Part shown: one piece after another, positions 1-64,000 of the stretch
How the letters are laid out: each line of letters opens with the position of its first letter
Position numbering within the stretch: position 1 is the stretch's first letter
Source of the DNA: Phormidesmis sp.
GTDB lineage: Bacteria; Cyanobacteriota; Cyanobacteriia; Leptolyngbyales; Leptolyngbyaceae
DNA: 64,000 bases
Assembly: GCA_965248535.1 (NCBI GenBank)
Contig: CBDFJR010000005.1
Span: 1,312,001 to 1,376,000 of the forward strand
Direction: 5' to 3'
Translations under genes and position numbers: made by a program
Notes under the pieces: model-generated
Databases searched by the model: none
What the model saw: only the letters and a program-made list of their open reading frames with translations
Told to the model about the DNA's origin: nothing

Positions 1-92
1 TCGTGGACGGGATCGATAAATTTATCAAGCCCTTTGAGTCTCTGATGAGTTCGCTTCAAGAAAAGGTCGATCGGTTGGCAACCGTTCAATAA
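1..92 (+). CDS. tal: Transaldolase, 3' end (gene starts before the window)
   Basis: Frame from base 3 reads VDGIDKFIKPFESLMSSLQEKVDRLATVQ*, resembling the cyanobacterial Tal C-terminus. It lies directly upstream of zwf-opcA, as in the known tal-zwf-opcA order. Confidence 0.8.
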   Translation, partial: VDGIDKFIKPFESLMSSLQEKVDRLATVQ

Positions 93-175
93 AGCCCTCA
101 GGGTAAAGGGTGCCTACTCACTGCGCTCTTTACCCTCCCGCTGATCTTTTTTTATTCTTTATTTTTGCCCCATTT

Positions 176-1705
176 ATGGTTACTTTGCTCGAAAATCCGC
201 TCCGCGTTGGGCTACAGCAGCAGCGAATGCCCGAACCCAATATTGTTGTGTTTTTCGGCGCGTCTGGAGACTTGACTAAACGCAAACTCGTCCCGGCGCT
301 CTATCACCTAAAACGAGAGCGGCGACTGCCTCCAGAGTTGACGATCGTGGGCGTAGCTCGTCGCCCTTGGAGCGATGACTACTTTCGTGAGCAGATGCGC
401 GAAGGGGTCGAGCAGTTTTCAGATGGGGTGGAGTCAGAAGCCGCCTGGGAAGATTTTGCCAAGGGTCTATTCTACTGCCCTGGCGATATCGACGATCCTG
501 AAAGCTATCAAACGTTGAAGACCCGGCTTGCGGAGCTAGATGAGAAACGCGGCACCAGAGGCAATCGGGTCTTTTATCTGGCCGTCGCCCCTAACTTCTT
601 TCCAGAAGCGATTCGCCAACTGGGAGCCTCTGAGATGCTCAAAGATTCCCAGAAGACTCGCCTAGTGATTGAAAAACCCTTTGGCCGCGATCTCCGCTCG
701 GCTCAACAACTCAACCGAGTGGTCAATCAGGTCTGCAAAGAAGAGCAGGTCTACCGCATTGACCATTACCTGGGCAAAGAAACCGTTCAAAACCTGATGG
801 TGTTTCGGTTTGCTAACGCCATCTTTGAGCCGCTGTGGAATCGTCAATTTGTCGATCACGTTCAAATCACCGTCGCTGAAACTGTCGGGGTCGAAGATCG
901 TGCGGGCTATTACGAGTCTGCGGGGGCCCTGCGCGACATGGTGCAAAATCACCTGATGCAGCTATTTTGTCTAACGGCAATGGAGCCGCCTAACGCCCTA
1001 GACGCTGACAGCATTCGCACCGAAAAGGTAAAGGTGATTCAGGCGACTCACCTAGCCGATGTCAATCACTTAGAATATTCGGCAATTCGGGGTCAATATT
1101 CAGCCGGGTGGATGAAGGGCAAACAGGTTCCCGGCTATCGCACCGAGCCAGGCGTTAATCCCGACTCGACCACGCCCACTTATGTCGCCATGAAGTTTAT
1201 GGTCGATAACTGGCGGTGGCAGGGGGTTCCGTTCTATCTGCGAACGGGCAAACGGTTGCCTAAAAAAGTGTCAGAAATTTCGATTCAGTTCCGCGAAGTG
1301 CCCTATCTGATCTTTCAGTCAGCGGCCCAGCAGACCAATGCTAATGTGCTGACGATGCGAATTCAGCCCAATGAGGGCATTGCGATGCGATTTGAGGTCA
1401 AAATGCCGGGGGCAGATCTGCGATCGCGCTCCGTCGAAATGGACTTCAGCTATGGCACCTCGTTTGGTGTGACAGGGGGCGAGGCCTACGATCGGCTCTT
1501 GCTAGACTGCATGATGGGCGACCAAACGCTCTTCACCCGCTCTGACGAAGTAGAAGCCGCATGGCGAGTCGTCACCCCTGCCCTCAACGTTTGGGAATCT
1601 CCTACCGATCCCGCTACAATCCCTCAATATGAAGCAGGCACCTGGGAACCCTCAGAAGCTGAACTGCTGATCAACCGCGACGGCCGCCGCTGGCGAAGAC
1701 TCTAA
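176..1705 (+). CDS. zwf: Glucose-6-phosphate 1-dehydrogenase
   Basis: GASGDL nucleotide-binding motif, RIDHYLGKE active-site motif and EKPFG. Start placed at ATG 176 ([13 protein letters not shown], the typical cyanobacterial N-terminus). Confidence 0.98.
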
Positions 1706-1741
1706 CGATTTTAGAAAATCTAACCTCTCCTACTTCTCTCT

Positions 1742-3121
1742 ATGGCTACCCAATCTCCTTTTCTTGTTCCTCTGCAATCGTTGCAAGCGCCCAAAGACGT
1801 TTCTCTCAGCGAAATTGAGGCAGAACTTGCCAAAATTTGGCAGAGCTACAGTGTCGCTAGTGATGACGGCACCACGCTTGCCGCTACAAGGGCTGCCACC
1901 TTTACGCTGGTGGTTTATGAGCCAGAAGAAACTCAGCAACTGCTGGCAGCCCTGGGGTTTTATACCGGCCCGGTCGATGGCATCGGCGGGCCTCGCACCG
2001 AAGCGGCCATTCGAGCGGCTGAGTCGAGCTTAGGTCTCAAACCCGATGGCAAAGCGAGTCCGGCGCTGCTAGCAAAACTTCGGGAATCCCTAGCTAAGAA
2101 GAGCAACTCAGTCGCCGACGGTGAGGCAACCCGATCGTCAACCTATGCCTTAGACGCAGCCGGGGCTGGGATCGCAGACGCGATCGCCACTCAAAATCCC
2201 TGTCGCATCATCTCCCTGTTTCCCGTGGCCGGAGAAGATGAAGGTGTCACGGCTCAAGTGTCTGCCTATTGCCCCATCAATAAGCAGAGCCGCAACTCCC
2301 TAGTGTGTGGCGAATACATCATGCTCAAGGGAACGGAAAGCGCCTTAGAGCGGGTGTCTAGCATGGTCTCCTCCCTAGTCATGGGCGAGTTGCCCAGCAT
2401 TCTCTGGTGGAAAGCCACGCCTAGCACCGATCAAGAACTGTTCGATCGGTTGTCTAAAACTTGCACCGCTGTCGCCGTAGACTCTAGCCACTTCATGACC
2501 GATCCCGAAGGCGATCTGCTCAAAGTAGCCAATCTGATTCAAAAACAAGTGCAGGTAGCTGACCTCAACTGGCGACGACTCGCTGCCTGGCAAGAATTAA
2601 CTGCCGAGGCGTTTGATCCCCCAGAGCGCAGAGCCGCCATTCGGGAAGTCGATCGCGTTGTGATTGACTATGAAAAAGGTAACTCGACCCAGGCGCTGAT
2701 GTTTTTGGGTTGGCTGGCAAGTCGGCTCAACTGGGAGCCAGTTTCACGATCGAAAGAAGATGACATCTATGAACTTCAGCGCATTCACCTAACGGCGGCT
2801 GACGGACGGGCGATCGAGGTTGAGCTTGCTGCCATTCCGACGGCTGACACGGGTGAAGTCACGGGCGATCTGGTGAGCCTTAAACTCACGTCTACTAACC
2901 TCAACGCCGACTGCTGCACGGTTCTCTGTTCTGAGACGACGGGCTGTATGCGAATGGAGGCGGGCGGTGGTGCCCAATCGTGCCGCATTAATCAGGTGAC
3001 TCCGCTGGATGACCAAAAAGCTGAAACGCTTTTGGGTGAGCAGCTTCAGCGTCTAGGTCAAGATGTGCTGTTTGAGGAAAGTTTAGCGGTAACAGCAAAA
3101 ATATTGGCGATCGCTGCCTAA
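1742..3121 (+). CDS. opcA: G6PDH assembly/allosteric activator OpcA
   Basis: Follows zwf. Motifs ATRAATF, NPCRII, VSAYCPI, DLNWRRL and CCTVLCSETTGCMRME; internal peptidoglycan-binding-like insert. Confidence 0.95.
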   Translation: MATQSPFLVPLQSLQAPKDVSLSEIEAELAKIWQSYSVASDDGTTLAATRAATFTLVVYEPEETQQLLAALGFYTGPVDGIGGPRTEAAIRAAESSLGLKPDGKASPALLAKLRESLAKKSNSVADGEATRSSTYALDAAGAGIADAIATQNPCRIISLFPVAGEDEGVTAQVSAYCPINKQSRNSLVCGEYIMLKGTESALERVSSMVSSLVMGELPSILWWKATPSTDQELFDRLSKTCTAVAVDSSHFMTDPEGDLLKVANLIQKQVQVADLNWRRLAAWQELTAEAFDPPERRAAIREVDRVVIDYEKGNSTQALMFLGWLASRLNWEPVSRSKEDDIYELQRIHLTAADGRAIEVELAAIPTADTGEVTGDLVSLKLTSTNLNADCCTVLCSETTGCMRMEAGGGAQSCRINQVTPLDDQKAETLLGEQLQRLGQDVLFEESLAVTAKILAIAA

Positions 3122-3136
3122 GTTTCTCTAGAGATT

Positions 3137-3177
3137 CTAACGTTGAGAGACGTTACTCTGTGCATTCTCAACGTTAG
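3137..3177. terminator. Stem-loop after opcA (terminator or mRNA-stabilising hairpin)
   Basis: 12-bp perfect inverted repeat CTAACGTTGAGA / TCTCAACGTTAG. Confidence 0.55.
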
Positions 3178-3235
3178 TCTTTAAATACTCATGGAGCACT
3201 CAAGCCTCTCCATCTACCCCAAATTCAACGAGCCT

Positions 3236-4165
3236 ATGGTCGGGTCGGTCGAGCAAATTTCGCAGCAGCTTGTTGCCCTAGACCAGCAGGTGGCTGATAT
3301 GGGCGAAAGATTGCATCAAACTTATGTCAGCTATCTGACGACGCTGGGTCAAGCCGTTCGACAGCAGTTGATCTTGTCGTGCTATCAGGTCTGCACTGAG
3401 AGCTATCCCCAGCAGTTTTTGCAGTTGTCTCTCGGTCAGCGCCAGCGGTTTCAGCAGTCAGTCAGAGATTTGGCTAGTCAGAGTCAAGCAGAGCTATTGG
3501 CGCAACTTCAGCCCGTCGGATTTGACAGCACAGCCTCGATCGACGAGTCTGATGATGAAGAGTCTGATGAGGAAGAGGAAGACTCTGACGCAGCGCTTGA
3601 TGCTTCAGATCGAGAGATAGACAGCGCTCTAGAGAGCCATCAAAACGAACTCGAATTTCTCCTGTCTGCTCCGTCCTTGAGCAAGCCTACCCAGCCCCTG
3701 ACCCCACTAGACGCTTTGGTGCGGTGGCAAGAAATCTTAGAGACTGCGATCGCCAAAAAACTCCAGACCACCTCTCACGCGGCCAACCTGCTGTTGCAGC
3801 AGTCAGAAATTTTGCCCAAACGTTTGCCAGAGCCAGTCTTAAAGGCGGCTGCTAACGCCGGGGGCGATGACCCGATCGCAGGCAATGCCAATCTCCTCAA
3901 CTTGCTGGTTGAAGCCACCGACGAACTAGGGCTAGGGCCAGGTCGATCTAAAAAATCAGGTTCATCACTGTTGCATCTCGTGGCGATTCAGCTACGCTTG
4001 TCTGAGATTGAGTTTAACGACTCAACCGCGATGGTGTGGCGCAACAAACTGCGCGATCTCAAGAAACAGCTTCAGACGTTGGGGCGAGACTATCAAAAAA
4101 AGCACCAAGAACGAGCGATCGCCCAAGCCCAAGATGCGTGGCGATCGACGTGGACAAACGACTAA
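3236..4165 (+). CDS. Hypothetical helical protein with acidic low-complexity linker
   Basis: Long ORF (track start 3191, likely ATG 3236) with coiled-coil-like ends, LRLSEIEF and AWRSTW segments. Confidence 0.75.
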   Translation: MVGSVEQISQQLVALDQQVADMGERLHQTYVSYLTTLGQAVRQQLILSCYQVCTESYPQQFLQLSLGQRQRFQQSVRDLASQSQAELLAQLQPVGFDSTASIDESDDEESDEEEEDSDAALDASDREIDSALESHQNELEFLLSAPSLSKPTQPLTPLDALVRWQEILETAIAKKLQTTSHAANLLLQQSEILPKRLPEPVLKAAANAGGDDPIAGNANLLNLLVEATDELGLGPGRSKKSGSSLLHLVAIQLRLSEIEFNDSTAMVWRNKLRDLKKQLQTLGRDYQKKHQERAIAQAQDAWRSTWTND

Positions 4166-4245
4166 CCCTCGTTTCTTTCTCAAGAGACTGATCAAAGTCC
4201 TCGCTCCCTGCCTATGCTGAAGAAGAATAGAGAAAGGAAATCTGC

Positions 4246-5163
4246 ATGGTGTCTAGTCAGGGGATCAAAATCGCGGTTGTTGGAGACATTCATGATCTGT
4301 GGGATCACGAAGATGAGGCAGCACTCAACGCATTAGGCGTTGACTTAGTTCTGCTGGTGGGAGACTTTGGCAACGAATCGGTAGAGGTGGTGCGATCAAT
4401 TGCTCAGATGACGTTGCCTAAAGCGGCAATTTTGGGCAACCACGATGCCTGGTATAACGCCACCGACTGGGGCATTCAACAATGTCCCTACGATCGCACC
4501 CAAGAAGACCGGGTGCAGCAGCAGATCGATCTGCTGGGCGACGCAAATGTGGGCTATGGCAAGCTTGATTTACCAGAGTTTCACCTCAGTGTGGTGGGCA
4601 GTCGCCCCTTTAGCTGGGGTGGGTCAGTCTGGAAAAACAATCGATTCTATCGCACTCGCTGCGGGGTGAAAAACTTCTCAGACTCGATCGATCACATCGC
4701 GGCGGCGGCTGAGGCGGCAGCTTATGAAACCGTGATTTTCGTCGGACATAACGGGCCGACTGGGTTAGGCGACCTGCCCGAAGACCCCTGTGGCAAAGAT
4801 TGGCAGCCCATTGGGGGCGATCACGGCGATCCTGACTTTGAACAAGCGATCGCTAAAACTCGATTGTTGGGCAAATCGATTCCCCTCGTCACGTTTGGGC
4901 ATATGCACCACACGTTGCGCCACACTAAACAGCAGCTTCGTCGCGCTATTCACACCAGTTCAGACGGGACGGTTTATTTAAATGCGGCTCGCGTGCCTCG
5001 GATAGTGCAGAATGAAGGCGATCGCTTGAGAAATTTTTCTTTAGTCACCCTGCAATTTGGCAGCGTGTCGGAAGCTTCTCTGGTCTGGGTCAATCAAGCC
5101 TTTAAAATTGTCTCAGAGACGGTGCTCTATAGGGCTGAATCGATCGCCGAATCGCTGGCCTAG
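4246..5163 (+). CDS. devT: Calcineurin-like metallophosphoesterase, DevT/TIGR04168 family
   Basis: Metallophosphoesterase motifs GDIHD, VGDFGNE, GNHD and GHMH. Confidence 0.75.
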   Translation: MVSSQGIKIAVVGDIHDLWDHEDEAALNALGVDLVLLVGDFGNESVEVVRSIAQMTLPKAAILGNHDAWYNATDWGIQQCPYDRTQEDRVQQQIDLLGDANVGYGKLDLPEFHLSVVGSRPFSWGGSVWKNNRFYRTRCGVKNFSDSIDHIAAAAEAAAYETVIFVGHNGPTGLGDLPEDPCGKDWQPIGGDHGDPDFEQAIAKTRLLGKSIPLVTFGHMHHTLRHTKQQLRRAIHTSSDGTVYLNAARVPRIVQNEGDRLRNFSLVTLQFGSVSEASLVWVNQAFKIVSETVLYRAESIAESLA

Positions 5164-5891
5164 AGCGTGTCAAACAAAACCGTCGTCATGTAGCGCTCTG
5201 CCCACGCTTCCCCAAACGCTTTTTCTAAGACGCGGCGGGTTTTATCGTTTTGCTGCTGGCGATCGCAATAGTAGCGCTGTCTAGCTAAGATTTCTGCCTC
5301 GCGCTCTGGCGTGGGTTGAGTCGCGATCGCCCGTTGACAGTGCAAGTCTAAATAGCTCTCGACTCGCGCTAAGAAGGCTGTCTCTTCTGCCTCATTGCTC
5401 GGACGCACAAACAGACAAAACCCGGAAAAAATATCGCCCCATTCTGGAAGCTCACGGCGCTGACTAAACGTCAGGTCGGGCAACCCCGATAAAGCGGTCT
5501 GATAGGCAGTGGGTAGAGTACGATCGTGGCTAGTGGGCGAGAGATCAGCGATTGCCATGCCGATTTGACTGCGACCGCTCACTAGGTCTACCCCAAACAT
5601 TGGTAGGGCATAGTCCGATCGGGGAAACATAACGCAGTGCAGAATGTCTAGCATTGTCCCCACTTTGGCCAGTTCTATGTGAAGTTTGCGAAATTGAGGA
5701 GTCTGATAACAACGATTTTCAATAATCAGCTTTTCCTCGTCCATTCGCCCTTCGACATAGCCCAGATCATCTGGCAAATAGTAGGGCGAAAGATCTAAAT
5801 AACGGTGCCAAACTGCCTCTATTTTATCGGCTAACCTGCGAATTAATGGGTGTTGCTGCTCACGCAAAGAAGAGGTTGAGAGAGGAACCAT
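5160..5891 (-). CDS. pcyA: Phycocyanobilin:ferredoxin oxidoreductase
   Basis: IENRCYQTPQFRKLHIELA, LDILHCVMFP and QQQNDKTRRVLEKAFG are PcyA hallmarks. Confidence 0.97.
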   Translation of the reverse strand: MVPLSTSSLREQQHPLIRRLADKIEAVWHRYLDLSPYYLPDDLGYVEGRMDEEKLIIENRCYQTPQFRKLHIELAKVGTMLDILHCVMFPRSDYALPMFGVDLVSGRSQIGMAIADLSPTSHDRTLPTAYQTALSGLPDLTFSQRRELPEWGDIFSGFCLFVRPSNEAEETAFLARVESYLDLHCQRAIATQPTPEREAEILARQRYYCDRQQQNDKTRRVLEKAFGEAWAERYMTTVLFDTL

Positions 5892-5990
5892 AGTGAAAGC
5901 AAAGACAACGTTTTGAGACCTTCTTAAAGGATATCAGCTTGCTGCGAGCGATCGGGCAACGTTACAAACCCTGTAAAACTTACCGAGACT

Positions 5991-6791
5991 ATGGCTGGAC
6001 AGATATTGGGCGATCGCTATGAGATAGAAGGAGAGTTAGGGCGGCAAGCGGGACGATGGACGCTATTAGCGCGAGATCTCAACACTCAAGAACAGGTCGT
6101 GATCAAGCTGCTGTGTCCCGAAGAAGATCTGCGATCGAGCGATCTGAAACTATTTGAGCGCGAGGCCGAAACCCTCAAAGCCCTCTCTCACCCCTGTGTG
6201 CCCCAATATCTGGGCTATTTTGAGCATCGATTGCCTGTGGGCAGAGCGCTAGCGCTGGTGCAAAGCTACGTGCCCGGAAAGTCTCTAGATGAATGTATCA
6301 GAATCGGGCGCACCTTCACTGAAGAAGAGGCCAAGCAAATTGCAAAATCGCTGCTCTACATTCTCATCTATCTACATGGACGGCAGCAGCCAACGGTGCA
6401 TCGTGATATCAAGCCCAGCAACATTGTGCTGGCGCAGCGTCGCACTCATCTCGTTAATTTTGGCTCAGTGAAGATGCTGCTGAGTTCCGATCGCTCGACC
6501 TTTACCCTGATGGAGGCTCACGACTATATGCCGCCAGAGCAATATGCGGGTCGGGCGTTGACTGTTTCTGACCTCTATAGTCTCGGCGCAACTCTGATTG
6601 CCATTATCACAGGCAAATCTCCGTCTCAGTTGCCGCGTAAGGGCACTAAATTAGACTTTCAGCAAATCGTTGACTTGAGTCCGGCGTTTGCCGATTGGTT
6701 GAGTTGGCTGACTGAGACCAGTCTCGATCGTCGCCTGCAATCTGCCAAGCAATCCCTGCAAGTCTTAGAGTCAGGGCAAAGAAGAGCCTAA
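5991..6791 (+). CDS. Hanks-type Ser/Thr kinase-like protein (kinase domain only; DFG motif reads NFG)
   Basis: VVIK, HRDIKPSN, YMPPEQ and SDLYSLG motifs. Confidence 0.88.
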   Translation: MAGQILGDRYEIEGELGRQAGRWTLLARDLNTQEQVVIKLLCPEEDLRSSDLKLFEREAETLKALSHPCVPQYLGYFEHRLPVGRALALVQSYVPGKSLDECIRIGRTFTEEEAKQIAKSLLYILIYLHGRQQPTVHRDIKPSNIVLAQRRTHLVNFGSVKMLLSSDRSTFTLMEAHDYMPPEQYAGRALTVSDLYSLGATLIAIITGKSPSQLPRKGTKLDFQQIVDLSPAFADWLSWLTETSLDRRLQSAKQSLQVLESGQRRA

Positions 6792-6864
6792 CCAGGCAAC
6801 CAACGACGCAAAAGACCCGATCAGATTGACGTTAAAATGGGTGTTTCATTGAGAGGCAACCCTC

Positions 6865-7938
6865 ATGGCGAGATTGAAAGTCGGGCTGTTATTTGGCGGA
6901 TGTTCGGGAGAGCATGAGGTGTCAATTGCGTCAGCACGGGCGATCGCTCAGGCCCTTAAACTGGATGCGAATGCTGATCGCTACGACGTGTTGCCGTTCT
7001 ACATTCAAAAAGATGGCTATTGGCAAGCGGGCGATCTGGCTCAACAGGTTTTAGAGGAGGGCACAGCAGTCGCCTCGGCAGACAGCCATCAAACGCGCTG
7101 GCAGTTTCCGACCGAGGTCAGCCAAGTTGAGGTCTGGTTTCCGGTGTTGCACGGCCCCCATGGTGAAGACGGCACTGTGCAGGGGCTGCTTAAGCTGATG
7201 CAGGTGCCATTTGTGGGTTCAGATGTGCTGGCATCGGCGGTGGGCATGGATAAGATCGCGATGAAAACGGCTTATGCCCAGGCGGGCTTGCCCCAGGTGA
7301 ACTATTTGGCCGTGACCCGATCGCAAATCTCCTCAAATCCCAGCACTTTTTCCCAGCTTGGTGAGCAGATTGAGGCAGAGTTGGGCTATCCCTGTTTTGT
7401 CAAACCTGCCAATTTAGGATCATCGGTCGGCATCTCAAAAGTGCGAAATCTGGCCCAGTTAGAAGCCGCGTTGCACAATGCTGCTAGCTACGATCGTCGC
7501 GTCATTGTTGAAGCGGGCGTGATTGCCAGAGAAGTCGAGTGTGCGGTTCTCGGCAATGATCAGCCTCAAGCTTCGGCGGTTGGTGAAATCACCTTTGAAA
7601 GCGACTTTTACGATTATGAAACCAAATACACCGCAGGGCAGGCAGCGCTGACTATCCCGGCAGATCTGCCAGAGTCCGTTACGGCCCAGATTCAGGAGAT
7701 GGCGATTCAGGCATTTGTAGCGATCGACGGGGCCGGACTCGGACGAGTCGATTTCTTCTATGTTGAATCGACTGGAGACATCTTCATCAACGAAATCAAC
7801 ACCTTCCCAGGGTTCACCGCCACGAGTATGTATCCTCAGCTTTGGGCCGCCACAGGCGTTCCCTTCTCAACGTTGGTCGATCGCCTGATCCAGTTTGCGC
7901 TAGAGCGCCACGACAGCCCGCGTCAACAACCCGTTTAG
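6865..7938 (+). CDS. ddl: D-alanine--D-alanine ligase
   Basis: [38 protein letters not shown] and NEINTFPG. Confidence 0.97.
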
Positions 7939-8495
7939 GCTAGATCGGTCTGCCCGACGCGCTCCCACCAGCGATTGAGGGGAAAGTAGACAACAGGTGC
8001 CCATAAACTGCTGAGAATAGCTGAACTCAGGGCAACAAACTGGTGATAAGTCCAGATTTCGAGCAGCGATCGTCCCCCTTGCAGGCTGTATTGAATCGCC
8101 ATCACCGTCTCAGCTAGCACCGCCATCCCAAACACGATCAGCGCTACTGAGATGAAATCTTCTTCAATGTAGCGCTGCTTTTGCAGTCGAGCCGTCAAAG
8201 CCCCAATCAGCACCAAGCTCACCGCATGGGTCGGAAACGGAGAGGTCATGCCGTCTTGCAGCAAACCCAAGACCAACCCTGCCATCGCCCCTTGAAACAT
8301 TGTCCGTTTGACGCTCCAAGCGACGACCCAAATCAGTAGCCAGTTGGGGCCGATGCCTGCCAACTCCATGCCGGGTAAGCGCGTTGGTAAAATCATTAGG
8401 CAGAGCAGCACCGAAAGGGCATTTACGCCCCAGTTGACGAGGGGGCGCGAAATTGGGTGGCGATCGAACAGATCCTCTAACGCTGAAGTATTCAT
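7935..8495 (-). CDS. mreD: Rod shape-determining protein MreD
   Basis: Hydrophobic protein, third gene of the mreBCD order, overlapping the mreC stop. Confidence 0.9.
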
Positions 8496-9307
8496 GGAGT
8501 TGCTTCTGGAGAAGGCGTTGCAGCCGGAGTTGGGGCAGCGGGGGCCGTCAGTCGGGGGTCGCCCAAGTTAGCAGAATTAGGATAGATGGTTGCCCACTCT
8601 AAGTAGTTAATGGGGGCAGATAGCTCGATCACGGCTTCGGGTGCCGGACTTTTGTTGAGATCGACTGACTCAATGCGCCCGATCGGGATGCCCGCCGGAA
8701 ATAATTGGCTAAATGATGACGTAGACACTACATCGCCTCGACGCACATCGGGAACCTTCTCAAAAAACTCCATCACGGCTCGGTTGGCTGACTTGCCGCG
8801 CATAAACCCCATGTAGCGACTGCGGCTGATCGTCACACCGACGCGACTGCTAGGATCACTCAACAACAGCACCTGACTTGTATGAGACGTGACATTGCTA
8901 ACGCGGCCCACCAGCCCACCCGGACTGAGCACGATCGACCCGACCCGAATGCCATCTTGACTGCCCCGACCCAAAATCACCTGCTGCCACCAGTGGTCAG
9001 CGCTGCGACCAATCACCGAGGCTGCCACCCCCGGAGTCTTTTTAGCTGAAACAAACCCTAGAAGCTCTTCTAGGCGCTGATTGCGGCTTTCTAGCTCGAT
9101 CAGACGCTGCTGAAGTTCTTGCGCTTGGGCGTTGGCTAGTCGATCTGGTTGGGTAGGGTTGCTGTGAAATGGGCGCGTGACCAGTTGATAGGTTTCTAGA
9201 AGCACCCCTCCTTGAGTCTGGCGGACGAAGAGAGCCATCCCTAAAGCCACACCAGCCAAGGTGGCCTGAATTCCATAGCGTTCCCACCAGCGTTGCAGTG
9301 CGTACAT
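8492..9307 (-). CDS. mreC: Rod shape-determining protein MreC
   Basis: N-terminal TM segment, coiled coil, GLVGRV and FPAGIPIG motifs; downstream of mreB. Confidence 0.95.
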   Translation of the reverse strand: MYALQRWWERYGIQATLAGVALGMALFVRQTQGGVLLETYQLVTRPFHSNPTQPDRLANAQAQELQQRLIELESRNQRLEELLGFVSAKKTPGVAASVIGRSADHWWQQVILGRGSQDGIRVGSIVLSPGGLVGRVSNVTSHTSQVLLLSDPSSRVGVTISRSRYMGFMRGKSANRAVMEFFEKVPDVRRGDVVSTSSFSQLFPAGIPIGRIESVDLNKSPAPEAVIELSAPINYLEWATIYPNSANLGDPRLTAPAAPTPAATPSPEATP

Positions 9308-9372
9308 TCAACCTCGTATGTTGGCTGGTCAACTTTACAAGAGTATACCGTTTCAGTTCCAGCGTTCAGATC

Positions 9373-9420
9373 GTTTTTCGCAACTTATATCTCAGCATCA
9401 GGAAATAAATTGCGAAAAAC
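9373..9420. terminator. Hairpin between mreB and mreC
   Basis: 11-bp perfect inverted repeat GTTTTTCGCAA / TTGCGAAAAAC, extended by TTAT/ATAA. Confidence 0.5.
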
Positions 9421-9424
9421 TTGT

Positions 9425-10462
9425 CTAGCGAGAGGGGCGAGTGCTAAAGACACGCTCTAGCTGCTTGAAGTTTTCTAAGACTCGCCCAGTGCCTAAAACG
9501 ACGCAGCTTAGCGGGTCAGCCGCCACATGAACCACAATGCCTGTTTCGTGACTGATCAGCGTGTCGATGCCTTTAAGAAGTGCGCCACCTCCTGCCAGCA
9601 TGATACCGCGATCGATAATATCGGCTGCTAGCTCAGGCGGGGTGCGTTCCAAAGTCCGTTTGACGGCATCGACGATCACAGACAGTGGCTCTGACATGCT
9701 CTCGCGAATTTCAGGACTCTTGATCGTGACGGTGCGGGGGAGACCTGAGAGCAGGTGGAGTCCTCGAACTTCCATCGTCGCTTCATCATCTTGTGTGGGA
9801 TAGGCAGACCCGATCGAGATCTTAATCTCTTCAGCAGTTCGTTCACCCACTACCAGGTTGTGAACTTTTTTCATGTAGTGGATGATCGACTCACTCAGTT
9901 CGTCTCCGGCCACCCGCACTGACTCACTGAGGACGGTTCCTTGCAAACTGAGGACGGCGACCTCGGTCGTGCCGCCACCAATGTCAATGATCATGTTTCC
10001 AGTCGGTTCGGCCACGGGTAAGCCGGCCCCGATCGCTGCCGCTACGGGTTCATCAATTAAGTAGACCTCTCGTGCCCCAGCTTGAGAAGCCGCTTCCATC
10101 ACAGCGCGCCGCTCTACCCCAGTCACCCCACTGGGAATGCCAATTACAACGCGGGGAGAAACCAGCGTTTTTCCTTCGTGCACCCGTGTGATGAAGTGCT
10201 TGAGCATTAATTCTGCGGTATCAAAGTCGGCGATCACGCCGTCGCGTAAGGGGCGGAGTGCGACAACATTTCCAGGGGTGCGCCCCAGCATTCTTTTTGC
10301 ATCTTCGCCGACCGCCAAGGGGATTTTTTCGTTTTGATCCATCGCGACGACGGAAGGCTCTTGTAGAACAATGCCTTTACCTGACACGTAGACGAGAGTG
10401 TTGGCGGTGCCCAGGTCTATACCCATGTCCCGGGATAAGGAGAAGCGACTGAAAAGACCCAC
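9425..10462 (-). CDS. mreB: Actin-like MreB
   Basis: [19 protein letters not shown] and [11 protein letters not shown] start. Confidence 0.98.
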
Positions 10463-10809
10463 TGGTTTCTATGCCTCAGATTTGCGCGATGAGTACGATC
10501 GAGTGAGGTGCAACCAAGCACCAACAGTTATCGATGTGAATTTTATTACAGTTTCTATCCTGAGTCTAGTCAGGCTGCCTAAAATCATCGATAAACTGTC
10601 TTTTTCGTGGAAGCGAGATCGCTTAGAAGCTGAGATTCAAACTGATCTCATCATAGAGGCAAAACCCCGATTAAAATGGATGGTCTTTTAATTAGAAACT
10701 GGGATTGATTTAAAAAGTTAGATCAGACTTTTGTTTACCTCATGATTCTTGTTATGAACAAAGAGCGTTAGTTAAGGTTGCTTTGAGAATCAATTAAAGC
10801 TAAAATTTA

Positions 10810-10823
10810 AGTACAAATGTATT
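10810..10823. promoter_or_regulatory. Putative LexA (SOS) box upstream of ssb
   Basis: AGTACAAATGTATT, one mismatch from the cyanobacterial LexA consensus RGTACNNNDGTWCB. Confidence 0.6.
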
Positions 10824-10901
10824 GATAGATCGATACATTGACTCCGCTAAAGGAAGAATCTTCCTCTAAGATAAAGACATTTGACAGGTGAGCAAAGCAC
10901 T

Positions 10902-11270
10902 ATGAGCCTCAACGTGGTAACTCTGGTTGGGCGTGTGGGCGGTGACCCAGACGTGAAATATTTTGAGTCGGGCAGCGTTAAATGTCGGCTGACGCTAGCA
11001 GTCAACCGTCAATCTAAAAACAATGATCAGCCCGATTGGTTCAATCTAGAACTTTGGGGCAAGCAAGCCGACGTTGCGGCTAACTACGTTCGCAAAGGTA
11101 GCTTAATCGGGGTCAAAGGCTCTCTAAAATTTGATAGCTGGAAAGATCGAAACACAGGAGTCGATCGTACCTCGCCTGTGGTGCTGGTCGATCGACTGCA
11201 ACTGCTAGGGTCAAAGCGTGATTCTGAAGGCGGTGGGGCAGAATCTCCAGGCTACACCGATGACTTTTAA
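10902..11270 (+). CDS. ssb: Single-stranded DNA-binding protein
   Basis: NVVTLVGRVGGDP, WFNLELWGKQA, KGSLIGVKG and an acidic DDF tail. Confidence 0.96.
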   Translation: MSLNVVTLVGRVGGDPDVKYFESGSVKCRLTLAVNRQSKNNDQPDWFNLELWGKQADVAANYVRKGSLIGVKGSLKFDSWKDRNTGVDRTSPVVLVDRLQLLGSKRDSEGGGAESPGYTDDF

Positions 11271-11296
11271 GACTGGGTTTAGAGGACTGTCAACCC

Positions 11297-12040
11297 TCAG
11301 TAGCTGATCTGTAGAGTTACTGACCCCTCGACCCGCTGTTCGCCCCCAATGACAGGGGTCGGGGCTTGCGAGGCGGCTAACTTATTAAAGCGTGACGCAT
11401 CGGCAATCATGGGAGGCGGAGCAGATGCCCCGTTGATCTGAATGCTGACGATCTCTTTGCGAGTCAGACTGAGGGCACCAAACACGGCATCTGCTTGGCT
11501 TTGTGCGTCTTGGGTCGCTTTACGCAGGGCCAGTTTTTGAGCGACAGCGATCGCGTCATCACTAGCCACAAAACTCACGCCATCAATGCGACTGGCCCCA
11601 GCTTTGACGGCTTCATCTAGCAGGGTGCCTGCTTTCTCAGTCGGCACTCTAAAACTGACGCTATTAGAGGCACTATAGCCGTCGAGCTTTTGGACGTTGT
11701 TGTCATAGCGGTAGACCGGGTTGAGATTAATCCCAGTGGTCTCTAGCTTTTCGACCTTGCGAGCTTTGAGCAGCGTCACTACGGCATTCGATCGCCGAGC
11801 CACCGCTTCTTGCACGTCATTAGCCGTTTTGCCTTGGGCATCGACTCCTAACCGCACTTGGGTGAGGGTCGTTGCAATCTCTTCGACCCCGTGCCCCGTG
11901 ACGGTGAGGGTTTTTAACATTTTTTCTTGAGCAAAAACAGGACTGGCGAGCGATAAACTCATGAATCCTAAAGCGATCGGCAGTCGCTTGATCTGACTCC
12001 AAGCAAAAGCAGAACTGGTGGTTGAACGGATTATCGTCAT
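11297..12040 (-). CDS. SIMPL (DUF541) domain exported protein
   Basis: Signal peptide, TLTVTGHG, GASRIDGVSF and a V-x-L-x-I-x-Y end. Start may be GTG 12052 or ATG 12040. Confidence 0.85.
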   Translation of the reverse strand: MTIIRSTTSSAFAWSQIKRLPIALGFMSLSLASPVFAQEKMLKTLTVTGHGVEEIATTLTQVRLGVDAQGKTANDVQEAVARRSNAVVTLLKARKVEKLETTGINLNPVYRYDNNVQKLDGYSASNSVSFRVPTEKAGTLLDEAVKAGASRIDGVSFVASDDAIAVAQKLALRKATQDAQSQADAVFGALSLTRKEIVSIQINGASAPPPMIADASRFNKLAASQAPTPVIGGEQRVEGSVTLQISY

Positions 12041-12286
12041 TAGTTGAATCACTCCTCACTGAGAGCCACTGACATTGCTGCTGTGGTGGATGCTCTCAGT
12101 GTGTCATTGTTCAAGAACGATCGCTGCATTGGTTACATTTTTTGCAACTTAAACCCTAGAGGCTTGTATCATTTTTGACTCGCTTTAGCCATCCATGCCG
12201 AACGACACATTGCCATTTTTAATCAAAGGTGAGCGTAATAAAATGTTAGCTCAATTTTGACCTCTATCCTGAATAGGAGATTCCCA

Positions 12287-12916
12287 ATGTTGCCTCGCTT
12301 ACCGTTCTATTTCCTAACAGGATGTTTGACATTTATATCGATGATCTCAACCACCGTTCCGAGTTCTGCTCAACTTTTTAATAGTCCTGTCGATCGTCTA
12401 TCAGCTAACGATCGCGCTGCCTTGAGAAGCGGACAGACGTTGGTGACGGGGGAAAAAGGAAACTATGTCGCCAAGGTGTTAGTTAAAAGCTCTCAAGATG
12501 CTGCCTGGAACGTCTTAACAGACTATGGCAGTCTCTCAAAGTTTGTGCCTAATGTAGTCTCTAGTAAAGTGCTGGAGTCAAACGGCAACCGCAAGGTGAT
12601 TGAGCAAGTAGATGCGCGGCAGATCTTTTTAATCAACGTGCGATCGCGCATCCGCTCTTCAATTACCGAGACTGCTAAGAGTCGGATTGATTTTCAGCAG
12701 GTGGATGGTGATCTGCAAAAACTGCAAGGCTATTGGACTGTAGAACCCATTGCTGCTTTTTCAGGGGCAAAAGCCGATCAGGTGCTGATCACTCACGTCG
12801 TGGACGCACAGCCCAAACCTGGAACCCCAAAAGACATTTTTTATAACCTGTTTAAAGATTCTTTAGGGCAAACTCTCAAGGCGATTAGCCAAGAAGTCGT
12901 GCGGCGATCGCGGTAG
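12287..12916 (+). CDS. SRPBCC/polyketide cyclase-like (START-fold) protein with signal peptide
   Basis: WNVLTDYGSLSKFVPNV and IDFQQVDGDLQKLQGYW; AGGAG SD before ATG 12287. Confidence 0.85.
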   Translation: MLPRLPFYFLTGCLTFISMISTTVPSSAQLFNSPVDRLSANDRAALRSGQTLVTGEKGNYVAKVLVKSSQDAAWNVLTDYGSLSKFVPNVVSSKVLESNGNRKVIEQVDARQIFLINVRSRIRSSITETAKSRIDFQQVDGDLQKLQGYWTVEPIAAFSGAKADQVLITHVVDAQPKPGTPKDIFYNLFKDSLGQTLKAISQEVVRRSR

Positions 12917-12946
12917 GCTTTTTGAGCACCTGGGGCAATTTTCATC

Positions 12947-12985
12947 AGGCTACAGTGTCGGCAACAATCAGTCGGACTGTAGCCT
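12947..12985. terminator. Hairpin downstream of the SRPBCC gene
   Basis: 10-bp perfect inverted repeat AGGCTACAGT / ACTGTAGCCT. Confidence 0.5.
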
Positions 12986-13080
12986 AAATTTTGCTATCTA
13001 GGGTTAAGAATTTGTTGGAAATGGGTATAGATCAGGTAGCAAGACTAGACAGCCTCTGATAATAAGTTAATAGGAGCCAT

Positions 13081-13238
13081 GTGCCTAAAGATGCACGAAA
13101 ACCAGTCTAAGCTCACGGAGCTAATTTAAAGGATTCTAGAACCCTCTGTAAAGTTAGCCCCGGTTTCCGGAGAGTTGGAGAATCATAACGATCTCACTAT
13201 AGGAGGGTTCCTAGCGCATCTCCTCCGATTTTAGGCAT
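13081..13238 (+). ncRNA. Candidate structured non-coding RNA or 5' leader (family not recognised)
   Basis: Closing helix TGCCTAAA/TTTAGGCA encloses hairpin CGGAGCTAA...TTAGCCCCG and a branched GGAGAG...ATCTCCTCC domain. No long ORF here; strand uncertain. Confidence 0.45.
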
Positions 13239-13346
13239 CCACTGCGCGGCCTTTCAGCGCTTTGCGAAACCCACAAATCTGCAACGAAACCAGCCTACTT
13301 TTCAGATCTCCCAAGTTTTTCTGCTCAACTTGAACGAGTCGCAATA

Positions 13347-14486
13347 GTGGATACCCATCAAGTCTTTCAACTCATCGATCGCATCCTACCTTTTGAAGCC
13401 TGTCTTTATCATCAAATTTTGCCTTTGTCCCTTAAAGACCAGTGTCTTCATCTGGGCATGGTGACCTTAGAAGATGCCGCTGCTCTTGACTATGTGCGGC
13501 GAATTCTCAGGTTTATGAACTATTCACTGGTGCCCCAAACCCTGACTTCAGACGCTCACTCCACCACTCTTTCAGCTTATCTCCATTATGTGGGCACTCA
13601 ATCGGTGGCTCCTAACTCAGACGGGTTGGTGGCTCAACCACTCGGAGGGGCTAAAAATCTTGACTCATTAGCAGAAACCAGTCCGGTTGCTGATCACGGT
13701 TCTTCTGAGATCGGGGATCTCACCGCTTTTTCTGGCGATCGGGCCCGTCCGATCCAGGAGGCAAACGCCACCCTAATCATAGACAGCCCTGATGAGATCG
13801 AAGATCCGCCCAGTGTTCTTCTACGCGCCACCCTTGTTTTACCCTCAGAGCCGCCTCAGCAGGCTAAACGATCGTTTCCTGGAAACGCTTTGCCCACGTT
13901 AGAAGCTAGCACTGAGTATTTAAACAGTCCCCTAGATCATCTAGCTGCTTTACCGCCTGCCCAACTTTTGCAAGAATTGCTGGGGCGAATTTTTACGGAT
14001 GGCATTGGACGACTCTATCTTGAGCGCCGACCGACTACCGGAACCATCTTGTGGAGTCGCAACGGGGTTTTGCAATCGGTGTTAAGTGATTTGCCTCTGT
14101 CTAGCTTTCAGGGGGTGATTGATGAGCTAAAGCAACTCACCCACTTGCCTCTAACGCCAGTGCAGCAGCCCAAGCAGGTTGAGATTGAGCGGCTTTGTCA
14201 CCACAATCGGCTATTGCTGAGGCTGCGAGTGATGCCGAGTGCTCATGGCGAAGAAGCCACCTTGCAGATTTTGCGAGGAGCCGCCCTCAAGTTTTATCAG
14301 CAGCAGCAGATTGCCAACCTGAGCCGCGACGCGCTCAATATTGCTCAAGGTCTGCAACAAAAAATGCGTGAGATTCACGATCGCACTCTTGCCAATGCTC
14401 AACTCCCGCCTGATCAGGCTAATCTGACTCAAATCTTGCAGATTGTAGAGCAGCAGATCAAAGCTCTCAATGAGACGACTGATTAG
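13347..14486 (+). CDS. GspE/PilB N-terminal-like protein lacking the ATPase domain
   Basis: N-terminal LPFEACLYHQILPL...LGMV, then LRLRVMPSAHGEEATLQILR (resembles the PilB RVSTLP-GE-VVLR segment). No Walker A/B motif. Confidence 0.7.
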   Translation: MDTHQVFQLIDRILPFEACLYHQILPLSLKDQCLHLGMVTLEDAAALDYVRRILRFMNYSLVPQTLTSDAHSTTLSAYLHYVGTQSVAPNSDGLVAQPLGGAKNLDSLAETSPVADHGSSEIGDLTAFSGDRARPIQEANATLIIDSPDEIEDPPSVLLRATLVLPSEPPQQAKRSFPGNALPTLEASTEYLNSPLDHLAALPPAQLLQELLGRIFTDGIGRLYLERRPTTGTILWSRNGVLQSVLSDLPLSSFQGVIDELKQLTHLPLTPVQQPKQVEIERLCHHNRLLLRLRVMPSAHGEEATLQILRGAALKFYQQQQIANLSRDALNIAQGLQQKMREIHDRTLANAQLPPDQANLTQILQIVEQQIKALNETTD

Positions 14487-15542
14487 CTAGAGGCCTGCGG
14501 TGACGGGCTGCCAGCGTCCCAAGGGGTTGCCGATGATGGCGAGTTCTTGCATGAGTTGGTCAAAGCGATCGGGCGTTAACGATTGCGGGCCGTCTGACAG
14601 CGCTTTTTTAGGGTTGGGATGAACTTCGATCATGAGGGAGTCGGTGCCTGCGGCGATCGCGGCCATGGCCATCGCGGGCACATATTCTGCCCGCCCTGTG
14701 CCGTGGCTGGGGTCGATCATGATCGGCAGGTGAGTCAAAGAGCGCAGCACTGGGATCGCAGCCAGATCGAGCGTGTTGCGGGCATAGTCACGATCGAAGG
14801 TGCGAATCCCCCGTTCGCAGAGAATAACATTGGGGTTTCCGGCGGCCAAAACATATTCAGCCGCCATCAGCCAGTCTTCGATCGTGGCTGCCATGCCGCG
14901 CTTTAGCAACACGGGCTTATCTTGCGCGCCCACTTTCTTCAACAGAGAAAAGTTTTGCATATTGCGGGCACCGATTTGAATCACGTCTGCCACCTCTGCC
15001 AGAGGCTTTAAGTCGGCTGCATCCATCAGTTCAGTCACGATCCCTAGTCCAGTCACGGCTCGTGCGGCAGCTAACAGATCTAGAGCACTCTCGCCGTGGC
15101 CCTGAAAAGCGTAGGGTGAGGTGCGAGGCTTAAAAGCGCCGCCTCTTAAAAACTTCGCTCCGGCTGCTTTGACCCGTTGAGCCGTCTCGATAATCATCGC
15201 CTCGTTTTCGACCGAGCAGGGGCCCGCCACAACGACCAGCGGATGGTTTTCGCCAAAATGGACTATTCCATTAGGGGTCGGAACGCTGACAGTGCTGGCT
15301 TCACCCTGACGATATTGGCGACTGGCGCGTTTAAAGGGTTGCTCGACGCGCAGAACTTGCTCAACCCAAGGGCTAATTTCTTGAAGCTGTAAAGGGTCTA
15401 GATCAACGGTATCGCCGACTAAACCGAGCACAACTTTATGTTTGCCGATAATCTTTTCGGGGGTCAACCCCCATGTTGTTAGCTCATCGGTGACGCGGGT
15501 CAGTTCGACTTCCGGGGTGCCGATTTTCATAACCACAATCAT
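14487..15542 (-). CDS. aroF: 3-deoxy-7-phosphoheptulonate (DAHP) synthase, type I-beta
   Basis: AGPCSVE, RGGAFKPRTSPY, GARNMQNF and DPSHGTG. Confidence 0.97.
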   Translation of the reverse strand: MIVVMKIGTPEVELTRVTDELTTWGLTPEKIIGKHKVVLGLVGDTVDLDPLQLQEISPWVEQVLRVEQPFKRASRQYRQGEASTVSVPTPNGIVHFGENHPLVVVAGPCSVENEAMIIETAQRVKAAGAKFLRGGAFKPRTSPYAFQGHGESALDLLAAARAVTGLGIVTELMDAADLKPLAEVADVIQIGARNMQNFSLLKKVGAQDKPVLLKRGMAATIEDWLMAAEYVLAAGNPNVILCERGIRTFDRDYARNTLDLAAIPVLRSLTHLPIMIDPSHGTGRAEYVPAMAMAAIAAGTDSLMIEVHPNPKKALSDGPQSLTPDRFDQLMQELAIIGNPLGRWQPVTAGL

Positions 15543-15660
15543 GAGAGAGCCTCTGCTAGGTTGGAGATGGGCAATAGGGTCTATTGTGCGATCGCCCGCC
15601 TCAAAAAGCTATTAAGAAACTTTTTAATCAGAGACTCAACCTCATGAGGGGTCGATGACC

Positions 15661-16215
15661 TTACTCGCGCAGTTCTTTCTTTTGTCGGGCTGACTTCCAG
15701 GCATCGGTTAACCGCTTGAAGTTGAGATTAAATTCTTCTAGGCCGACGCGGGTGCCGACTCGTTCTTCATCCCAAGATGCAGAGATTAAACCATAGGACA
15801 GTCCTAGCACTCCTAGTCCCAAAAAGCCCATGCTCACCAGCACGACCGCTACGTTGGGCAGTTTGATTCCAGCTTTGACCAAAAGCAAATAGCTGGCGAT
15901 AAACGTCAGCATCCCCAGCGCGCTAGGAATGCCGCAGAAAAACGCCATGCGGCGAGCCATGCGCTTGCTGACCACTTCGGGAATGGTGCCTGAATCTCTC
16001 GACGATCGCGGACTCTTTTTAGCGGCTTTGCGATCGCTAGTCGGCTCTCTTTTCTCAAGTTTAGACGGCGCAAGAATGGGCTGCTTTTCGCGCTTGGGTT
16101 TTTTGGTGCTTTTTTCTACCGCAGGGTTGGGATCGGGCTTTGCCGATTTTTTCTTCTGGGTAGGCTCAAAGGGTAAGCGGTCTGGTGGTTTGGGGTTTTT
16201 AGGGTCAGACGACAT
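15661..16215 (-). CDS. pam68: PAM68 (DUF3464) photosystem II assembly factor
   Basis: IPEVVSKRMARRMAFFCGIP, two TM helices and GLSYGLISASWDE; located next to rpsO. Confidence 0.9.
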   Translation of the reverse strand: MSSDPKNPKPPDRLPFEPTQKKKSAKPDPNPAVEKSTKKPKREKQPILAPSKLEKREPTSDRKAAKKSPRSSRDSGTIPEVVSKRMARRMAFFCGIPSALGMLTFIASYLLLVKAGIKLPNVAVVLVSMGFLGLGVLGLSYGLISASWDEERVGTRVGLEEFNLNFKRLTDAWKSARQKKELRE

Positions 16216-16230
16216 CGGCTAAAACGCTCC

Positions 16231-16500
16231 TTAACCCCGGATGCCAAGACGAGTAATCAGGGCCCGATAGCGCTCTTGGCTGCCTTTGTTGATGTAGGCC
16301 AGCAAGCGCTTGCGTTGACCAATCATTTTTAGCAAGCCCATGCGTGAAGCGTGGTCTTTTTTGTTGGTTCTTAAGTGAAGGCTGAGTTTGTTGATGCGAT
16401 CGGTCAGCATCGCAACCTGCACTTCTGATGACCCGGTATCGGTTTCGTGAATTTGATAATCGGTGATAATTTCTTGTTTACGCTGTTGCAGCAGAGCCAT
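16231..16500 (-). CDS. rpsO: 30S ribosomal protein S15
   Basis: [16 protein letters not shown] and [11 protein letters not shown]. Confidence 0.99.
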
Positions 16501-16644
16501 GAGATAAATTTTTCCGTTATTGAGGGTGGATGTGCAGTCTCATATATTATCACAAGGAAATTCGTTGGAGATGACAGACTTTGTGAACGGCGATCGCGTT
16601 GATAGGCAAGATGGCGGCGAGTCAAAGAATGCAAGGGGTCAGGT

Positions 16645-18816
16645 GTGAGGCGACTAGCGGTTTTTATCAGTTTGATGATTGGGTTGATCGGCGTGATTGG
16701 GTTTCCTGATATCGCGATCGCGCAACCCGAACGCACTCCTCTCACGTTAGAGCTTTTGCAAGAACGGCTGCGATCGCCCGTGCCCCGTGAAGGCACTCGA
16801 ATTCTCGACTTGCGGCGCACCACGATCGACCTACGCCCTGAAAATGCCGACTTCCGCGATCAGTTCTACAGTCTGGTGCAGGCGCAGTTACAGCGTCCGG
16901 GGTTGCCGTTGGGACTAGATCTGAGCTATTCGCTGATTGAGGGAGATTTGGCGATCGCCAAACTGGGGTTGCGGGCCCCTCTCTATGGAGAGTCGCTGTC
17001 TCCCATCTTCACGCCCACTGAGAAAGCCCAATTGCAGCGCGATCGTCGTCGGCTGTCGCGATTGAGCACGCTGTCACGATCGCTCTTAATCACGTCTAAA
17101 GAATCATCGCAAGCGCCTTCTGCCCAAATCACGGTGTTTCGCGGCCCGATTAAACTCGTGCAGACCCGCGTCACGGGCTTTGCAGACTTCACCAACACGT
17201 TTTTTCTCAATCGCCTAGAGGCTCCAGGGGCACAGTTTCCGGCGGGGGCAGATTGGTCACAGACCCGATTTAGTTTGCCTGTGAGCTTTACAAACGCCAA
17301 CTTTGGGCGAGAAGCGCTGTTTCGCAACAATATTTTTTTTGGCAAAGCAGACTTTAATCAGGCGCAGTTTCGCGGCGAGGTCAATTTTCAGAGCAGCGAG
17401 TTTCAGGCGACGGCAAACTTTAATCAGGCAGTCTTTTATCAATCGGCCAACTTTGGGCGGGTGCAGTGGCAGGGCAACGCCGATTTTGCCCAGACGCGCT
17501 GGCGAGAGCAAACGCTATTCACCAAAGACAAATTTAGTCAGTTATTTTTTCTGACGGATGCCACGTTTGAGCAATCGGTGATTTTCCGCGAAGCTCAATT
17601 TAATCGCGCTGTTAATCTGCGCGGAGCCACGATTCTCGATCGCGCTGATTTTAGCTATTGCTCTTTCTCAAAGGGGGCTTATCTCAACGTCGCCGGATTG
17701 CGATTTGACTCTGACAAAGCTAAGATTTTGGGCGATCCGGGGCAGATCGGCAAGGCGATCTCGGTGCCGACTTTGCAGGGCAATGAGAATCTGCTGCGGG
17801 AATTAGTGCGAAACTTTCGGCGACTGGAACAGATTTCTGACGCAAATCAAATCGATTACACGGCCCAGCGCCTGCGATCGCAACTGCTTTTGCAACGGCT
17901 ATTGGGCACCAATTTAAACACCGCCAAGCTACCTCAGTTGATCACAATCGGATTTGATGCGCGTCAGGCAGCGGCGATCGTGCAGCAGCGAGAAAAACAG
18001 CCCTTTCGCAATCCAACCGAGCTACTCACGGTGGCGGCGGTTGATTTAGAAACCTACATCAGAGTCCGCGATCGCGTGATCACGGTCGAGCCACTGTCGC
18101 CGATTTTGAATGGGCTAGATCACCTAAGCCTTGCGTTTAACTGGGTGGCTCTGAGCCTACTGCTGTTGTTAAGCCGCAACGGAACGAGCTTTTGGCTGAC
18201 CTTCGGGGTCGGACTGGTGACGATCGCCTATTTCAGCCTTTTGTTTTGGGGGGTTGATCGCTGGCGCAGACGCTATCCCAAACCGATCTTACCAACCTGG
18301 CGAGAGTTTGCTTGGGTCAGCAGTTTTGCCACAGTTCTCAATCTGGGGGGACTGTTGGCGGTGTTTCGCAACGGCGATCGCCCGTGGATGACCTTGGCGT
18401 GTTTGGCGATCGTCATGGTGCCCATTCCGCTGATCCTGATCGGACTGCTGATTCGGCAGGGTCGCTATCACCCATTATTAGACGCTAGCTATTTTGTTGA
18501 AGAAGGCACCCTGCGCCAGTTGCGAATCTTGATCGGACGGTTGCCAATTATTCCGCGAGAACCCGTGTTTCGCGATCGCTATCTGCCCATCTTGTGGGAT
18601 CGGCGGTGGAGTTGGCTCAACTATTTCGACTTCAGCTTTAACAACTTTTTGCGCTTTGGCTTTAACGATATTCGGCTGCGAGATCAGCATCTCCCTAACT
18701 TAGTGACTGGGCTTGTTTGGTATCAATGGAGTTTGGGTACGCTCTACATTGCCTTGCTGCTGTGGACACTTTCGCGCACGATTCCGGGTCTAAATTTACT
18801 GATTTACTTTAAGTAA
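16645..18816 (+). CDS. Membrane protein with pentapeptide repeats, a helix-hairpin-helix domain and several TM helices
   Basis: Signal peptide; A(D/N)F-x-x-A-x-F repeats; NLNTA...AAAIVQQR...PF HhH-like segment; hydrophobic C-terminal half. Confidence 0.85.
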   Translation: MRRLAVFISLMIGLIGVIGFPDIAIAQPERTPLTLELLQERLRSPVPREGTRILDLRRTTIDLRPENADFRDQFYSLVQAQLQRPGLPLGLDLSYSLIEGDLAIAKLGLRAPLYGESLSPIFTPTEKAQLQRDRRRLSRLSTLSRSLLITSKESSQAPSAQITVFRGPIKLVQTRVTGFADFTNTFFLNRLEAPGAQFPAGADWSQTRFSLPVSFTNANFGREALFRNNIFFGKADFNQAQFRGEVNFQSSEFQATANFNQAVFYQSANFGRVQWQGNADFAQTRWREQTLFTKDKFSQLFFLTDATFEQSVIFREAQFNRAVNLRGATILDRADFSYCSFSKGAYLNVAGLRFDSDKAKILGDPGQIGKAISVPTLQGNENLLRELVRNFRRLEQISDANQIDYTAQRLRSQLLLQRLLGTNLNTAKLPQLITIGFDARQAAAIVQQREKQPFRNPTELLTVAAVDLETYIRVRDRVITVEPLSPILNGLDHLSLAFNWVALSLLLLLSRNGTSFWLTFGVGLVTIAYFSLLFWGVDRWRRRYPKPILPTWREFAWVSSFATVLNLGGLLAVFRNGDRPWMTLACLAIVMVPIPLILIGLLIRQGRYHPLLDASYFVEEGTLRQLRILIGRLPIIPREPVFRDRYLPILWDRRWSWLNYFDFSFNNFLRFGFNDIRLRDQHLPNLVTGLVWYQWSLGTLYIALLLWTLSRTIPGLNLLIYFK

Positions 18817-19080
18817 AATTTATAGCTCGCAACTGAGGCTCAATGGCTCTTAATGTCGAAAAATGACTCATCGTTCTCAAAATCAGCTAAATTCACAGAA
18901 TATTGTCCAGTTTTTGCAGATAATCTGAGGAATTGTTGTTAATACTGTTTGCCAGAAGGCTTGATTTATCTAGAGAAGTGAGCCAATAAAAAGCCAGCCA
19001 AATTTGATTTTCTGCCTACAATAAAAGCTCAAATTTAATTGATTTTCGTCAAATATCTTTAGTCCACGATCGATTGGTGT

Positions 19081-20589
19081 GTGTTGAGGAAGCCTGTGAA
19101 AAGCTCGAAGAAGCGACCCGTCTCTCAAAAGTCAGTTCCTGCGTCATCTGCTCAACCTAAACGAGCCGTTTCTAAACCCAAACCTTCAGCCCAGCCCAAA
19201 GGCAAAAAACTGCTCTGGCTGATGTTTTGTCTAACAGGGGTCGCCATGCTTTCGGCAACGGCAGGGGCATTACTTGCGGTTTCTCTCGCAAGCACCCCGC
19301 TCATGCAGCGCCAACTTAGCCCCGCTCAAGCCTCTGTGTTTGGCAAAGGCGGCATCTCAAGCCGAGGCAGCTTGAAACTCCCCGAACTGACGCGCCCCGT
19401 CAACATCTTGGTTTTGGGAGCCAAGGTGCTAACGACAGATTTGCAAAATCCCCCTGAAAACCTCAAAAATCTTCGCTATCAGGCGCTGGTCAACTCCTTT
19501 GATGGGTTGACCGATGTGATGCTGCTGCTGCGGTTTAACCCTGACACTAAAAAGCTGACGGTTCTCTCAGTGCCCAGAGATACGCGAACTTATATCCCCG
19601 ATCGCGGCATTCACAAAATTAACGAAGCCAATTTATATGGGGGTCCAGCGCTGAGTGCAAAGACGGTAAGTCAGTTGCTGGGCGGGGTGGGGGTCGATCG
19701 CTATGTCACCATCAACGTGCAGGGGGTGCAAGCGCTGATCGATGCCCTAGGCGGCGTGACGGTTTTTGTGCCCAAAGACATGAAATATAAAGACGACAGT
19801 CAACATCTTTATGTCAATCTCAAAGCAGGACGGCAACACCTCAACGGCGATCAAACCCTGCAACTGCTGCGCTTCCGCTATGACGAAAATGGCGATATTG
19901 GGCGAATTCAGCGCCAGCAAACCGTGATGCGCGCTCTGATGGAGCAGGCCCTTAACCCCACCACGGTGACTCAGATTCCTAAGCTGCTCTCGATTATTCA
20001 GTCTCACATCGACACTAATCTAACGGTCGAAGAACTGGTTGCCCTGACGGGCTTTGCCTCGCAGGTAAATCGATCGAACACTCAAATGCTGATGGTTCCG
20101 GGTGAGTTTAGCGCTCCGGGTGAATATGACGCGAGCTATTGGCTGCCTCACCCGGCTGATATTCAGAAGTTAGTCGGTCAACATCTCGATTTTGGCACCA
20201 CAGCATTGACCGAAGATCAGCCCGCGACACTGAGGGTTGCGATTCAAAACAGCATTCCTCAAGAGCGAGGGGTGCAGTCGGTGCTCACCACCTTGAGAGG
20301 AGCCGGATTTAACAATGTCTATCAAGACAAACCCTGGACAGAGCCATTGAGCATCACGCGCATTGTCGCCCAGCAAGGTGACGTGATTGGGGCTGAGGCG
20401 GTGCGGCGATCGCTAGGGTTTGGCGAAGTCAGAATCGAGGCCACGGGAAGCCTTGACTCAGATGTGACCATTCAAATCGGCAAAGATGCCCTTCAGCCGC
20501 CTAAAAAGCTGCTGCGTCCGGGGCTAAAAGATCCCGCTGAGGGTCGAGGTGAGCCACGATCGCTCACCAACCCTGCCAACAAAGGCTAG
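19081..20589 (+). CDS. LCP (LytR-CpsA-Psr) family protein with LytR C-terminal domain
   Basis: TM anchor, NILVLG, TDVMLL, SVPRDT, GDIGRIQRQQ and C-terminal DVTIQIGKD. Confidence 0.93.
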   Translation: MLRKPVKSSKKRPVSQKSVPASSAQPKRAVSKPKPSAQPKGKKLLWLMFCLTGVAMLSATAGALLAVSLASTPLMQRQLSPAQASVFGKGGISSRGSLKLPELTRPVNILVLGAKVLTTDLQNPPENLKNLRYQALVNSFDGLTDVMLLLRFNPDTKKLTVLSVPRDTRTYIPDRGIHKINEANLYGGPALSAKTVSQLLGGVGVDRYVTINVQGVQALIDALGGVTVFVPKDMKYKDDSQHLYVNLKAGRQHLNGDQTLQLLRFRYDENGDIGRIQRQQTVMRALMEQALNPTTVTQIPKLLSIIQSHIDTNLTVEELVALTGFASQVNRSNTQMLMVPGEFSAPGEYDASYWLPHPADIQKLVGQHLDFGTTALTEDQPATLRVAIQNSIPQERGVQSVLTTLRGAGFNNVYQDKPWTEPLSITRIVAQQGDVIGAEAVRRSLGFGEVRIEATGSLDSDVTIQIGKDALQPPKKLLRPGLKDPAEGRGEPRSLTNPANKG

Positions 20590-20610
20590 AGCGTTGTGAT
20601 CTGATGAGCG

Positions 20611-20907
20611 TCAAAACTCTTCGTCAGTCAGCGTTTCAATCAACAGATCGACTTGTCGCTGACGTTGAGCTAAAAAGGTTTCGCACTGTCTCAAATGCTT
20701 GACGGCGGTCGAAAATTGCTCAAAGACATCGGCCAGATCTAACTCACCCGACTCAATGCGCGCCAAGATCGACTCAACTTGAGCTACTGTTTCCTCATAG
20801 TTCCAGTCGGTTTGGAGCGCGTGACTCGATCGGGTTGCCGCGATTGAGTCTTCATCCGCTTCGATTTGCTTAGAATAGGCTGCATTTGAGCCAGGGGGAA
20901 TAGTCAT
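20611..20907 (-). CDS. xseB: Exodeoxyribonuclease VII small subunit
   Basis: [24 protein letters not shown]; downstream of xseA. Confidence 0.92.
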
Positions 20908-20955
20908 GCAGCGCCCCAAAGTGACGGTGAATTCTGACTCTTTTATTTATAGTCT

Positions 20956-22209
20956 TTATTGCTCAAAGCTGGGTGAAGCGATCGTGACTTTGGTGACCTT
21001 GACGGTGAGGTGACCCTGCCCTAACTGAATCGATAGATCCTCCCCCAGAGAGACTTCTAGCGCCGATCGCGCAATGCTGCCGTTAATCTGACGCACCACT
21101 GCATAGCCGCGTTGAAGCACAGCTTGCGGGTCAAGGGTTGTTAACTTTTCTTGTAAAAGCTGATGGTGTTGAGTTGCCTCTTGAAAGGGGCGCAGGGTCG
21201 ATTGAATCAAACGCTGCCTCAGCCAAGACACTACCTGAGCTTCTTGTTTGATCTGACGATCGAGCTTGAGGCGTTTGACCCGATCGCGCAGACTTTGGAG
21301 GCGATCGCGCTCGACTTCTAAATACTGAGTCACCGCTTGATTTAGGGACTGAAATCGATCCTGATGCTCAGTGTGCAGATGCGCCAGAAAAGGGATCGCT
21401 TGCTCGGCCGCGGCAGTCGGGGTATGGGCACACACATCAGCAGCTAGGTCTGCCAGTGACTCATCGCGCTGATGCCCAATGCCCGCAATGACCGGAATCG
21501 AGCAATTTGCTACCGCCCGCACCACCAATTCGTCATTAAAACAGGCCATATCTTCGATCGCACCGCCACCCCGTGATAGAATTAGTACATCCGCTCTACG
21601 ATCTCGTTCGACTCTGGCGATCGCGGCTACGATCGACGCGGGAGCCTGATCTCCCTGCACTAGTGCCGGAGAAAACAGCACCCGCAACCCTGGATAGCGC
21701 CGCTTGAGAGTGCGTTGGATGTCTCCCCAAGCTGCGGCTTGAGGCGAGGTAACCACCGCCACCGTCTGCGGATGCACCGGGAGAGGACGCTTTCTCTCTA
21801 GGTCAAAGAGTCCTTCTCGCTCTAAGCGGTTTCGCAACTGCCGATAGCGCAGAGCTAAGAGTCCTTCTCCTTCTGGGAGCGCCTGCCAGACAATCAACTG
21901 GTAATTGCCCCGTTGAGGATGGACGTGCACCCGACCCAGCAAAATCAACTGCTCTCCCTGGGCTGGCAGCGTGGCCAATTTGTCGAGTTGGCTATTCCAC
22001 ACGACGCAGCTAATTGAGGCTTTAGCATCGGGGTCTTGCAGCGTAAAAAACAACCCGCTGCGATATCGTGACGCGCTAGAGACTTCCCCTCTCACCCAAA
22101 CTTGACGCAGTTGATCATCTTGCTCAAGCAGCAGTTGAATATAGGCGGTTAACCCCCCCACCGACAGGGCGGAATCTGGGACGATCGGGCCGGGCACATT
22201 AAAGGACAT
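20956..22209 (-). CDS. xseA: Exodeoxyribonuclease VII large subunit
   Basis: VWVRGEVS, RGGGAIED, GIGHQRD, TPTAAAE and VLQRGYA; likely ATG at 22209. Confidence 0.96.
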   Translation of the reverse strand: MSFNVPGPIVPDSALSVGGLTAYIQLLLEQDDQLRQVWVRGEVSSASRYRSGLFFTLQDPDAKASISCVVWNSQLDKLATLPAQGEQLILLGRVHVHPQRGNYQLIVWQALPEGEGLLALRYRQLRNRLEREGLFDLERKRPLPVHPQTVAVVTSPQAAAWGDIQRTLKRRYPGLRVLFSPALVQGDQAPASIVAAIARVERDRRADVLILSRGGGAIEDMACFNDELVVRAVANCSIPVIAGIGHQRDESLADLAADVCAHTPTAAAEQAIPFLAHLHTEHQDRFQSLNQAVTQYLEVERDRLQSLRDRVKRLKLDRQIKQEAQVVSWLRQRLIQSTLRPFQEATQHHQLLQEKLTTLDPQAVLQRGYAVVRQINGSIARSALEVSLGEDLSIQLGQGHLTVKVTKVTIASPSFEQ

Positions 22210-22362
22210 CACAGGTAACCTGGAGAAAGCAGCATCAAACTCTCGATCGATTTCCACTGAAATTTCTAACTCTCATGCTACAAGGTTAATCACGAGTCGC
22301 CATCTTAGACTCTCGACCCCCGCTGAATTTATCTCTCCAACCCTTTCTTTTTTGAGGCGCTA

Positions 22363-23448
22363 ATGGCTAGCAGTAAAACAACCGAAAGTTCCGATAAGCA
22401 AAAAGCCCTGACGATGGTGCTCACCCAGATCGAGCGCAACTTTGGGAAAGGCAGCATTATGCGTCTGGGGGATGCCACCCGGATGAAGGTTGAAACCATT
22501 CCGAGTGGCGCTCTAACGCTAGACTTGGCGCTGGGGGGAGGGTTGCCAAAGGGTCGAGTGATTGAGATCTATGGCCCCGAAAGTTCGGGTAAGACGACGG
22601 TGGCGCTGCACGCGGTTGCCGAAGTGCAAAAAACCGGGGGAACGGCCGCCTATATTGATGCCGAGCACGCCCTTGACCCCAAATATGCGGCGGCTTTGGG
22701 CGTGGATATTGCCAATCTGCTGATCTCTCAGCCTGACACTGGGGAAGCCGCTCTAGAGATTGTGGATCAATTGGTGCGATCGACCGCCGTAGATATCGTG
22801 GTCATCGACTCCGTAGCGGCTCTGGTGCCTCGCGCTGAAATTGAGGGCGAAATGGGCGATTCTCACATGGGTTTGCAAGCTCGGTTGATGAGTCAAGCTC
22901 TGCGAAAAATCACCGGAAACATTGGCAAATCTGGCTGCACAGTGGTCTTTATCAACCAGTTGCGCCAAAAGATCGGCGTGACCTACGGCAGCCCCGAAAC
23001 CACCACGGGCGGGCAGGCGTTGAAATATTATGCCTCGGTGCGTCTGGATATTCGCCGCATTCAAACCCTGAAGCGGGGCAACGAAGAATATGGCAACCGT
23101 GCCAAGGTAAAAGTTGCCAAAAACAAGATTGCTCCCCCGTTCCGCATTGCTGAGTTTGACATCATTTTTGGCAAGGGCATCTCTACGATCGGGTGTCTGG
23201 TTGACCTAGCCGAAGAGACGGGCGTAATCGTTCGCAAGGGTGCCTGGTATAGCTATAACGGCGATAACATCAGTCAAGGACGCGACAATGCAGTCAAATA
23301 CATGGAAGAGAAGCCCGATATCGCCAAAGAAGTTGAAAAACTGGTGCGCGAGAAGCTCGAAATGGGGGCCGTGGTTTCGGCTAACTCGGTGGGAGTGGCT
23401 GACCCAGATGACGAAGAAGACGAAGAGTTTGTAGAAGCCGAAGCGTAA
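22363..23448 (+). CDS. recA: Recombinase RecA
   Basis: [23 protein letters not shown] and [13 protein letters not shown]. Confidence 0.99.
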
Positions 23449-23468
23449 GGTTTAAGGCTCAATCTCAG

Positions 23469-23494
23469 AGGGTAGACATTTGGACTACCCTTTT
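23469..23494 (+). terminator. Intrinsic terminator after recA
   Basis: AGGGTAG...CTACCCT stem followed by TTT. Confidence 0.6.
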
Positions 23495-23641
23495 GATGAT
23501 TTGGACTCGATCGGGCGATTCAGCCTCTTAGGACTTAGACGATCGACTATCTGCACCATCAGAAACCTCTTCTATCGCGACTATGCCGATCTCTGTCCAC
23601 TTCCCTACAATGGGGAGAGAGTCCTTCTGCTGCTTTGACGT

Positions 23642-24847
23642 ATGCCTCAACAACCTGCCCGTATTTGTATTCTTGGTGGCGGATTTGGTGGTCTCTACAC
23701 TGCGTTGAGATTGGGCCAATTGCCTTGGACAAAGGCAGAAAAACCAGAAATTGTGCTGGTTGATCAGCGCGATCGCTTCGTCTTTGCTCCCTTGCTCTAT
23801 GAACTGGTTACGGGCGAGTTGCAAAGCTGGGAAGTGGCACCGCCCTACGCAGAATTGCTCGAAAACACAGGCATTCGCTTCTGCCAAAAAGAAGTTGCTC
23901 ACATTGATATTGAGTCTAAGCAAGTCCGGCTTCAAGACGGTGAAGCCTTGACCTACGATCGGCTAGTCTTAGCGATGGGTGGCGAGACTCCGCTCGATTT
24001 GGTGCCCGGTGCGGCAGATCACGCGTTGCCCTTTCGCACGATCGCAGATGCCTATCGACTCGAAGAACGGCTGCGGCAGCTAGAAGCATCAGACGGCGAC
24101 AAGATTCGGATTGCGATCGTGGGCGCAGGCTATAGCGGGGTCGAGTTGGCCTGTAAACTAGCGGATCGGTTAGGCGATCGGTTGCGACTGCGATTGGTTG
24201 AGCAGACCGATCAAATTCTGCGGTCGTCTCCAGCCCACAATCGCGAAGCGGCTGATAAAGCCCTGCAATCACGGGGCGTTTGGCTAGATTTAGAGACGAC
24301 CGTAGAAGCGATCGCCGCCGACGCAATCTCTCTGAGCTACAAGGGTGCTAGCGACACGATTCCCGTTGACCTGGTGCTGTGGACGGTGGGCACTCGCGTC
24401 AATCAGGTGGTGCGAGACTTGCCGCTTAAGCAAAACCAGCGTGGGCAACTGCTGACCACGCCCACGCTGCAAGTGGTTGACTCTCCAAACGTGTTTGCCC
24501 TGGGTGATTTGGCAGATTGCAAAGATGCGGATGGTCAACAGGTTCCCCCCACGGCTCAGGCGGCGTTTCAACAGTCTGATTATGCAGGCTGGAATATTTG
24601 GGCATCGCTCACCCATCGCCCGCTCTTGCCGTTTCGCTATCAGCATTTGGGCGAGATGATGACCCTAGGTGAAAACAATGCAACCATGACGGGCATGGGC
24701 TTTCAGCTAGACGGGACGCTTGCTCACATTGTGCGACGGCTCGCTTATTTAAATCGGATGCCTACGCTAAAACATCAGATTCGAGTCGGGTTAAATTGGG
24801 TGATGAAGCCGATCGCTGACACTCTAGCAGGCACCCACGATCGTTAA
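23642..24847 (+). CDS. ndbB: Type II NAD(P)H dehydrogenase, NdbB/NDC1-like (demethylphylloquinone reductase)
   Basis: RICILGGGFGGLYTALRLGQLPW, GAGYSGVELA and WNIWASLTHRPLLPFRY match the NdbB type. Confidence 0.85.
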   Translation: MPQQPARICILGGGFGGLYTALRLGQLPWTKAEKPEIVLVDQRDRFVFAPLLYELVTGELQSWEVAPPYAELLENTGIRFCQKEVAHIDIESKQVRLQDGEALTYDRLVLAMGGETPLDLVPGAADHALPFRTIADAYRLEERLRQLEASDGDKIRIAIVGAGYSGVELACKLADRLGDRLRLRLVEQTDQILRSSPAHNREAADKALQSRGVWLDLETTVEAIAADAISLSYKGASDTIPVDLVLWTVGTRVNQVVRDLPLKQNQRGQLLTTPTLQVVDSPNVFALGDLADCKDADGQQVPPTAQAAFQQSDYAGWNIWASLTHRPLLPFRYQHLGEMMTLGENNATMTGMGFQLDGTLAHIVRRLAYLNRMPTLKHQIRVGLNWVMKPIADTLAGTHDR

Positions 24848-24919
24848 CAGATTCAGTGATTCCAGTCATTGCTAATGTCATCTCTTTTGCGTTCACCGCC
24901 CTGATCTCCAAAAGTTTCT

Positions 24920-25570
24920 ATGAATCGCCCTGCGCTAATTTTTTTTGATGCTGTTGGGACGCTGTTTGGCGTGCGTGGCAGCGTTGGCGAAGTCTATAGT
25001 CAAATAGCTCGTGATTATGGAGTTTATGTTTCGATTGAGGTTTTAAATCAAGCCTTTTATCAACGCTTTAAGGCGGCGAGTTCTCCTGCATTTCCAGGGC
25101 ATTCTCTAAGGGAAATTCCCGATTTAGAGTTTCGCTGGTGGAAGGCGATCGCCGAGCAAACCTTTGCTCAGATCGGGGTGCTGCATGAGTTTTCCGATTT
25201 TTCTGCATTTTTTGCCGACCTCTATCAGCATTTTGCCACCGCCGAACCCTGGGTGCTCTATGCAGACGTGATGCCAACGTTGACGCGGTTGCGCGATCGC
25301 CACATCACCCTAGGCGTTTTGTCTAACTTCGATTCTCGGCTTTACTCGGTTCTCAACGCGCTGGATCTAATGAGTTTTTTTAGCTCGGTGACGATCTCAA
25401 CCGAAGTCGGAGCCGCTAAACCCAATCCGCAAATTTTTGCCCACGCGATCGCCAAACACGACTATCCGGCTCACCAGATCTGGCACGTTGGCGATAGTTT
25501 TGAAGAAGACTTTAAAGCCGCCCAAAGCGCAGGGTTGAGAGGAATCTGGCTCGATCGCGCCTCGACGTAA
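24920..25570 (+). CDS. HAD-superfamily hydrolase (subfamily IA)
   Basis: FFDAVGTL, SNFDSRL, KP and HVGDS..ED motifs. Confidence 0.92.
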   Translation: MNRPALIFFDAVGTLFGVRGSVGEVYSQIARDYGVYVSIEVLNQAFYQRFKAASSPAFPGHSLREIPDLEFRWWKAIAEQTFAQIGVLHEFSDFSAFFADLYQHFATAEPWVLYADVMPTLTRLRDRHITLGVLSNFDSRLYSVLNALDLMSFFSSVTISTEVGAAKPNPQIFAHAIAKHDYPAHQIWHVGDSFEEDFKAAQSAGLRGIWLDRAST

Positions 25571-25597
25571 GGATAATTTGGCATTCCGGTCTAATAT

Positions 25598-25611
25598 AGT
25601 ACCCAAGTACC
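25598..25611. promoter_or_regulatory. Putative LexA (SOS) box upstream of nurA
   Basis: AGTACCCAAGTACC fits RGTACNNNDGTWCB exactly. It follows a TAATAT -10-like hexamer and lies 17 nt before ATG 25629. Confidence 0.7.
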
Positions 25612-25628
25612 AAAATTATCCTGTCACT

Positions 25629-26804
25629 ATGCCGATTAAGCCGTCTCAAATCTTGAGCTTGCTGCAAGAAAAGCGCGATGATTTTATGAGCTATGACAAA
25701 ACCGCGCTGCAAGAGCTTCAGCAATATAGAGCGGCGTTGGCGAAGATGTCGCAGCAGTCATCAGAGACGCTGCTTGAGACCCTAAGCGGCATGAAAGACT
25801 GCGGAGCCTCGCCCTTAGAGCCGTTGGGAAAATTTTCTGATTGGGTGATTCCGTCTCAGCTAGCCTGGCAAAACCGAGAACAGAGTTTGGATTGGGTGCG
25901 CGATCGCATCACCGGAATTTCTACGTTTGCGGTCGATGGCTCTCAAATTTACCCTAGCAAAGATATCTCGGTGCCCGTGGCGCTGGTGCAAATCGGGTGG
26001 TATGAAAATTTTCACTTGCCCTCTGGGGTTTATGAAAAAGACATTGATTTAGATGTGATGACCCCCCACGATCTGCGGGTAGGACGGGGCGATCTCGCCG
26101 ATCGTAAGGTCAATCTCCGCCGTTTTGAGATGGAGACCGATCGCCTGATTCAATACATGGAAGAGCGATCGGGCTGTGAGACCTGTCTCGCTTTTTTTGA
26201 TGGCTCGTTAGTGGTCACCTTTGCAGAAGCATTCGACGAAGAAACTCGAAATTTTTATGTCAAATGTATGGGCAAACTCCTGCAAGCTAGCGAGCATTAT
26301 CGAGTCCCGTTAGTGGGCTATATCGACACGTCTACGGCCCACGATTTGACCGAAATGCTGCGTCGTCTGGGCAATCTGCCGGAGACAAAATCGATTCACG
26401 ATGCTCAACTTCTCAACCGCACCCAAAATCATGCGATGGAATGGGGCGATCGCACGCCTCTTTTTCGCTGCCAGAGATCGGGCATTCTCGATCACTACGG
26501 CGATCAGGGCGACAAAATTGCGTTTACCTATCTCAAAACCAACAAAGACAGTTACCCCGTGCGGCTAGAAATGCCCACATGGATTTATCAAGCAGGCTGG
26601 CACGATCGCATCATCGACTGGGTGCGGGCCGAAGTCGTGATCGGCAGCGGCTATCCCTATGTGATCGAGACCGCAGACCAGGTTGCCGTGTTAAAAAACG
26701 ACGATCGCCAAGTCTTCTATCGACTGCTGCAAGATTGGGCCGATCAAGAAGATTTGAAGCTGCGCCTATCGCGCAAGATGGTGAGCAAAGCCCGACGACG
26801 ATAG
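25629..26804 (+). CDS. nurA: NurA-family DNA repair nuclease
   Basis: FAVDGSQI, FFDGSL, RLEMP and GYPYVIETADQVAV are NurA-type motifs. Confidence 0.88.
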   Translation: MPIKPSQILSLLQEKRDDFMSYDKTALQELQQYRAALAKMSQQSSETLLETLSGMKDCGASPLEPLGKFSDWVIPSQLAWQNREQSLDWVRDRITGISTFAVDGSQIYPSKDISVPVALVQIGWYENFHLPSGVYEKDIDLDVMTPHDLRVGRGDLADRKVNLRRFEMETDRLIQYMEERSGCETCLAFFDGSLVVTFAEAFDEETRNFYVKCMGKLLQASEHYRVPLVGYIDTSTAHDLTEMLRRLGNLPETKSIHDAQLLNRTQNHAMEWGDRTPLFRCQRSGILDHYGDQGDKIAFTYLKTNKDSYPVRLEMPTWIYQAGWHDRIIDWVRAEVVIGSGYPYVIETADQVAVLKNDDRQVFYRLLQDWADQEDLKLRLSRKMVSKARRR

Positions 26805-26831
26805 GCTTTTGACCAATATTCAAACTAAGAA

Positions 26832-28244
26832 TTAACTCAAGTCAGCATCGGAACGAGGTTGATAAACGTAGAAACTGGCGATCAGCGCGATCGTCAGCCA
26901 CCACAGCGTGTTGACCGCCGGACGGTAGAGCACCGTATCGACGAACCCATGCCCCAACATCGCGGCTAGCGCACCAATAATGCCCATCAGCCAAAACCCA
27001 TCCCGATCGTCGAGTTGCCTCAGTCGCTTGAGTTGCACAAACCCTTGATTAAACGTCACCAGCAGCAGCCACAAAAACGCAAACAGACCCATAAATCCCG
27101 TCTCAACCGTCACCTCTAGCAGCACAGAGTAGGCACTCAAAGCACTAAATCGCGCTCGCTGATAAAGCGGATAAATTTTCTTAAACGGCGGATCACCGGG
27201 GCCAATGCCCAACACTGGGTAGTCTTGAATCATTTGCACCACCGAAGTCCAGACATTGAGCCGAAAGTTATTGCTGCTGTCGCCCCGTCCGGCAAAAATG
27301 CTGCTGACGCGATAGCGCAACTGCGGGATCAAAACGACCGCGAGAATAAACAGTCCGGCCGCCGTTCCTAGGGCGATCGGAAGGGCCCAAATCCTCCAAA
27401 AGCGCGGCAGTGCGACACTCCACCAGTACAACATCAAAATTAGCAGCGTCACCAGCAGCGCGACTAAGCCAATCCAGCCGCCGCGACTGCTGGTGTAATA
27501 GAGACACATAAAATTGGCGATCGTCATCGTGAGCGCCAAGAGCTTAGGCACCCAGCCCCGCCAGGCAAAGATCGCGGCCACACTCAGCGCGATCGCGGGC
27601 AGCAGATAGCCTGCTAAGAGATTGGGGTTGCCCAAAAAGCTATAAACCCTCACCGCTTGGGCATTGGGAGACTCTGGATCGACCCAGGTCGCCAGCGCCT
27701 CTGCGCCAAAAAACTTTTGGTGAATGCCATAGACGCTCATCAACAGCGCCCCATGCAGATAGAGCGAAATTAACCACGATCGCAGCCGTGGCGATCGCAA
27801 CACCCTAGCCGCCAACGCAAACAGCAGCACATAGAGGGTGAGCTTACTCCAGCCCGTAAACGCTAGCTTCTTGACCGGAGACATCGCCGCCGCGATCGTC
27901 GCCACCCCCCAATAGAGCGACACCATTAAATGAATGGGCGTAAACCCCGACCCCACAGCCGCCTGTTGCTCTGAGTCAAAGCCGCGATCATCAGAAACCG
28001 TCAGCAGGGCCCAATAGCAGCCGCAGGCAAAGAGCAGCAAGCCTGCCAAATCACTGGAGACAAACGGAGTCAACCCAAAAACCAGGCTGAGAAGGGCCGC
28101 TCCGATCAAGTCTGCCCACTGCATGAGCACACTGCGCTTCCGCCATGCCTGCAACGGCCCGACCAGTCGGTGTAGATAGCTAGCGCTGCGCCACCGATAG
28201 AGCGGCAGCGCTGAGAGGGTGACCTGTTGCCAAACCGAGTTCAT
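26832..28244 (-). CDS. ictB: IctB-family membrane protein (O-antigen ligase-like)
   Basis: LATWVDP, RVYSFLGNPNLLAGYL, SRGGWIG and DSSNNFRLNVW. Confidence 0.93.
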   Translation of the reverse strand: MNSVWQQVTLSALPLYRWRSASYLHRLVGPLQAWRKRSVLMQWADLIGAALLSLVFGLTPFVSSDLAGLLLFACGCYWALLTVSDDRGFDSEQQAAVGSGFTPIHLMVSLYWGVATIAAAMSPVKKLAFTGWSKLTLYVLLFALAARVLRSPRLRSWLISLYLHGALLMSVYGIHQKFFGAEALATWVDPESPNAQAVRVYSFLGNPNLLAGYLLPAIALSVAAIFAWRGWVPKLLALTMTIANFMCLYYTSSRGGWIGLVALLVTLLILMLYWWSVALPRFWRIWALPIALGTAAGLFILAVVLIPQLRYRVSSIFAGRGDSSNNFRLNVWTSVVQMIQDYPVLGIGPGDPPFKKIYPLYQRARFSALSAYSVLLEVTVETGFMGLFAFLWLLLVTFNQGFVQLKRLRQLDDRDGFWLMGIIGALAAMLGHGFVDTVLYRPAVNTLWWLTIALIASFYVYQPRSDADLS

Positions 28245-28337
28245 AAGCGAGTCCCAAGCCTTAGAGAATAATAGCCAAGCTGCCTCAGGCTATGGTCAAT
28301 TATCCTCAAAAACGGATCGCTGGCAAGGGGTATTGAC

Positions 28338-29762
28338 TTATTGGTTGACTGCGCTCAACCGAGGCAACATCACTACATAGCGGTGTCCCGGCTCTGAGCC
28401 ACCCTGAATGAGAATCTTTCCACTGTGCATTTCCGCCAGTTGACGGCTTAATAAGATTCCCAAGTTTCTACGCAGCACTTCTGCCTCGATCGTGTCTGAG
28501 ACCGACTCATCATCAGTGACCACCGCCGTTGAGATCAGATTATAAGCCGATAGCCCAGCGCCATTTGGATAATCGTCATAGTCTAGACCCATCAGCGCCG
28601 CCGACCCCGCAGGCTGGGGCGCATAGATTTCTGAGTAGCCAAGCTCTTCGCCAAAGCAGGGATGAGATGACCAAACCGTTAACTTCAGCCCGCTGCCTTT
28701 GTGAGAGACATGAAGACGAATCAGACTGCCAGCATTAGAGGCTTGAATCACGCTAAACATCAGGTGATAAAGCATCTGCCGAATCTTTTCTTTGTCCAGC
28801 ATCCAGATGCGGTTGCCCGGCTCGACGGAAAGCCTAATCGTTTGCTCTCGACGGTAAGCTGCTTGTTCTAGGGTGCCGATCGCCTGCTGACAAAGCATCT
28901 CAATATCAACTGACGAAAGATTAAGCGACTGAGCGCTATCGGCCATTTGCGAGAGTTCTAAGATCTCTTTCACCAGAGAGAGCAGATATTGCCCACTGTG
29001 ATGAATGATGTCTAAGTATTCTTTCTGTTTAGCGGTGAGCGGCCCGTAGATTTCGCGATTTAAAACGCTGGCCATGCCCATGACTGAGGTGAGAGGAGTC
29101 CGCAGTTCTTGAGTCAACTGGGCGAGTAGCTCAAACTTGATGGAAGGGGGGGCGGCGATCGGGGGCTGAGGGGCGATCGCGGCGGCTGACTTGAGGCTGA
29201 GTGACTGCTTGCTTAGATAAGTGCGCTCATAGTCACTCATGCTCAGACGAGCCGTCAGCGCTAAAAATTCTCGATCTTTGACTGTGAAAACTCGCGGCAC
29301 CAGATCCATAACGGCTAGCGACCCAATACACTCTCCGCTAGAGGTGAGGAGGGGCGCACCCATGTAAGCCCGAATTCCGTAGTGTTGAGCGAGGGTGCTA
29401 TTGGCAAATGCCTGATAATTGAGGGTGTCATCAATGGTCAATATCTGATGGCTGTCTACAACATGGACGCAAAACGACTCGTCACGGGGCATCTGACGAG
29501 ACTGTGCCAAATCATTCATCAAGCCTAGCCGTGCCAGCCCTATGGCCGACTTAAACCACTGACGCTCTGGCTTCATTAAGCCTAAGATGCCGATCGGAGC
29601 CTCTAAAAAATGGGCAGCAGTCTGAGTTGCCTCCTCAAAAATTGGAACGCTGTCTGTCTCAAGCAAGCCCAACGCGGTCAATCTTGATAAACGCTGCTGC
29701 TCGCGTGCCGCCACCGTCAAACCATCTAAGCGACAAAAAAGTCTGCTTTCAGGGATTCCCAT
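28338..29762 (-). CDS. GAF-domain sensor histidine kinase-like protein (phospho-His replaced by Gln)
   Basis: GAF segment (SFCVHV, YMGAPL), HisKA-like TQELRTPLTSVMG and a degenerate HATPase domain. Confidence 0.85.
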   Translation of the reverse strand: MGIPESRLFCRLDGLTVAAREQQRLSRLTALGLLETDSVPIFEEATQTAAHFLEAPIGILGLMKPERQWFKSAIGLARLGLMNDLAQSRQMPRDESFCVHVVDSHQILTIDDTLNYQAFANSTLAQHYGIRAYMGAPLLTSSGECIGSLAVMDLVPRVFTVKDREFLALTARLSMSDYERTYLSKQSLSLKSAAAIAPQPPIAAPPSIKFELLAQLTQELRTPLTSVMGMASVLNREIYGPLTAKQKEYLDIIHHSGQYLLSLVKEILELSQMADSAQSLNLSSVDIEMLCQQAIGTLEQAAYRREQTIRLSVEPGNRIWMLDKEKIRQMLYHLMFSVIQASNAGSLIRLHVSHKGSGLKLTVWSSHPCFGEELGYSEIYAPQPAGSAALMGLDYDDYPNGAGLSAYNLISTAVVTDDESVSDTIEAEVLRRNLGILLSRQLAEMHSGKILIQGGSEPGHRYVVMLPRLSAVNQ

Positions 29763-29972
29763 TCCAACCCCAACCCCTATAAATGAATCCGTGAGATTAT
29801 GTAATTGAGGAGACTTCTCTATAGACAGTCTTCATCTATACCAAGACTGCCCTGGCTTCATGCTATGTGAACCTCTGTATGCAAGGGAGATTACTGAAGT
29901 TTGGGGTTGAAAGCCTGATGTGACCGGAGAGATCACTGACGATGGAGATTTTTTAGACACAGAGAGCGATCG

Positions 29973-30722
29973 CTATTCAAACCAAGCGGGGTGATCGAGC
30001 AGAGCCGCAATCACCCGCACCCCCCGTAGCTGATTTGATAGGGGCAAATGCCCTCGCGGAGCGCTGAGGCTCCAAGTAAACTCGTGGGGATAGCGAGTCC
30101 AATTGTTGCCTGACTTCCAGCCGATTTTTTCCCACAGCTTGTCCCAGTTTTTGCCGACACTTAGCCAGATCTCACGCTGCACCGAAAACCCAAATCGCCC
30201 GCCAGAATGGGCTAGCCAGAGGGCGTTGATCGTCTGCAAATCTACGGATGAAAGGCTTTCGATTTCTGTGAAATAGATCCACTTACGCTGCACCGCCGCC
30301 GACCCAGCAAGCTCACACAGCTTTTGAATGGTTAACTTATCGGCTGCCTCAAACTCTTGCTTTGCCAAAAGTTGCTGAAGGGGGGCATAGTCGAGGCTGT
30401 GCTGCGATCGCAGGGGCACCGTCCCGGTTGGAAAGTGCTGTTGAAGAAAGTCAACCACTTGCGGCGCGTGGGTGTTAAACAGAGCCTGATAGACGGCTGC
30501 TTCAACCACTTTAATAGGCGTTTTGCTGGTTCGTCCGTGATCTAAGTGGGGCTGGCGCTCTAGTAAAAACTCCATCAAGACCGCTAGACCTGCGTCTCCG
30601 ACGGCAATCAACTCGTCAATGATCTGTAGCTGGATTTTTTCTGGCTCCGATCGCAGTTTATATTGCCAGGTGGCGATGCTGGCAGGAATGTTGGGGGCCG
30701 AAGCGGTATCTAGGTTAGTCAT
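29973..30722 (-). CDS. gun4: GUN4 (Ycf53) porphyrin-binding Mg-chelatase activator
   Basis: RKWIYFTE, SGGRFGFSVQ, WTRYP and GHLPLSNQLRG. Confidence 0.95.
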   Translation of the reverse strand: MTNLDTASAPNIPASIATWQYKLRSEPEKIQLQIIDELIAVGDAGLAVLMEFLLERQPHLDHGRTSKTPIKVVEAAVYQALFNTHAPQVVDFLQQHFPTGTVPLRSQHSLDYAPLQQLLAKQEFEAADKLTIQKLCELAGSAAVQRKWIYFTEIESLSSVDLQTINALWLAHSGGRFGFSVQREIWLSVGKNWDKLWEKIGWKSGNNWTRYPHEFTWSLSAPRGHLPLSNQLRGVRVIAALLDHPAWFE

Positions 30723-30756
30723 GAAACGATTTATTCCAGATTGCGGCAGGGAAGGG

Positions 30757-31251
30757 CTAAGAATTTAAGATGCGGCGAATGATGGCACTCGTCGAACTGG
30801 GGACTTCGATTTGAATTAGTTTGATGTGCCCCCCATAAGCGTGAACGATCGACGCTTCAGGCAACGCTTCAATCTTATAGTCTCCCCCCTTAGCATAGAT
30901 CTCTGGCTGGAGCGCTTCAACTAGTTGAGCCGCCGTTGGCTCAGAAAATAGCACCACTCCATCGACTGACCTGACGGCAGCTAGCACTTCTGCCCGCTGC
31001 GCAGCGGGCACGATCGGTCTAGGGGGTGCTCCGTCAGGCTGAGGCTTGATGGTTTGCACCGAGCGATCGCTGTTTAGCCCCACCACGAGCGATCGTCCGA
31101 GCAATTTTGCAGCGCGTAGATAGCGAACGTGCCCGGCGTGCAGCAGATCAAAACAGCCGTTTGTGAACACGAGCGGCCGCCACAAGTGGGGATCGCTAGC
31201 GATCGCGTGTTTGAGTTCGCTTAGACTATAGATACCAGACCGATGATCCAT
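30757..31251 (-). CDS. rfaE2: Cytidylyltransferase-like / heptose-1-phosphate adenylyltransferase (RfaE domain II)
   Basis: FTNGCFDLLHAGH, GLNSDRSV and KGGDY. Confidence 0.85.
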   Translation of the reverse strand: MDHRSGIYSLSELKHAIASDPHLWRPLVFTNGCFDLLHAGHVRYLRAAKLLGRSLVVGLNSDRSVQTIKPQPDGAPPRPIVPAAQRAEVLAAVRSVDGVVLFSEPTAAQLVEALQPEIYAKGGDYKIEALPEASIVHAYGGHIKLIQIEVPSSTSAIIRRILNS

Positions 31252-31264
31252 TTGACTCTATCCC

Positions 31265-31942
31265 TTAGTTCTCAGCGATTTCTTGAGAAGAGGGCGCTGC
31301 GATCGGGAGACGATAGCCCTGCTCAAACGCAAACCTGACCAGTTGCGATCGGTTCTCTAACTGAAGTTTGCTGAGAATATTACTCAAATGAGTTTGCACG
31401 GTGCGGGGGCTAACAAACAAGTGATCCCCGATTTGCTTGTTGGTGTAGCCTTGGATCACTTCCCAAAAAACCTTTTCTTCGGCAGGCGTTAACGGCAGGG
31501 GTGTGGGGGCAGGCGTGGGGGCAGGCGCTGTCTTAGACTGCTGCATTAAGCGCACCATCTCGGAGTGCATTCGGCGCGATCGCTCTAGCTGGGCCTCGAT
31601 CTTTGCCAGCAGTTCTTTCGGCTCAAAGGGCTTAATTAGATAGTCATCTGCCCCGATCGAATGCCCCTGAACCCGATCTTCAATATCGCTTTTGCTCGAC
31701 AAGAAAATAAACGGCACGAGTTGCCCCGATCGGGTGGCTCTCAGCCGCCGACAGAATTCATACCCGTCCATTTCAGGCATCAGCACATCAGACACGATCA
31801 GATCGGCGGGATCTTTCTCAAAAATCTTGAAGGCTTCTACTCCTGATGCGGCATCTTGAACCTGATATCTCCGTTTTTCTAAATATCGGGTGAGGGCTGT
31901 CCGTAGGGTTGTGTCATCGTCAACTACAAGAATTTTCTTCAT
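31265..31942 (-). CDS. Two-component response regulator, REC plus LuxR/NarL HTH
   Basis: VVDDD, D-V-L-M-P and KPF receiver motifs; LTPAEEKV...SPRTVQTHLSNI HTH. Confidence 0.93.
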   Translation of the reverse strand: MKKILVVDDDTTLRTALTRYLEKRRYQVQDAASGVEAFKIFEKDPADLIVSDVLMPEMDGYEFCRRLRATRSGQLVPFIFLSSKSDIEDRVQGHSIGADDYLIKPFEPKELLAKIEAQLERSRRMHSEMVRLMQQSKTAPAPTPAPTPLPLTPAEEKVFWEVIQGYTNKQIGDHLFVSPRTVQTHLSNILSKLQLENRSQLVRFAFEQGYRLPIAAPSSQEIAEN

Positions 31943-32146
31943 TCACGTCTCCAGGCACTCCATCAACCCGCCCAAAGCAGCTAAGGGCGATCGTCAGCAA
32001 AAAATTCGCACAAAATCATCAGATGAGACGAGATGAACTCGTGATCAAAAACCGTTCTTGCCCCTTCATCGTATTTTAGAATTCTTTGATGTTGCTTGGT
32101 TTTACTGAATTTAGTATCAAGAATTGATGAAGAAATACTGGTTATG

Positions 32147-32181
32147 TAGTCTACCAGGCTTCACAAAATTCTGGTAGCCTA
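32147..32181. promoter_or_regulatory. Inverted repeat in the divergent regulator/icd promoter region
   Basis: TAGTCTACCAG-N13-CTGGTAGCCTA (10 of 11 positions complementary). Confidence 0.35.
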
Positions 32182-32292
32182 CCAAAACGGCGTTGATCGC
32201 TGCATTTGAGGCAAGCTGAACTCTCGCAGATGAGGGTTTGAATTAAGATCGCCGCTAAGACTTGGATAACCACCCTCTCTCACTAAACATTT

Positions 32293-33711
32293 ATGTACGA
32301 AAAAATCACCCCTCCAACCACAGGTGCCGCTATTACATTTAAAGAGGGTGAGCCGATCGTCCCTGATCACCCGATTATTCCGTTTATTCGCGGTGACGGC
32401 ACGGGGATCGATCTCTGGCCCGCCTCTGAGAAGGTGTTTGATGCTGCCGTGAAAGCCGCCTATGGGGATCAGCGCAAGATCACCTGGTTCAAGGTCTACG
32501 CGGGCGATGAGGCGTGTGAGCAATATGGCACTTATGAGTATTTGCCCGAAGACACGCTAGCCGCGATTCGAGAGTTTGGAGTGGCGATTAAGGGCCCGTT
32601 GACGACTCCGATCGGGGGTGGCATTCGATCGCTCAATGTCGCTCTCCGTCAGATTTTTGACCTCTATGCTTGCGTCCGCCCCTGCAAATATTACACGGGC
32701 ACGCCGTCACCTCACAAAACTCCAGAAAAGCTAGATGTGATTATCTACCGTGAGAATACGGAGGATATCTATTTGGGGATCGAGTGGAAACAGGGGAGTG
32801 AGATTGGCGATCGCTTGATCAAACTGCTCAACGAAGATCTGATCCCCAGCACGCCCGAACACGGCAAAAAGCAGATTCCGTTAGATTCGGGGATCGGCAT
32901 TAAACCGATCAGCAAAAAGGGGTCTCAGCGGCTCGTGCGTCGGGCCATGCAGCACGCCCTGCGGTTGCCCAAAAATAAGCAAATGGTGACGCTGGTTCAC
33001 AAAGGCAACATCATGAAATATACCGAAGGGGCCTTTCGAGATTGGGGCTATGAGTTGGCGATCGAGGAGTTTCGGTCAGAATGCGTGACTGAGCGCGAGT
33101 CCTGGATTTTGGGCAACAAAGAGAAAAATCCAGATCTGTCTCTCGAAGACAACGCCCGTCAGATTGATCCCGGTTACGATTCGCTGACGGCTGAAAAGCA
33201 AGCTGCCATCTGCGAAGAGGTCAAATCGGTCTTAGATGCGATTTGGGAGACGCACGGATCGGGGCAATGGAAAGAGAAAGTCATGGTCAACGATCGCATC
33301 GCTGACAGCATTTTTCAGCAGATTCAAACCCGCCCAGATGAATATTCAATTTTGGCAACGATGAATCTGAATGGAGACTACTTATCGGATGCGGCGGCAG
33401 CGATCGTGGGCGGTTTGGGCATGGGCCCCGGTGCAAATATCGGCGATTCGTCGGCTATTTTCGAGGCCACTCACGGCACCGCCCCTAAACACGCAGGACT
33501 CGATCGCGTCAATCCCGGTTCGGTGATTCTCTCTGGCGTGATGATGCTGGAGTTTATGGGCTGGCAAGAAGCGGCCGATTTGATTAAAAAAGGATTGAGC
33601 GCGGCGATCGCCAACAGTGAGGTCACTTACGACTTAGCCCGCATGATGGAGCCTCCGGTGGAGCCATTAAAGTGCTCTGAATTTGCAGATGCAATTATTA
33701 GCCACTTCTAA
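32293..33711 (+). CDS. icd: NADP-dependent isocitrate dehydrogenase
   Basis: [41 protein letters not shown] and [10 protein letters not shown]. Confidence 0.99.
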
Positions 33712-33722
33712 AAACTCCTAGA

Positions 33723-33754
33723 AGACCTCCGACTTTTTAAAAAGTCGGAGGTCT
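33723..33754. terminator. Perfect 32-bp palindrome between convergent icd and ndhO (bidirectional terminator or REP-like repeat)
   Basis: AGACCTCCGACTTTTT|AAAAAGTCGGAGGTCT. Confidence 0.7.
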
Positions 33755-33762
33755 GGATTAAA

Positions 33763-33978
33763 TTAACTGAATGGCTCTATCTGATCAACTCGCAGCCAAA
33801 CGTTAGGAGTCGGGACGATGCCAAACTTGATAAAGGCAAAATCCCCTTTTAGATCGATGACTTCACCTTTAGTTTCAAAAATATAGCTAGGAAATCGCGA
33901 GTCGCTGGCCTTGGCTTCCAGACTATCCTCTAGCTTTTCTCGTACCGCCCGCACCAAGTCACCTTTTTTGATTGCCAT
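33763..33978 (-). CDS. ndhO: NDH-1 subunit O
   Basis: [35 protein letters not shown] and [12 protein letters not shown]. Confidence 0.95.
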
Positions 33979-34027
33979 AGCCCACCTCGAAATTACTCTA
34001 CTTAGCATTTTAATGAGTTCGGAGTCT

Positions 34028-35146
34028 CTATTTCAGCCGATTTTGAGCAGATTTCATCAGTTTTTGCGCGTCTGAATAGTGAGTTGTGCCGGGTTTCACG
34101 TTGGCAAGTTCGTCAATAATTTCTTTTAGCTGAAGGGCGACGCGCCCTCTATATACCCCTTGGGGATTGTTTGTCGTCTCTTCTAAAAGGCGATTGGTCA
34201 ACTGTTGAGCTTTCTCAAAGGCCTGTGCTGACTCCTGTTCAGCTTTCATTTGCACCTCGACTCCGCCCAAGGCTTTTTGGTAGCTGATGAGTTGGGTCTG
34301 GGCTGGCACATAGTCTGGGTCGCTGACCTTAACCTCTTTGACGCGATCGACGGCCATCTCCCAGAGTTTTTGAATCGCCTCTAGCTCGGCCAGAGAGTGA
34401 GGGGGGTTTTGTGCGGATTTGGTTGCTTCAGCAGCAAACTGTTTGGCGACAGTGATTAAGCTTCCAGTCCGAGTGTTGTCTTTGGTGAAGCCAACGACCT
34501 GTTGAAAATCTCGCTCGTAGGCTTTGAGTTTGCCTTGGGCCATTCGCCCCGCTAGAGTGGCTGAAGGAATTTGTTGCATCGTGTCGATCGCGGTTTGCCA
34601 CTGCTCGATCGCTTTACTTTTTGCGGGCTGGTCGGTAGCTTGACGATAAGACTGCTGGGCTTCAGCGATCGCTTGATCGGACTGCTCAATTTGCGTGCGG
34701 GCGTTGTCTTCTTGAAACAGCGTAGCTTCCATGCGGGCCACCTCGGCACGAGCCGCCCGAAACTCATCGATCGTAAAGTTCCAGCCGCAGTGAAACAAAC
34801 TGCAATATTGACTGGGATAGTAGCCCACAAACCAGACTGGCAGAGCATCTAGATTTTTTTGCGCGGCTTGGGCTTTAGTTTTGCCTAGCTCAAAATCGGC
34901 AGGAGCCGTCGCTTGATTGATCAGTTGATCGGCTTGCTCGACGTTGACGATCGCTTGGCGATAGTTCTGATCCATGCTGATAAAACTTGGGATCAGCAAC
35001 AGAGGTGCCGATTTAGCAACCGCCCATCTCAAGGGAGCAAAGGGCAAATTGAGCACCCAAATGCCCCCGGCTAGGGCAATGAGGGCGATCGTGGAATTTT
35101 TTAGAGTTCCCCATGGAAAAGGGGCGCGATCGTGGCGGTCAGGCAT
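34028..35146 (-). CDS. Hypothetical membrane-anchored alpha-helical (TPR-like) protein
   Basis: N-terminal TM segment then repeated helical units (W..AI..M/L..I). The track ORF extends to 35332, but ATG 35146 is more plausible because the extension contains a terminator-like palindrome. Confidence 0.7.
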
Positions 35147-35204
35147 AGCAGAAAAACTAAAACGACTCCTCTCTCCAGGATGCCCCAAGCAGTCTAGAGA
35201 CTTA

Positions 35205-35232
35205 AAAAGTCCGCTCGATCGAGCGGACTTTT
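35205..35232. terminator. Perfect 28-bp palindrome, likely terminator of the rbp transcript
   Basis: AAAAGTCCGCTCGA|TCGAGCGGACTTTT with T-runs on both strands. Confidence 0.7.
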
Positions 35233-35431
35233 CGGGGCAATCTGCAAATTTAGGATCAAGTCTGGCAGCGATCGACTGAAAATGCTGTAGGCACTGATGC
35301 TCACCCAACCCCAAGCAAACTAGCGATGCCATCGCCTCTGATGGGGCAAGCGTCAGTGCAATCAGGCTAAACCGCCTGCGGTATGTTGAAAAACTCCAGT
35401 CAATTGAGCCGCTGGAGATCAGCGCTGATGG

Positions 35432-35914
35432 TCAGGAGTTAGTGGTTTGAGTCGCCAGAAGTTGCTTGAGTTTCTCAAGGTCTTGTGCCCAGCGCGGATC
35501 GGGTTGAATCGAGTCAGGAGCAGACGAAGCCGCCGTGGTCGTGCTGCGGGTCTTGGTGTTGGCACTACTGCTTCCACCCTTGCGTCGAGCACCGCCCGAT
35601 GACGATGCAGCAGCACTCACCGGGGCGGGAGCGCTACTCCCTTCGGGCTTGTCTTCTGTCTCTTTGGTGCGAGGCAGCGCCTTCTCGATTTTGATGGCGT
35701 TGTCTTTGATCTGCAACCCGTTAAATTTTTCGATCAACTGATCGGCTAACTCATCGGTTTTGACCGTGACAAAGCCAAACCCGCGACATTTGCCCGTTTT
35801 GCGATCGGTGATCAGCTTGGCCGACACCCCATCGCCTTCTTCGGCAAACACGGCTTCTAGCTCTTGACGGGTTAAGTCTTCTGGCAAATTGCCAACATAT
35901 AAACGAATGGACAT
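35432..35914 (-). CDS. rbpG: RRM RNA-binding protein, Rbp3/RbpG class
   Basis: RNP2 LYVGNL, RNP1 RGFGFV, low-complexity linker and conserved QPDPRWA C-terminal motif. Confidence 0.85.
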   Translation of the reverse strand: MSIRLYVGNLPEDLTRQELEAVFAEEGDGVSAKLITDRKTGKCRGFGFVTVKTDELADQLIEKFNGLQIKDNAIKIEKALPRTKETEDKPEGSSAPAPVSAAASSSGGARRKGGSSSANTKTRSTTTAASSAPDSIQPDPRWAQDLEKLKQLLATQTTNS

Positions 35915-36451
35915 AGTGAGAACCTCCAGACTTTGATCCTAGTACACTTGCTTTGAGAACGTTCACCTGATGCGGTCTGAGGATGGGCTAGGCCGACCTC
36001 TAAAAACTGCTAAACCCCCTCCCCAACCGCGCTAACTCAAGTAGTTCGTCAAATCTTAGGCTTTTAATCATCTGCTGACGACTGCCTCAAGATGAGTTGA
36101 GAACAATTCTTACTAAAAGAACCCCTAAGTTTTTGATGACTGCTGGAGGATTCAGACTAAACAGTAATTTTTAACTGGTTCCCCAGGATGTTCATGCCAT
36201 CCTTAAAAGTACCATGCCCATCAGCGCCGAACTTCACCCCCGGCAGATTTCCATCCCCCGCTTGATCTCTCCTTTAAAAACTGACGCGATCGCTCCAATT
36301 TTCTCTGTCTAGATGGATATAAAAAACCAGCCATCGAAGCTCGATCGGCTGGTTAAGCTTGCTGTGTTGGGAGGAGAAATAGCCGATACCGAGACGCTTT
36401 AGCCACATTAATTGTGAAACACAGGACTGTAGACCCGGCACTCTCTGACTC

Positions 36452-36469
36452 CTTGTAAAGAAATGTAAC
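36452..36469 (-). promoter_or_regulatory. Putative HLR1 (RpaB-binding) direct repeat upstream of rbpG
   Basis: Minus strand reads GTTACATT-TC-TTTACAAG versus (G/T)TTACAWW-N2-(G/T)TTACAWW; one mismatch. Confidence 0.55.
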
Positions 36470-36514
36470 ATCACGTTTCCATAAATGCAACTTTTCTTTA
36501 CAAAAAAGGGTTTT

Positions 36515-38866
36515 CTAAATGATTAAGCAAAGCCCCAATAAGATGGCGGTGATCGCAAGCAGGGTAGACCAAATCTGATGCCCACTGCGGCTGATGCGAC
36601 TGCCCGATCGTAAGGTGTCCAGATCGATCCAGGGGGTTGCCCCGCGTCGAAGCCAGCCTGTGACTAGCACCGCTTGCCCGACTAGATCGGCGGGGCGAGT
36701 GACCGAGGGCAGCAGATTACCGACTGCGCCGACCTGGGAACAGTAGTGCAGCTTAATCAAGCCGTTTGCGGTTTGCAAGAGCAAATCTTGCCCTAGCCAG
36801 TTGGCGATGCCGATGCGTCCGATCAATCGCCCTTCTAAGCGAATGGGTTGGCTGTCGATCGGCAGCGCATCGGCTGCGGTCAGCCAGTTTGAGGGCAATG
36901 AGAGAGTTTCTGAAGGCGGCGGATCTGACTCGCTGGTTAAACGGGCGGACGATCGCGTTGACTCCAAACCATTGAGTTCTGGAAAGAACGTATTGAAGCG
37001 CAGAAAGATGCCCAACCCTAACCCGATGGACATAAACCCCGCAAACAGGTTGTAGTCACTCGCTAGCCAAGAAATTTGCTGCGCTCCAAATCGGTAGGCA
37101 ACCTGAGCCGCAAACCACAAAATCTGAGCGATCAGATAGCCTGCCGCCAGCCCAAAAAATGGCGCACCTTGCAGCCAGAACGATCGCGGGTTGCGATTCA
37201 CAGATTCAGATGGCTCAATCTCTAATTCTGGCTCTAGCTGCCAGTGCAGCGCATAGTGGGTAAGGCGTTGCAGCCGACTGCCCATGAGAGGATGAGAGTG
37301 GTTAATCGCTAACCAATCGCGATCGGGGTTAACCAGATCCCAGTCCAAAAGAGCCGTCAAAGACGTGTGAGGATAGAAGCTTCCCAGACTTGCGGCGGCT
37401 CCGTAGCTCAACGGCGTGAGCAGATCAAAGCCTTCTAGCAAATAATCGGTTTGAGTGTTTTGCTGAATCGTTTGCGCCGTAGCGATCGCGCTTTTGACTA
37501 AGGCGCGAATCAATCCATTTGGGTTTCCGGTTAGGTTGCAGGCTGCCCGATCGCTGTAGACTAGCCGCTGCCTTGAGAGCCACAGACCCGACCCGCGCAA
37601 AAGCCGATAAAAGCCATAGCTGACGGCAGACCCGATCGCCAACCCGTCAGACCCAATGCCCAATAAGACCGCCATTAGCTTACTGTCTCGCTGTCGCGCC
37701 GCACTGCTTTTGCGGAGCCAATCGCCTGCCGCTGCCGCTTGCCAGTAGAGCACATAGGGAATTTGCAGGACGATCGTCACCCAAGACATGAGGCTAAAAT
37801 CCCAGTGCAGAATGTGACCGAGTTCGCCTGCGTAGATAGCTGCGATTTCGTCATCGGTCAGTTGGTCGAGTAGGCCCTGACTGACGACAATTCGAGAAAA
37901 TCGCCGCAGAGAGCCGTAGGTAAACGCCAGAGGCGCGGAGGTGGGCACAACGCCCAGACGCGGCAGGGGCATTTTGTGCTGCTGACAAAAGCGCTGAATC
38001 AAGCGATAGGCTTCGGGGCTGTGAGTGCCTAGCGTAGTCGTCGAGAGGGGACGAAGGTGATAAAACCTTTTGAGCAGGGCATCCAGCAGCCAAGGAGAGG
38101 TAACCAACAGCCCGGCCAAGATCACGAGAATCGTGACAACCGGAATATCTGACGACGGAATTGGACTACCCCAGCGCAGAATGCTGGTGGTGAACTTGAA
38201 CCAGATCAGCCCGATCGCGTTCACGACCCCAAACACGCTGGTGATTAGCGCAAAAAGCACGATCGGGGTTGCCATTTCTGCCCACTGCAACCGAGCCGGG
38301 TTGAGTCTAATTAAAGGTTGCCAGCGCTGCGATCGTCCGGCACTGCGCCAAATAGTCGAATTTGGAGGAGCCGCTGCGGATTTTTTAGCGGATTTTTCAA
38401 CAGCCGTAGCAGGTTGAGGGACGGGTGGAGAGTCTACATTTTGAGCAGATGGCTGACCCGTTACCCCGGCGCTGGTTGGGGGCACGAAGACCGATCGCTG
38501 TGCCTGGGTCTCAGACCCAGGCACAAATCCGGCTAGGTCTGGGGTTTCCTCGACTTCAGAAGAGGATGGATATCGCTGCTCAATCTCTTCTAACGTCTGA
38601 CTGGCCCAATCTCTGACTTTGCCATTAGCGCTAGAAAGCAGGTGTTGGCAAACGGCGATCGCCTTTTTAGATCGCCCACTTCGCAGATAGACCGTCGCCA
38701 ACCACATGCGCGCCTTGATCGAGTCGGGCTGTTCTAGGGCACCCGCTTGAGACACCAGATAGCGCTCTAAGTGCTGAATCGCCTGGGGATAGTTGCCCTG
38801 TTTGATTGCTGCCAGACCCGCTTCGAGACGATTTGCACCCGAAGCAGCATCAGGGGAAGAAGTCAT
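36515..38866 (-). CDS. TPR plus M48 (HtpX-like) membrane peptidase homolog with degenerate zinc motif
   Basis: N-terminal TPR, PLAFTYG, IVVSQGLL, GELGH in place of HELGH, TGNPNGL and SHP...RL. Confidence 0.85.
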   Translation of the reverse strand: MTSSPDAASGANRLEAGLAAIKQGNYPQAIQHLERYLVSQAGALEQPDSIKARMWLATVYLRSGRSKKAIAVCQHLLSSANGKVRDWASQTLEEIEQRYPSSSEVEETPDLAGFVPGSETQAQRSVFVPPTSAGVTGQPSAQNVDSPPVPQPATAVEKSAKKSAAAPPNSTIWRSAGRSQRWQPLIRLNPARLQWAEMATPIVLFALITSVFGVVNAIGLIWFKFTTSILRWGSPIPSSDIPVVTILVILAGLLVTSPWLLDALLKRFYHLRPLSTTTLGTHSPEAYRLIQRFCQQHKMPLPRLGVVPTSAPLAFTYGSLRRFSRIVVSQGLLDQLTDDEIAAIYAGELGHILHWDFSLMSWVTIVLQIPYVLYWQAAAAGDWLRKSSAARQRDSKLMAVLLGIGSDGLAIGSAVSYGFYRLLRGSGLWLSRQRLVYSDRAACNLTGNPNGLIRALVKSAIATAQTIQQNTQTDYLLEGFDLLTPLSYGAAASLGSFYPHTSLTALLDWDLVNPDRDWLAINHSHPLMGSRLQRLTHYALHWQLEPELEIEPSESVNRNPRSFWLQGAPFFGLAAGYLIAQILWFAAQVAYRFGAQQISWLASDYNLFAGFMSIGLGLGIFLRFNTFFPELNGLESTRSSARLTSESDPPPSETLSLPSNWLTAADALPIDSQPIRLEGRLIGRIGIANWLGQDLLLQTANGLIKLHYCSQVGAVGNLLPSVTRPADLVGQAVLVTGWLRRGATPWIDLDTLRSGSRISRSGHQIWSTLLAITAILLGLCLII

Positions 38867-38901
38867 AGGTTTCCTGAATGCACAGCGCCTCTAGGATACC
38901 C

Positions 38902-40530
38902 CTATAGGGCGGTTGGCTCTTTCCCAGAAACTACGGGGGCGATCGAGTTCAGGCTTAACTCAGGGTGATCGGCTTGAAGCTGCTGACAGTTCCACTCGTT
39001 GCGAAACAGTAAGACAGGGCGCTCCCAGCTATCTTTGACCGTCAACGTGTTGAAAATTCGTCCGACTTTTTGCAGCGCCTCCCAGCCACCCTCAACCCAG
39101 CGCGCCACCGTGTAAGGCAGCCACTCGACCGTCGTCTCGACCCCATATTCGTTTTGCAGACGAAACTGCACGACTTCAAACTGCAACTGCCCAACGGCCG
39201 CTAAGATCGGGTCGCGTTTGGCTTCGTCGGCCGAATACATAATCTGCACAGCCCCTTCTTCTCGAAGCTCAGACACGCCCTTGCGGAACTGCTTAAACTT
39301 AGACGGGTTGGGGTTTCTCAAATAGGCAAATAGCTCTGGCGAAAAGCAAGGAATGCCTTCATATTCCAGCCTTTGCCCGTTGTAGATGGTGTCTCCGATC
39401 GCAAACACGCCCGGATTATTCAAACCAATCACATCACCGGGGTAGGCTTCTTCGATCACTTCTCGATCTTGAGCAAAGAGCTTTTGAGGACGAGACAGCC
39501 GCACGGTTTTGCCAGTCCGAGCAAGGCTGACGGTCATATCTTTCTCAAACTTGCCCGAACAGACTCGCACAAAGGCGACCCGATCGCGGTGTTTAGGGTC
39601 CATATTGGCCTGAAGCTTGAACACAAACCCCGAAAACTCTGGATAGGTCGGGGCAATTTCACCCTGACTGCTGTCGTGATTGCCCGGCTTGAGCGCGTAA
39701 TCAAGGAAGGCATCTAAAAATAGCTCGACTCCAAAGTTGGTCATCGCACTCCCAAAGAAAACGGGAGTCATTTTGCCTTGATGAACGGCTTCTAGATCAA
39801 GCTCGGGCCCTACGCCCTCGATCAGTTCCAACTCGTCTTTGAACTGATGATAAAGCCCCTGCTCTAACAGCGACTCAATGCGCGGATCACCGAGATCGAT
39901 CGCCGTGTCGATCGCTTCTCGTGTGCCGTGTTGACTGCGCTCAAATAAGTGAATCTGCTGACTGCGGCGATCGTAGACTCCCTGAAACAGATCGCCCATG
40001 CCGATGGGCCAATTCACCGCGTAGGTTTGCAAGCCTAGCTCTTGCTCGATTTCGTCCAATAGCTCTAGCGGCGTGCGGCCGGGACGATCGAGCTTATTGA
40101 CAAAGGTAAAAGTGGGCAGCGATCGCAGCTTGCAGACTTCAAACAGCTTGCGGGTTTGCGGCTCTAGACCTTTGGCAGCATCGATCAGCATGACTGCATT
40201 ATCGGCGGCGGCTAACGTCCGGTAGGTGTCTTCACTAAAGTCTTGGTGTCCGGGTGTGTCGAGCAGATTGATCTGACATTTTTGATACTCAAATTGCAGC
40301 ACGGTGGAGGTGATCGAGATGCCGCGCTGTTGCTCCATGGCCATCCAGTCTGAGGTGGCGTGGCGTTGAGAACGACGGGCTTTGACGGCTCCGGCTTCAT
40401 GAATGGCACCGCCGTAGAGCAGCAGCTTTTCAGTCAGGGTCGTTTTGCCTGCGTCAGGGTGAGAAATAATTGCAAAATTGCGTCGCCGCTCAACTGCTGT
40501 TTGCAATTCAGCCTGAAGTTCAGTGGACAT
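38902..40530 (-). CDS. prfC: Peptide chain release factor 3
   Basis: [31 protein letters not shown] and [14 protein letters not shown]. Confidence 0.98.
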
Positions 40531-40683
40531 ACTTAAATCCGAGAGATAGATTCGAGGAAACCCAGAAGTTTCACAATACCTTAAAGATAACGAGAAATGG
40601 CATGAGCGCGTAGAGTGTCAATTTCCCACGGCTTAAACTCCGATCGCTTCTTGTAAAAAAACGCCCGATAGACGTAACCGATT

Positions 40684-41031
40684 ATGGAAAACTCTGATCA
40701 ACGCAAGCTATTGTCTGCTCTCAGTCACGGCTCTATTTTCTTGAGTTCTTTACTGATCTCGATTGGCATCCCCGTGGCGATTTTGGTGATCTCAGACGAC
40801 CCGATCGTCAAAGAAAACGCTAGAGAAGCGATCAACTTTCACATCAATCTTTACCTTTATGCGGCGTTGGCGGCGGTGCTGGCGGTTACGATCGTGGGTA
40901 TCCCGATCGCAATCGTGCTGGGAATCGCGCTGCTAGTCGCTAGCTTTCTCATGCCGATTTTGGCCATTGTGACCGCCTTGGGTGACCCGACTCGACCCTA
41001 CCACTATCCCCTGATCTGGCGACTGGTCTAA
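40684..41031 (+). CDS. DUF4870-family small membrane protein
   Basis: LSHGS, VKENAREAINFH and YHYPL; three TM helices. Confidence 0.82.
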   Translation: MENSDQRKLLSALSHGSIFLSSLLISIGIPVAILVISDDPIVKENAREAINFHINLYLYAALAAVLAVTIVGIPIAIVLGIALLVASFLMPILAIVTALGDPTRPYHYPLIWRLV

Positions 41032-41351
41032 CTTTATCAAAACTTAATCGCAGCCTTGTGTATTTGCGGACTTTGCTCTGTAGGATATAGAGTAACTATC
41101 AGGGAATTGCGGACGAAATCTCAGTGAGATTGACTACCTTAAGCATCTACATTACGCAATAGAAAATCATTCAGAATTGGGACTGATAGCCCTCAAAATC
41201 AGCAAAGAGCTTTCAGAACCGATCTCTGGTATGGGTCACGTTGGGGTTGATGTGAGCAGGTATAAAATTTTCATTGGCTTTGATCTGCCAGCCGTTGGCA
41301 TCGCCATAATTCTTCTAAATTCTACAGTCGAGCAATTATGGAGCATTTGTC

Positions 41352-43505
41352 ATGAACTCTAGTAGTGACTTGCTCACCGCTGCGCCGCTGCTGCCGAGCA
41401 CTGGGCTACGGGCGCTTGATACCAGCAGCCGAGTTGCGTCTGCTCAAAGCAGCCTCACTACAGATCTGCTGTGGCGGAATTCTGCTGAGGGCACCAACAC
41501 CACTTGGTCAATGGATGGGACGCGCTATGTCAAAAATCGCGATCTAACCCCGGTCAAAGACCCTAACTGGCAGCTAGTCGCCACCGGAGACTATAACCGA
41601 GACGGGCAAGACGACCTGCTCTGGCGCAACTCTGACGGCAATCTTGCCTGGTGGGTAATGAATGGCACCTCGATCGTTAAGGCCATTTATCTGACCACGC
41701 CCGCCGTCAAAGACCTCACCTGGCAAATCGTCGGCACGGGCGATTATAACCAAGATGGGCAGGTCGATCTGCTCTGGCGCAACTCTGTCGATGGCTCGGT
41801 TGCCTGGTGGGTGATGAATGGCACCTCGATCGCCAGTCCTGTCTATTTGCCAACGCTCAAAGATGCCAATCTGACGATCGTGGGCACAGGCGATGTCAAT
41901 CAAGATAAACAAGTCGATTTGCTCTGGCGCAATGCTGCGACAGGAGAAAACTTTTGGTGGGTGACCAACGGCAGCGCTGTCATCGAAAAGCGAGTCTTGC
42001 CCCCCGTCACTGACCCAAATTGGAAGATCGTGGGCACAGGCGACTTTAATGGAGATGCAAAAGCTGATCTAATATGGCGCAATTCCACCACAGGGGCCAA
42101 TAGCCTGTGGCTGATGAACGGGGTAGATGTCATTGACACAGTGGCTCTTCCAACAGTTGCCGATCAGAATTGGAAAATCATGGGGGTTTTGCGCCGTCCT
42201 GTTGAGGAGGGGTCGCCCGTGGTGGTGGCTGCGCCCACTACTTTATCAGTGGCTGAAAAGCCAATTCTCGCGACCTCCCCTACCGGAACCCTCGCCGCCG
42301 CGATCGTGCAAAAGTCGGTCAGCTTTTCGACCAGTGCTCAGGTAAACGCGGGTCATCTCAATGACTTCTATCAGGTGACGATCGCTCAGTCTGGGGTGTT
42401 TAACGCTAGTTTGACGGGGCTGTCTGGCGATGCCGATGTGCGCCTCGTGCAAGACGTTAACCAAAACCGCGAGATTGACCCCGGTGAAGTGTTGGCATGG
42501 CAGTGGGAGCGAGGCACCATCAGCGAATCGATTCGGCGGTTTTTGACGGCGGGCACCTATTATGTGCAGGTGATGAGCTATGGCAATCAGACCGCAAACT
42601 ATGGGCTGACGACCAGCTTTAGCGCGGCGATCAACGACGACCAAAAATTTGAGTTTAAGCTTGATTTTGATCAGCAGGGGTTGAATGGGTTGACCGAGGC
42701 AGCCAAAGCGGCGATCGTCGATGCCGCCAAATTTTGGGAAAGCGCCATCACCAGCCGCAGCGCCATCACTCGCTCAAATCAGTTAACCGTCACGCTCACG
42801 GGCAAAAGCTTGGTCTATAGCAATGGCAGTGCTGACACCGGAACTCTGGCATTATCTGGGCCCCAGTTTGCTCTGGATGGCCCCAATTTAATCATTAATA
42901 GTGGCACCAGCACGCTCAACGCCCGTCGATTTGGCGAATTCAATGCCAACCCTACCTATCTACGCAGCCTGATGATTCATGAGTTTGCTCACGTTTTAGG
43001 GTTTGGCACGCTGTGGGAGCCTGTTCAATTTATGAGTTCTACGGGGCAGGTGTTTAACGTTGGCAAAAATTTGATCAACCGCAGCAACGTAACCTATAAC
43101 GCCAACACTTATGCCGGATGGGCATTTGGAGAACTGACGGGCAGTTTTACTCAAACGGCCGTTCCGATCGAACCAGGAGCCTTTGCTCACTGGGATGAAA
43201 CCCGCTTTGACACCGAGTTGATGACTCCCTACGCCGAAAACCCTGGAGTCGCCACGCCCCTTAGTCAGTTAACGCTGGCTGCCCTGAGAGATCTAGGCTG
43301 GAACCTCAACTTTGGAGTGGCTCAAGCCTACTCATTGCCGCCCGTTACTTCAGAGGCTCCGGTGGTCACGTTAGCGCCCGTGATTCAAAGCGCTCCGGTG
43401 GCTGCCTCGATTAGCTGTGGGTGTGCTCGGTGTTTGTCAGCCTCATCTAAGGTTTACGCACTCAGCGGCGCAACGTTGACAGAAACAATCGGCGATCGGG
43501 TCTAG
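41352..43505 (+). CDS. Multidomain zinc metalloprotease: FG-GAP/VCBS-like repeats, PPC domain, leishmanolysin (M8)-like catalytic domain
   Basis: About five W-x-I-V-G-T-G-D-x-N-x-D...DLLWRN repeats; DFYQVT..LTGLSGDADVRL PPC segment; HEFAHVLGF...AHWDE...ELMTP. Confidence 0.85.
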   Translation: MNSSSDLLTAAPLLPSTGLRALDTSSRVASAQSSLTTDLLWRNSAEGTNTTWSMDGTRYVKNRDLTPVKDPNWQLVATGDYNRDGQDDLLWRNSDGNLAWWVMNGTSIVKAIYLTTPAVKDLTWQIVGTGDYNQDGQVDLLWRNSVDGSVAWWVMNGTSIASPVYLPTLKDANLTIVGTGDVNQDKQVDLLWRNAATGENFWWVTNGSAVIEKRVLPPVTDPNWKIVGTGDFNGDAKADLIWRNSTTGANSLWLMNGVDVIDTVALPTVADQNWKIMGVLRRPVEEGSPVVVAAPTTLSVAEKPILATSPTGTLAAAIVQKSVSFSTSAQVNAGHLNDFYQVTIAQSGVFNASLTGLSGDADVRLVQDVNQNREIDPGEVLAWQWERGTISESIRRFLTAGTYYVQVMSYGNQTANYGLTTSFSAAINDDQKFEFKLDFDQQGLNGLTEAAKAAIVDAAKFWESAITSRSAITRSNQLTVTLTGKSLVYSNGSADTGTLALSGPQFALDGPNLIINSGTSTLNARRFGEFNANPTYLRSLMIHEFAHVLGFGTLWEPVQFMSSTGQVFNVGKNLINRSNVTYNANTYAGWAFGELTGSFTQTAVPIEPGAFAHWDETRFDTELMTPYAENPGVATPLSQLTLAALRDLGWNLNFGVAQAYSLPPVTSEAPVVTLAPVIQSAPVAASISCGCARCLSASSKVYALSGATLTETIGDRV

Positions 43506-43864
43506 TCCTTCTCTAAGCGCCCAGATCGATTGGCTCTAGCATCTTTAGATAAAACTGCCCGCGACCATAAACGGCTGCGGGCATAGGGACAGTTAAACGC
43601 TTGTTGCCATTATGCTGAAGTCTATCAACACTTGGGAACCCAGTTGGGACGGTTGGCAGACTGTCCATTGAGTACGACAAAAGATATTTTTCAGATACAG
43701 ATTAAAAAAATTGGGTGAGCGATTCTCCCTCAGCTTATTATTGGCATGAGCCTGGGCTAGCTTAATCCTTTTTAGGCCATTTGGAGTGATTAGTATGACA
43801 GGGTGCTACAGCTTAGGTGGCGTAGAATCTGATCGACTCACCCAGAACGAGGAGCCAAAAAACG

Positions 43865-44662
43865 ATGTTGAGCAAACGGTTCAGGAAACTTTCTGTGCCT
43901 CAGATCAGTGTCCTTACTCTGAGTTTCGTACTACTGTTTACCCCACCTGCACGCACCCAAGTAGCTTCGCCCTCAGCCACCATTTCAGCTTCTGGAGTCA
44001 GCCAAATCAGGCTTCAGCAAGCGAGCCAGACAACTCCACTGGTGGGGCTACTCATCAACATCCAAGAGCGGGGGACTGAATCGAACCGTCAAGGGGCGAT
44101 CGGCACACTGCAAGAGCGAGTCAAGATTATCCGACAGTCCATTGAGCAGGTTGGCATCCCTGCCTCTAGCATTCAAGTCAAAACCTATACGGTTTCTCCT
44201 TCTTTTGAGCAACAGCCAAGGTTTCGCGACGCTTTCTCTGCACCAGCGAATGCATCGCCCGGCTCTGCTTCCGCTCAAAGGCTGCCTATGCAAGCTTCCG
44301 CTCCACCCATACAGCCCTTAGTTTTGAGTCAAAGTTTGGAGGTAAGAACGTCTTCTGAGCGACTTCCTGTAGCTATGGATGCAGCCATTCGTGCTGGTGC
44401 CAATAGCGTCAGCGTCTTTTCTCTCACTTCTCAAGGATTTGCGGTTCAGCCAGACCTCCCCAACGCGACACTTTTTGTAAATGCAGTAAAGGAAGCCACG
44501 CAGCAAGCTCAAGCATCAGCACAAGCAAGCGCTCAAAGCACCGGGGTGAAGCTGGGAGGTCTTCGTAGTATTGCAGTGCAATCTCCCTCCTTTTCCTATG
44601 GCTCATCAGAAGGAGCCGTTTGGCGAGTGCAGGTGAATCTTGTTTACAGTGTTGCGCCTTAG
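43865..44662 (+). CDS. Divergent SIMPL (DUF541)-like exported protein
   Basis: Signal peptide, TISASG, DAAIRAGANSV, A..QAQASA...GVKLG and VQVNLVY end. Confidence 0.7.
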   Translation: MLSKRFRKLSVPQISVLTLSFVLLFTPPARTQVASPSATISASGVSQIRLQQASQTTPLVGLLINIQERGTESNRQGAIGTLQERVKIIRQSIEQVGIPASSIQVKTYTVSPSFEQQPRFRDAFSAPANASPGSASAQRLPMQASAPPIQPLVLSQSLEVRTSSERLPVAMDAAIRAGANSVSVFSLTSQGFAVQPDLPNATLFVNAVKEATQQAQASAQASAQSTGVKLGGLRSIAVQSPSFSYGSSEGAVWRVQVNLVYSVAP

Positions 44663-44743
44663 AATCGTCTAAGCAAAAAAGTTTCAACTTCTGAATTTGA
44701 CGGTAGACTATGCCGCTAGGATGCCCTTGTTAAAAGTCCCCCC

Positions 44744-46234
44744 ATGTCCTTTCTTTCTCCGCTTTACGGTTTATTTTTGCTGAGTGTTGTTGGGGTTTAT
44801 TGGTCTGTGCAGCAGTCGTGGTTGCGATCGTGGCTGCTGTTTATTGCCAGTCTGATTTTTTATGCCTCGCTGCAAGCCCAATACATTCCCCTTTTATTGG
44901 CCGCCACCTGGATTAATTTTAAGTTGGGGCAAGCGATCGGGGCCCCTCCTGATTGGCGCATCGAAGACTGGCAGTTTGCCCAACAAGATTGGAACCAGCG
45001 GCGCATTAAGCTGCTCAGTTTTGGGGTGGTGACCAATGTTTTGCTGCTGCTCAGTTTTAAATATCTGCCCTTTATTTTGTCGTCGATCGGGGCGGCTCTA
45101 GGCTGGTCGATTGCTCAACAAAGCGCAGACTGGACGACTCTGCACGTAATTGTTCCGTGGGGGCTGAGTTTTTTCTGCTTTGAGTGCATTGCTTATCTGG
45201 TCGATGTTTATCGGGGCGCACCTGCGGCCCAAGAGTTTCTCAAGTTTGCGTCTTATAAGCTGTTTTTTGCCAAACTGATTTCGGGCCCGATCGTGCGCTA
45301 TCACGCCTTCGCGGGACAACTGCAAGCCCTCAAATTTCCGGCGATCGACCAAATCACCGAAGGGCTATGGCTGATTGCCTGCGGTGCCATCAAAAAAGGA
45401 CTGATTGCCGATCGCTTAGACCTTCTCGTCAAACTCAGTTTTGACAATGCCCAACGCGCTGGCAGCGGCAATTTGTGGCTGGCGATCGTCGCCTATGGGT
45501 TGCAGCTTTATCTTGATTTCAGTGGCTATGTCGATGTGGCGCGGGGCAGTGCTCTCTTACTGGGCATTAATCTGCCTCAAAACTTTGACTTTCCTTATTT
45601 CAGCACCAGCATTGCTGATTTTTGGCGACGCTGGCACATCACCTTGGGCGACTGGCTGCGAAACTATCTTTATTTTCCTCTAGGCGGCTCTCGTCGCGGA
45701 CTGCCTAGAACCTGCATCAATCTGATGATCGTGATGCTGATTGCCGGAGTTTGGCACGGGTCAGCGTGGGGCTTTGTGGTCTGGGGCGGACTGCACGGAG
45801 TCGCTTTAGCGGTGCATCGATTAGTGGATCTGCGATCGCGCCAATCCCCCTACCTCGAACGATTTTGGCAAAGCCTACCCGGAATCGTGACCGCCTGGTT
45901 TGCGACTCAACTGATGGTTTTTAGTGCGTGGATATTTTTCCGTCTGCCCAACTTTAAAGATTCGCTGGTTGTATTGCAGCGATTGGTCGGACAGTCGGCC
46001 GATGCTCAGTTTGCTCAAAAAGTTTATGGAGAAGCGATCGGGCTATCTCCGGTTCAAATTTCTCTCTTGCTCGGCGCGATTTTCTTAGGAATGGGATTTG
46101 CTTATCTGCTCGATCGTGGGCTAAAACTGCAACTCACCTGGCACATCAAGCTATTTTTGATTCCGCTATGTCTTTACGCCGTTTGGGTATTAGCGCCTGA
46201 AGGCGGCTCGAAATATATTTATTTCGATTTTTAG
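44744..46234 (+). CDS. MBOAT family O-acyltransferase (AlgI/DltB-like)
   Basis: LISGPI, QLYLDFSGYVD, FWRRWHITLG and GVWHG. Confidence 0.93.
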   Translation: MSFLSPLYGLFLLSVVGVYWSVQQSWLRSWLLFIASLIFYASLQAQYIPLLLAATWINFKLGQAIGAPPDWRIEDWQFAQQDWNQRRIKLLSFGVVTNVLLLLSFKYLPFILSSIGAALGWSIAQQSADWTTLHVIVPWGLSFFCFECIAYLVDVYRGAPAAQEFLKFASYKLFFAKLISGPIVRYHAFAGQLQALKFPAIDQITEGLWLIACGAIKKGLIADRLDLLVKLSFDNAQRAGSGNLWLAIVAYGLQLYLDFSGYVDVARGSALLLGINLPQNFDFPYFSTSIADFWRRWHITLGDWLRNYLYFPLGGSRRGLPRTCINLMIVMLIAGVWHGSAWGFVVWGGLHGVALAVHRLVDLRSRQSPYLERFWQSLPGIVTAWFATQLMVFSAWIFFRLPNFKDSLVVLQRLVGQSADAQFAQKVYGEAIGLSPVQISLLLGAIFLGMGFAYLLDRGLKLQLTWHIKLFLIPLCLYAVWVLAPEGGSKYIYFDF

Positions 46235-46313
46235 GTGTTTTTTGTGTTGCGTTGTTCGGATGTTTCCTAAATGTCTTGCATGATAGAACTAGGAGTTTCT
46301 CAACCGAAAATCG

Positions 46314-46712
46314 ATGAATCAGGAAGTGAACGAATCGATCGCGCTTCAATCGTTGCCCTCAGACCCCGAAATCACCCGCACCCGCTATTGGGGCACCGTC
46401 ACTCTGCTCGAAGAAGGCAAACGCTATCGCATCAACCGCATTGAGCTAAAGCCCGGACATCACATCAGCACTCAGATGCACTATCACCGCAGTGAGCACT
46501 GGGTGGTGGTTTCAGGAACGGCAAAAGTGTTATGTGGCGGTGAAGAAAAAACCCTGGTGCAAAAGCAGTCTACCTATGTGCCCGCCTGCACGCCCCATCG
46601 GGTTGAAAATCCGGGGGTGATTTCTCTGGTGATGATCGAAATCCAAAACGGGGAATATCTCGGAGAAGACGATATCACTCGTTTTGAGACTGACCCACAG
46701 CTAGATGATTAG
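46314..46712 (+). CDS. Mannose-6-phosphate isomerase type II C-terminal cupin protein
   Basis: [22 protein letters not shown] and [14 protein letters not shown]. Confidence 0.9.
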
Positions 46713-46750
46713 TCTTCAACTTCAAAAGCCTTACTCTAACGACTCGCCCC

Positions 46751-47800
46751 ATGAACTTCCCCGTCTTGTCACCTTTGCCAATGCCGTCTTTTTTTAACCC
46801 CGATCGGGTCGGCAGTGTTTGGCGTGTTCCTTATCAACAGCGAGCCATCGAAGCCGAAGCTTGGGCCACTCAGCAGGGCATTCGTCCCGCGTCTGACGAT
46901 CAGGTGCGCGTTTGTCTTTTAGCGATCGATGTGCAAAACACGTTTTGCATTCCAGAGTTTGAGCTATTTGTGGGCGGACGATCGGGCACGGGGGCGATCA
47001 ACGACAATCAGCGACTCTGTGAGTTCATCTACCGCAACTTGGGGCTGATCACCGAGATTGCACCCACAATGGACACCCACACAGCCATGCAGATCTTTCA
47101 TCCCATTTTTTGGGTGAATGACGCGGGTGAACATCCCATTCCGACGGCCACCATGATTCGGCTAGAAGATGTCCAAAATGGACTGTGGAGGGTGAATCCA
47201 GCCGTGGCCTATAGCCTAGCGAATGGAGATTATGAGACGCTGCAATCCCATGCGCTGCACTACACTCAAAAATTGACTGAGAATGGTAAATATCCGCTCA
47301 CGGTTTGGGCCTATCACTCGATGCTGGGGGGCATCGGTCATGCCCTAGTTTCTGCTGTTGAAGAGGCGATGTTTTTTCACTGCATTGCCCGTGGCAGTCA
47401 GACCAATTTTCAACTTAAAGGCGACAATCCTTTAACTGAAAACTACTCAGTGTTGCGTCCTGAAGTGATGGATGGGGTGGACGGATCGGCGATCGCTCAA
47501 AAAAACAGTCCATTAATTCAAAAGCTGCTCGATTTTGATGCGGTAATCATTGCAGGTCAGGCAAAAAGTCACTGCGTCGCATGGACGATCGACGACCTGC
47601 TGACGGAAATTTTGGCTGAAGATCCCAGTTTGGCCAAGAAGGTCTATTTGCTAGAAGATTGCACGTCTCCGGTTGTAGTGCCGGGTGTGATCGACTTCAC
47701 AGAACAAGCGGACGCAGCGTTTCAGAGATTTGCTGAGGCTGGGATGAATTTAATGCGATCGACGGATCTGGTGGGCGATCGTCTAGCAAATTTGAGTTAG
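46751..47800 (+). CDS. Isochorismatase/nicotinamidase-like cysteine hydrolase
   Basis: [24 protein letters not shown] and AGQAKSHCV. Confidence 0.85.
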
Positions 47801-47869
47801 AGAGCCACATCAAAATGAGACCTCAGTTCACGGGTTGAATCCGCCAATTTTTAGAATTGAAGAAAGTAA

Positions 47870-47889
47870 AGGCTAAGTTAGCGTTAGCC
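47870..47889 (+). repeat. attC-like right end (L'/R' relic) preceding the nuclease gene
   Basis: GGCTAAGTTAGCGTTAGCC. Its GTTAGCC core is complementary, with one mismatch, to the GTCTAAC at the gene's stop. Confidence 0.3.
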
Positions 47890-47940
47890 TCTGGCTCCAT
47901 AGAGAATGCTCTTGAACGCGTGATCCACTACGGGAATAAT

Positions 47941-48609
47941 ATGTCCGTTGAACCACAAGATGAATACGCTCAGGCATTGGATAACTTGGCATTAGCTTTG
48001 CGAAGCTCATACGATCAGATGAAGACAATGTGCGCTGCTGAGGCTGATTTTAGCTATTCTCAAGCGATCGCCAATCGGCTACGTGCCTTTTATATCGCGC
48101 AATGGGAAACAAAGAACTTTCTTGGTAAAAAAGTTGCACAAGCAGGCTCAGACTTTTTTGTAGAAACAATTCTGTTTTTTCTTAAATTGTTCAATGACGT
48201 AAACGGGCTAGGTCTTGAAATTACGTCAGAGCTTGCTATCCAGCGTAAGCGCAGTGCAATTCGTCCTGATATTAGCATTTGGTGTGGTTCTGAACTACTA
48301 GCTGTTGTTGAGTGTAAAACGCAACTTGGCTGGAGTCGCCACAATTGGAAGTCTGATTTTGAAAATCGGGAGCAGAAGCTAAAAGAGGTGTTTCCGAATG
48401 CAAAGATGTTTCTCGTTGTGATGAGCAGTCGCAATTGGCCAGGTTTCGGTGACGATTTGAAGGTTGGTGAGCAGCTATTTTGTTTGTTGAATGTCTGGCC
48501 AACAGAGCTATCTATTCCTCCTGCACAGGATGCGTTGCATACTCCCATTGAAGACCTCTTTGAGCAGTTTGCAGAGTTGAAATTTAGTACCTCTGGCGTT
48601 ACGGTCTAA
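47941..48609 (+). CDS. PD-(D/E)XK restriction-endonuclease-fold protein
   Basis: IRPDISIW...VVECKTQLG catalytic-like motif; lower GC than flanking genes; likely ATG 47941. Confidence 0.7.
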   Translation: MSVEPQDEYAQALDNLALALRSSYDQMKTMCAAEADFSYSQAIANRLRAFYIAQWETKNFLGKKVAQAGSDFFVETILFFLKLFNDVNGLGLEITSELAIQRKRSAIRPDISIWCGSELLAVVECKTQLGWSRHNWKSDFENREQKLKEVFPNAKMFLVVMSSRNWPGFGDDLKVGEQLFCLLNVWPTELSIPPAQDALHTPIEDLFEQFAELKFSTSGVTV

Positions 48610-48682
48610 CAATTTGCAAAATAACTAAAGCGGTTGATACTATGTTTGCGGCGATCTGCTGATTCACTTCAAGTGGTAGGTC
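48604..48682 (+). repeat. Degenerate attC-like site overlapping the nuclease stop codon
   Basis: Starts GTCTAAC (RYYYAAC) containing the TAA. Shares GT.TAACAA.T, TGCA, GTTTG.GGC and TGCT with the element at 62097-62179. Confidence 0.45.
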
Positions 48683-48751
48683 GTTCTTTCAAGGCTGTCT
48701 GTAAATCTTCAAGGTTGTGCAGTGAACTAGAGAACTCAATACTGTGTATGG

Positions 48752-48760
48752 TGCTATAGT
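48752..48760 (+). promoter_or_regulatory. Extended -10 promoter (TGnTATAGT) 6 nt before the PIN ATG
   Basis: TGCTATAGT-GGTGTC-ATG with no SD; implies a leaderless mRNA. Confidence 0.5.
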
Positions 48761-48766
48761 GGTGTC

Positions 48767-49204
48767 ATGTTTAGCCCACGATCGCTTCGAGTTGTAGTTG
48801 ATACCAACGTTGTGTTTGAGGGTCTAACTAAACAAGGCGGAGCTTCAGGTCTTATTATTGATGCTTGGTTGTCTAGGCTGATAGTCGTTTGCGTCTCTAC
48901 TGCACTTGCCTACGAATATGACGATGTGCTGTCTCGGAAGCTTTCAAAATCGCGTTGGATTACAGTGCAGCCTATATTAGGAAAACTACTCAGTATCGCT
49001 CAATACACAAATATTTATTTCTCGTGGCGACCGACTTCCCCTGATGCTGGTGACGATTTAGTCATTGATTGCGCTATGAATGCAGGTGCTATCGTTGTCA
49101 CGTCTAATATCCGTGATTTTCAGGGTGCGAGAGAGTCTCTGGAGATGCAGATAATGACACCCGTGCAGTTTGTGAACTTATTAGCATCAGGAGAAAAGCA
49201 ATGA
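48767..49204 (+). CDS. PIN-domain (VapC-like) toxin
   Basis: VVVDTNV, EY.DVL, D.GDD.V.DCA and IVVTSN.RDF. Confidence 0.9.
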   Translation: MFSPRSLRVVVDTNVVFEGLTKQGGASGLIIDAWLSRLIVVCVSTALAYEYDDVLSRKLSKSRWITVQPILGKLLSIAQYTNIYFSWRPTSPDAGDDLVIDCAMNAGAIVVTSNIRDFQGARESLEMQIMTPVQFVNLLASGEKQ

Positions 49205-49530
49205 GCCGATTGACATTACGATTACCCGAAACGTTGCATCAACAACTTGCTCATTTGGCTGAAACTGAAGGCGTATCACTGAATCAGTATATTGTTTATG
49301 CTTTGACTCGTCAGACTACCTTAGCGAATACCGTTCAGGTTATCCCTGAGGCAGAAGTTGAACAGCAGCAGCAGGCGTTCGAGTCATTGATAAAGCAGCT
49401 AGGACACGCTTCGTTTTCTGAAATCGAGTCAGTTTTAGCGACACGCGAACAAGGTGAAGCAGAAGCAGAACTGAGTTTAGAGGTGGTTGCTCGTCTCCAA
49501 GAACGAATCCAAAGGCGGGCAGGAGTATAG
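49201..49530 (+). CDS. RHH (HicB-like) antitoxin
   Basis: LTLRLPETLHQQL...A..EGVSLNQYI; ATGA overlap with the PIN gene. Confidence 0.88.
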   Translation: MSRLTLRLPETLHQQLAHLAETEGVSLNQYIVYALTRQTTLANTVQVIPEAEVEQQQQAFESLIKQLGHASFSEIESVLATREQGEAEAELSLEVVARLQERIQRRAGV

Positions 49531-49555
49531 ATTGAAGTTAGCGTCAGCCGATTCC

Positions 49556-49690
49556 CTAGCTTGCAGCCGTTAGAATCTGTTCAGCCGTGATTTGAAGTTC
49601 TGGAAAGATAACAGAGAGAATGCGCGCTGCTTCGCAGATACCGCAAGGGTCGCTTCCTCTAAATCGGCTCACCTGATACTTGCCTTCTCT
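49556..49690 (-). pseudogene. 3' remnant of a Uma2-family endonuclease gene
   Basis: Minus strand reads EGKYQVSRFRGSD[PCGICEAA]RILSVIFPELQITAEQILTAAS*, matching the cyanobacterial Uma2 C-terminus once the 24-nt insert is removed. No start codon or 5' part. Confidence 0.7.
49622..49653. repeat. HIP1 site carrying two tiny hairpin insertions (SDR-like)
   Basis: GC[GCGCTGCTTCGCA]GA[TACCGCAAGGG]TCGC; removing the bracketed parts restores GCGATCGC. Confidence 0.65.
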
Positions 49691-49695
49691 GTTTT

Positions 49696-50526
49696 CTAGC
49701 GCTGACAATTAGGACAGAAATGGGACGATCGCCCCGCTAATTTTAATCGCTGAATAATCGTTTCACAGGTTCGGCAGGCTTCTCCGTCGCGGGCATAAAC
49801 CCAGGCAATGTTGCCATAGTTGCCATTCACCCCCGACACGTCTCGAAAGTCGCTAAAGGTGGTGCCTCTGGCGTTGATGCTGTCTTGCAACACGCGGACG
49901 ATGTTCGATCGCAGCCGCTTAATCTTCGCCAAACTCAAATCTCCGCACAGCGTCTCAGGACGAATTCCACTCAGAAAAAGGGCTTCATCTGCGTAAATAT
50001 TGCCGACTCCGGCTACTAATGCTTGATCTAACAAAGCAGTTTTGATCGGACGGCGACGATCTTTAAACTGTTGAGCCAGATAATGATCTGAAAAATCTGC
50101 CGAAAAGGGTTCCGGCCCAAGTTTTTGCAGCCCGGTGATGATGGTTTTGGGGTCACGATCGCCCGGCACCCACCACATTTGCCCAAAGGTGCGCTGATCG
50201 ACAAACCGCAACTCGCGATCGTCGCCAAAAAACAAGCGAACTCGCGTATGTTTATGCAGAGGTTCGGCTTTGTCAACCCACAGGAGTTGTCCCGTCATTC
50301 TTAGATGAACGCCTAGCCAACCGTCACTTAATTCTGCCAGCAGATATTTTCCGTGGCGGTGCCATTGCGCGATCGAGGTTTTTTGCAGCCCCGTTAAGAA
50401 AGCGATCGCCGAAGTCGGGTAGGCAACGGTGCGATCGAGCAACACATCGCCGCCCTGAATGGGCTGATTTAACGTAACTTGGTTGAGACCTAACCGAACG
50501 GTTTCAACTTCAGGAAGTTCTGGCAC
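49696..50526 (-). CDS. mutM: Formamidopyrimidine-DNA glycosylase
   Basis: MPELPEVE, HLRMTG, GVGNIYADE and a C-terminal zinc finger. Confidence 0.98.
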   Translation of the reverse strand: MPELPEVETVRLGLNQVTLNQPIQGGDVLLDRTVAYPTSAIAFLTGLQKTSIAQWHRHGKYLLAELSDGWLGVHLRMTGQLLWVDKAEPLHKHTRVRLFFGDDRELRFVDQRTFGQMWWVPGDRDPKTIITGLQKLGPEPFSADFSDHYLAQQFKDRRRPIKTALLDQALVAGVGNIYADEALFLSGIRPETLCGDLSLAKIKRLRSNIVRVLQDSINARGTTFSDFRDVSGVNGNYGNIAWVYARDGEACRTCETIIQRLKLAGRSSHFCPNCQR

Positions 50527-50623
50527 AAAAAAACCCTAGACCTTGAACAATGAATGCAACTCTGCACCCTTGATCTCTAGTCTAAGGTCTAATTATCAGA
50601 TGCTGTTTAGGAATTTGAAGACT

Positions 50624-50983
50624 CTAGCGGGCTTCGGTTCCTTGGTTAGCATCTCCTTCTACCACGGTGCTGCCACCGGGCGTTTCGGCTTTGTTAGTCT
50701 GCTTGCCTGAGACTCCGCTGCCTGTCTTGCGAGAGATCGGGTCGATCGGGGTTTGCTTGCCGCCGGGCATTGTTGCTGAAGGCTTCTTCTTAGGCGCTTC
50801 GACTTCGATCAATTCACTGGCTGCAAAGTTGTTGGTGTTAACCCCGGAATAGGCGACCTTTTCAAATCGGACAATCACAGGATATTTAATGCCACTTTGA
50901 TCAATGGAGGCAACGGTGCCCACATCTTGGAACCAATAGGATTCTTTGCGAAGAACGCGAACTTTAGAACCACGCTGAACCAT
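50624..50983 (-). CDS. psaE: Photosystem I subunit IV (PsaE) with C-terminal extension, 119 aa
   Basis: [17 protein letters not shown]...[19 protein letters not shown]; real start is ATG 50983. Confidence 0.96.
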
Positions 50984-51113
50984 GAGTGTTCTTTTCCTTT
51001 TTCTATTAAACTTGAACTCATACAGCCTAATGACACTCACTCTACTACGGAGTGGAAACGCATCTCTCGAAAGCCAAACGGGTTGAAACAATCTGCAACA
51101 ATTGAGAGAAAAA

Positions 51114-52352
51114 TCAGGCTCCGTAGGTTCTGCCGCGCCACTGAGTTGGCGTTTGAGTAGACGAGAGAAAAATTCGTAAAACGGCGATCGGGTCGGCGAT
51201 CGGAGAGAGCCAAAACATCCAGGCAAGTTTGGCTTGAGAGCGATCGTAGGAAGCGGCGATCGCCCAGTTCAGCGCGATCCGCATCGCCACCAAAAACCCA
51301 TTTAGCCCCAAAGCCGTCAGAGCCGGGAGCGTCGTATTTCCGCCTCCGACTAAACAAGCTGACAGGATCAATATCGGCAGCGGCAACCCCTGAACTGAGA
51401 GCAAAAACCAGAGATCGCCCCAGATCTGACCCGGCGATGCAGCGTCTTTGAGGTCGAGCGATCGTCCCCATTCCTTCCAGGTTTCTGCCATGCCCTCATA
51501 CATCCGCACTTTGAGAATCTTGGCTCCATCCATAAAGCCCACTCTGGCCCCTTGGGCGGCGGCAAATCGGGCCAGCGTGACATCATCACAAAACGATCCA
51601 CGAGCGCTGGTGTAGCCGTTTAGCTGAATGAGCAGCGATCGCCGACAAAAAAAGCACTGACCATTAGCCATCACTCGCTCAGGGGGGCTGTCTTTCTCGC
51701 CAGCGGCTCCAAACCGATAGACCAGCGTCATCAGCAAAGCAGGTTGCAGCCAAAGCTCACCCGGCTGCTTGAGAATAAACTGCGGCGAGAGCGAAATCAG
51801 ATCGTAGTCTTCTGAATAGGCCGTTTCGATCAAGCTGGCGACTAAACCGGGGTGGGGCTGGGTGTCGGCATCAATGCCTAAGATCCACTCGCTGCGATCG
51901 GAGCTAGCCAAAAGTCCTGAATGCAGGGCCCAGGGGCGACCGATCCAGCCCGGCGGCAGTGGGTCATCATTCATTAGCCGAAACCGAGGATCTCGCTCTT
52001 GAGCGGTTTTCACCAGATCGGGGGTACCGTCTTGAGAGTGGCTATCGACCACAATGATTTCTCTAACTTCATAGCTTTGCCGACTCAGCCCCTCTAAGCA
52101 AGGTTTAATGCGAGCGGCTTCATTGAGGGTGGGCACGACCACACTGACCACCCCAAACGAGTCGGGAGCCGCCGATCGCGGTTCGAGAGGCGGATGGCGC
52201 GTCGGGCCCTTGAGCAACCGTGACAGCAAAATTGCCACCGCTGGCACCTGCATCAACACTAGGCCCAAAAAGCCCACATCTTGTCGATAAAACCCATTTT
52301 GAGGGCTGACGAATCCTACGCCGTCGAGTCCTAATTGCAGCAAGCTCGTCAA
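51114..52352 (-). CDS. cruG: Carotenoid (myxol) 2'-O-glycosyltransferase CruG
   Basis: GT2 motifs [18 protein letters not shown] and WGRSLDLKD; adjacent to cruF. Confidence 0.88.
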
Positions 52353-52384
52353 TCTTTTGACCTAGGGTGATGGATGACTGTGAT

Positions 52385-53317
52385 CTACTGTTCAGAAACG
52401 CCAACTGAGACCACCGGAGGCTCTTCTAAATCTCTGGCTTGCAGAGCGGTTTCTAGCTGGGCGACTGTGGCGTTGGGTTTAGCGATCCACCAGAGCACGA
52501 TCGCCGGAACGACTCCTAGAAATGCACTCAGGGCGGTGGGAATCCAAAATCGAGCATCTAGTTGGGCGACGGTGATCACCGCTCCAAATGCAAAGTTAAT
52601 CAGATAAACCGCTAGAGGAACTGTGAGTTGAGCACGGCTGAGGTTAAGCGGCGTTCTTCCCCAAAACAGGGAGGCAACGGTCATAAAGACGACTCCAGTG
52701 CCAAACCAGCCTGACAGGTTGCGGTAAGGCATCCCAAAAAAGGCTCCTAGCTGCTTAAACTCCCAGAAGGGGTAAGTGGTTTGACTCATCGCCGGGTCAA
52801 GCACAAAATCCCAGGCGGTGAGCATGAGAGAGCCAACGGCGATCGCGCCCACCAGCCGCGCCCAAACCGGGAGCCTGACGCTTTCTAACCCGGCTCTGGC
52901 CAGCACATAGCAAGCCATTCCTAAATAAAACCACGAGAGCGGAATGGTGAAGGGCACCAGCCCCGCGATTTTATAGCCCAAGCCACTCAGATAACCATAT
53001 TCACCAAAGGGAAAGCCCGTGCTTGTGCCTAAAAGCTCACTGCCGAGGGAAAGCACGATCGCCGGGATCATAAACGTCAGCCAGCGCTGCAAGCCGAGCA
53101 CCCGGTAGGCATAGGCCGCGATCGTAATCGCCCCCAGCAGAATATAAACCACCCCGCCACCTGACATGCTTAACCCGAAGGCTGACTGACCAAACGCTGG
53201 CAGTGCCAAAATAAAATCAGGGTTGGGCAACACCAACAACAACCCTGCTAGCCCAAATGCCAATGCGACTGTGTGACCAGTCAGGCAAAAGCGCTCAATC
53301 GCCATCAGTTGCTTCAT
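52385..53317 (-). CDS. cruF: Gamma-carotene 1'-hydroxylase CruF
   Basis: SELLGTSTGFPFG.Y, VPFTIPLSW, WDFVLDPAM and FFGMP..N..GW. Confidence 0.9.
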   Translation of the reverse strand: MKQLMAIERFCLTGHTVALAFGLAGLLLVLPNPDFILALPAFGQSAFGLSMSGGGVVYILLGAITIAAYAYRVLGLQRWLTFMIPAIVLSLGSELLGTSTGFPFGEYGYLSGLGYKIAGLVPFTIPLSWFYLGMACYVLARAGLESVRLPVWARLVGAIAVGSLMLTAWDFVLDPAMSQTTYPFWEFKQLGAFFGMPYRNLSGWFGTGVVFMTVASLFWGRTPLNLSRAQLTVPLAVYLINFAFGAVITVAQLDARFWIPTALSAFLGVVPAIVLWWIAKPNATVAQLETALQARDLEEPPVVSVGVSEQ

Positions 53318-53667
53318 ACAGACTCCTCAGAAAATGGGGCATTTAAAATGCCTGCTATAAGTTTACAAATCTTTAATCAAAAACTCGCATTTGGTTCCTG
53401 CTTTTCTCACATTTTTGGGGAAGAAGTCAAATGGCAGCGATCGTTGACAGAGGTCAGCCTCTTGCGTGCTTAACAAAGCAGATCACCAGAAAAGGGGTCA
53501 GGCTGTTAATCCTAACGAACAATCTTCTGCTTGATCCGATTTCTCACGAGGGGTAGGGTTGGGAGGCGATCGCAGAGTCTGTCGCTCGATCGAGATTGCT
53601 GCTAAGATCCGCTAGATATTCCTCACGGTTGGGAATCGAACTCCTCACTCTGAAGCTCGTTAGCTGC

Positions 53668-54678
53668 ATGACTCAACTGAACAGTGCGTTCACCCTCTTT
53701 TTAAGCTTGCTGGTGGAGGCAATTCCCTTCTTATTATTGGGGGTTTTGTTCTCTGGTCTGCTGCAATTTTTTGTAGATGAGCGGCGGCTGCTGACGATTT
53801 TGCCCAAAAATCCTCTGCTGGGGGCGTTTGCCGGAAGCTGCATCGGCTTTTTGTTTCCGGTGTGCGAGTGTGGAAATGTGCCCGTGGCGCGACGGCTGTT
53901 GATGCAGGGTGCCCCGGTTTCGGTGGCGATCGGGTTTCTGCTGGCCGCGCCGACCATTAACCCGATCGTGTTTTGGGCGACTTGGACGGCCTTTCGAGAT
54001 CAGCCAGAAATTGTGTTTTTGCGCGTGGGCTTTTCGCTGGCAATCGCGACCATTGTGGGCTTCATTTTTAGCGCTCAGGCTGATTTGCGTCCTTTTCTTC
54101 AGTCTGGGGTGGCCTCGGCGATCACGCTGCGCCAGCGCCAGCCCTCTGACCTAAACCCGTCTCCGCTGCTGCAATCGGGCACCTATTTTTTAGGGCAATC
54201 AGCTAAACCTCTGATCACCGACCCGTCTGAACTGCAAGCCGCCATGATGGCAACGGTGTCTAAGCCGATCGGCTTTCGTCTCAGACTGCTGTTAGAAAAC
54301 ACGGTGCAAGAAATGCGCGAGTTGGGCGCTGTGCTAATTTTGGGCAGCGCGATCGCCGCTCTAGTGCAGGTGTTTGTGCCTCGCGATCTGATTCTCAGCC
54401 TGGGTCAAAGTCCGGTCACGTCGATTTTGGCGATGATGCTGTTGGCGGGGGTCGTCTCGATTTGCTCAACGGTGGATTCGTTTTTTGCGCTCTCGTTTGC
54501 CTCGACGTTTACGAGCGGATCTCTGGTCGCATTCTTAGTGTTTGGCCCCATGATTGACCTCAAAGGGGTGGGGCTAATGCTGTCAATCTTCAAGCCCAGA
54601 GCGATTTTTTACCTATTTGCTTTATCAGCTATGCTGACGTTTGCCTTGACGCTGTTTCTGAATTTATACACTAGTTGA
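53668..54678 (+). CDS. DUF318/YcgR-type permease
   Basis: EAIPFLLLG, FPVCECGNVP, SICSTVD and FGPMID; likely ATG 53668. Confidence 0.88.
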   Translation: MTQLNSAFTLFLSLLVEAIPFLLLGVLFSGLLQFFVDERRLLTILPKNPLLGAFAGSCIGFLFPVCECGNVPVARRLLMQGAPVSVAIGFLLAAPTINPIVFWATWTAFRDQPEIVFLRVGFSLAIATIVGFIFSAQADLRPFLQSGVASAITLRQRQPSDLNPSPLLQSGTYFLGQSAKPLITDPSELQAAMMATVSKPIGFRLRLLLENTVQEMRELGAVLILGSAIAALVQVFVPRDLILSLGQSPVTSILAMMLLAGVVSICSTVDSFFALSFASTFTSGSLVAFLVFGPMIDLKGVGLMLSIFKPRAIFYLFALSAMLTFALTLFLNLYTS

Positions 54679-54684
54679 TTAGCC

Positions 54685-55446
54685 ATGACTCGTAACGCTA
54701 TTCGATCGCTTCTGCCCTGGCTAGATGTTGTGGCGATCGCCGCTTGGGGCGTTTTGCTGCTCAATTATTGGCTGTCTGAGAAGCTTTTTTTGCTGATTCA
54801 CCCCAACTATATTGGGCTGACGGTGGCATCCGGCATTTTTTTGCTGTTGGTCAGTGGCTTAAAGGGGCTGTCTCTGCTGCGAACGAATCGCAGTCGCCAA
54901 GGGTCTGCGCCGATGCCCCACATGACGCTGTTTCCGCCAGGGTGGGGGAGTCTGCTGCTGCTGGTGGTCGCGATCGCGGGGTTATTTATCACGCCACGGG
55001 CCTTTGCGAGTCAGACGGCTCTCGATCGCGGAGTCAGTGATGCCATAACCCTGACGCGGGTGAAACCGCAGTCGTTTCGGGCGGCAACTCGCAGCGAAGA
55101 TAAAACCCTAATTGACTGGATTCGCACCCTCCAGGTTTACCCCGAACCGGATGCCTACGCTGGGCAAAAGGCAAAAGTTCAGGGGTTTGTGGTCTACCCG
55201 CCTAAGTTGCCAGAGCAATATCTATTCATTACCCGGTTTGTGATTACGTGCTGCGCCGCCGATGCTTACCCAGTGAGTTTGCCTGTGAAATTGATGACGG
55301 GCGATCGTCGCGCCTATGCCCCCGACAGTTGGTTAGAAATCGAAGGGCAACTGTTGACCGAAACGCTGGATGGCAAACGGCAATTAACGATTCAAGCTAA
55401 GTCTCTAAAACCCATCCCAGAGCCGAAGAATCCCTACAATTACTAA
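54685..55446 (+). CDS. TIGR03943/YcgQ-type permease partner
   Basis: LLIHP and RFVITCCAADA; cotranscribed with the permease. Confidence 0.88.
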   Translation: MTRNAIRSLLPWLDVVAIAAWGVLLLNYWLSEKLFLLIHPNYIGLTVASGIFLLLVSGLKGLSLLRTNRSRQGSAPMPHMTLFPPGWGSLLLLVVAIAGLFITPRAFASQTALDRGVSDAITLTRVKPQSFRAATRSEDKTLIDWIRTLQVYPEPDAYAGQKAKVQGFVVYPPKLPEQYLFITRFVITCCAADAYPVSLPVKLMTGDRRAYAPDSWLEIEGQLLTETLDGKRQLTIQAKSLKPIPEPKNPYNY

Positions 55447-55920
55447 AGATTGTAAATAGAACGTTGTCCTCTCAATAACTCGAATCGATTGAAAAATAAC
55501 TTAATCGATCGGGTTCTCTATTTCCGCTTTGTAATCACTCAATCCCATAGTCAGCCTTGACTGTGAATTCTGAGAAGCCAGAGTAAAATGTTTAAGATTC
55601 ATTAACTTCTCATAAAAATGTAAAGTATTTCAACGCTATCTTAATCATTGTCCTCAGAGCTAAAACTGCTAAAAACAAGCTGAAAAGCCGTCTGTGCAAG
55701 AGATTAAAGCTTTTTGATAGAGCCGTGAAAGACCAGAGTCTTCTCTGTCTATAGAGTCTCTTAAGATTAGAAATTATCCCCTAAAGATGTAAACTTTAAT
55801 CAACATATATTCACTCCTCTGATAGCTTTCTCTATACTAATTTCACAACGGCGATTCGCGGGGATCGCTATAAAGCTTTTCAAAACTAACAATAACCCTT
55901 TAACTCTGGGAGCAAGAATT

Positions 55921-56295
55921 ATGGCACTGGTTCAAAGTCAGCCTTTCAAGAACCTCTATTTCTTAGTCGCCCTCAAAAGCTTTTTGATCTGGACTTTTAC
56001 TCTCACAGTTTGCATGATTGTGGTTGGTTTTCCGGCTCTGGTTTTAGTGATTTCAGTTGGCGCTCTGGCAGCAGTTACCTTACACGCCATCATGCCATTT
56101 AGCGCCGTTTTATTGATTGCGGTTGGGCTAATCGGCATTCATGCCATTGGCATTATGCTAGCGGCTGCATTCATGACTGCTAATGGCATTCACCCTCAAG
56201 AGGTTGAGTGGTTGCGCTGGCTCAATGGTCAAGCCGACCCCTTACACACGTCAGTCTATGCCGCTTGCCCACTCACATGTGAAATCAATTCTTGA
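55921..56295 (+). CDS. Hypothetical small membrane protein
   Basis: GGAG SD, hydrophobic core and C-terminal GIHP.EV.WL.W...YAACPLTC. Confidence 0.75.
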   Translation: MALVQSQPFKNLYFLVALKSFLIWTFTLTVCMIVVGFPALVLVISVGALAAVTLHAIMPFSAVLLIAVGLIGIHAIGIMLAAAFMTANGIHPQEVEWLRWLNGQADPLHTSVYAACPLTCEINS

Positions 56296-56387
56296 CTCCA
56301 AAACTAGCAGTCTAAAAACGCCAAATGCCTGCTTTTTGTAAGCACACTTTAAAAGTTTTGTGAATCATCGGTGAAACAGTCCTACTT

Positions 56388-56410
56388 AACCAGCTTCGGC
56401 TGGTTTTTTT
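56388..56410 (+). terminator. Intrinsic terminator
   Basis: AACCAGC-TTCG-GCTGGTT followed by TTTTT. Confidence 0.85.
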
Positions 56411-56619
56411 GTGCGTTAATCTAAGGCTTGATTGAATTCGACCCTCCCTTTACCCTCAAAAAATCACAAATAGCGACTACGATAGGGAAGATATTTTCCT
56501 AATCGCACAATTGTTAATCAATCAGAATGGTGGAAACAAGGTTTAGAACGCTTAAGTTACCTGGCTTTTAGCTGGATGGCTCAGACGTTAGCTTCTCGGT
56601 TCTATGACTCAAAAAACTC

Positions 56620-57741
56620 ATGCTGAAGGTTCCTATTCCCATTTGCATCATCGTTGGCACTCGCCCCGAAGCGATTAAAATGGCTCCAGTTATTCAAGCC
56701 TTTCAACGATCGCCGCTGTTTGATGCCCAAGTGATTTTGACCGGGCAGCATCGCGAAATGGTGGATCAGGTGATGCACTTGTTTGACCTCACGCCCCATC
56801 ATGATCTGGCTATCATGCAGCCCAAGCAAACCCTGACCGATATCACCTGCTGGGCGATGCGGGGGTTAGAAGACCTGTTTCAAAAAATTCAGCCGCAGAT
56901 GGTGCTGGTGCAAGGAGACACGACCACGGCTTTTGCTGCCGCGATCGCCGCTTTTTATCAAAAGATTCCCGTTGGGCACGTCGAAGCAGGTCTGCGAACC
57001 GAAGATCTGTTGAACCCCTACCCCGAAGAAGCCAATCGCCGATTGATCTCTCAGGTGACTCAGCTTCACTTTGCCCCCACCTCAGTTGCGGTAGGGCATT
57101 TGCAGCGATCGGGCGTTTTGGGCGACATTCACCTAACGGGCAACACGGTGATTGATGCCTTACTCAAAGTGGCAGAACGCCAGCCCATCTGTGAGATTCC
57201 GGGGCTTGACTGGGGTCAACATCGGGTCATTTTGGCTACGGTGCATCGACGAGAAAACTGGGGCGACCCGCTCAAAGACATCGCTCAAGGCTTTCTTAGC
57301 GTGCTGAACCAGTTTGCTGACACGGCGCTGCTGCTGCCTCTGCACCGTAACCCGATCGTGCGTGACCCCTTAACGGCCATTTTAGGCAGCCATCCGCGAG
57401 TGTTTCTCACCGAGCCGCTTGACTACACCGAGTTGGTAGGGGCAATGCAGCGCTGTTATTTGCTGCTGACTGACTCAGGGGGCATTCAAGAAGAAGCGCC
57501 AAGTCTGGGAAAACCTGTCTTGGTGCTGCGAGAGACCACCGAGCGCCCCGAAGCCGTCACCGCAGGAACCGCCAAACTCGTTGGCACTGACCCCGCCAAC
57601 ATTTTCAGAGAAGCCTCAACCCTGTTGAGCGACCCAGCCGCCTATCAAGCCATGTCGAATGCTACCAGCCCTTTTGGGGATGGCTATGCGGCCGATCGCA
57701 TCGTGCATCTGGTCGAAGATTATCTACAAACGTGCCCCTAA
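56620..57741 (+). CDS. wecB: UDP-N-acetylglucosamine 2-epimerase (non-hydrolysing)
   Basis: GTRPEAIKMAP, TGQH, GDT, HVEAGLR, HRREN and DSGGIQEEA. Confidence 0.96.
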   Translation: MLKVPIPICIIVGTRPEAIKMAPVIQAFQRSPLFDAQVILTGQHREMVDQVMHLFDLTPHHDLAIMQPKQTLTDITCWAMRGLEDLFQKIQPQMVLVQGDTTTAFAAAIAAFYQKIPVGHVEAGLRTEDLLNPYPEEANRRLISQVTQLHFAPTSVAVGHLQRSGVLGDIHLTGNTVIDALLKVAERQPICEIPGLDWGQHRVILATVHRRENWGDPLKDIAQGFLSVLNQFADTALLLPLHRNPIVRDPLTAILGSHPRVFLTEPLDYTELVGAMQRCYLLLTDSGGIQEEAPSLGKPVLVLRETTERPEAVTAGTAKLVGTDPANIFREASTLLSDPAAYQAMSNATSPFGDGYAADRIVHLVEDYLQTCP

Positions 57742-57769
57742 TCAGAGCCTGAGATCAGACTGCGTGCCT

Positions 57770-58042
57770 TTAGAGATCGGGCAAATCTGGCGGATCGATC
57801 TTGGCGGCATCTAGCAGTTTCTTTTTGGAGTCTCTTAGCTGTTGCCAAAGCTGCTTGATTTCTTTGTAGGCCTCTCCGGGCGGAATTTTACCCCCCGTTT
57901 CTAGCCCACAAAGCAGCGACACCCGTTGAGCAAACTCTTGCAAGTTAGCGTTAAAAGCTAGGTGCTCTGGGGTAAACTCGCCTCGATAATGCCCGACCGG
58001 GTAGAGAAACCCTTCTTTGCTGTTGTCTGTGTTATTTGCCAC
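57770..58042 (-). CDS. Conserved small cyanobacterial protein
   Basis: FLYP...Y.GEFTP..LAFNANLQEFAQRV..LETGGK; likely GTG 58042. Confidence 0.8.
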   Translation of the reverse strand: MANNTDNSKEGFLYPVGHYRGEFTPEHLAFNANLQEFAQRVSLLCGLETGGKIPPGEAYKEIKQLWQQLRDSKKKLLDAAKIDPPDLPDL

Positions 58043-58227
58043 AAGCTTTCCTGAGTAAACGAGGTGATCAAGCAACCCAATCAGTCGCATTGGTCAAACG
58101 ACTTCTCTACCATTCCTATCTCAAATTTGCAGGTTTGAAAAGAGAGTAGAGAAAGATTAGCAGGGTACTCTGAGTAAAATTCTGAGCAATCCTCCTGTCC
58201 AGTCCCATTTTCTAAATCGGCTCAGTT

Positions 58228-59214
58228 ATGCGATCGGATCAACCTAAAAAACGATTTTTGCCTAAGATTTCAGTCATTGTGCCCATTTATAACGGCGAAG
58301 CAGACCTGCCGGGGTTGTTGGGCTGTTTGAGGGCGCAGACCTATCCGAGTGATCTCGTCAACTATTGCCTGGTGGATAATGGCAGTCACGATCGCACGGT
58401 TGAAATGCTTGAGGCTGCCAGTCAAGCCACTGAGAATTTTGTGATTCTAACCGAGTCTCAGATTCAAAGCTCTTATGCGGCTCGAAATGTGGGCATTCGA
58501 TCAACGACTAGAGAAATTTTGGTGTTTACCGATGCCGATTGTCGCCCCGAACCCGACTGGTTAGAGACGTTGATGCAGCCGTTTGAAGATGGAGCGGTGG
58601 GGCTGGTGGCAGGAGAGATCAAGGCGCTTTTAGGCAACACGGTCTTAGAGCAACACGCCGATCGCCAAGAAACTCTCTCGCAAAAGCACACCTTGGGGCA
58701 CCCATTTTGCGCTTATGGTCAGACGGCTAATTTAGCAGTTCGCTATCAGGTGTTTGAGCAGGTGGGGCTGTTTCGCCCTTATCTAACCACGGGCGGCGAC
58801 GCAGATTTTTGCTGGCGAGCGCTGCGGCTTACGCCCTGGCAGATGCGGTTTGCAGAAACGGCGATCGTGCAGCACCGTCACCGATCGACGCTGGCAGAGC
58901 TTCGCAGTCAGTGGCACCGATATGGTTGCTCAAACCGCTATCTACACGAGTTGCACGGCGTAGATTTGACCCGCACTTTTAGCTGGCAGGGCTATGGCTA
59001 TCGTCTGGCCCGCTGGTTGTTAAAAGAATTGCCGATCGCGGCTCTGCACGCGCTACAGCAGAAAGTAACGCTGGCAGATCTCTTTAGCACCCCGATCGGG
59101 CTAATCTGCGCCCATGCTCGCGCCACCGGGCAGCGCCATGCCCGCCTCCCTGATCAAGCCCGCCGGATCGAGTGGCTTCATGACCCAAATCTCATCACCC
59201 CGATTCATTTTTAA
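58228..59214 (+). CDS. Family 2 glycosyltransferase
   Basis: ISVIVPIYN, VDNGSHD, AARNVG, FTDADC and GGDADFCWR. Confidence 0.92.
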   Translation: MRSDQPKKRFLPKISVIVPIYNGEADLPGLLGCLRAQTYPSDLVNYCLVDNGSHDRTVEMLEAASQATENFVILTESQIQSSYAARNVGIRSTTREILVFTDADCRPEPDWLETLMQPFEDGAVGLVAGEIKALLGNTVLEQHADRQETLSQKHTLGHPFCAYGQTANLAVRYQVFEQVGLFRPYLTTGGDADFCWRALRLTPWQMRFAETAIVQHRHRSTLAELRSQWHRYGCSNRYLHELHGVDLTRTFSWQGYGYRLARWLLKELPIAALHALQQKVTLADLFSTPIGLICAHARATGQRHARLPDQARRIEWLHDPNLITPIHF

Positions 59215-59228
59215 CTCAGATTTTTAAT

Positions 59229-59489
59229 ATGACCGTCACGTTGCTGACCCTTGGAGCGCTGGTTTTGGCTGGTTTGATAATTTATGGAGTCGCTCAACCA
59301 AAGCGCGATCGCCGATCGTCGCGCCGCGCCCTGAGTCGCCCGCCCAAACGAGTGCTGCTGCTGCTCAACGGCGACGCAGCCACCGCCCAGCGATTGTTTG
59401 AAATGGCGCGGCTGAAAAATCCGAGAGAGTCTGATCAGTGGTGCTGGGAAAAAGTGCTGTGGGATCTAGAGCGCGATCGTCGCTGGTAA
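59229..59489 (+). CDS. Small single-TM hypothetical protein
   Basis: N-terminal TM segment, LLNGD..TA.RL and WCWEKV.WDLERDRR. Confidence 0.7.
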   Translation: MTVTLLTLGALVLAGLIIYGVAQPKRDRRSSRRALSRPPKRVLLLLNGDAATAQRLFEMARLKNPRESDQWCWEKVLWDLERDRRW

Positions 59490-59524
59490 GATCAAGATCC
59501 TGCAACCAAGATTGATTTAAGGCT

Positions 59525-60133
59525 TTGAGCTACTATCGTCAAACCCCTAACGCGTTCGCCACTTCTTATCTTGAGGATTTGCGAAAAAAGATTTTAGCTT
59601 GCCCTTATTTTGCGGTCAATAATCTCAATCGTGATTTTGTCGGCACCAAAGGATTTTCGGTGGTGTTTCAGCGATCGCGCCTCGAAACCGTTGCCGAGAA
59701 GTTTCCCTTCTTTAAGAATTATCTAGATCGAGCACTTGAGTCTAGCTGCAATGCGTTTTATCTCAATCCCTTAATGCTGCAAGAAGGGTCTCGCGTCGAT
59801 CCACATATTGACCGATCGCTGCGGTCTTATTGCAAAACGATCCATCCTCCTGACAGTGTGAGCGTGCTCTATGTGCAGGTGCCATCGGGAATGCAGGGCG
59901 GTGAGCTAGTTTTGCGAAATCATAATCGTCAAGTCGGGCAAGTTAAGCCACAAGAGAATCTGTTGATTCATTTTCAGGGCGATTTGACCCACTCGGTAAA
60001 TCTGGTTAAAGTTCCCGGAACCCGACTGAGCCTAGTCTGTGAACAATATAATTTGGAGGAGTCGGAGTTGCGAGAGATTCCAGAGTTTACGATCGAGTCC
60101 CGCGTGATGAGTGCCAAGCGACCCCGATCGTGA
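59525..60133 (+). CDS. 2-oxoglutarate/Fe(II)-dependent oxygenase
   Basis: HID (HxD), GGEL, F.GDL.HSV and R.S motifs; TTG start. Confidence 0.85.
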   Translation: MSYYRQTPNAFATSYLEDLRKKILACPYFAVNNLNRDFVGTKGFSVVFQRSRLETVAEKFPFFKNYLDRALESSCNAFYLNPLMLQEGSRVDPHIDRSLRSYCKTIHPPDSVSVLYVQVPSGMQGGELVLRNHNRQVGQVKPQENLLIHFQGDLTHSVNLVKVPGTRLSLVCEQYNLEESELREIPEFTIESRVMSAKRPRS

Positions 60134-60172
60134 ACAGAACCAAACTTCTATTGAGAGAAGAGCACAATGTAG

Positions 60173-60239
60173 GACAAACCGCTCTGAAACTTTGCATCCA
60201 CATCAGGGCTTAAGCTAGTCTGCTCTGACTGGGTTATGT
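60173..60239 (-). repeat. Heavily degenerate attC-like relic downstream of hicB
   Basis: Minus strand reads ACATAAC-CCAGTC..GCAGAC...GATGCAAAGTT...GCG-GTTTGT; core ends are partly complementary and the inner arm is lost. Confidence 0.25.
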
Positions 60240-60259
60240 TGCCGCGATCGCAACCATCA

Positions 60260-60478
60260 TCAAGCAATTTGAAGCGTCCTTGGTTCAGGGATAGGTTCTC
60301 CTTCTGCTTGCCAAGCCTCCAAGTACATTTCAATCACTTCTTCGCCGTTATGAATGGCTTCCTCACGGGTTTTGCCATGCGTGCAGGGCATGACAACAAG
60401 ATTGGCAAACTCTGGAATCGTGACGAGGAAAAGCTGATCTTCGTCAGACCATTGAACAATCATGCTGTATCGATTCAT
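60260..60478 (-). CDS. hicB: HicB-family antitoxin (short, no HTH)
   Basis: YSMIVQWSDED..F.VTIPE...CTHGKT.EEAI..G.E.I..YL......PIP; ATG overlaps the hicA stop. Confidence 0.9.
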   Translation of the reverse strand: MNRYSMIVQWSDEDQLFLVTIPEFANLVVMPCTHGKTREEAIHNGEEVIEMYLEAWQAEGEPIPEPRTLQIA

Positions 60479-60699
60479 GAATCCCCGTCCTCCCTTAACT
60501 CTTTCAGTACAGTAAGTAACTTTGCTAGTTGTTTTTCTAGGTAGAGTGGTACATCGTCTCCATCCTTGCCTGGAATTGTCAGTGTTTCTTTGAGCAAAGG
60601 ATGTCGCCAACGCTCATGGCTGCCTTTGCCACGCTTTGGCAGATAAACAAACCCTTCACGCGCAATCTGAGTTTTTAACGCTCGAATTTTCCTGGGCAT
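60475..60699 (-). CDS. hicA: HicA-family mRNase toxin
   Basis: GF....RGKGSH..W.HP...TIPG motif. Confidence 0.9.
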   Translation of the reverse strand: MPRKIRALKTQIAREGFVYLPKRGKGSHERWRHPLLKETLTIPGKDGDDVPLYLEKQLAKLLTVLKELREDGDS

Positions 60700-60740
60700 C
60701 GATATTGCCTAACTTTTCCCCTATTCTTTTTATTATCCTA

Positions 60741-60857
60741 TTAAGAGTGCCGGAGAACGTAAATGGGATCGCGTTCTGCAATCTCTCAAAAGCGGATGTA
60801 GTGCGCCATCAGTTGGTGCAGCGCATTGTCGAAGCTTATGAAGAGTTTGAGCAGTAG
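60741..60857 (+). pseudogene. phoH: Orphan 3' tail of a PhoH-family (YbeZ-like) gene, copy 1
   Basis: LRVPENVNGIAFCNLSKADVVRHQLVQRIVEAYEEFEQ* matches the PhoH C-terminal DVVRH-x-LV-x-x-IV-x-AY signature. Confidence 0.8.
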
Positions 60858-60920
60858 TTCACTGAGAGGGGACGAAATGCAGCGTAATGGCAAGGACAAA
60901 ATCAGCCCCTAATTCGCCTC

Positions 60921-61166
60921 TCATTCCCCTGTGTAGAAATAGGAAAACAGCTCTTCTTCAGGAATATATTGGCTTGCTTGCCGAAGAATGACTCTACAGG
61001 TTCCTGTATCTAGCTGCTTATGATTTGGTACGATTAGCGTCTCGTTGCCTGATTCTCCAACTCGGCGGAGTTTAATGTGACTTCCTTTCTGGCTGTGAAC
61101 TTGAAATCCAAACGATTCGAGGATTGAAATCACACCTTCCGCAGATAAGCGTTTCAGCTTAGGCAT
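60921..61166 (-). CDS. hicA: HicA-family toxin (second type)
   Basis: L...GF......KGSHIKL...VPNH..L..GT...I. Confidence 0.9.
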   Translation of the reverse strand: MPKLKRLSAEGVISILESFGFQVHSQKGSHIKLRRVGESGNETLIVPNHKQLDTGTCRVILRQASQYIPEEELFSYFYTGE

Positions 61167-61392
61167 ACTGTGGAACTAGCTCAAACGTAACCACGATCGA
61201 GGGTTGAGAGATGACTTGCAATCGGCTCAAATCTTCATCTTCGAGATACAGAGAAACCGCCTCACTCAGATTTTGCATGACTTCATCCAAGGTGTCTCCC
61301 TGAGTCACAATGGCAAACTCTTGGCACTCGGCAACATATCCGCTTTGGTCGCCCGGATAAACTGTTGCGTGGATCTTTTCTCGAAGGGTCAT
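61159..61392 (-). CDS. hicB: HicB-family antitoxin (second type, upstream of its toxin)
   Basis: GYVAEC....VTQGDTLDE...NL.EAV.LYL. Confidence 0.88.
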   Translation of the reverse strand: MTLREKIHATVYPGDQSGYVAECQEFAIVTQGDTLDEVMQNLSEAVSLYLEDEDLSRLQVISQPSIVVTFELVPQYA

Positions 61393-61426
61393 TGACTCTC
61401 ACAGGAATTAAGTGGGTTTAATTTTA

Positions 61427-61454
61427 GCGTAGCACTCCGGCGAAGTGCGATCGT
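61427..61454. repeat. Small hairpin insertion in a HIP1-like site (SDR-like)
   Basis: GCG[TAGCACTCCGGCGAAGTGCG]ATCGT with internal stem GCACT/AGTGC. Confidence 0.4.
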
Positions 61455-61505
61455 ACTTTTTCCCAACTCAATTCTTAATCCCCGTAGTAGCGATCGCAAC
61501 CATCA

Positions 61506-61724
61506 TCAAGCAATTTGAAGCGTCCTTGGTTCAGGGATAGGTTCTCCTTCTGCTTGCCAAGCCTCTAAGTACATTTCAATCACTTCTTCGCCGTTATGAA
61601 TGGCTTCCTCACGGGTTTTGCCATGCGTGCAGGGCATGACAACAAGATTGGCAAACTCTGGAATCGTGACGAGGAAAAGCTGATCTTCGTCAGACCATTG
61701 AACAATCATGCTGTATCGATTCAT
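61506..61724 (-). CDS. hicB: HicB-family antitoxin, duplicate
   Basis: Protein identical to 60260-60478. Confidence 0.9.
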   Translation of the reverse strand: MNRYSMIVQWSDEDQLFLVTIPEFANLVVMPCTHGKTREEAIHNGEEVIEMYLEAWQAEGEPIPEPRTLQIA

Positions 61725-61945
61725 GAATCCCCGTCCTCCCTTAACTCTTTCAGTACAGTAAGTAACTTTGCTAGTTGTTTTTCTAGGTAGAGTGGTACAT
61801 CGTCTCCATCTCTGCCTGGAATTGTCAGTGTTTCTTTGAGCGAAGGATGTCGCCAACGCTCATGGCTGCCTTTGCCACGCTTTGGCAGATAAACAAACCC
61901 TTCACGCGCAATCTGAGTTTTTAACGCTCGAATTTTCCTGGGCAT
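61721..61945 (-). CDS. hicA: HicA-family toxin, duplicate
   Basis: Differs from copy 1 by L>S and K>R. Confidence 0.9.
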   Translation of the reverse strand: MPRKIRALKTQIAREGFVYLPKRGKGSHERWRHPSLKETLTIPGRDGDDVPLYLEKQLAKLLTVLKELREDGDS

Positions 61946-61986
61946 CGATATTGCCTAACTTTTCCCCTATTCTTTTTATTATCCTA

Positions 61987-62100
61987 TTAAGAGTGCCGGA
62001 GAACGTAGATGGAATCGCGTTCTGCAATCTCTCAAAAGCGGATGTGGTGCGACATCAGTTGGTGCAGCGCACTGTCAAGGCTTATGAGGTGTTTGAGTAA
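61987..62100 (+). pseudogene. phoH: Orphan 3' tail of a PhoH-family gene, copy 2
   Basis: LRVPENVDGIAFCNLSKADVVRHQLVQRTVKAYEVFE*. Confidence 0.8.
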
Positions 62101-62179
62101 TAACGCACCACCGATAGCAACGAGCCTCAAACTCAGCACGCCTATTTTTCAACCAGCCGCTGCATTTGATTTGTTATAC
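62097..62179 (-). repeat. attC-like integron recombination site
   Basis: Minus strand reads GTATAAC-AAATC-AAATGCAGCGG...GTGCTGAGTTTGAGG...GCTATCGGTGGTGC-GTTATTA: complementary TAAC/GTTA cores about 80 bp apart with partly paired inner arms. Confidence 0.55.
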
Positions 62180-62225
62180 TTCTGAAGATCGAATCACTGG
62201 TCAGTTTTGGGAAGTGAAGTGCAGG

Positions 62226-63371
62226 ATGCTAGACAGCAAGCAGCAAGCAGAAGAAGAGCTGGAGAATGCTGATCTTGGTCTGGGTGTTGACCCCGATGAA
62301 GATGAAAGTATAATTCAGCCGTTTGACCCTGAATTAATTAGGGTTGAAACTCGACCGATGACAATTGACCTGTTGCTACAACGTATTAAATATGAGGAGC
62401 TTAATCTAACGCCAGATTTTCAGCGGAAGGACGGGATTTGGAATCCTCGTACTAAAAGTCGTCTCATTGAATCCATCCTTATTCGGATTCCACTGCCAGC
62501 TTTTTACATGGATGCCACTGATGAGGATAAGTGGGTAGTTATTGACGGCTTACAAAGATTAACGACCTTGAAAATGTTTGTTAATGATAAATCACTAAAA
62601 CTTAGCGAACTTGAGTTTTTGACCCAGCTTGAAAATAAAACTTTTGAGGAATTGCCACGCAATCTACAACGACGAATTATTGAAACTCAAGTCACAGTCT
62701 ATTTAATTGAGAAAGGAACGCCTAGCAAAGTTAAATTTAATATCTTTAAACGCATCAATACTGGTGGCTTGCCGTTATCGTTACAAGAAATTCGCCATGC
62801 TCTAAATATTGGTCATTCAACTAGGTTTTTGGAGAAACTTGCTAACTCGGCTGAGTTCAAGAAAGCAACTGCTCATAGAAACTTCAGCCAACGGATGGCA
62901 GATCGTGAGTTCATACTACGATTTCTAGCTTTTGTGATTCATCCCTACACCGACTACAAAGCGACAGAGTTTGATAGCTTTCTGAGTGACGTGATGGCAG
63001 AGATTAATGAAATGAGTGAACAGAGAATTAACGATCTGGAACTGAAATTTAGCAAGGCTATGATTGCTGCTTACGAAATTTTTGGCAATGATGCTTTTCG
63101 TAAGCGATCCAGACAAGATGCCCCAAGGTCACCAATTAATAAAGCATTGTTTGAATCTTGGTCAGTTAGTCTAAGTCAGTTAAGTAGGGATCAGATTCAA
63201 ACCTTGGTAGAACGTAAAGAGCAATTGAAAATGGGCTTTATTGGACTCATGAACGATCGCGAAGTGGAGCCTAAATTTGAGTCATCCATCTCTCAAGGAA
63301 CGGGAGATACTAGAAAAGTCAAACGTAGGTTCAGTGCTATTGAGCAGTTGATTCAAGAGGTCTTAGCGTGA
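62226..63371 (+). CDS. DUF262 (ParB-like) protein; putative Menshen NsnA
   Basis: PDFQR...W, SRLIESILIRIPLP, IDGLQRL and IFKRINTGG; AT-rich; likely ATG 62226. Confidence 0.85.
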   Translation: MLDSKQQAEEELENADLGLGVDPDEDESIIQPFDPELIRVETRPMTIDLLLQRIKYEELNLTPDFQRKDGIWNPRTKSRLIESILIRIPLPAFYMDATDEDKWVVIDGLQRLTTLKMFVNDKSLKLSELEFLTQLENKTFEELPRNLQRRIIETQVTVYLIEKGTPSKVKFNIFKRINTGGLPLSLQEIRHALNIGHSTRFLEKLANSAEFKKATAHRNFSQRMADREFILRFLAFVIHPYTDYKATEFDSFLSDVMAEINEMSEQRINDLELKFSKAMIAAYEIFGNDAFRKRSRQDAPRSPINKALFESWSVSLSQLSRDQIQTLVERKEQLKMGFIGLMNDREVEPKFESSISQGTGDTRKVKRRFSAIEQLIQEVLA

Positions 63372-64000
63372 TCTGCCAACTGCGCTTACAAAACTTCAAA
63401 CGATTTGAGGATCAATCTTTAGAACTTGGAGCATTGACTCTCCTTTCAGGACTCAATGGAATGGGGAAATCTTCCGTTCTGCAATCCCTTTTGCTGTTGC
63501 GTCAGTCATATCAACAAGGATTATTAGAATCTACTGGTTTAGCCTTAAACGGCGATTTAGTCCGTATTGGCACTGCCAGAGATGCTCTATTTGAGGATGC
63601 GAGAGAGGACAAAATTGAATTTGTTCTTACTTTTAGAAATGGCAGTGAAGCAATCTGGCAGTTTGGCTATGATCCTGAAGCAGATATTTTAGGGCTGACT
63701 TCATCTGCTGTGCCATCTGAAACTTACCAACTCAGCTTATTTGGTGATAATTTTCAATACTTGCAAGCTGAACGTCTTGGGCCTCGAACCTCTTTTGCAA
63801 TATCTGATTTTCAAGTGCGACAGCATCGTCAGTTAGGAACTATGGGCGAGTATGCTGCCCACTTCCTATCCATTTTTAGAGACTCTGAAATTTCAACTCC
63901 TACGCTCAGTCATCCGCAAGCAAAGTCTTTAAACTTGCTGAACCAAGTTGAGGCTTGGTTGGGTGAAATTAGTCCTGGAACTCGGATTCATATCGTTGAT
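63368..64000 (+). CDS. ABC-type AAA ATPase (DUF3696-associated type), 5' part; putative Menshen NsnB
   Basis: GTG start overlapping the DUF262 stop (GTGA). Reads ICQLRLQNFKRF..LTLLSGLNGMGKSSVLQSLLLLRQS (Walker A), LNGDLV.IG and YLQAERLGPR; open to the window end. Confidence 0.82.
   Translation, partial: MICQLRLQNFKRFEDQSLELGALTLLSGLNGMGKSSVLQSLLLLRQSYQQGLLESTGLALNGDLVRIGTARDALFEDAREDKIEFVLTFRNGSEAIWQFGYDPEADILGLTSSAVPSETYQLSLFGDNFQYLQAERLGPRTSFAISDFQVRQHRQLGTMGEYAAHFLSIFRDSEISTPTLSHPQAKSLNLLNQVEAWLGEISPGTRIHIVD

Follow-up and report, generated by a model that had tools for sequence, protein, structure and literature searches.

Introduction

Genomic islands in the 3′ end of a protein-coding gene, for example SGI1 at trmE, consist of the restored gene, the cargo and the displaced 3′ end, and tandem arrays of them are possible. 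Insertion with long target duplication was reportedly described by Nobusato et al. in 2000. As set out by Furuta, Abe and Kobayashi (2010, PMC2853133), it places an insert of under 20 kb between direct repeats of over 30 bp and of variable length, and the repeats often span a start or stop codon, so that the target gene survives. The cases have no mobility gene, have empty sites in relatives and come mostly from naturally competent species, Microcystis included. They were described for restriction-modification genes and ascribed to the DNA cutting of these genes, and the word “toxin” is absent from that paper. In E. coli conjugation with an engineered plasmid, circularisation followed by a single crossover gave duplications in 56 of 60 clones (109–950 bp in 14 sequenced clones), while true homology-facilitated illegitimate recombination (HFIR) gave deletions and not duplications, and the joints showed no motif (PMC3240628). 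A ParDE-like module lies between identical 152-bp direct repeats in Microcystis PCC 7806 (PMC7935541). The Menshen system, NsnABC, consists of a ParB-DUF262 sensor, an ABC ATPase with DUF3696, and NsnC, in which an N-terminal part is joined to a C-terminal toxin-like domain (PMC12065111).

The window analysed here is a stretch of 64,000 nucleotides from a Phormidesmis genome, referred to as G000 and compared with congeners such as G062, G064 and G065. It carries two orphan phoH 3′ ends (tails) in a layout already described as insertion with long target duplication (PMC2853133). The scar type itself is known; the new part is that it is repeated at several genes, holds toxin–antitoxin (TA) or Menshen cargo and frequently ends at CGATCG, a palindrome abundant in cyanobacteria. 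Insertion with long target duplication, without an integrase, probably left the tails as scars in the variable interval that separates phoH from mfd, two convergent core genes.

Results

The features of the island are listed in Table 1. Alignment of the two repeat units gave 97.9% identity over 608 bp, with four differences in the hicAB part (60320, 60565, 60566 and 60596; 99.2% identical) and nine in the tail part, spanning 60762–60844, exactly as counted in the preliminary description. The density of differences is 4/515 in hicAB versus 9/93 in the tail (Fisher p = 1.4e-5). Identity between the units stops exactly at the left-end HIP1 octamer, with none further left, and the spacing from unit 1 to unit 2 is 1246 bp. 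HicA and HicB genes are adjacent in both types of pair; the first pair scores above both Pfam cut-offs, and in the second type HicA scores above and HicB below. Second-type hicBA DNA in relatives was located by translated queries, and its position was confirmed by blastn and ORFs. The CGATCG site inside this type is the start of a hicB2-only module in G064, L128, L129 and a run X2 contig. To the left of the island, the 2OG-Fe(II) oxygenase gene has a downstream neighbour that varies across congeners.

Table 1 Features of the island and its flanks (positions in the window or, where stated, beyond it).
Feature	Position	Strand	Evidence or remark
2OG-Fe(II) oxygenase gene, left flank	59525..60133	+	PF13640
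HIP1 octamer GCGATCGC, exact left end of unit 1	60244..60251		sequence
Repeat unit 1 (hicAB pair, junction, phoH tail)	60244..60851	+	
hicB antitoxin copy 1, ~72 aa from likely ATG	60260..60478	-	PF15919 E 1.5e-6
hicA toxin copy 1, 74 aa	60475..60699	-	PF07927 E 7.7e-10
Junction filler, 17 bases, between hicA upstream region and tail 1	60742..60758	+	junction type A
phoH tail 1, codons 286-317 + stop	60759..60857	+	PF02562; first base directly follows phoH's CGATCG
hicA toxin, second type, 81 aa	60921..61166	-	PF07927 E 1.1e-15
hicB-like antitoxin, second type, 77 aa	61159..61392	-	beside hicA; PF15919 E 0.005, below cut-off
CGATCG site inside second hicBA type	61194..61199		start of hicB2-only module in relatives
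HIP1 octamer, exact left end of unit 2	61490..61497		
Repeat unit 2	61490..62097	+	
hicB copy 2	61506..61724	-	copy of 60260-60478
hicA copy 2	61721..61945	-	two amino-acid changes vs copy 1
phoH tail 2, decayed	62005..62103	+	PF02562; I>T, E>K, E>V, Q>stop
nsnA (ParB-DUF262), Menshen	62226..63371	+	PADLOC NsnA E 5.6e-147; PF03235
nsnB ABC ATPase, Menshen	63368..64000 in window, runs to 64477	+	PADLOC NsnB E 2.3e-124
nsnC, Menshen, beyond window	64481-65401		PADLOC NsnC E 4.9e-41
mfd 3′ end, convergent, beyond window	65429		ORFs

The duplicated units are extremely improbable as an assembly artefact, because the copies differ at 13 positions, have unique flanks and have their junctions bridged by run X4 contigs. 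These contigs join the copy-2 hicA letters to tail 2 (61680–62042) and tail 2 to nsnA (62013–62351), each with 0 differences, although runs X3 and X4 may be the source sample itself; runs X1 and X2 contain no more than a small share. The 13 differences are distributed in a biologically meaningful pattern, and homologous tail layouts are present in G062, G064, L128 and L131. In favour of an artefact, no record spanning both units was found among the run contigs.

Both tails match Pfam PhoH PF02562 at positions 173–205 (E 8.6e-7 and 4.1e-6), which agrees with their earlier identification. Their ends were placed correctly in the preliminary description, but the starts given there (60741 and 61987) are too early: the first 18 bases are not phoH, and homology begins at 60759 and 62005, in codon 286. 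Four synonymous changes named earlier (GGG/GGA, GTA/GTG, CGC/CGA and GAA/GAG) are real, and the tails also differ at the protein level (N/D, I/T, E/K, E/V and Q/stop). Tail 1 shows one amino-acid departure from 13 intact phoH alleles; tail 2 is decayed and is the older orphan of the two. The window contains no intact phoH, as first noted, and the intact gene sits on another contig (G000:C2:350049-351002), ~82% identical to the tails. An origin of the tails from this gene was ruled out by the 18 and 17 differences counted in 96 bases. The proposal that the tails are different phoH alleles was upheld, and they appear to have arrived with cargo that is seen behind phoH in relatives.

Within the genus, 3 of 8 genomes carry tail-type scars, against 0 of 82 other genomes of the family, and phoH as a family-wide landing site was ruled out by the latter count. 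As in long target duplication, the length of the duplication varies, with start points at codon ~264 (G064), ~276 (L128, L131) and 286 (G000, G062), and direct repeats well over 30 bp (~99–165 bases) surround inserts under 20 kb (0.85–1.1 kb) in G062, G064 and L128. The window differs from the complete layout in that the upstream intact copy is missing. The same junction occurs with a different tail allele and different cargo in tail 1, tail 2 and G062, and again in L128 and L131. Of the three phoH joints, a single one lies directly against CGATCG, and the motif is not retained there. Outside the genus, a two-piece phoH match in G034 has the appearance of a frameshifted gene.

Six of the 7 congeners have phoH and mfd facing each other at one locus with variable cargo between them; the locus of G065 contains an IS-linked inversion. 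The cargo among congeners comprises TA pairs, Menshen, a defence RT and HNH, and the earlier idea of a cargo hotspot downstream of phoH is borne out by this variation. Intact phoH is directly followed by hicBA2 in G062 and L135 and by Menshen in G065 and L133. The sites in L135, G065 and L133 are one-copy empty sites of the kind known from long target duplication, as are hisIE in G062, where one overlapping copy is present, and tsaE in G062 and G065. The DUF262/ATPase operon reported behind tail 2 is present but was incomplete, its third gene lying outside the window; by PADLOC profiles it is the Menshen system, with nsnA, nsnB and nsnC in order and a predicted anti-phage function. It has the same three-gene composition as the Menshen system of PMC12065111 and figures here only as cargo. 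The island as a whole is a mosaic of the phoH–mfd cargo alleles of congeners.

The second anchor of the slot is the mfd 3′ end, which is absent from the preliminary description, as are the CGATCG/HIP1 link and the published precedent for the layout. Its last 270 bases are 97% identical between G000 and G062, and the preceding 270 bases 90%. Import of the whole island together with all of mfd was rejected, given that whole-gene identity to G062 is ordinary (88.6%) and only the last 270 bases stand out. A reciprocal rearrangement of phoH|mfd with 2OG|tRNA-Lys was likewise rejected: among loci cut from 6 genomes each, no congener has the 2OG gene beside tRNA-Lys/aroC, and the neighbours are shuffled.

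Gene-end duplications were also found in G000 at tsaE, hisIE, glycogen synthase, TPR and WD40 genes, mostly around TA cargo. Ten strict cases were obtained after 36 CRISPR rows had been removed from 46. Eight of their inserts were scanned, and a Pfam TA family was detected in five (DUF4160/DUF2442, PIN twice, RelE and DUF433/DUF5615); the remaining three held a UPF0175 gene with a partner without match, DUF6887, and an ORF without match. At the TPR locus it is the orphan copy, not the intact gene, that carries the 10–17 bases following the gene in 4/4 congeners. No convincing gene-end duplication was seen in an unbiased sample (G065, 1.2 Mb; G036, 0.4 Mb; G028, 0.4 Mb), where the one gene-end row per genome resembled IS or integron repeats, and self-comparison gave flanking repeats in only 4 of 28 hicAB1-centred loci. 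There appears to be nothing special to phoH, the locus being one example of a repeated scar.

The tails could instead be attR relics of site-specific elements that target and restore the phoH 3′ end, the integrase having been lost or acting in trans. Such a history would account for a layout equal to that of islands in gene 3′ ends, for the type A junction filler common to G000 and G062, and for the outlying last 50 bases of the intact G000 phoH (71–78% to congeners), as for a replaced end. The three start codons, the 120 kb around the island free of any recombinase and the recurrence of the scar at many unrelated genes nevertheless argue that the tails are not att sites. The inserts are ~1 kb long with no other mobile element, as in long target duplication, and no recombinase gene was found in any phoH–mfd interval examined; the nearest tyrosine recombinase (PF00589) is ~324 kb from the island and the nearest serine recombinase (PF00239, PF07508) ~123 kb, which extends the earlier remark that the window lacks an integrase. 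Islands such as SGI1 depend on an integrase together with a short, fixed core, and here neither a cognate integrase beside the element nor a fixed crossover position was found. Among the literature matches listed for phoH and islands, phoH is unmentioned. An attR origin is therefore quite improbable, and the earlier suggestion of a phoH-specific att site is abandoned, the scars being also confined to one genus; what survives of the landing-pad idea is homologous reuse, seen twice over in one junction with different alleles and cargo.

In a purely intragenomic origin, the hicAB–tail unit would have been duplicated when phoH and a single old tail underwent unequal crossover or gene conversion, with no serial capture from donors. 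A crossover step of this kind probably contributed: the hicAB parts are nearly identical, the unit spacing equals the phoH-to-tail unit of G062, and a near-intact tail 1 with a decayed tail 2 is what crossover predicts. As the full explanation it is unlikely, since it cannot make the first tail, leaves three independent joints and the mixture of G062-type and G065-type cargo unexplained, and does not fit tails so distant from the phoH of G000 itself.

CGATCG occurs once per 224 bases. It was found at the ends of 12 of 26 low-copy repeats of G000 (5.0 expected, p = 0.002) and of 11 of 20 repeats at congener TA loci, the HepT family being left out (4.35 expected, p = 0.0007), an excess of ~2.5x over chance in both sets, compared with 7/38 in a paralog control (8.0 expected). 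Within the strict class of G000 the motif lies at the inner end in 5/10 (1.3 expected) and at the outer end in 1/10; at congener TA loci the inner-end count is only 1/5. A first strict test gave 6/46 (p = 0.052); a single CRISPR array had supplied 36 of the rows, and these were removed after inspection. The unbiased 2.0-Mb sample of three relatives showed no excess (G065 1/9, G036 2/15, G028 1/20) but is underpowered, with many rows resembling integron attC sites and paralog controls obtained for one of the three sets only. The control hexamers CGTACG, CAATTG and GCTAGC occurred too seldom for a useful comparison. Conserved HIP1 sites could also bias where alignments of old repeats end.

A dedicated HIP1-specific recombinase that cuts and joins cassettes at GCGATCGC, in the manner of an integron, is very unlikely. 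Both units do begin on HIP1, the hicB2-only module begins at CGATCG in several relatives, and PMC4390886 cites site-specific recombination at HIP1. The motif is, however, missing from about half of the repeat ends and from two of the three phoH joints, shows no excess in the unbiased sample and has no candidate enzyme. The repeats here are phoH coding sequence.

Discussion

TA and anti-phage modules were probably added serially, with no integrase, at a variable chromosomal spot, and the TA pairs may, as first suggested, stabilise the array. The steps of such an insertion with long target duplication are all read from their products, no event having been observed, and the 17-base filler of junction A does not follow from them. 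A tail would be born when DNA of a relative, made up of a phoH 3′ end and cargo, recombines by one crossover within phoH while the other end of the fragment is joined illegitimately; a fragment that first circularises and then integrates by a single crossover would give the same product. The resulting order would be intact phoH, new cargo, joint, old phoH end and old cargo, with a joint of variable position and, genome-wide, such repeat ends biased toward CGATCG. ComEC is present in G000. Tail and phoH end form roughly 90%-identical direct repeats, so that homologous crossovers between them could swap or stack the cargo behind them, as suggested by units 1 and 2, which share one junction and carry two alleles and two cargoes. 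In G000 the island is detached from intact phoH, which lies on a different contig; this may reflect either a rearrangement or an import for which the mfd 3′ end served as the anchor.

The combination of one homologous anchor with one illegitimate joint resembles that of PMC3240628, and the tails fall within its duplication size range. Unlike the criterion of the 2010 screen, the insert holds no restriction and modification genes, its cargo being HicAB, other TA pairs and Menshen. Further differences from the cases of PMC2853133 are the repeated hits on one slot, the apparent reuse of tails in swaps and the bias of repeat ends toward CGATCG. In the PCC 7806 module, too, long direct repeats enclose a cyanobacterial TA pair close behind a gene; its repeats differ in starting 14 bp past the stop codon and in being identical, and PMC7935541 offers neither a mechanism nor a link to HIP1.

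We tentatively propose, as a possibility short of an even chance, that HIP1-rich cyanobacteria have a host-encoded capture route, free of any integrase, whose illegitimate joint falls preferentially on CGATCG/HIP1: incoming DNA would require homology at no more than one gene end, with CGATCG as the joining point at the other. In this way TA and defence modules would be added and not swapped, and the duplicated tails would become new landing pads. The literature searched contained no link of HIP1 to gene-end duplication or TA insertion; the supplements of PMC2853133, which hold cyanobacterial cases, and older primary papers lie outside this coverage.

Small TA islets were often without mobile elements in a Photorhabdus study (PMC13617665). 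The scars described here offer a route for TA pairs and defence systems without a mobility gene to reach and accumulate in chromosomes, and they extend long-target-duplication insertion beyond restriction-modification genes to TA and Menshen cargo. The role of HIP1 is an open question (PMC13756078; bioRxiv 10.1101/2024.09.10.611283), and the CGATCG bias, if causal, bears on what HIP1 does. If the proposed joining at CGATCG is true, HIP1, a methylatable site, would take part in assembling the accessory and defence genome.

Duplicated units and orphan phoH tails

The two 608-bp units of the island align at 97.9% identity; hicAB contributes 4 differing positions and the tail 9 (contrast p = 1.4e-5), so the duplication and its uneven divergence had been described correctly. 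Each tail aligns with the terminal part of the PhoH model and is a phoH 3' end as proposed, but the starts assigned to the tails, 60741 and 61987, were not retained: homology begins at 60759 and 62005, the base directly after a CGATCG of the intact gene. Compared with 13 intact alleles, tail 1 departs by one amino acid and tail 2 by four, which identifies tail 2 as the older orphan.

The intact phoH of this genome (G000) lies on contig C2, followed by tRNA-Lys and aroC; from the translations, we take the local order to be ffh-rpsP-khpA-phoH. Its end is an outlier, with a mean of 17.8 differences over 96 compared with 10.4 among congeners, and fits either a replaced end or exclusion from exchange. 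A second PhoH-family gene is unrelated to the tails.

Features, phoH–mfd intervals and associated side observations. Numbers without prefix are window positions; G059–G065 are congeners, L numbers cut-out loci (L128–L135 from metagenomes) and C numbers contigs of G000.
Locus	Position	Feature
Unit 1	60244–60851	hicAB1, junction, tail 1
Unit 2	61490–62097	hicAB1, junction, tail 2
Window	41548–42090	90-base repeats, four copies, period ~150 bases; probably a repeat-domain protein
Window	60213	Run X4 contig diverges leftward; another strain or locus therefore carries the 30 bases preceding HIP1 with a different flank
L006	10049–10100 (G000:C2:350049–350100)	Last 50 bases of intact phoH, 71–78% to all congeners (rest 84–88%)
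G000	C5:715475–716080	Second PhoH-family gene, in a 444-codon frame
L005	2481–3401	NsnC, with a Gp49/RelE-like domain at its end (PF05973, E 7.8e-5, just under cut-off)
L005	7905–8763 (G000:C5:1381905–1382763)	BrnT/BrnA-like TA pair, ~8 kb past the tails, flanked by 130-bp direct repeats (94%); apparently a gene-start duplication, ends without CGATCG
G059	L040:9060–10637	DRT4/DRT6-type defence reverse transcriptase in the slot, with mazEF
G060		Two unknown ORFs, mazEF
G061		mazEF
G062		hicBA2-hicAB1-tail-HNH
G063		Porin-like gene instead
G064		PIN pair-tail-higBA-hicB2-unknown-mazEF
G065	L044:1370–13558	Menshen operon behind phoH, with IS-like ORFs inserted and an inversion dividing it
L128		phoH-hicB2-hicAB1-tail-ORF-mazEF-mfd
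L129		As L128 (phoH-hicB2-hicAB1-tail...), incomplete
L130		G060-like
L131		Junction of L128, different allele, different cargo
L132		Relative at greater distance
L133		phoH-Menshen-mfd
L134		phoH-mazEF-mfd
L135		phoH-hicBA2
L087; L090	1538–2383; 1418–2368	ParE-containing TA pairs, each flanked by two repeats with a further match close to a remote gene's 3' end (C2:2410576–2412633; C2:439987–442488)
L125 (G062)	1064–2783	DUF4160/DUF2442 pair inside a 49-bp 3'-end duplication; the duplicated gene ends in RFCIGK and is presumably mnmE/trmE-like

A variable cargo slot between phoH and mfd

In six of the seven congeners, phoH and mfd occupy one locus with cargo between them, G063 being the exception. 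Different modules fill the interval across the congeners and the eight loci obtained from a metagenome scan, in agreement with the earlier proposal of a phoH-linked cargo hotspot. In contigs of run X1, too, hicBA2 and the Menshen leader adjoin a phoH end.

The window island carries two HicA/HicB-type pairs and a complete Menshen operon ending 28 bases from the convergent mfd, at a G+C of 0.43–0.46 compared with 0.52 in the flanks. Tail 1 stands with G062-type cargo and tail 2 with G065-type cargo; because its modules match different phoH–mfd alleles of relatives, the island is a mosaic. Tails were present in three of eight genomes of the genus and in none of 82 other genomes of the family. A ~50-base AT-rich-to-GGGTCTGAC motif, possibly a small dispersed element, was observed in L038, L040, L041, L043, L053, L066, L128 and L130; it lies behind phoH ends and tails, and also behind the 2OG gene in G064 and near tRNA-Lys in G059.

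Tails are reused but do not behave as att sites

The proposal that the phoH 3' end is an att site is not supported. Tails start at three codons, ~264 (G064), ~276 (L128, L131; junction B) and 286 (G000, G062; junction A), no recombinase gene was found in the ~1-kb inserts, and the recombinases nearest to the island are ~123 kb and ~324 kb away. The companion idea of tails as reusable landing points is upheld: three alleles with three cargoes follow junction A, two of each follow junction B, and a tail, once formed, is reused. The other anchor, mfd, likewise shows exchange, since G000 and G062 share 97% identity over its last 270 bases, compared with 90% over the preceding 270.

The same scar at other genes

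A special role for phoH as target was not borne out, as the same scar occurs at unrelated genes of G000. Self-comparison gave 81 spaced repeat pairs, merged into 38 non-paralogous and 38 paralogous. A strict screen for gene-end duplications returned 46 rows. A single CRISPR array accounted for 36 of them; the other 10 comprise TPR genes, a haemagglutinin-like gene, a WD40 gene, glycogen synthase, tsaE and hisIE, with three further cases less clear. Pfam toxin–antitoxin (TA) families occurred in five of the eight inserts that were scanned, and the other three contained small genes with weaker or no annotation. Empty sites were found for hisIE in G062 (clean) and for tsaE in G062 and G065. At the TPR locus, the ancestral downstream bases are retained behind the orphan copy, which is thus the displaced original end. 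The same TA modules occupy other loci in congeners. The repeats around the ParE-containing pairs resemble the detached tails of the window but may instead be dispersed repeats.

CGATCG at repeat ends

The left end of both units is exactly HIP1, the cyanobacterial octamer around CGATCG (one per 979 bases in G000, a density that marks the genome as probably cyanobacterial), and the hicB2-only module of relatives starts on the CGATCG at window 61194. With a repeat end scored within 4 bases of CGATCG and 1000 shifts as null, 18 of 38 non-paralogous repeats of G000 carried the motif (7.1 expected; 0/1000 shifts) compared with 7 of 38 paralogous pairs (8.0 expected). One repeat per locus with at most three copies gave 12/26 (5.0 expected, p = 0.002), an excess stable with 2-base and 8-base windows. 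In the strict class the motif lay at the inner end in 5/10 (1.3 expected, p = 0.003) and at the outer end in 1/10. Spaced repeats were present at 22 of 88 TA-centred loci from five congeners, representing 20 distinct loci; 11 of the 20 carried the motif at an end (4.35 expected, p = 0.0007), but the strict subclass gave 1/5. An unbiased 2.0 Mb of three relatives, by contrast, yielded neither a CGATCG excess nor a convincing gene-end duplication, and only one phoH joint in three lies against the motif. CGATCG at repeat ends is a bias of ~2.5-fold, from counts that include non-independent kin loci, and no rule. Dense repeats with GTTAG/CTAAC ends in G036, G028 and G065 (L192–L193, L203–L205, L168) resemble integron attC arrays.

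Proposed mechanism and relation to known systems

The pattern is best explained by homologous recombination on one side, at a gene end, with the opposite end joined illegitimately; alternatively, the fragment may have circularised first and entered by a single crossover. In either case the tails would afterwards have served homologous shuffling. What is observed directly are the products. Uptake would putatively be by transformation (ComEC is present in G000), CGATCG may have a role in the joint, and TA pairs may stabilise the array. In an E. coli experiment, the circular route gave 109–950-bp duplications (PMC3240628).

The layout is that of 'insertion with long target duplication', and all structural features set out for it in the accessible part of PMC2853133 are found here, but the restriction-modification cargo of that class is absent. 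In the accessible portion of PMC3874152 the pattern appears solely among the references, and PMC7935541 describes 152-bp repeats flanking a TA pair of Microcystis, giving no mechanism. Other reports tie HIP1 to a deletion, plasmid recombination and transformation efficiency (PMC4390886; PMC13756078; bioRxiv 10.1101/2024.09.10.611283; PMC9239245); no paper linking HIP1 to gene-end duplications was found. The preliminary description was thus partly right, in its cargo slot and tail reuse but not in its att site or phoH-specificity. The layout itself is known; what appears new is the CGATCG bias together with TA and defence cargo, rather than phoH.
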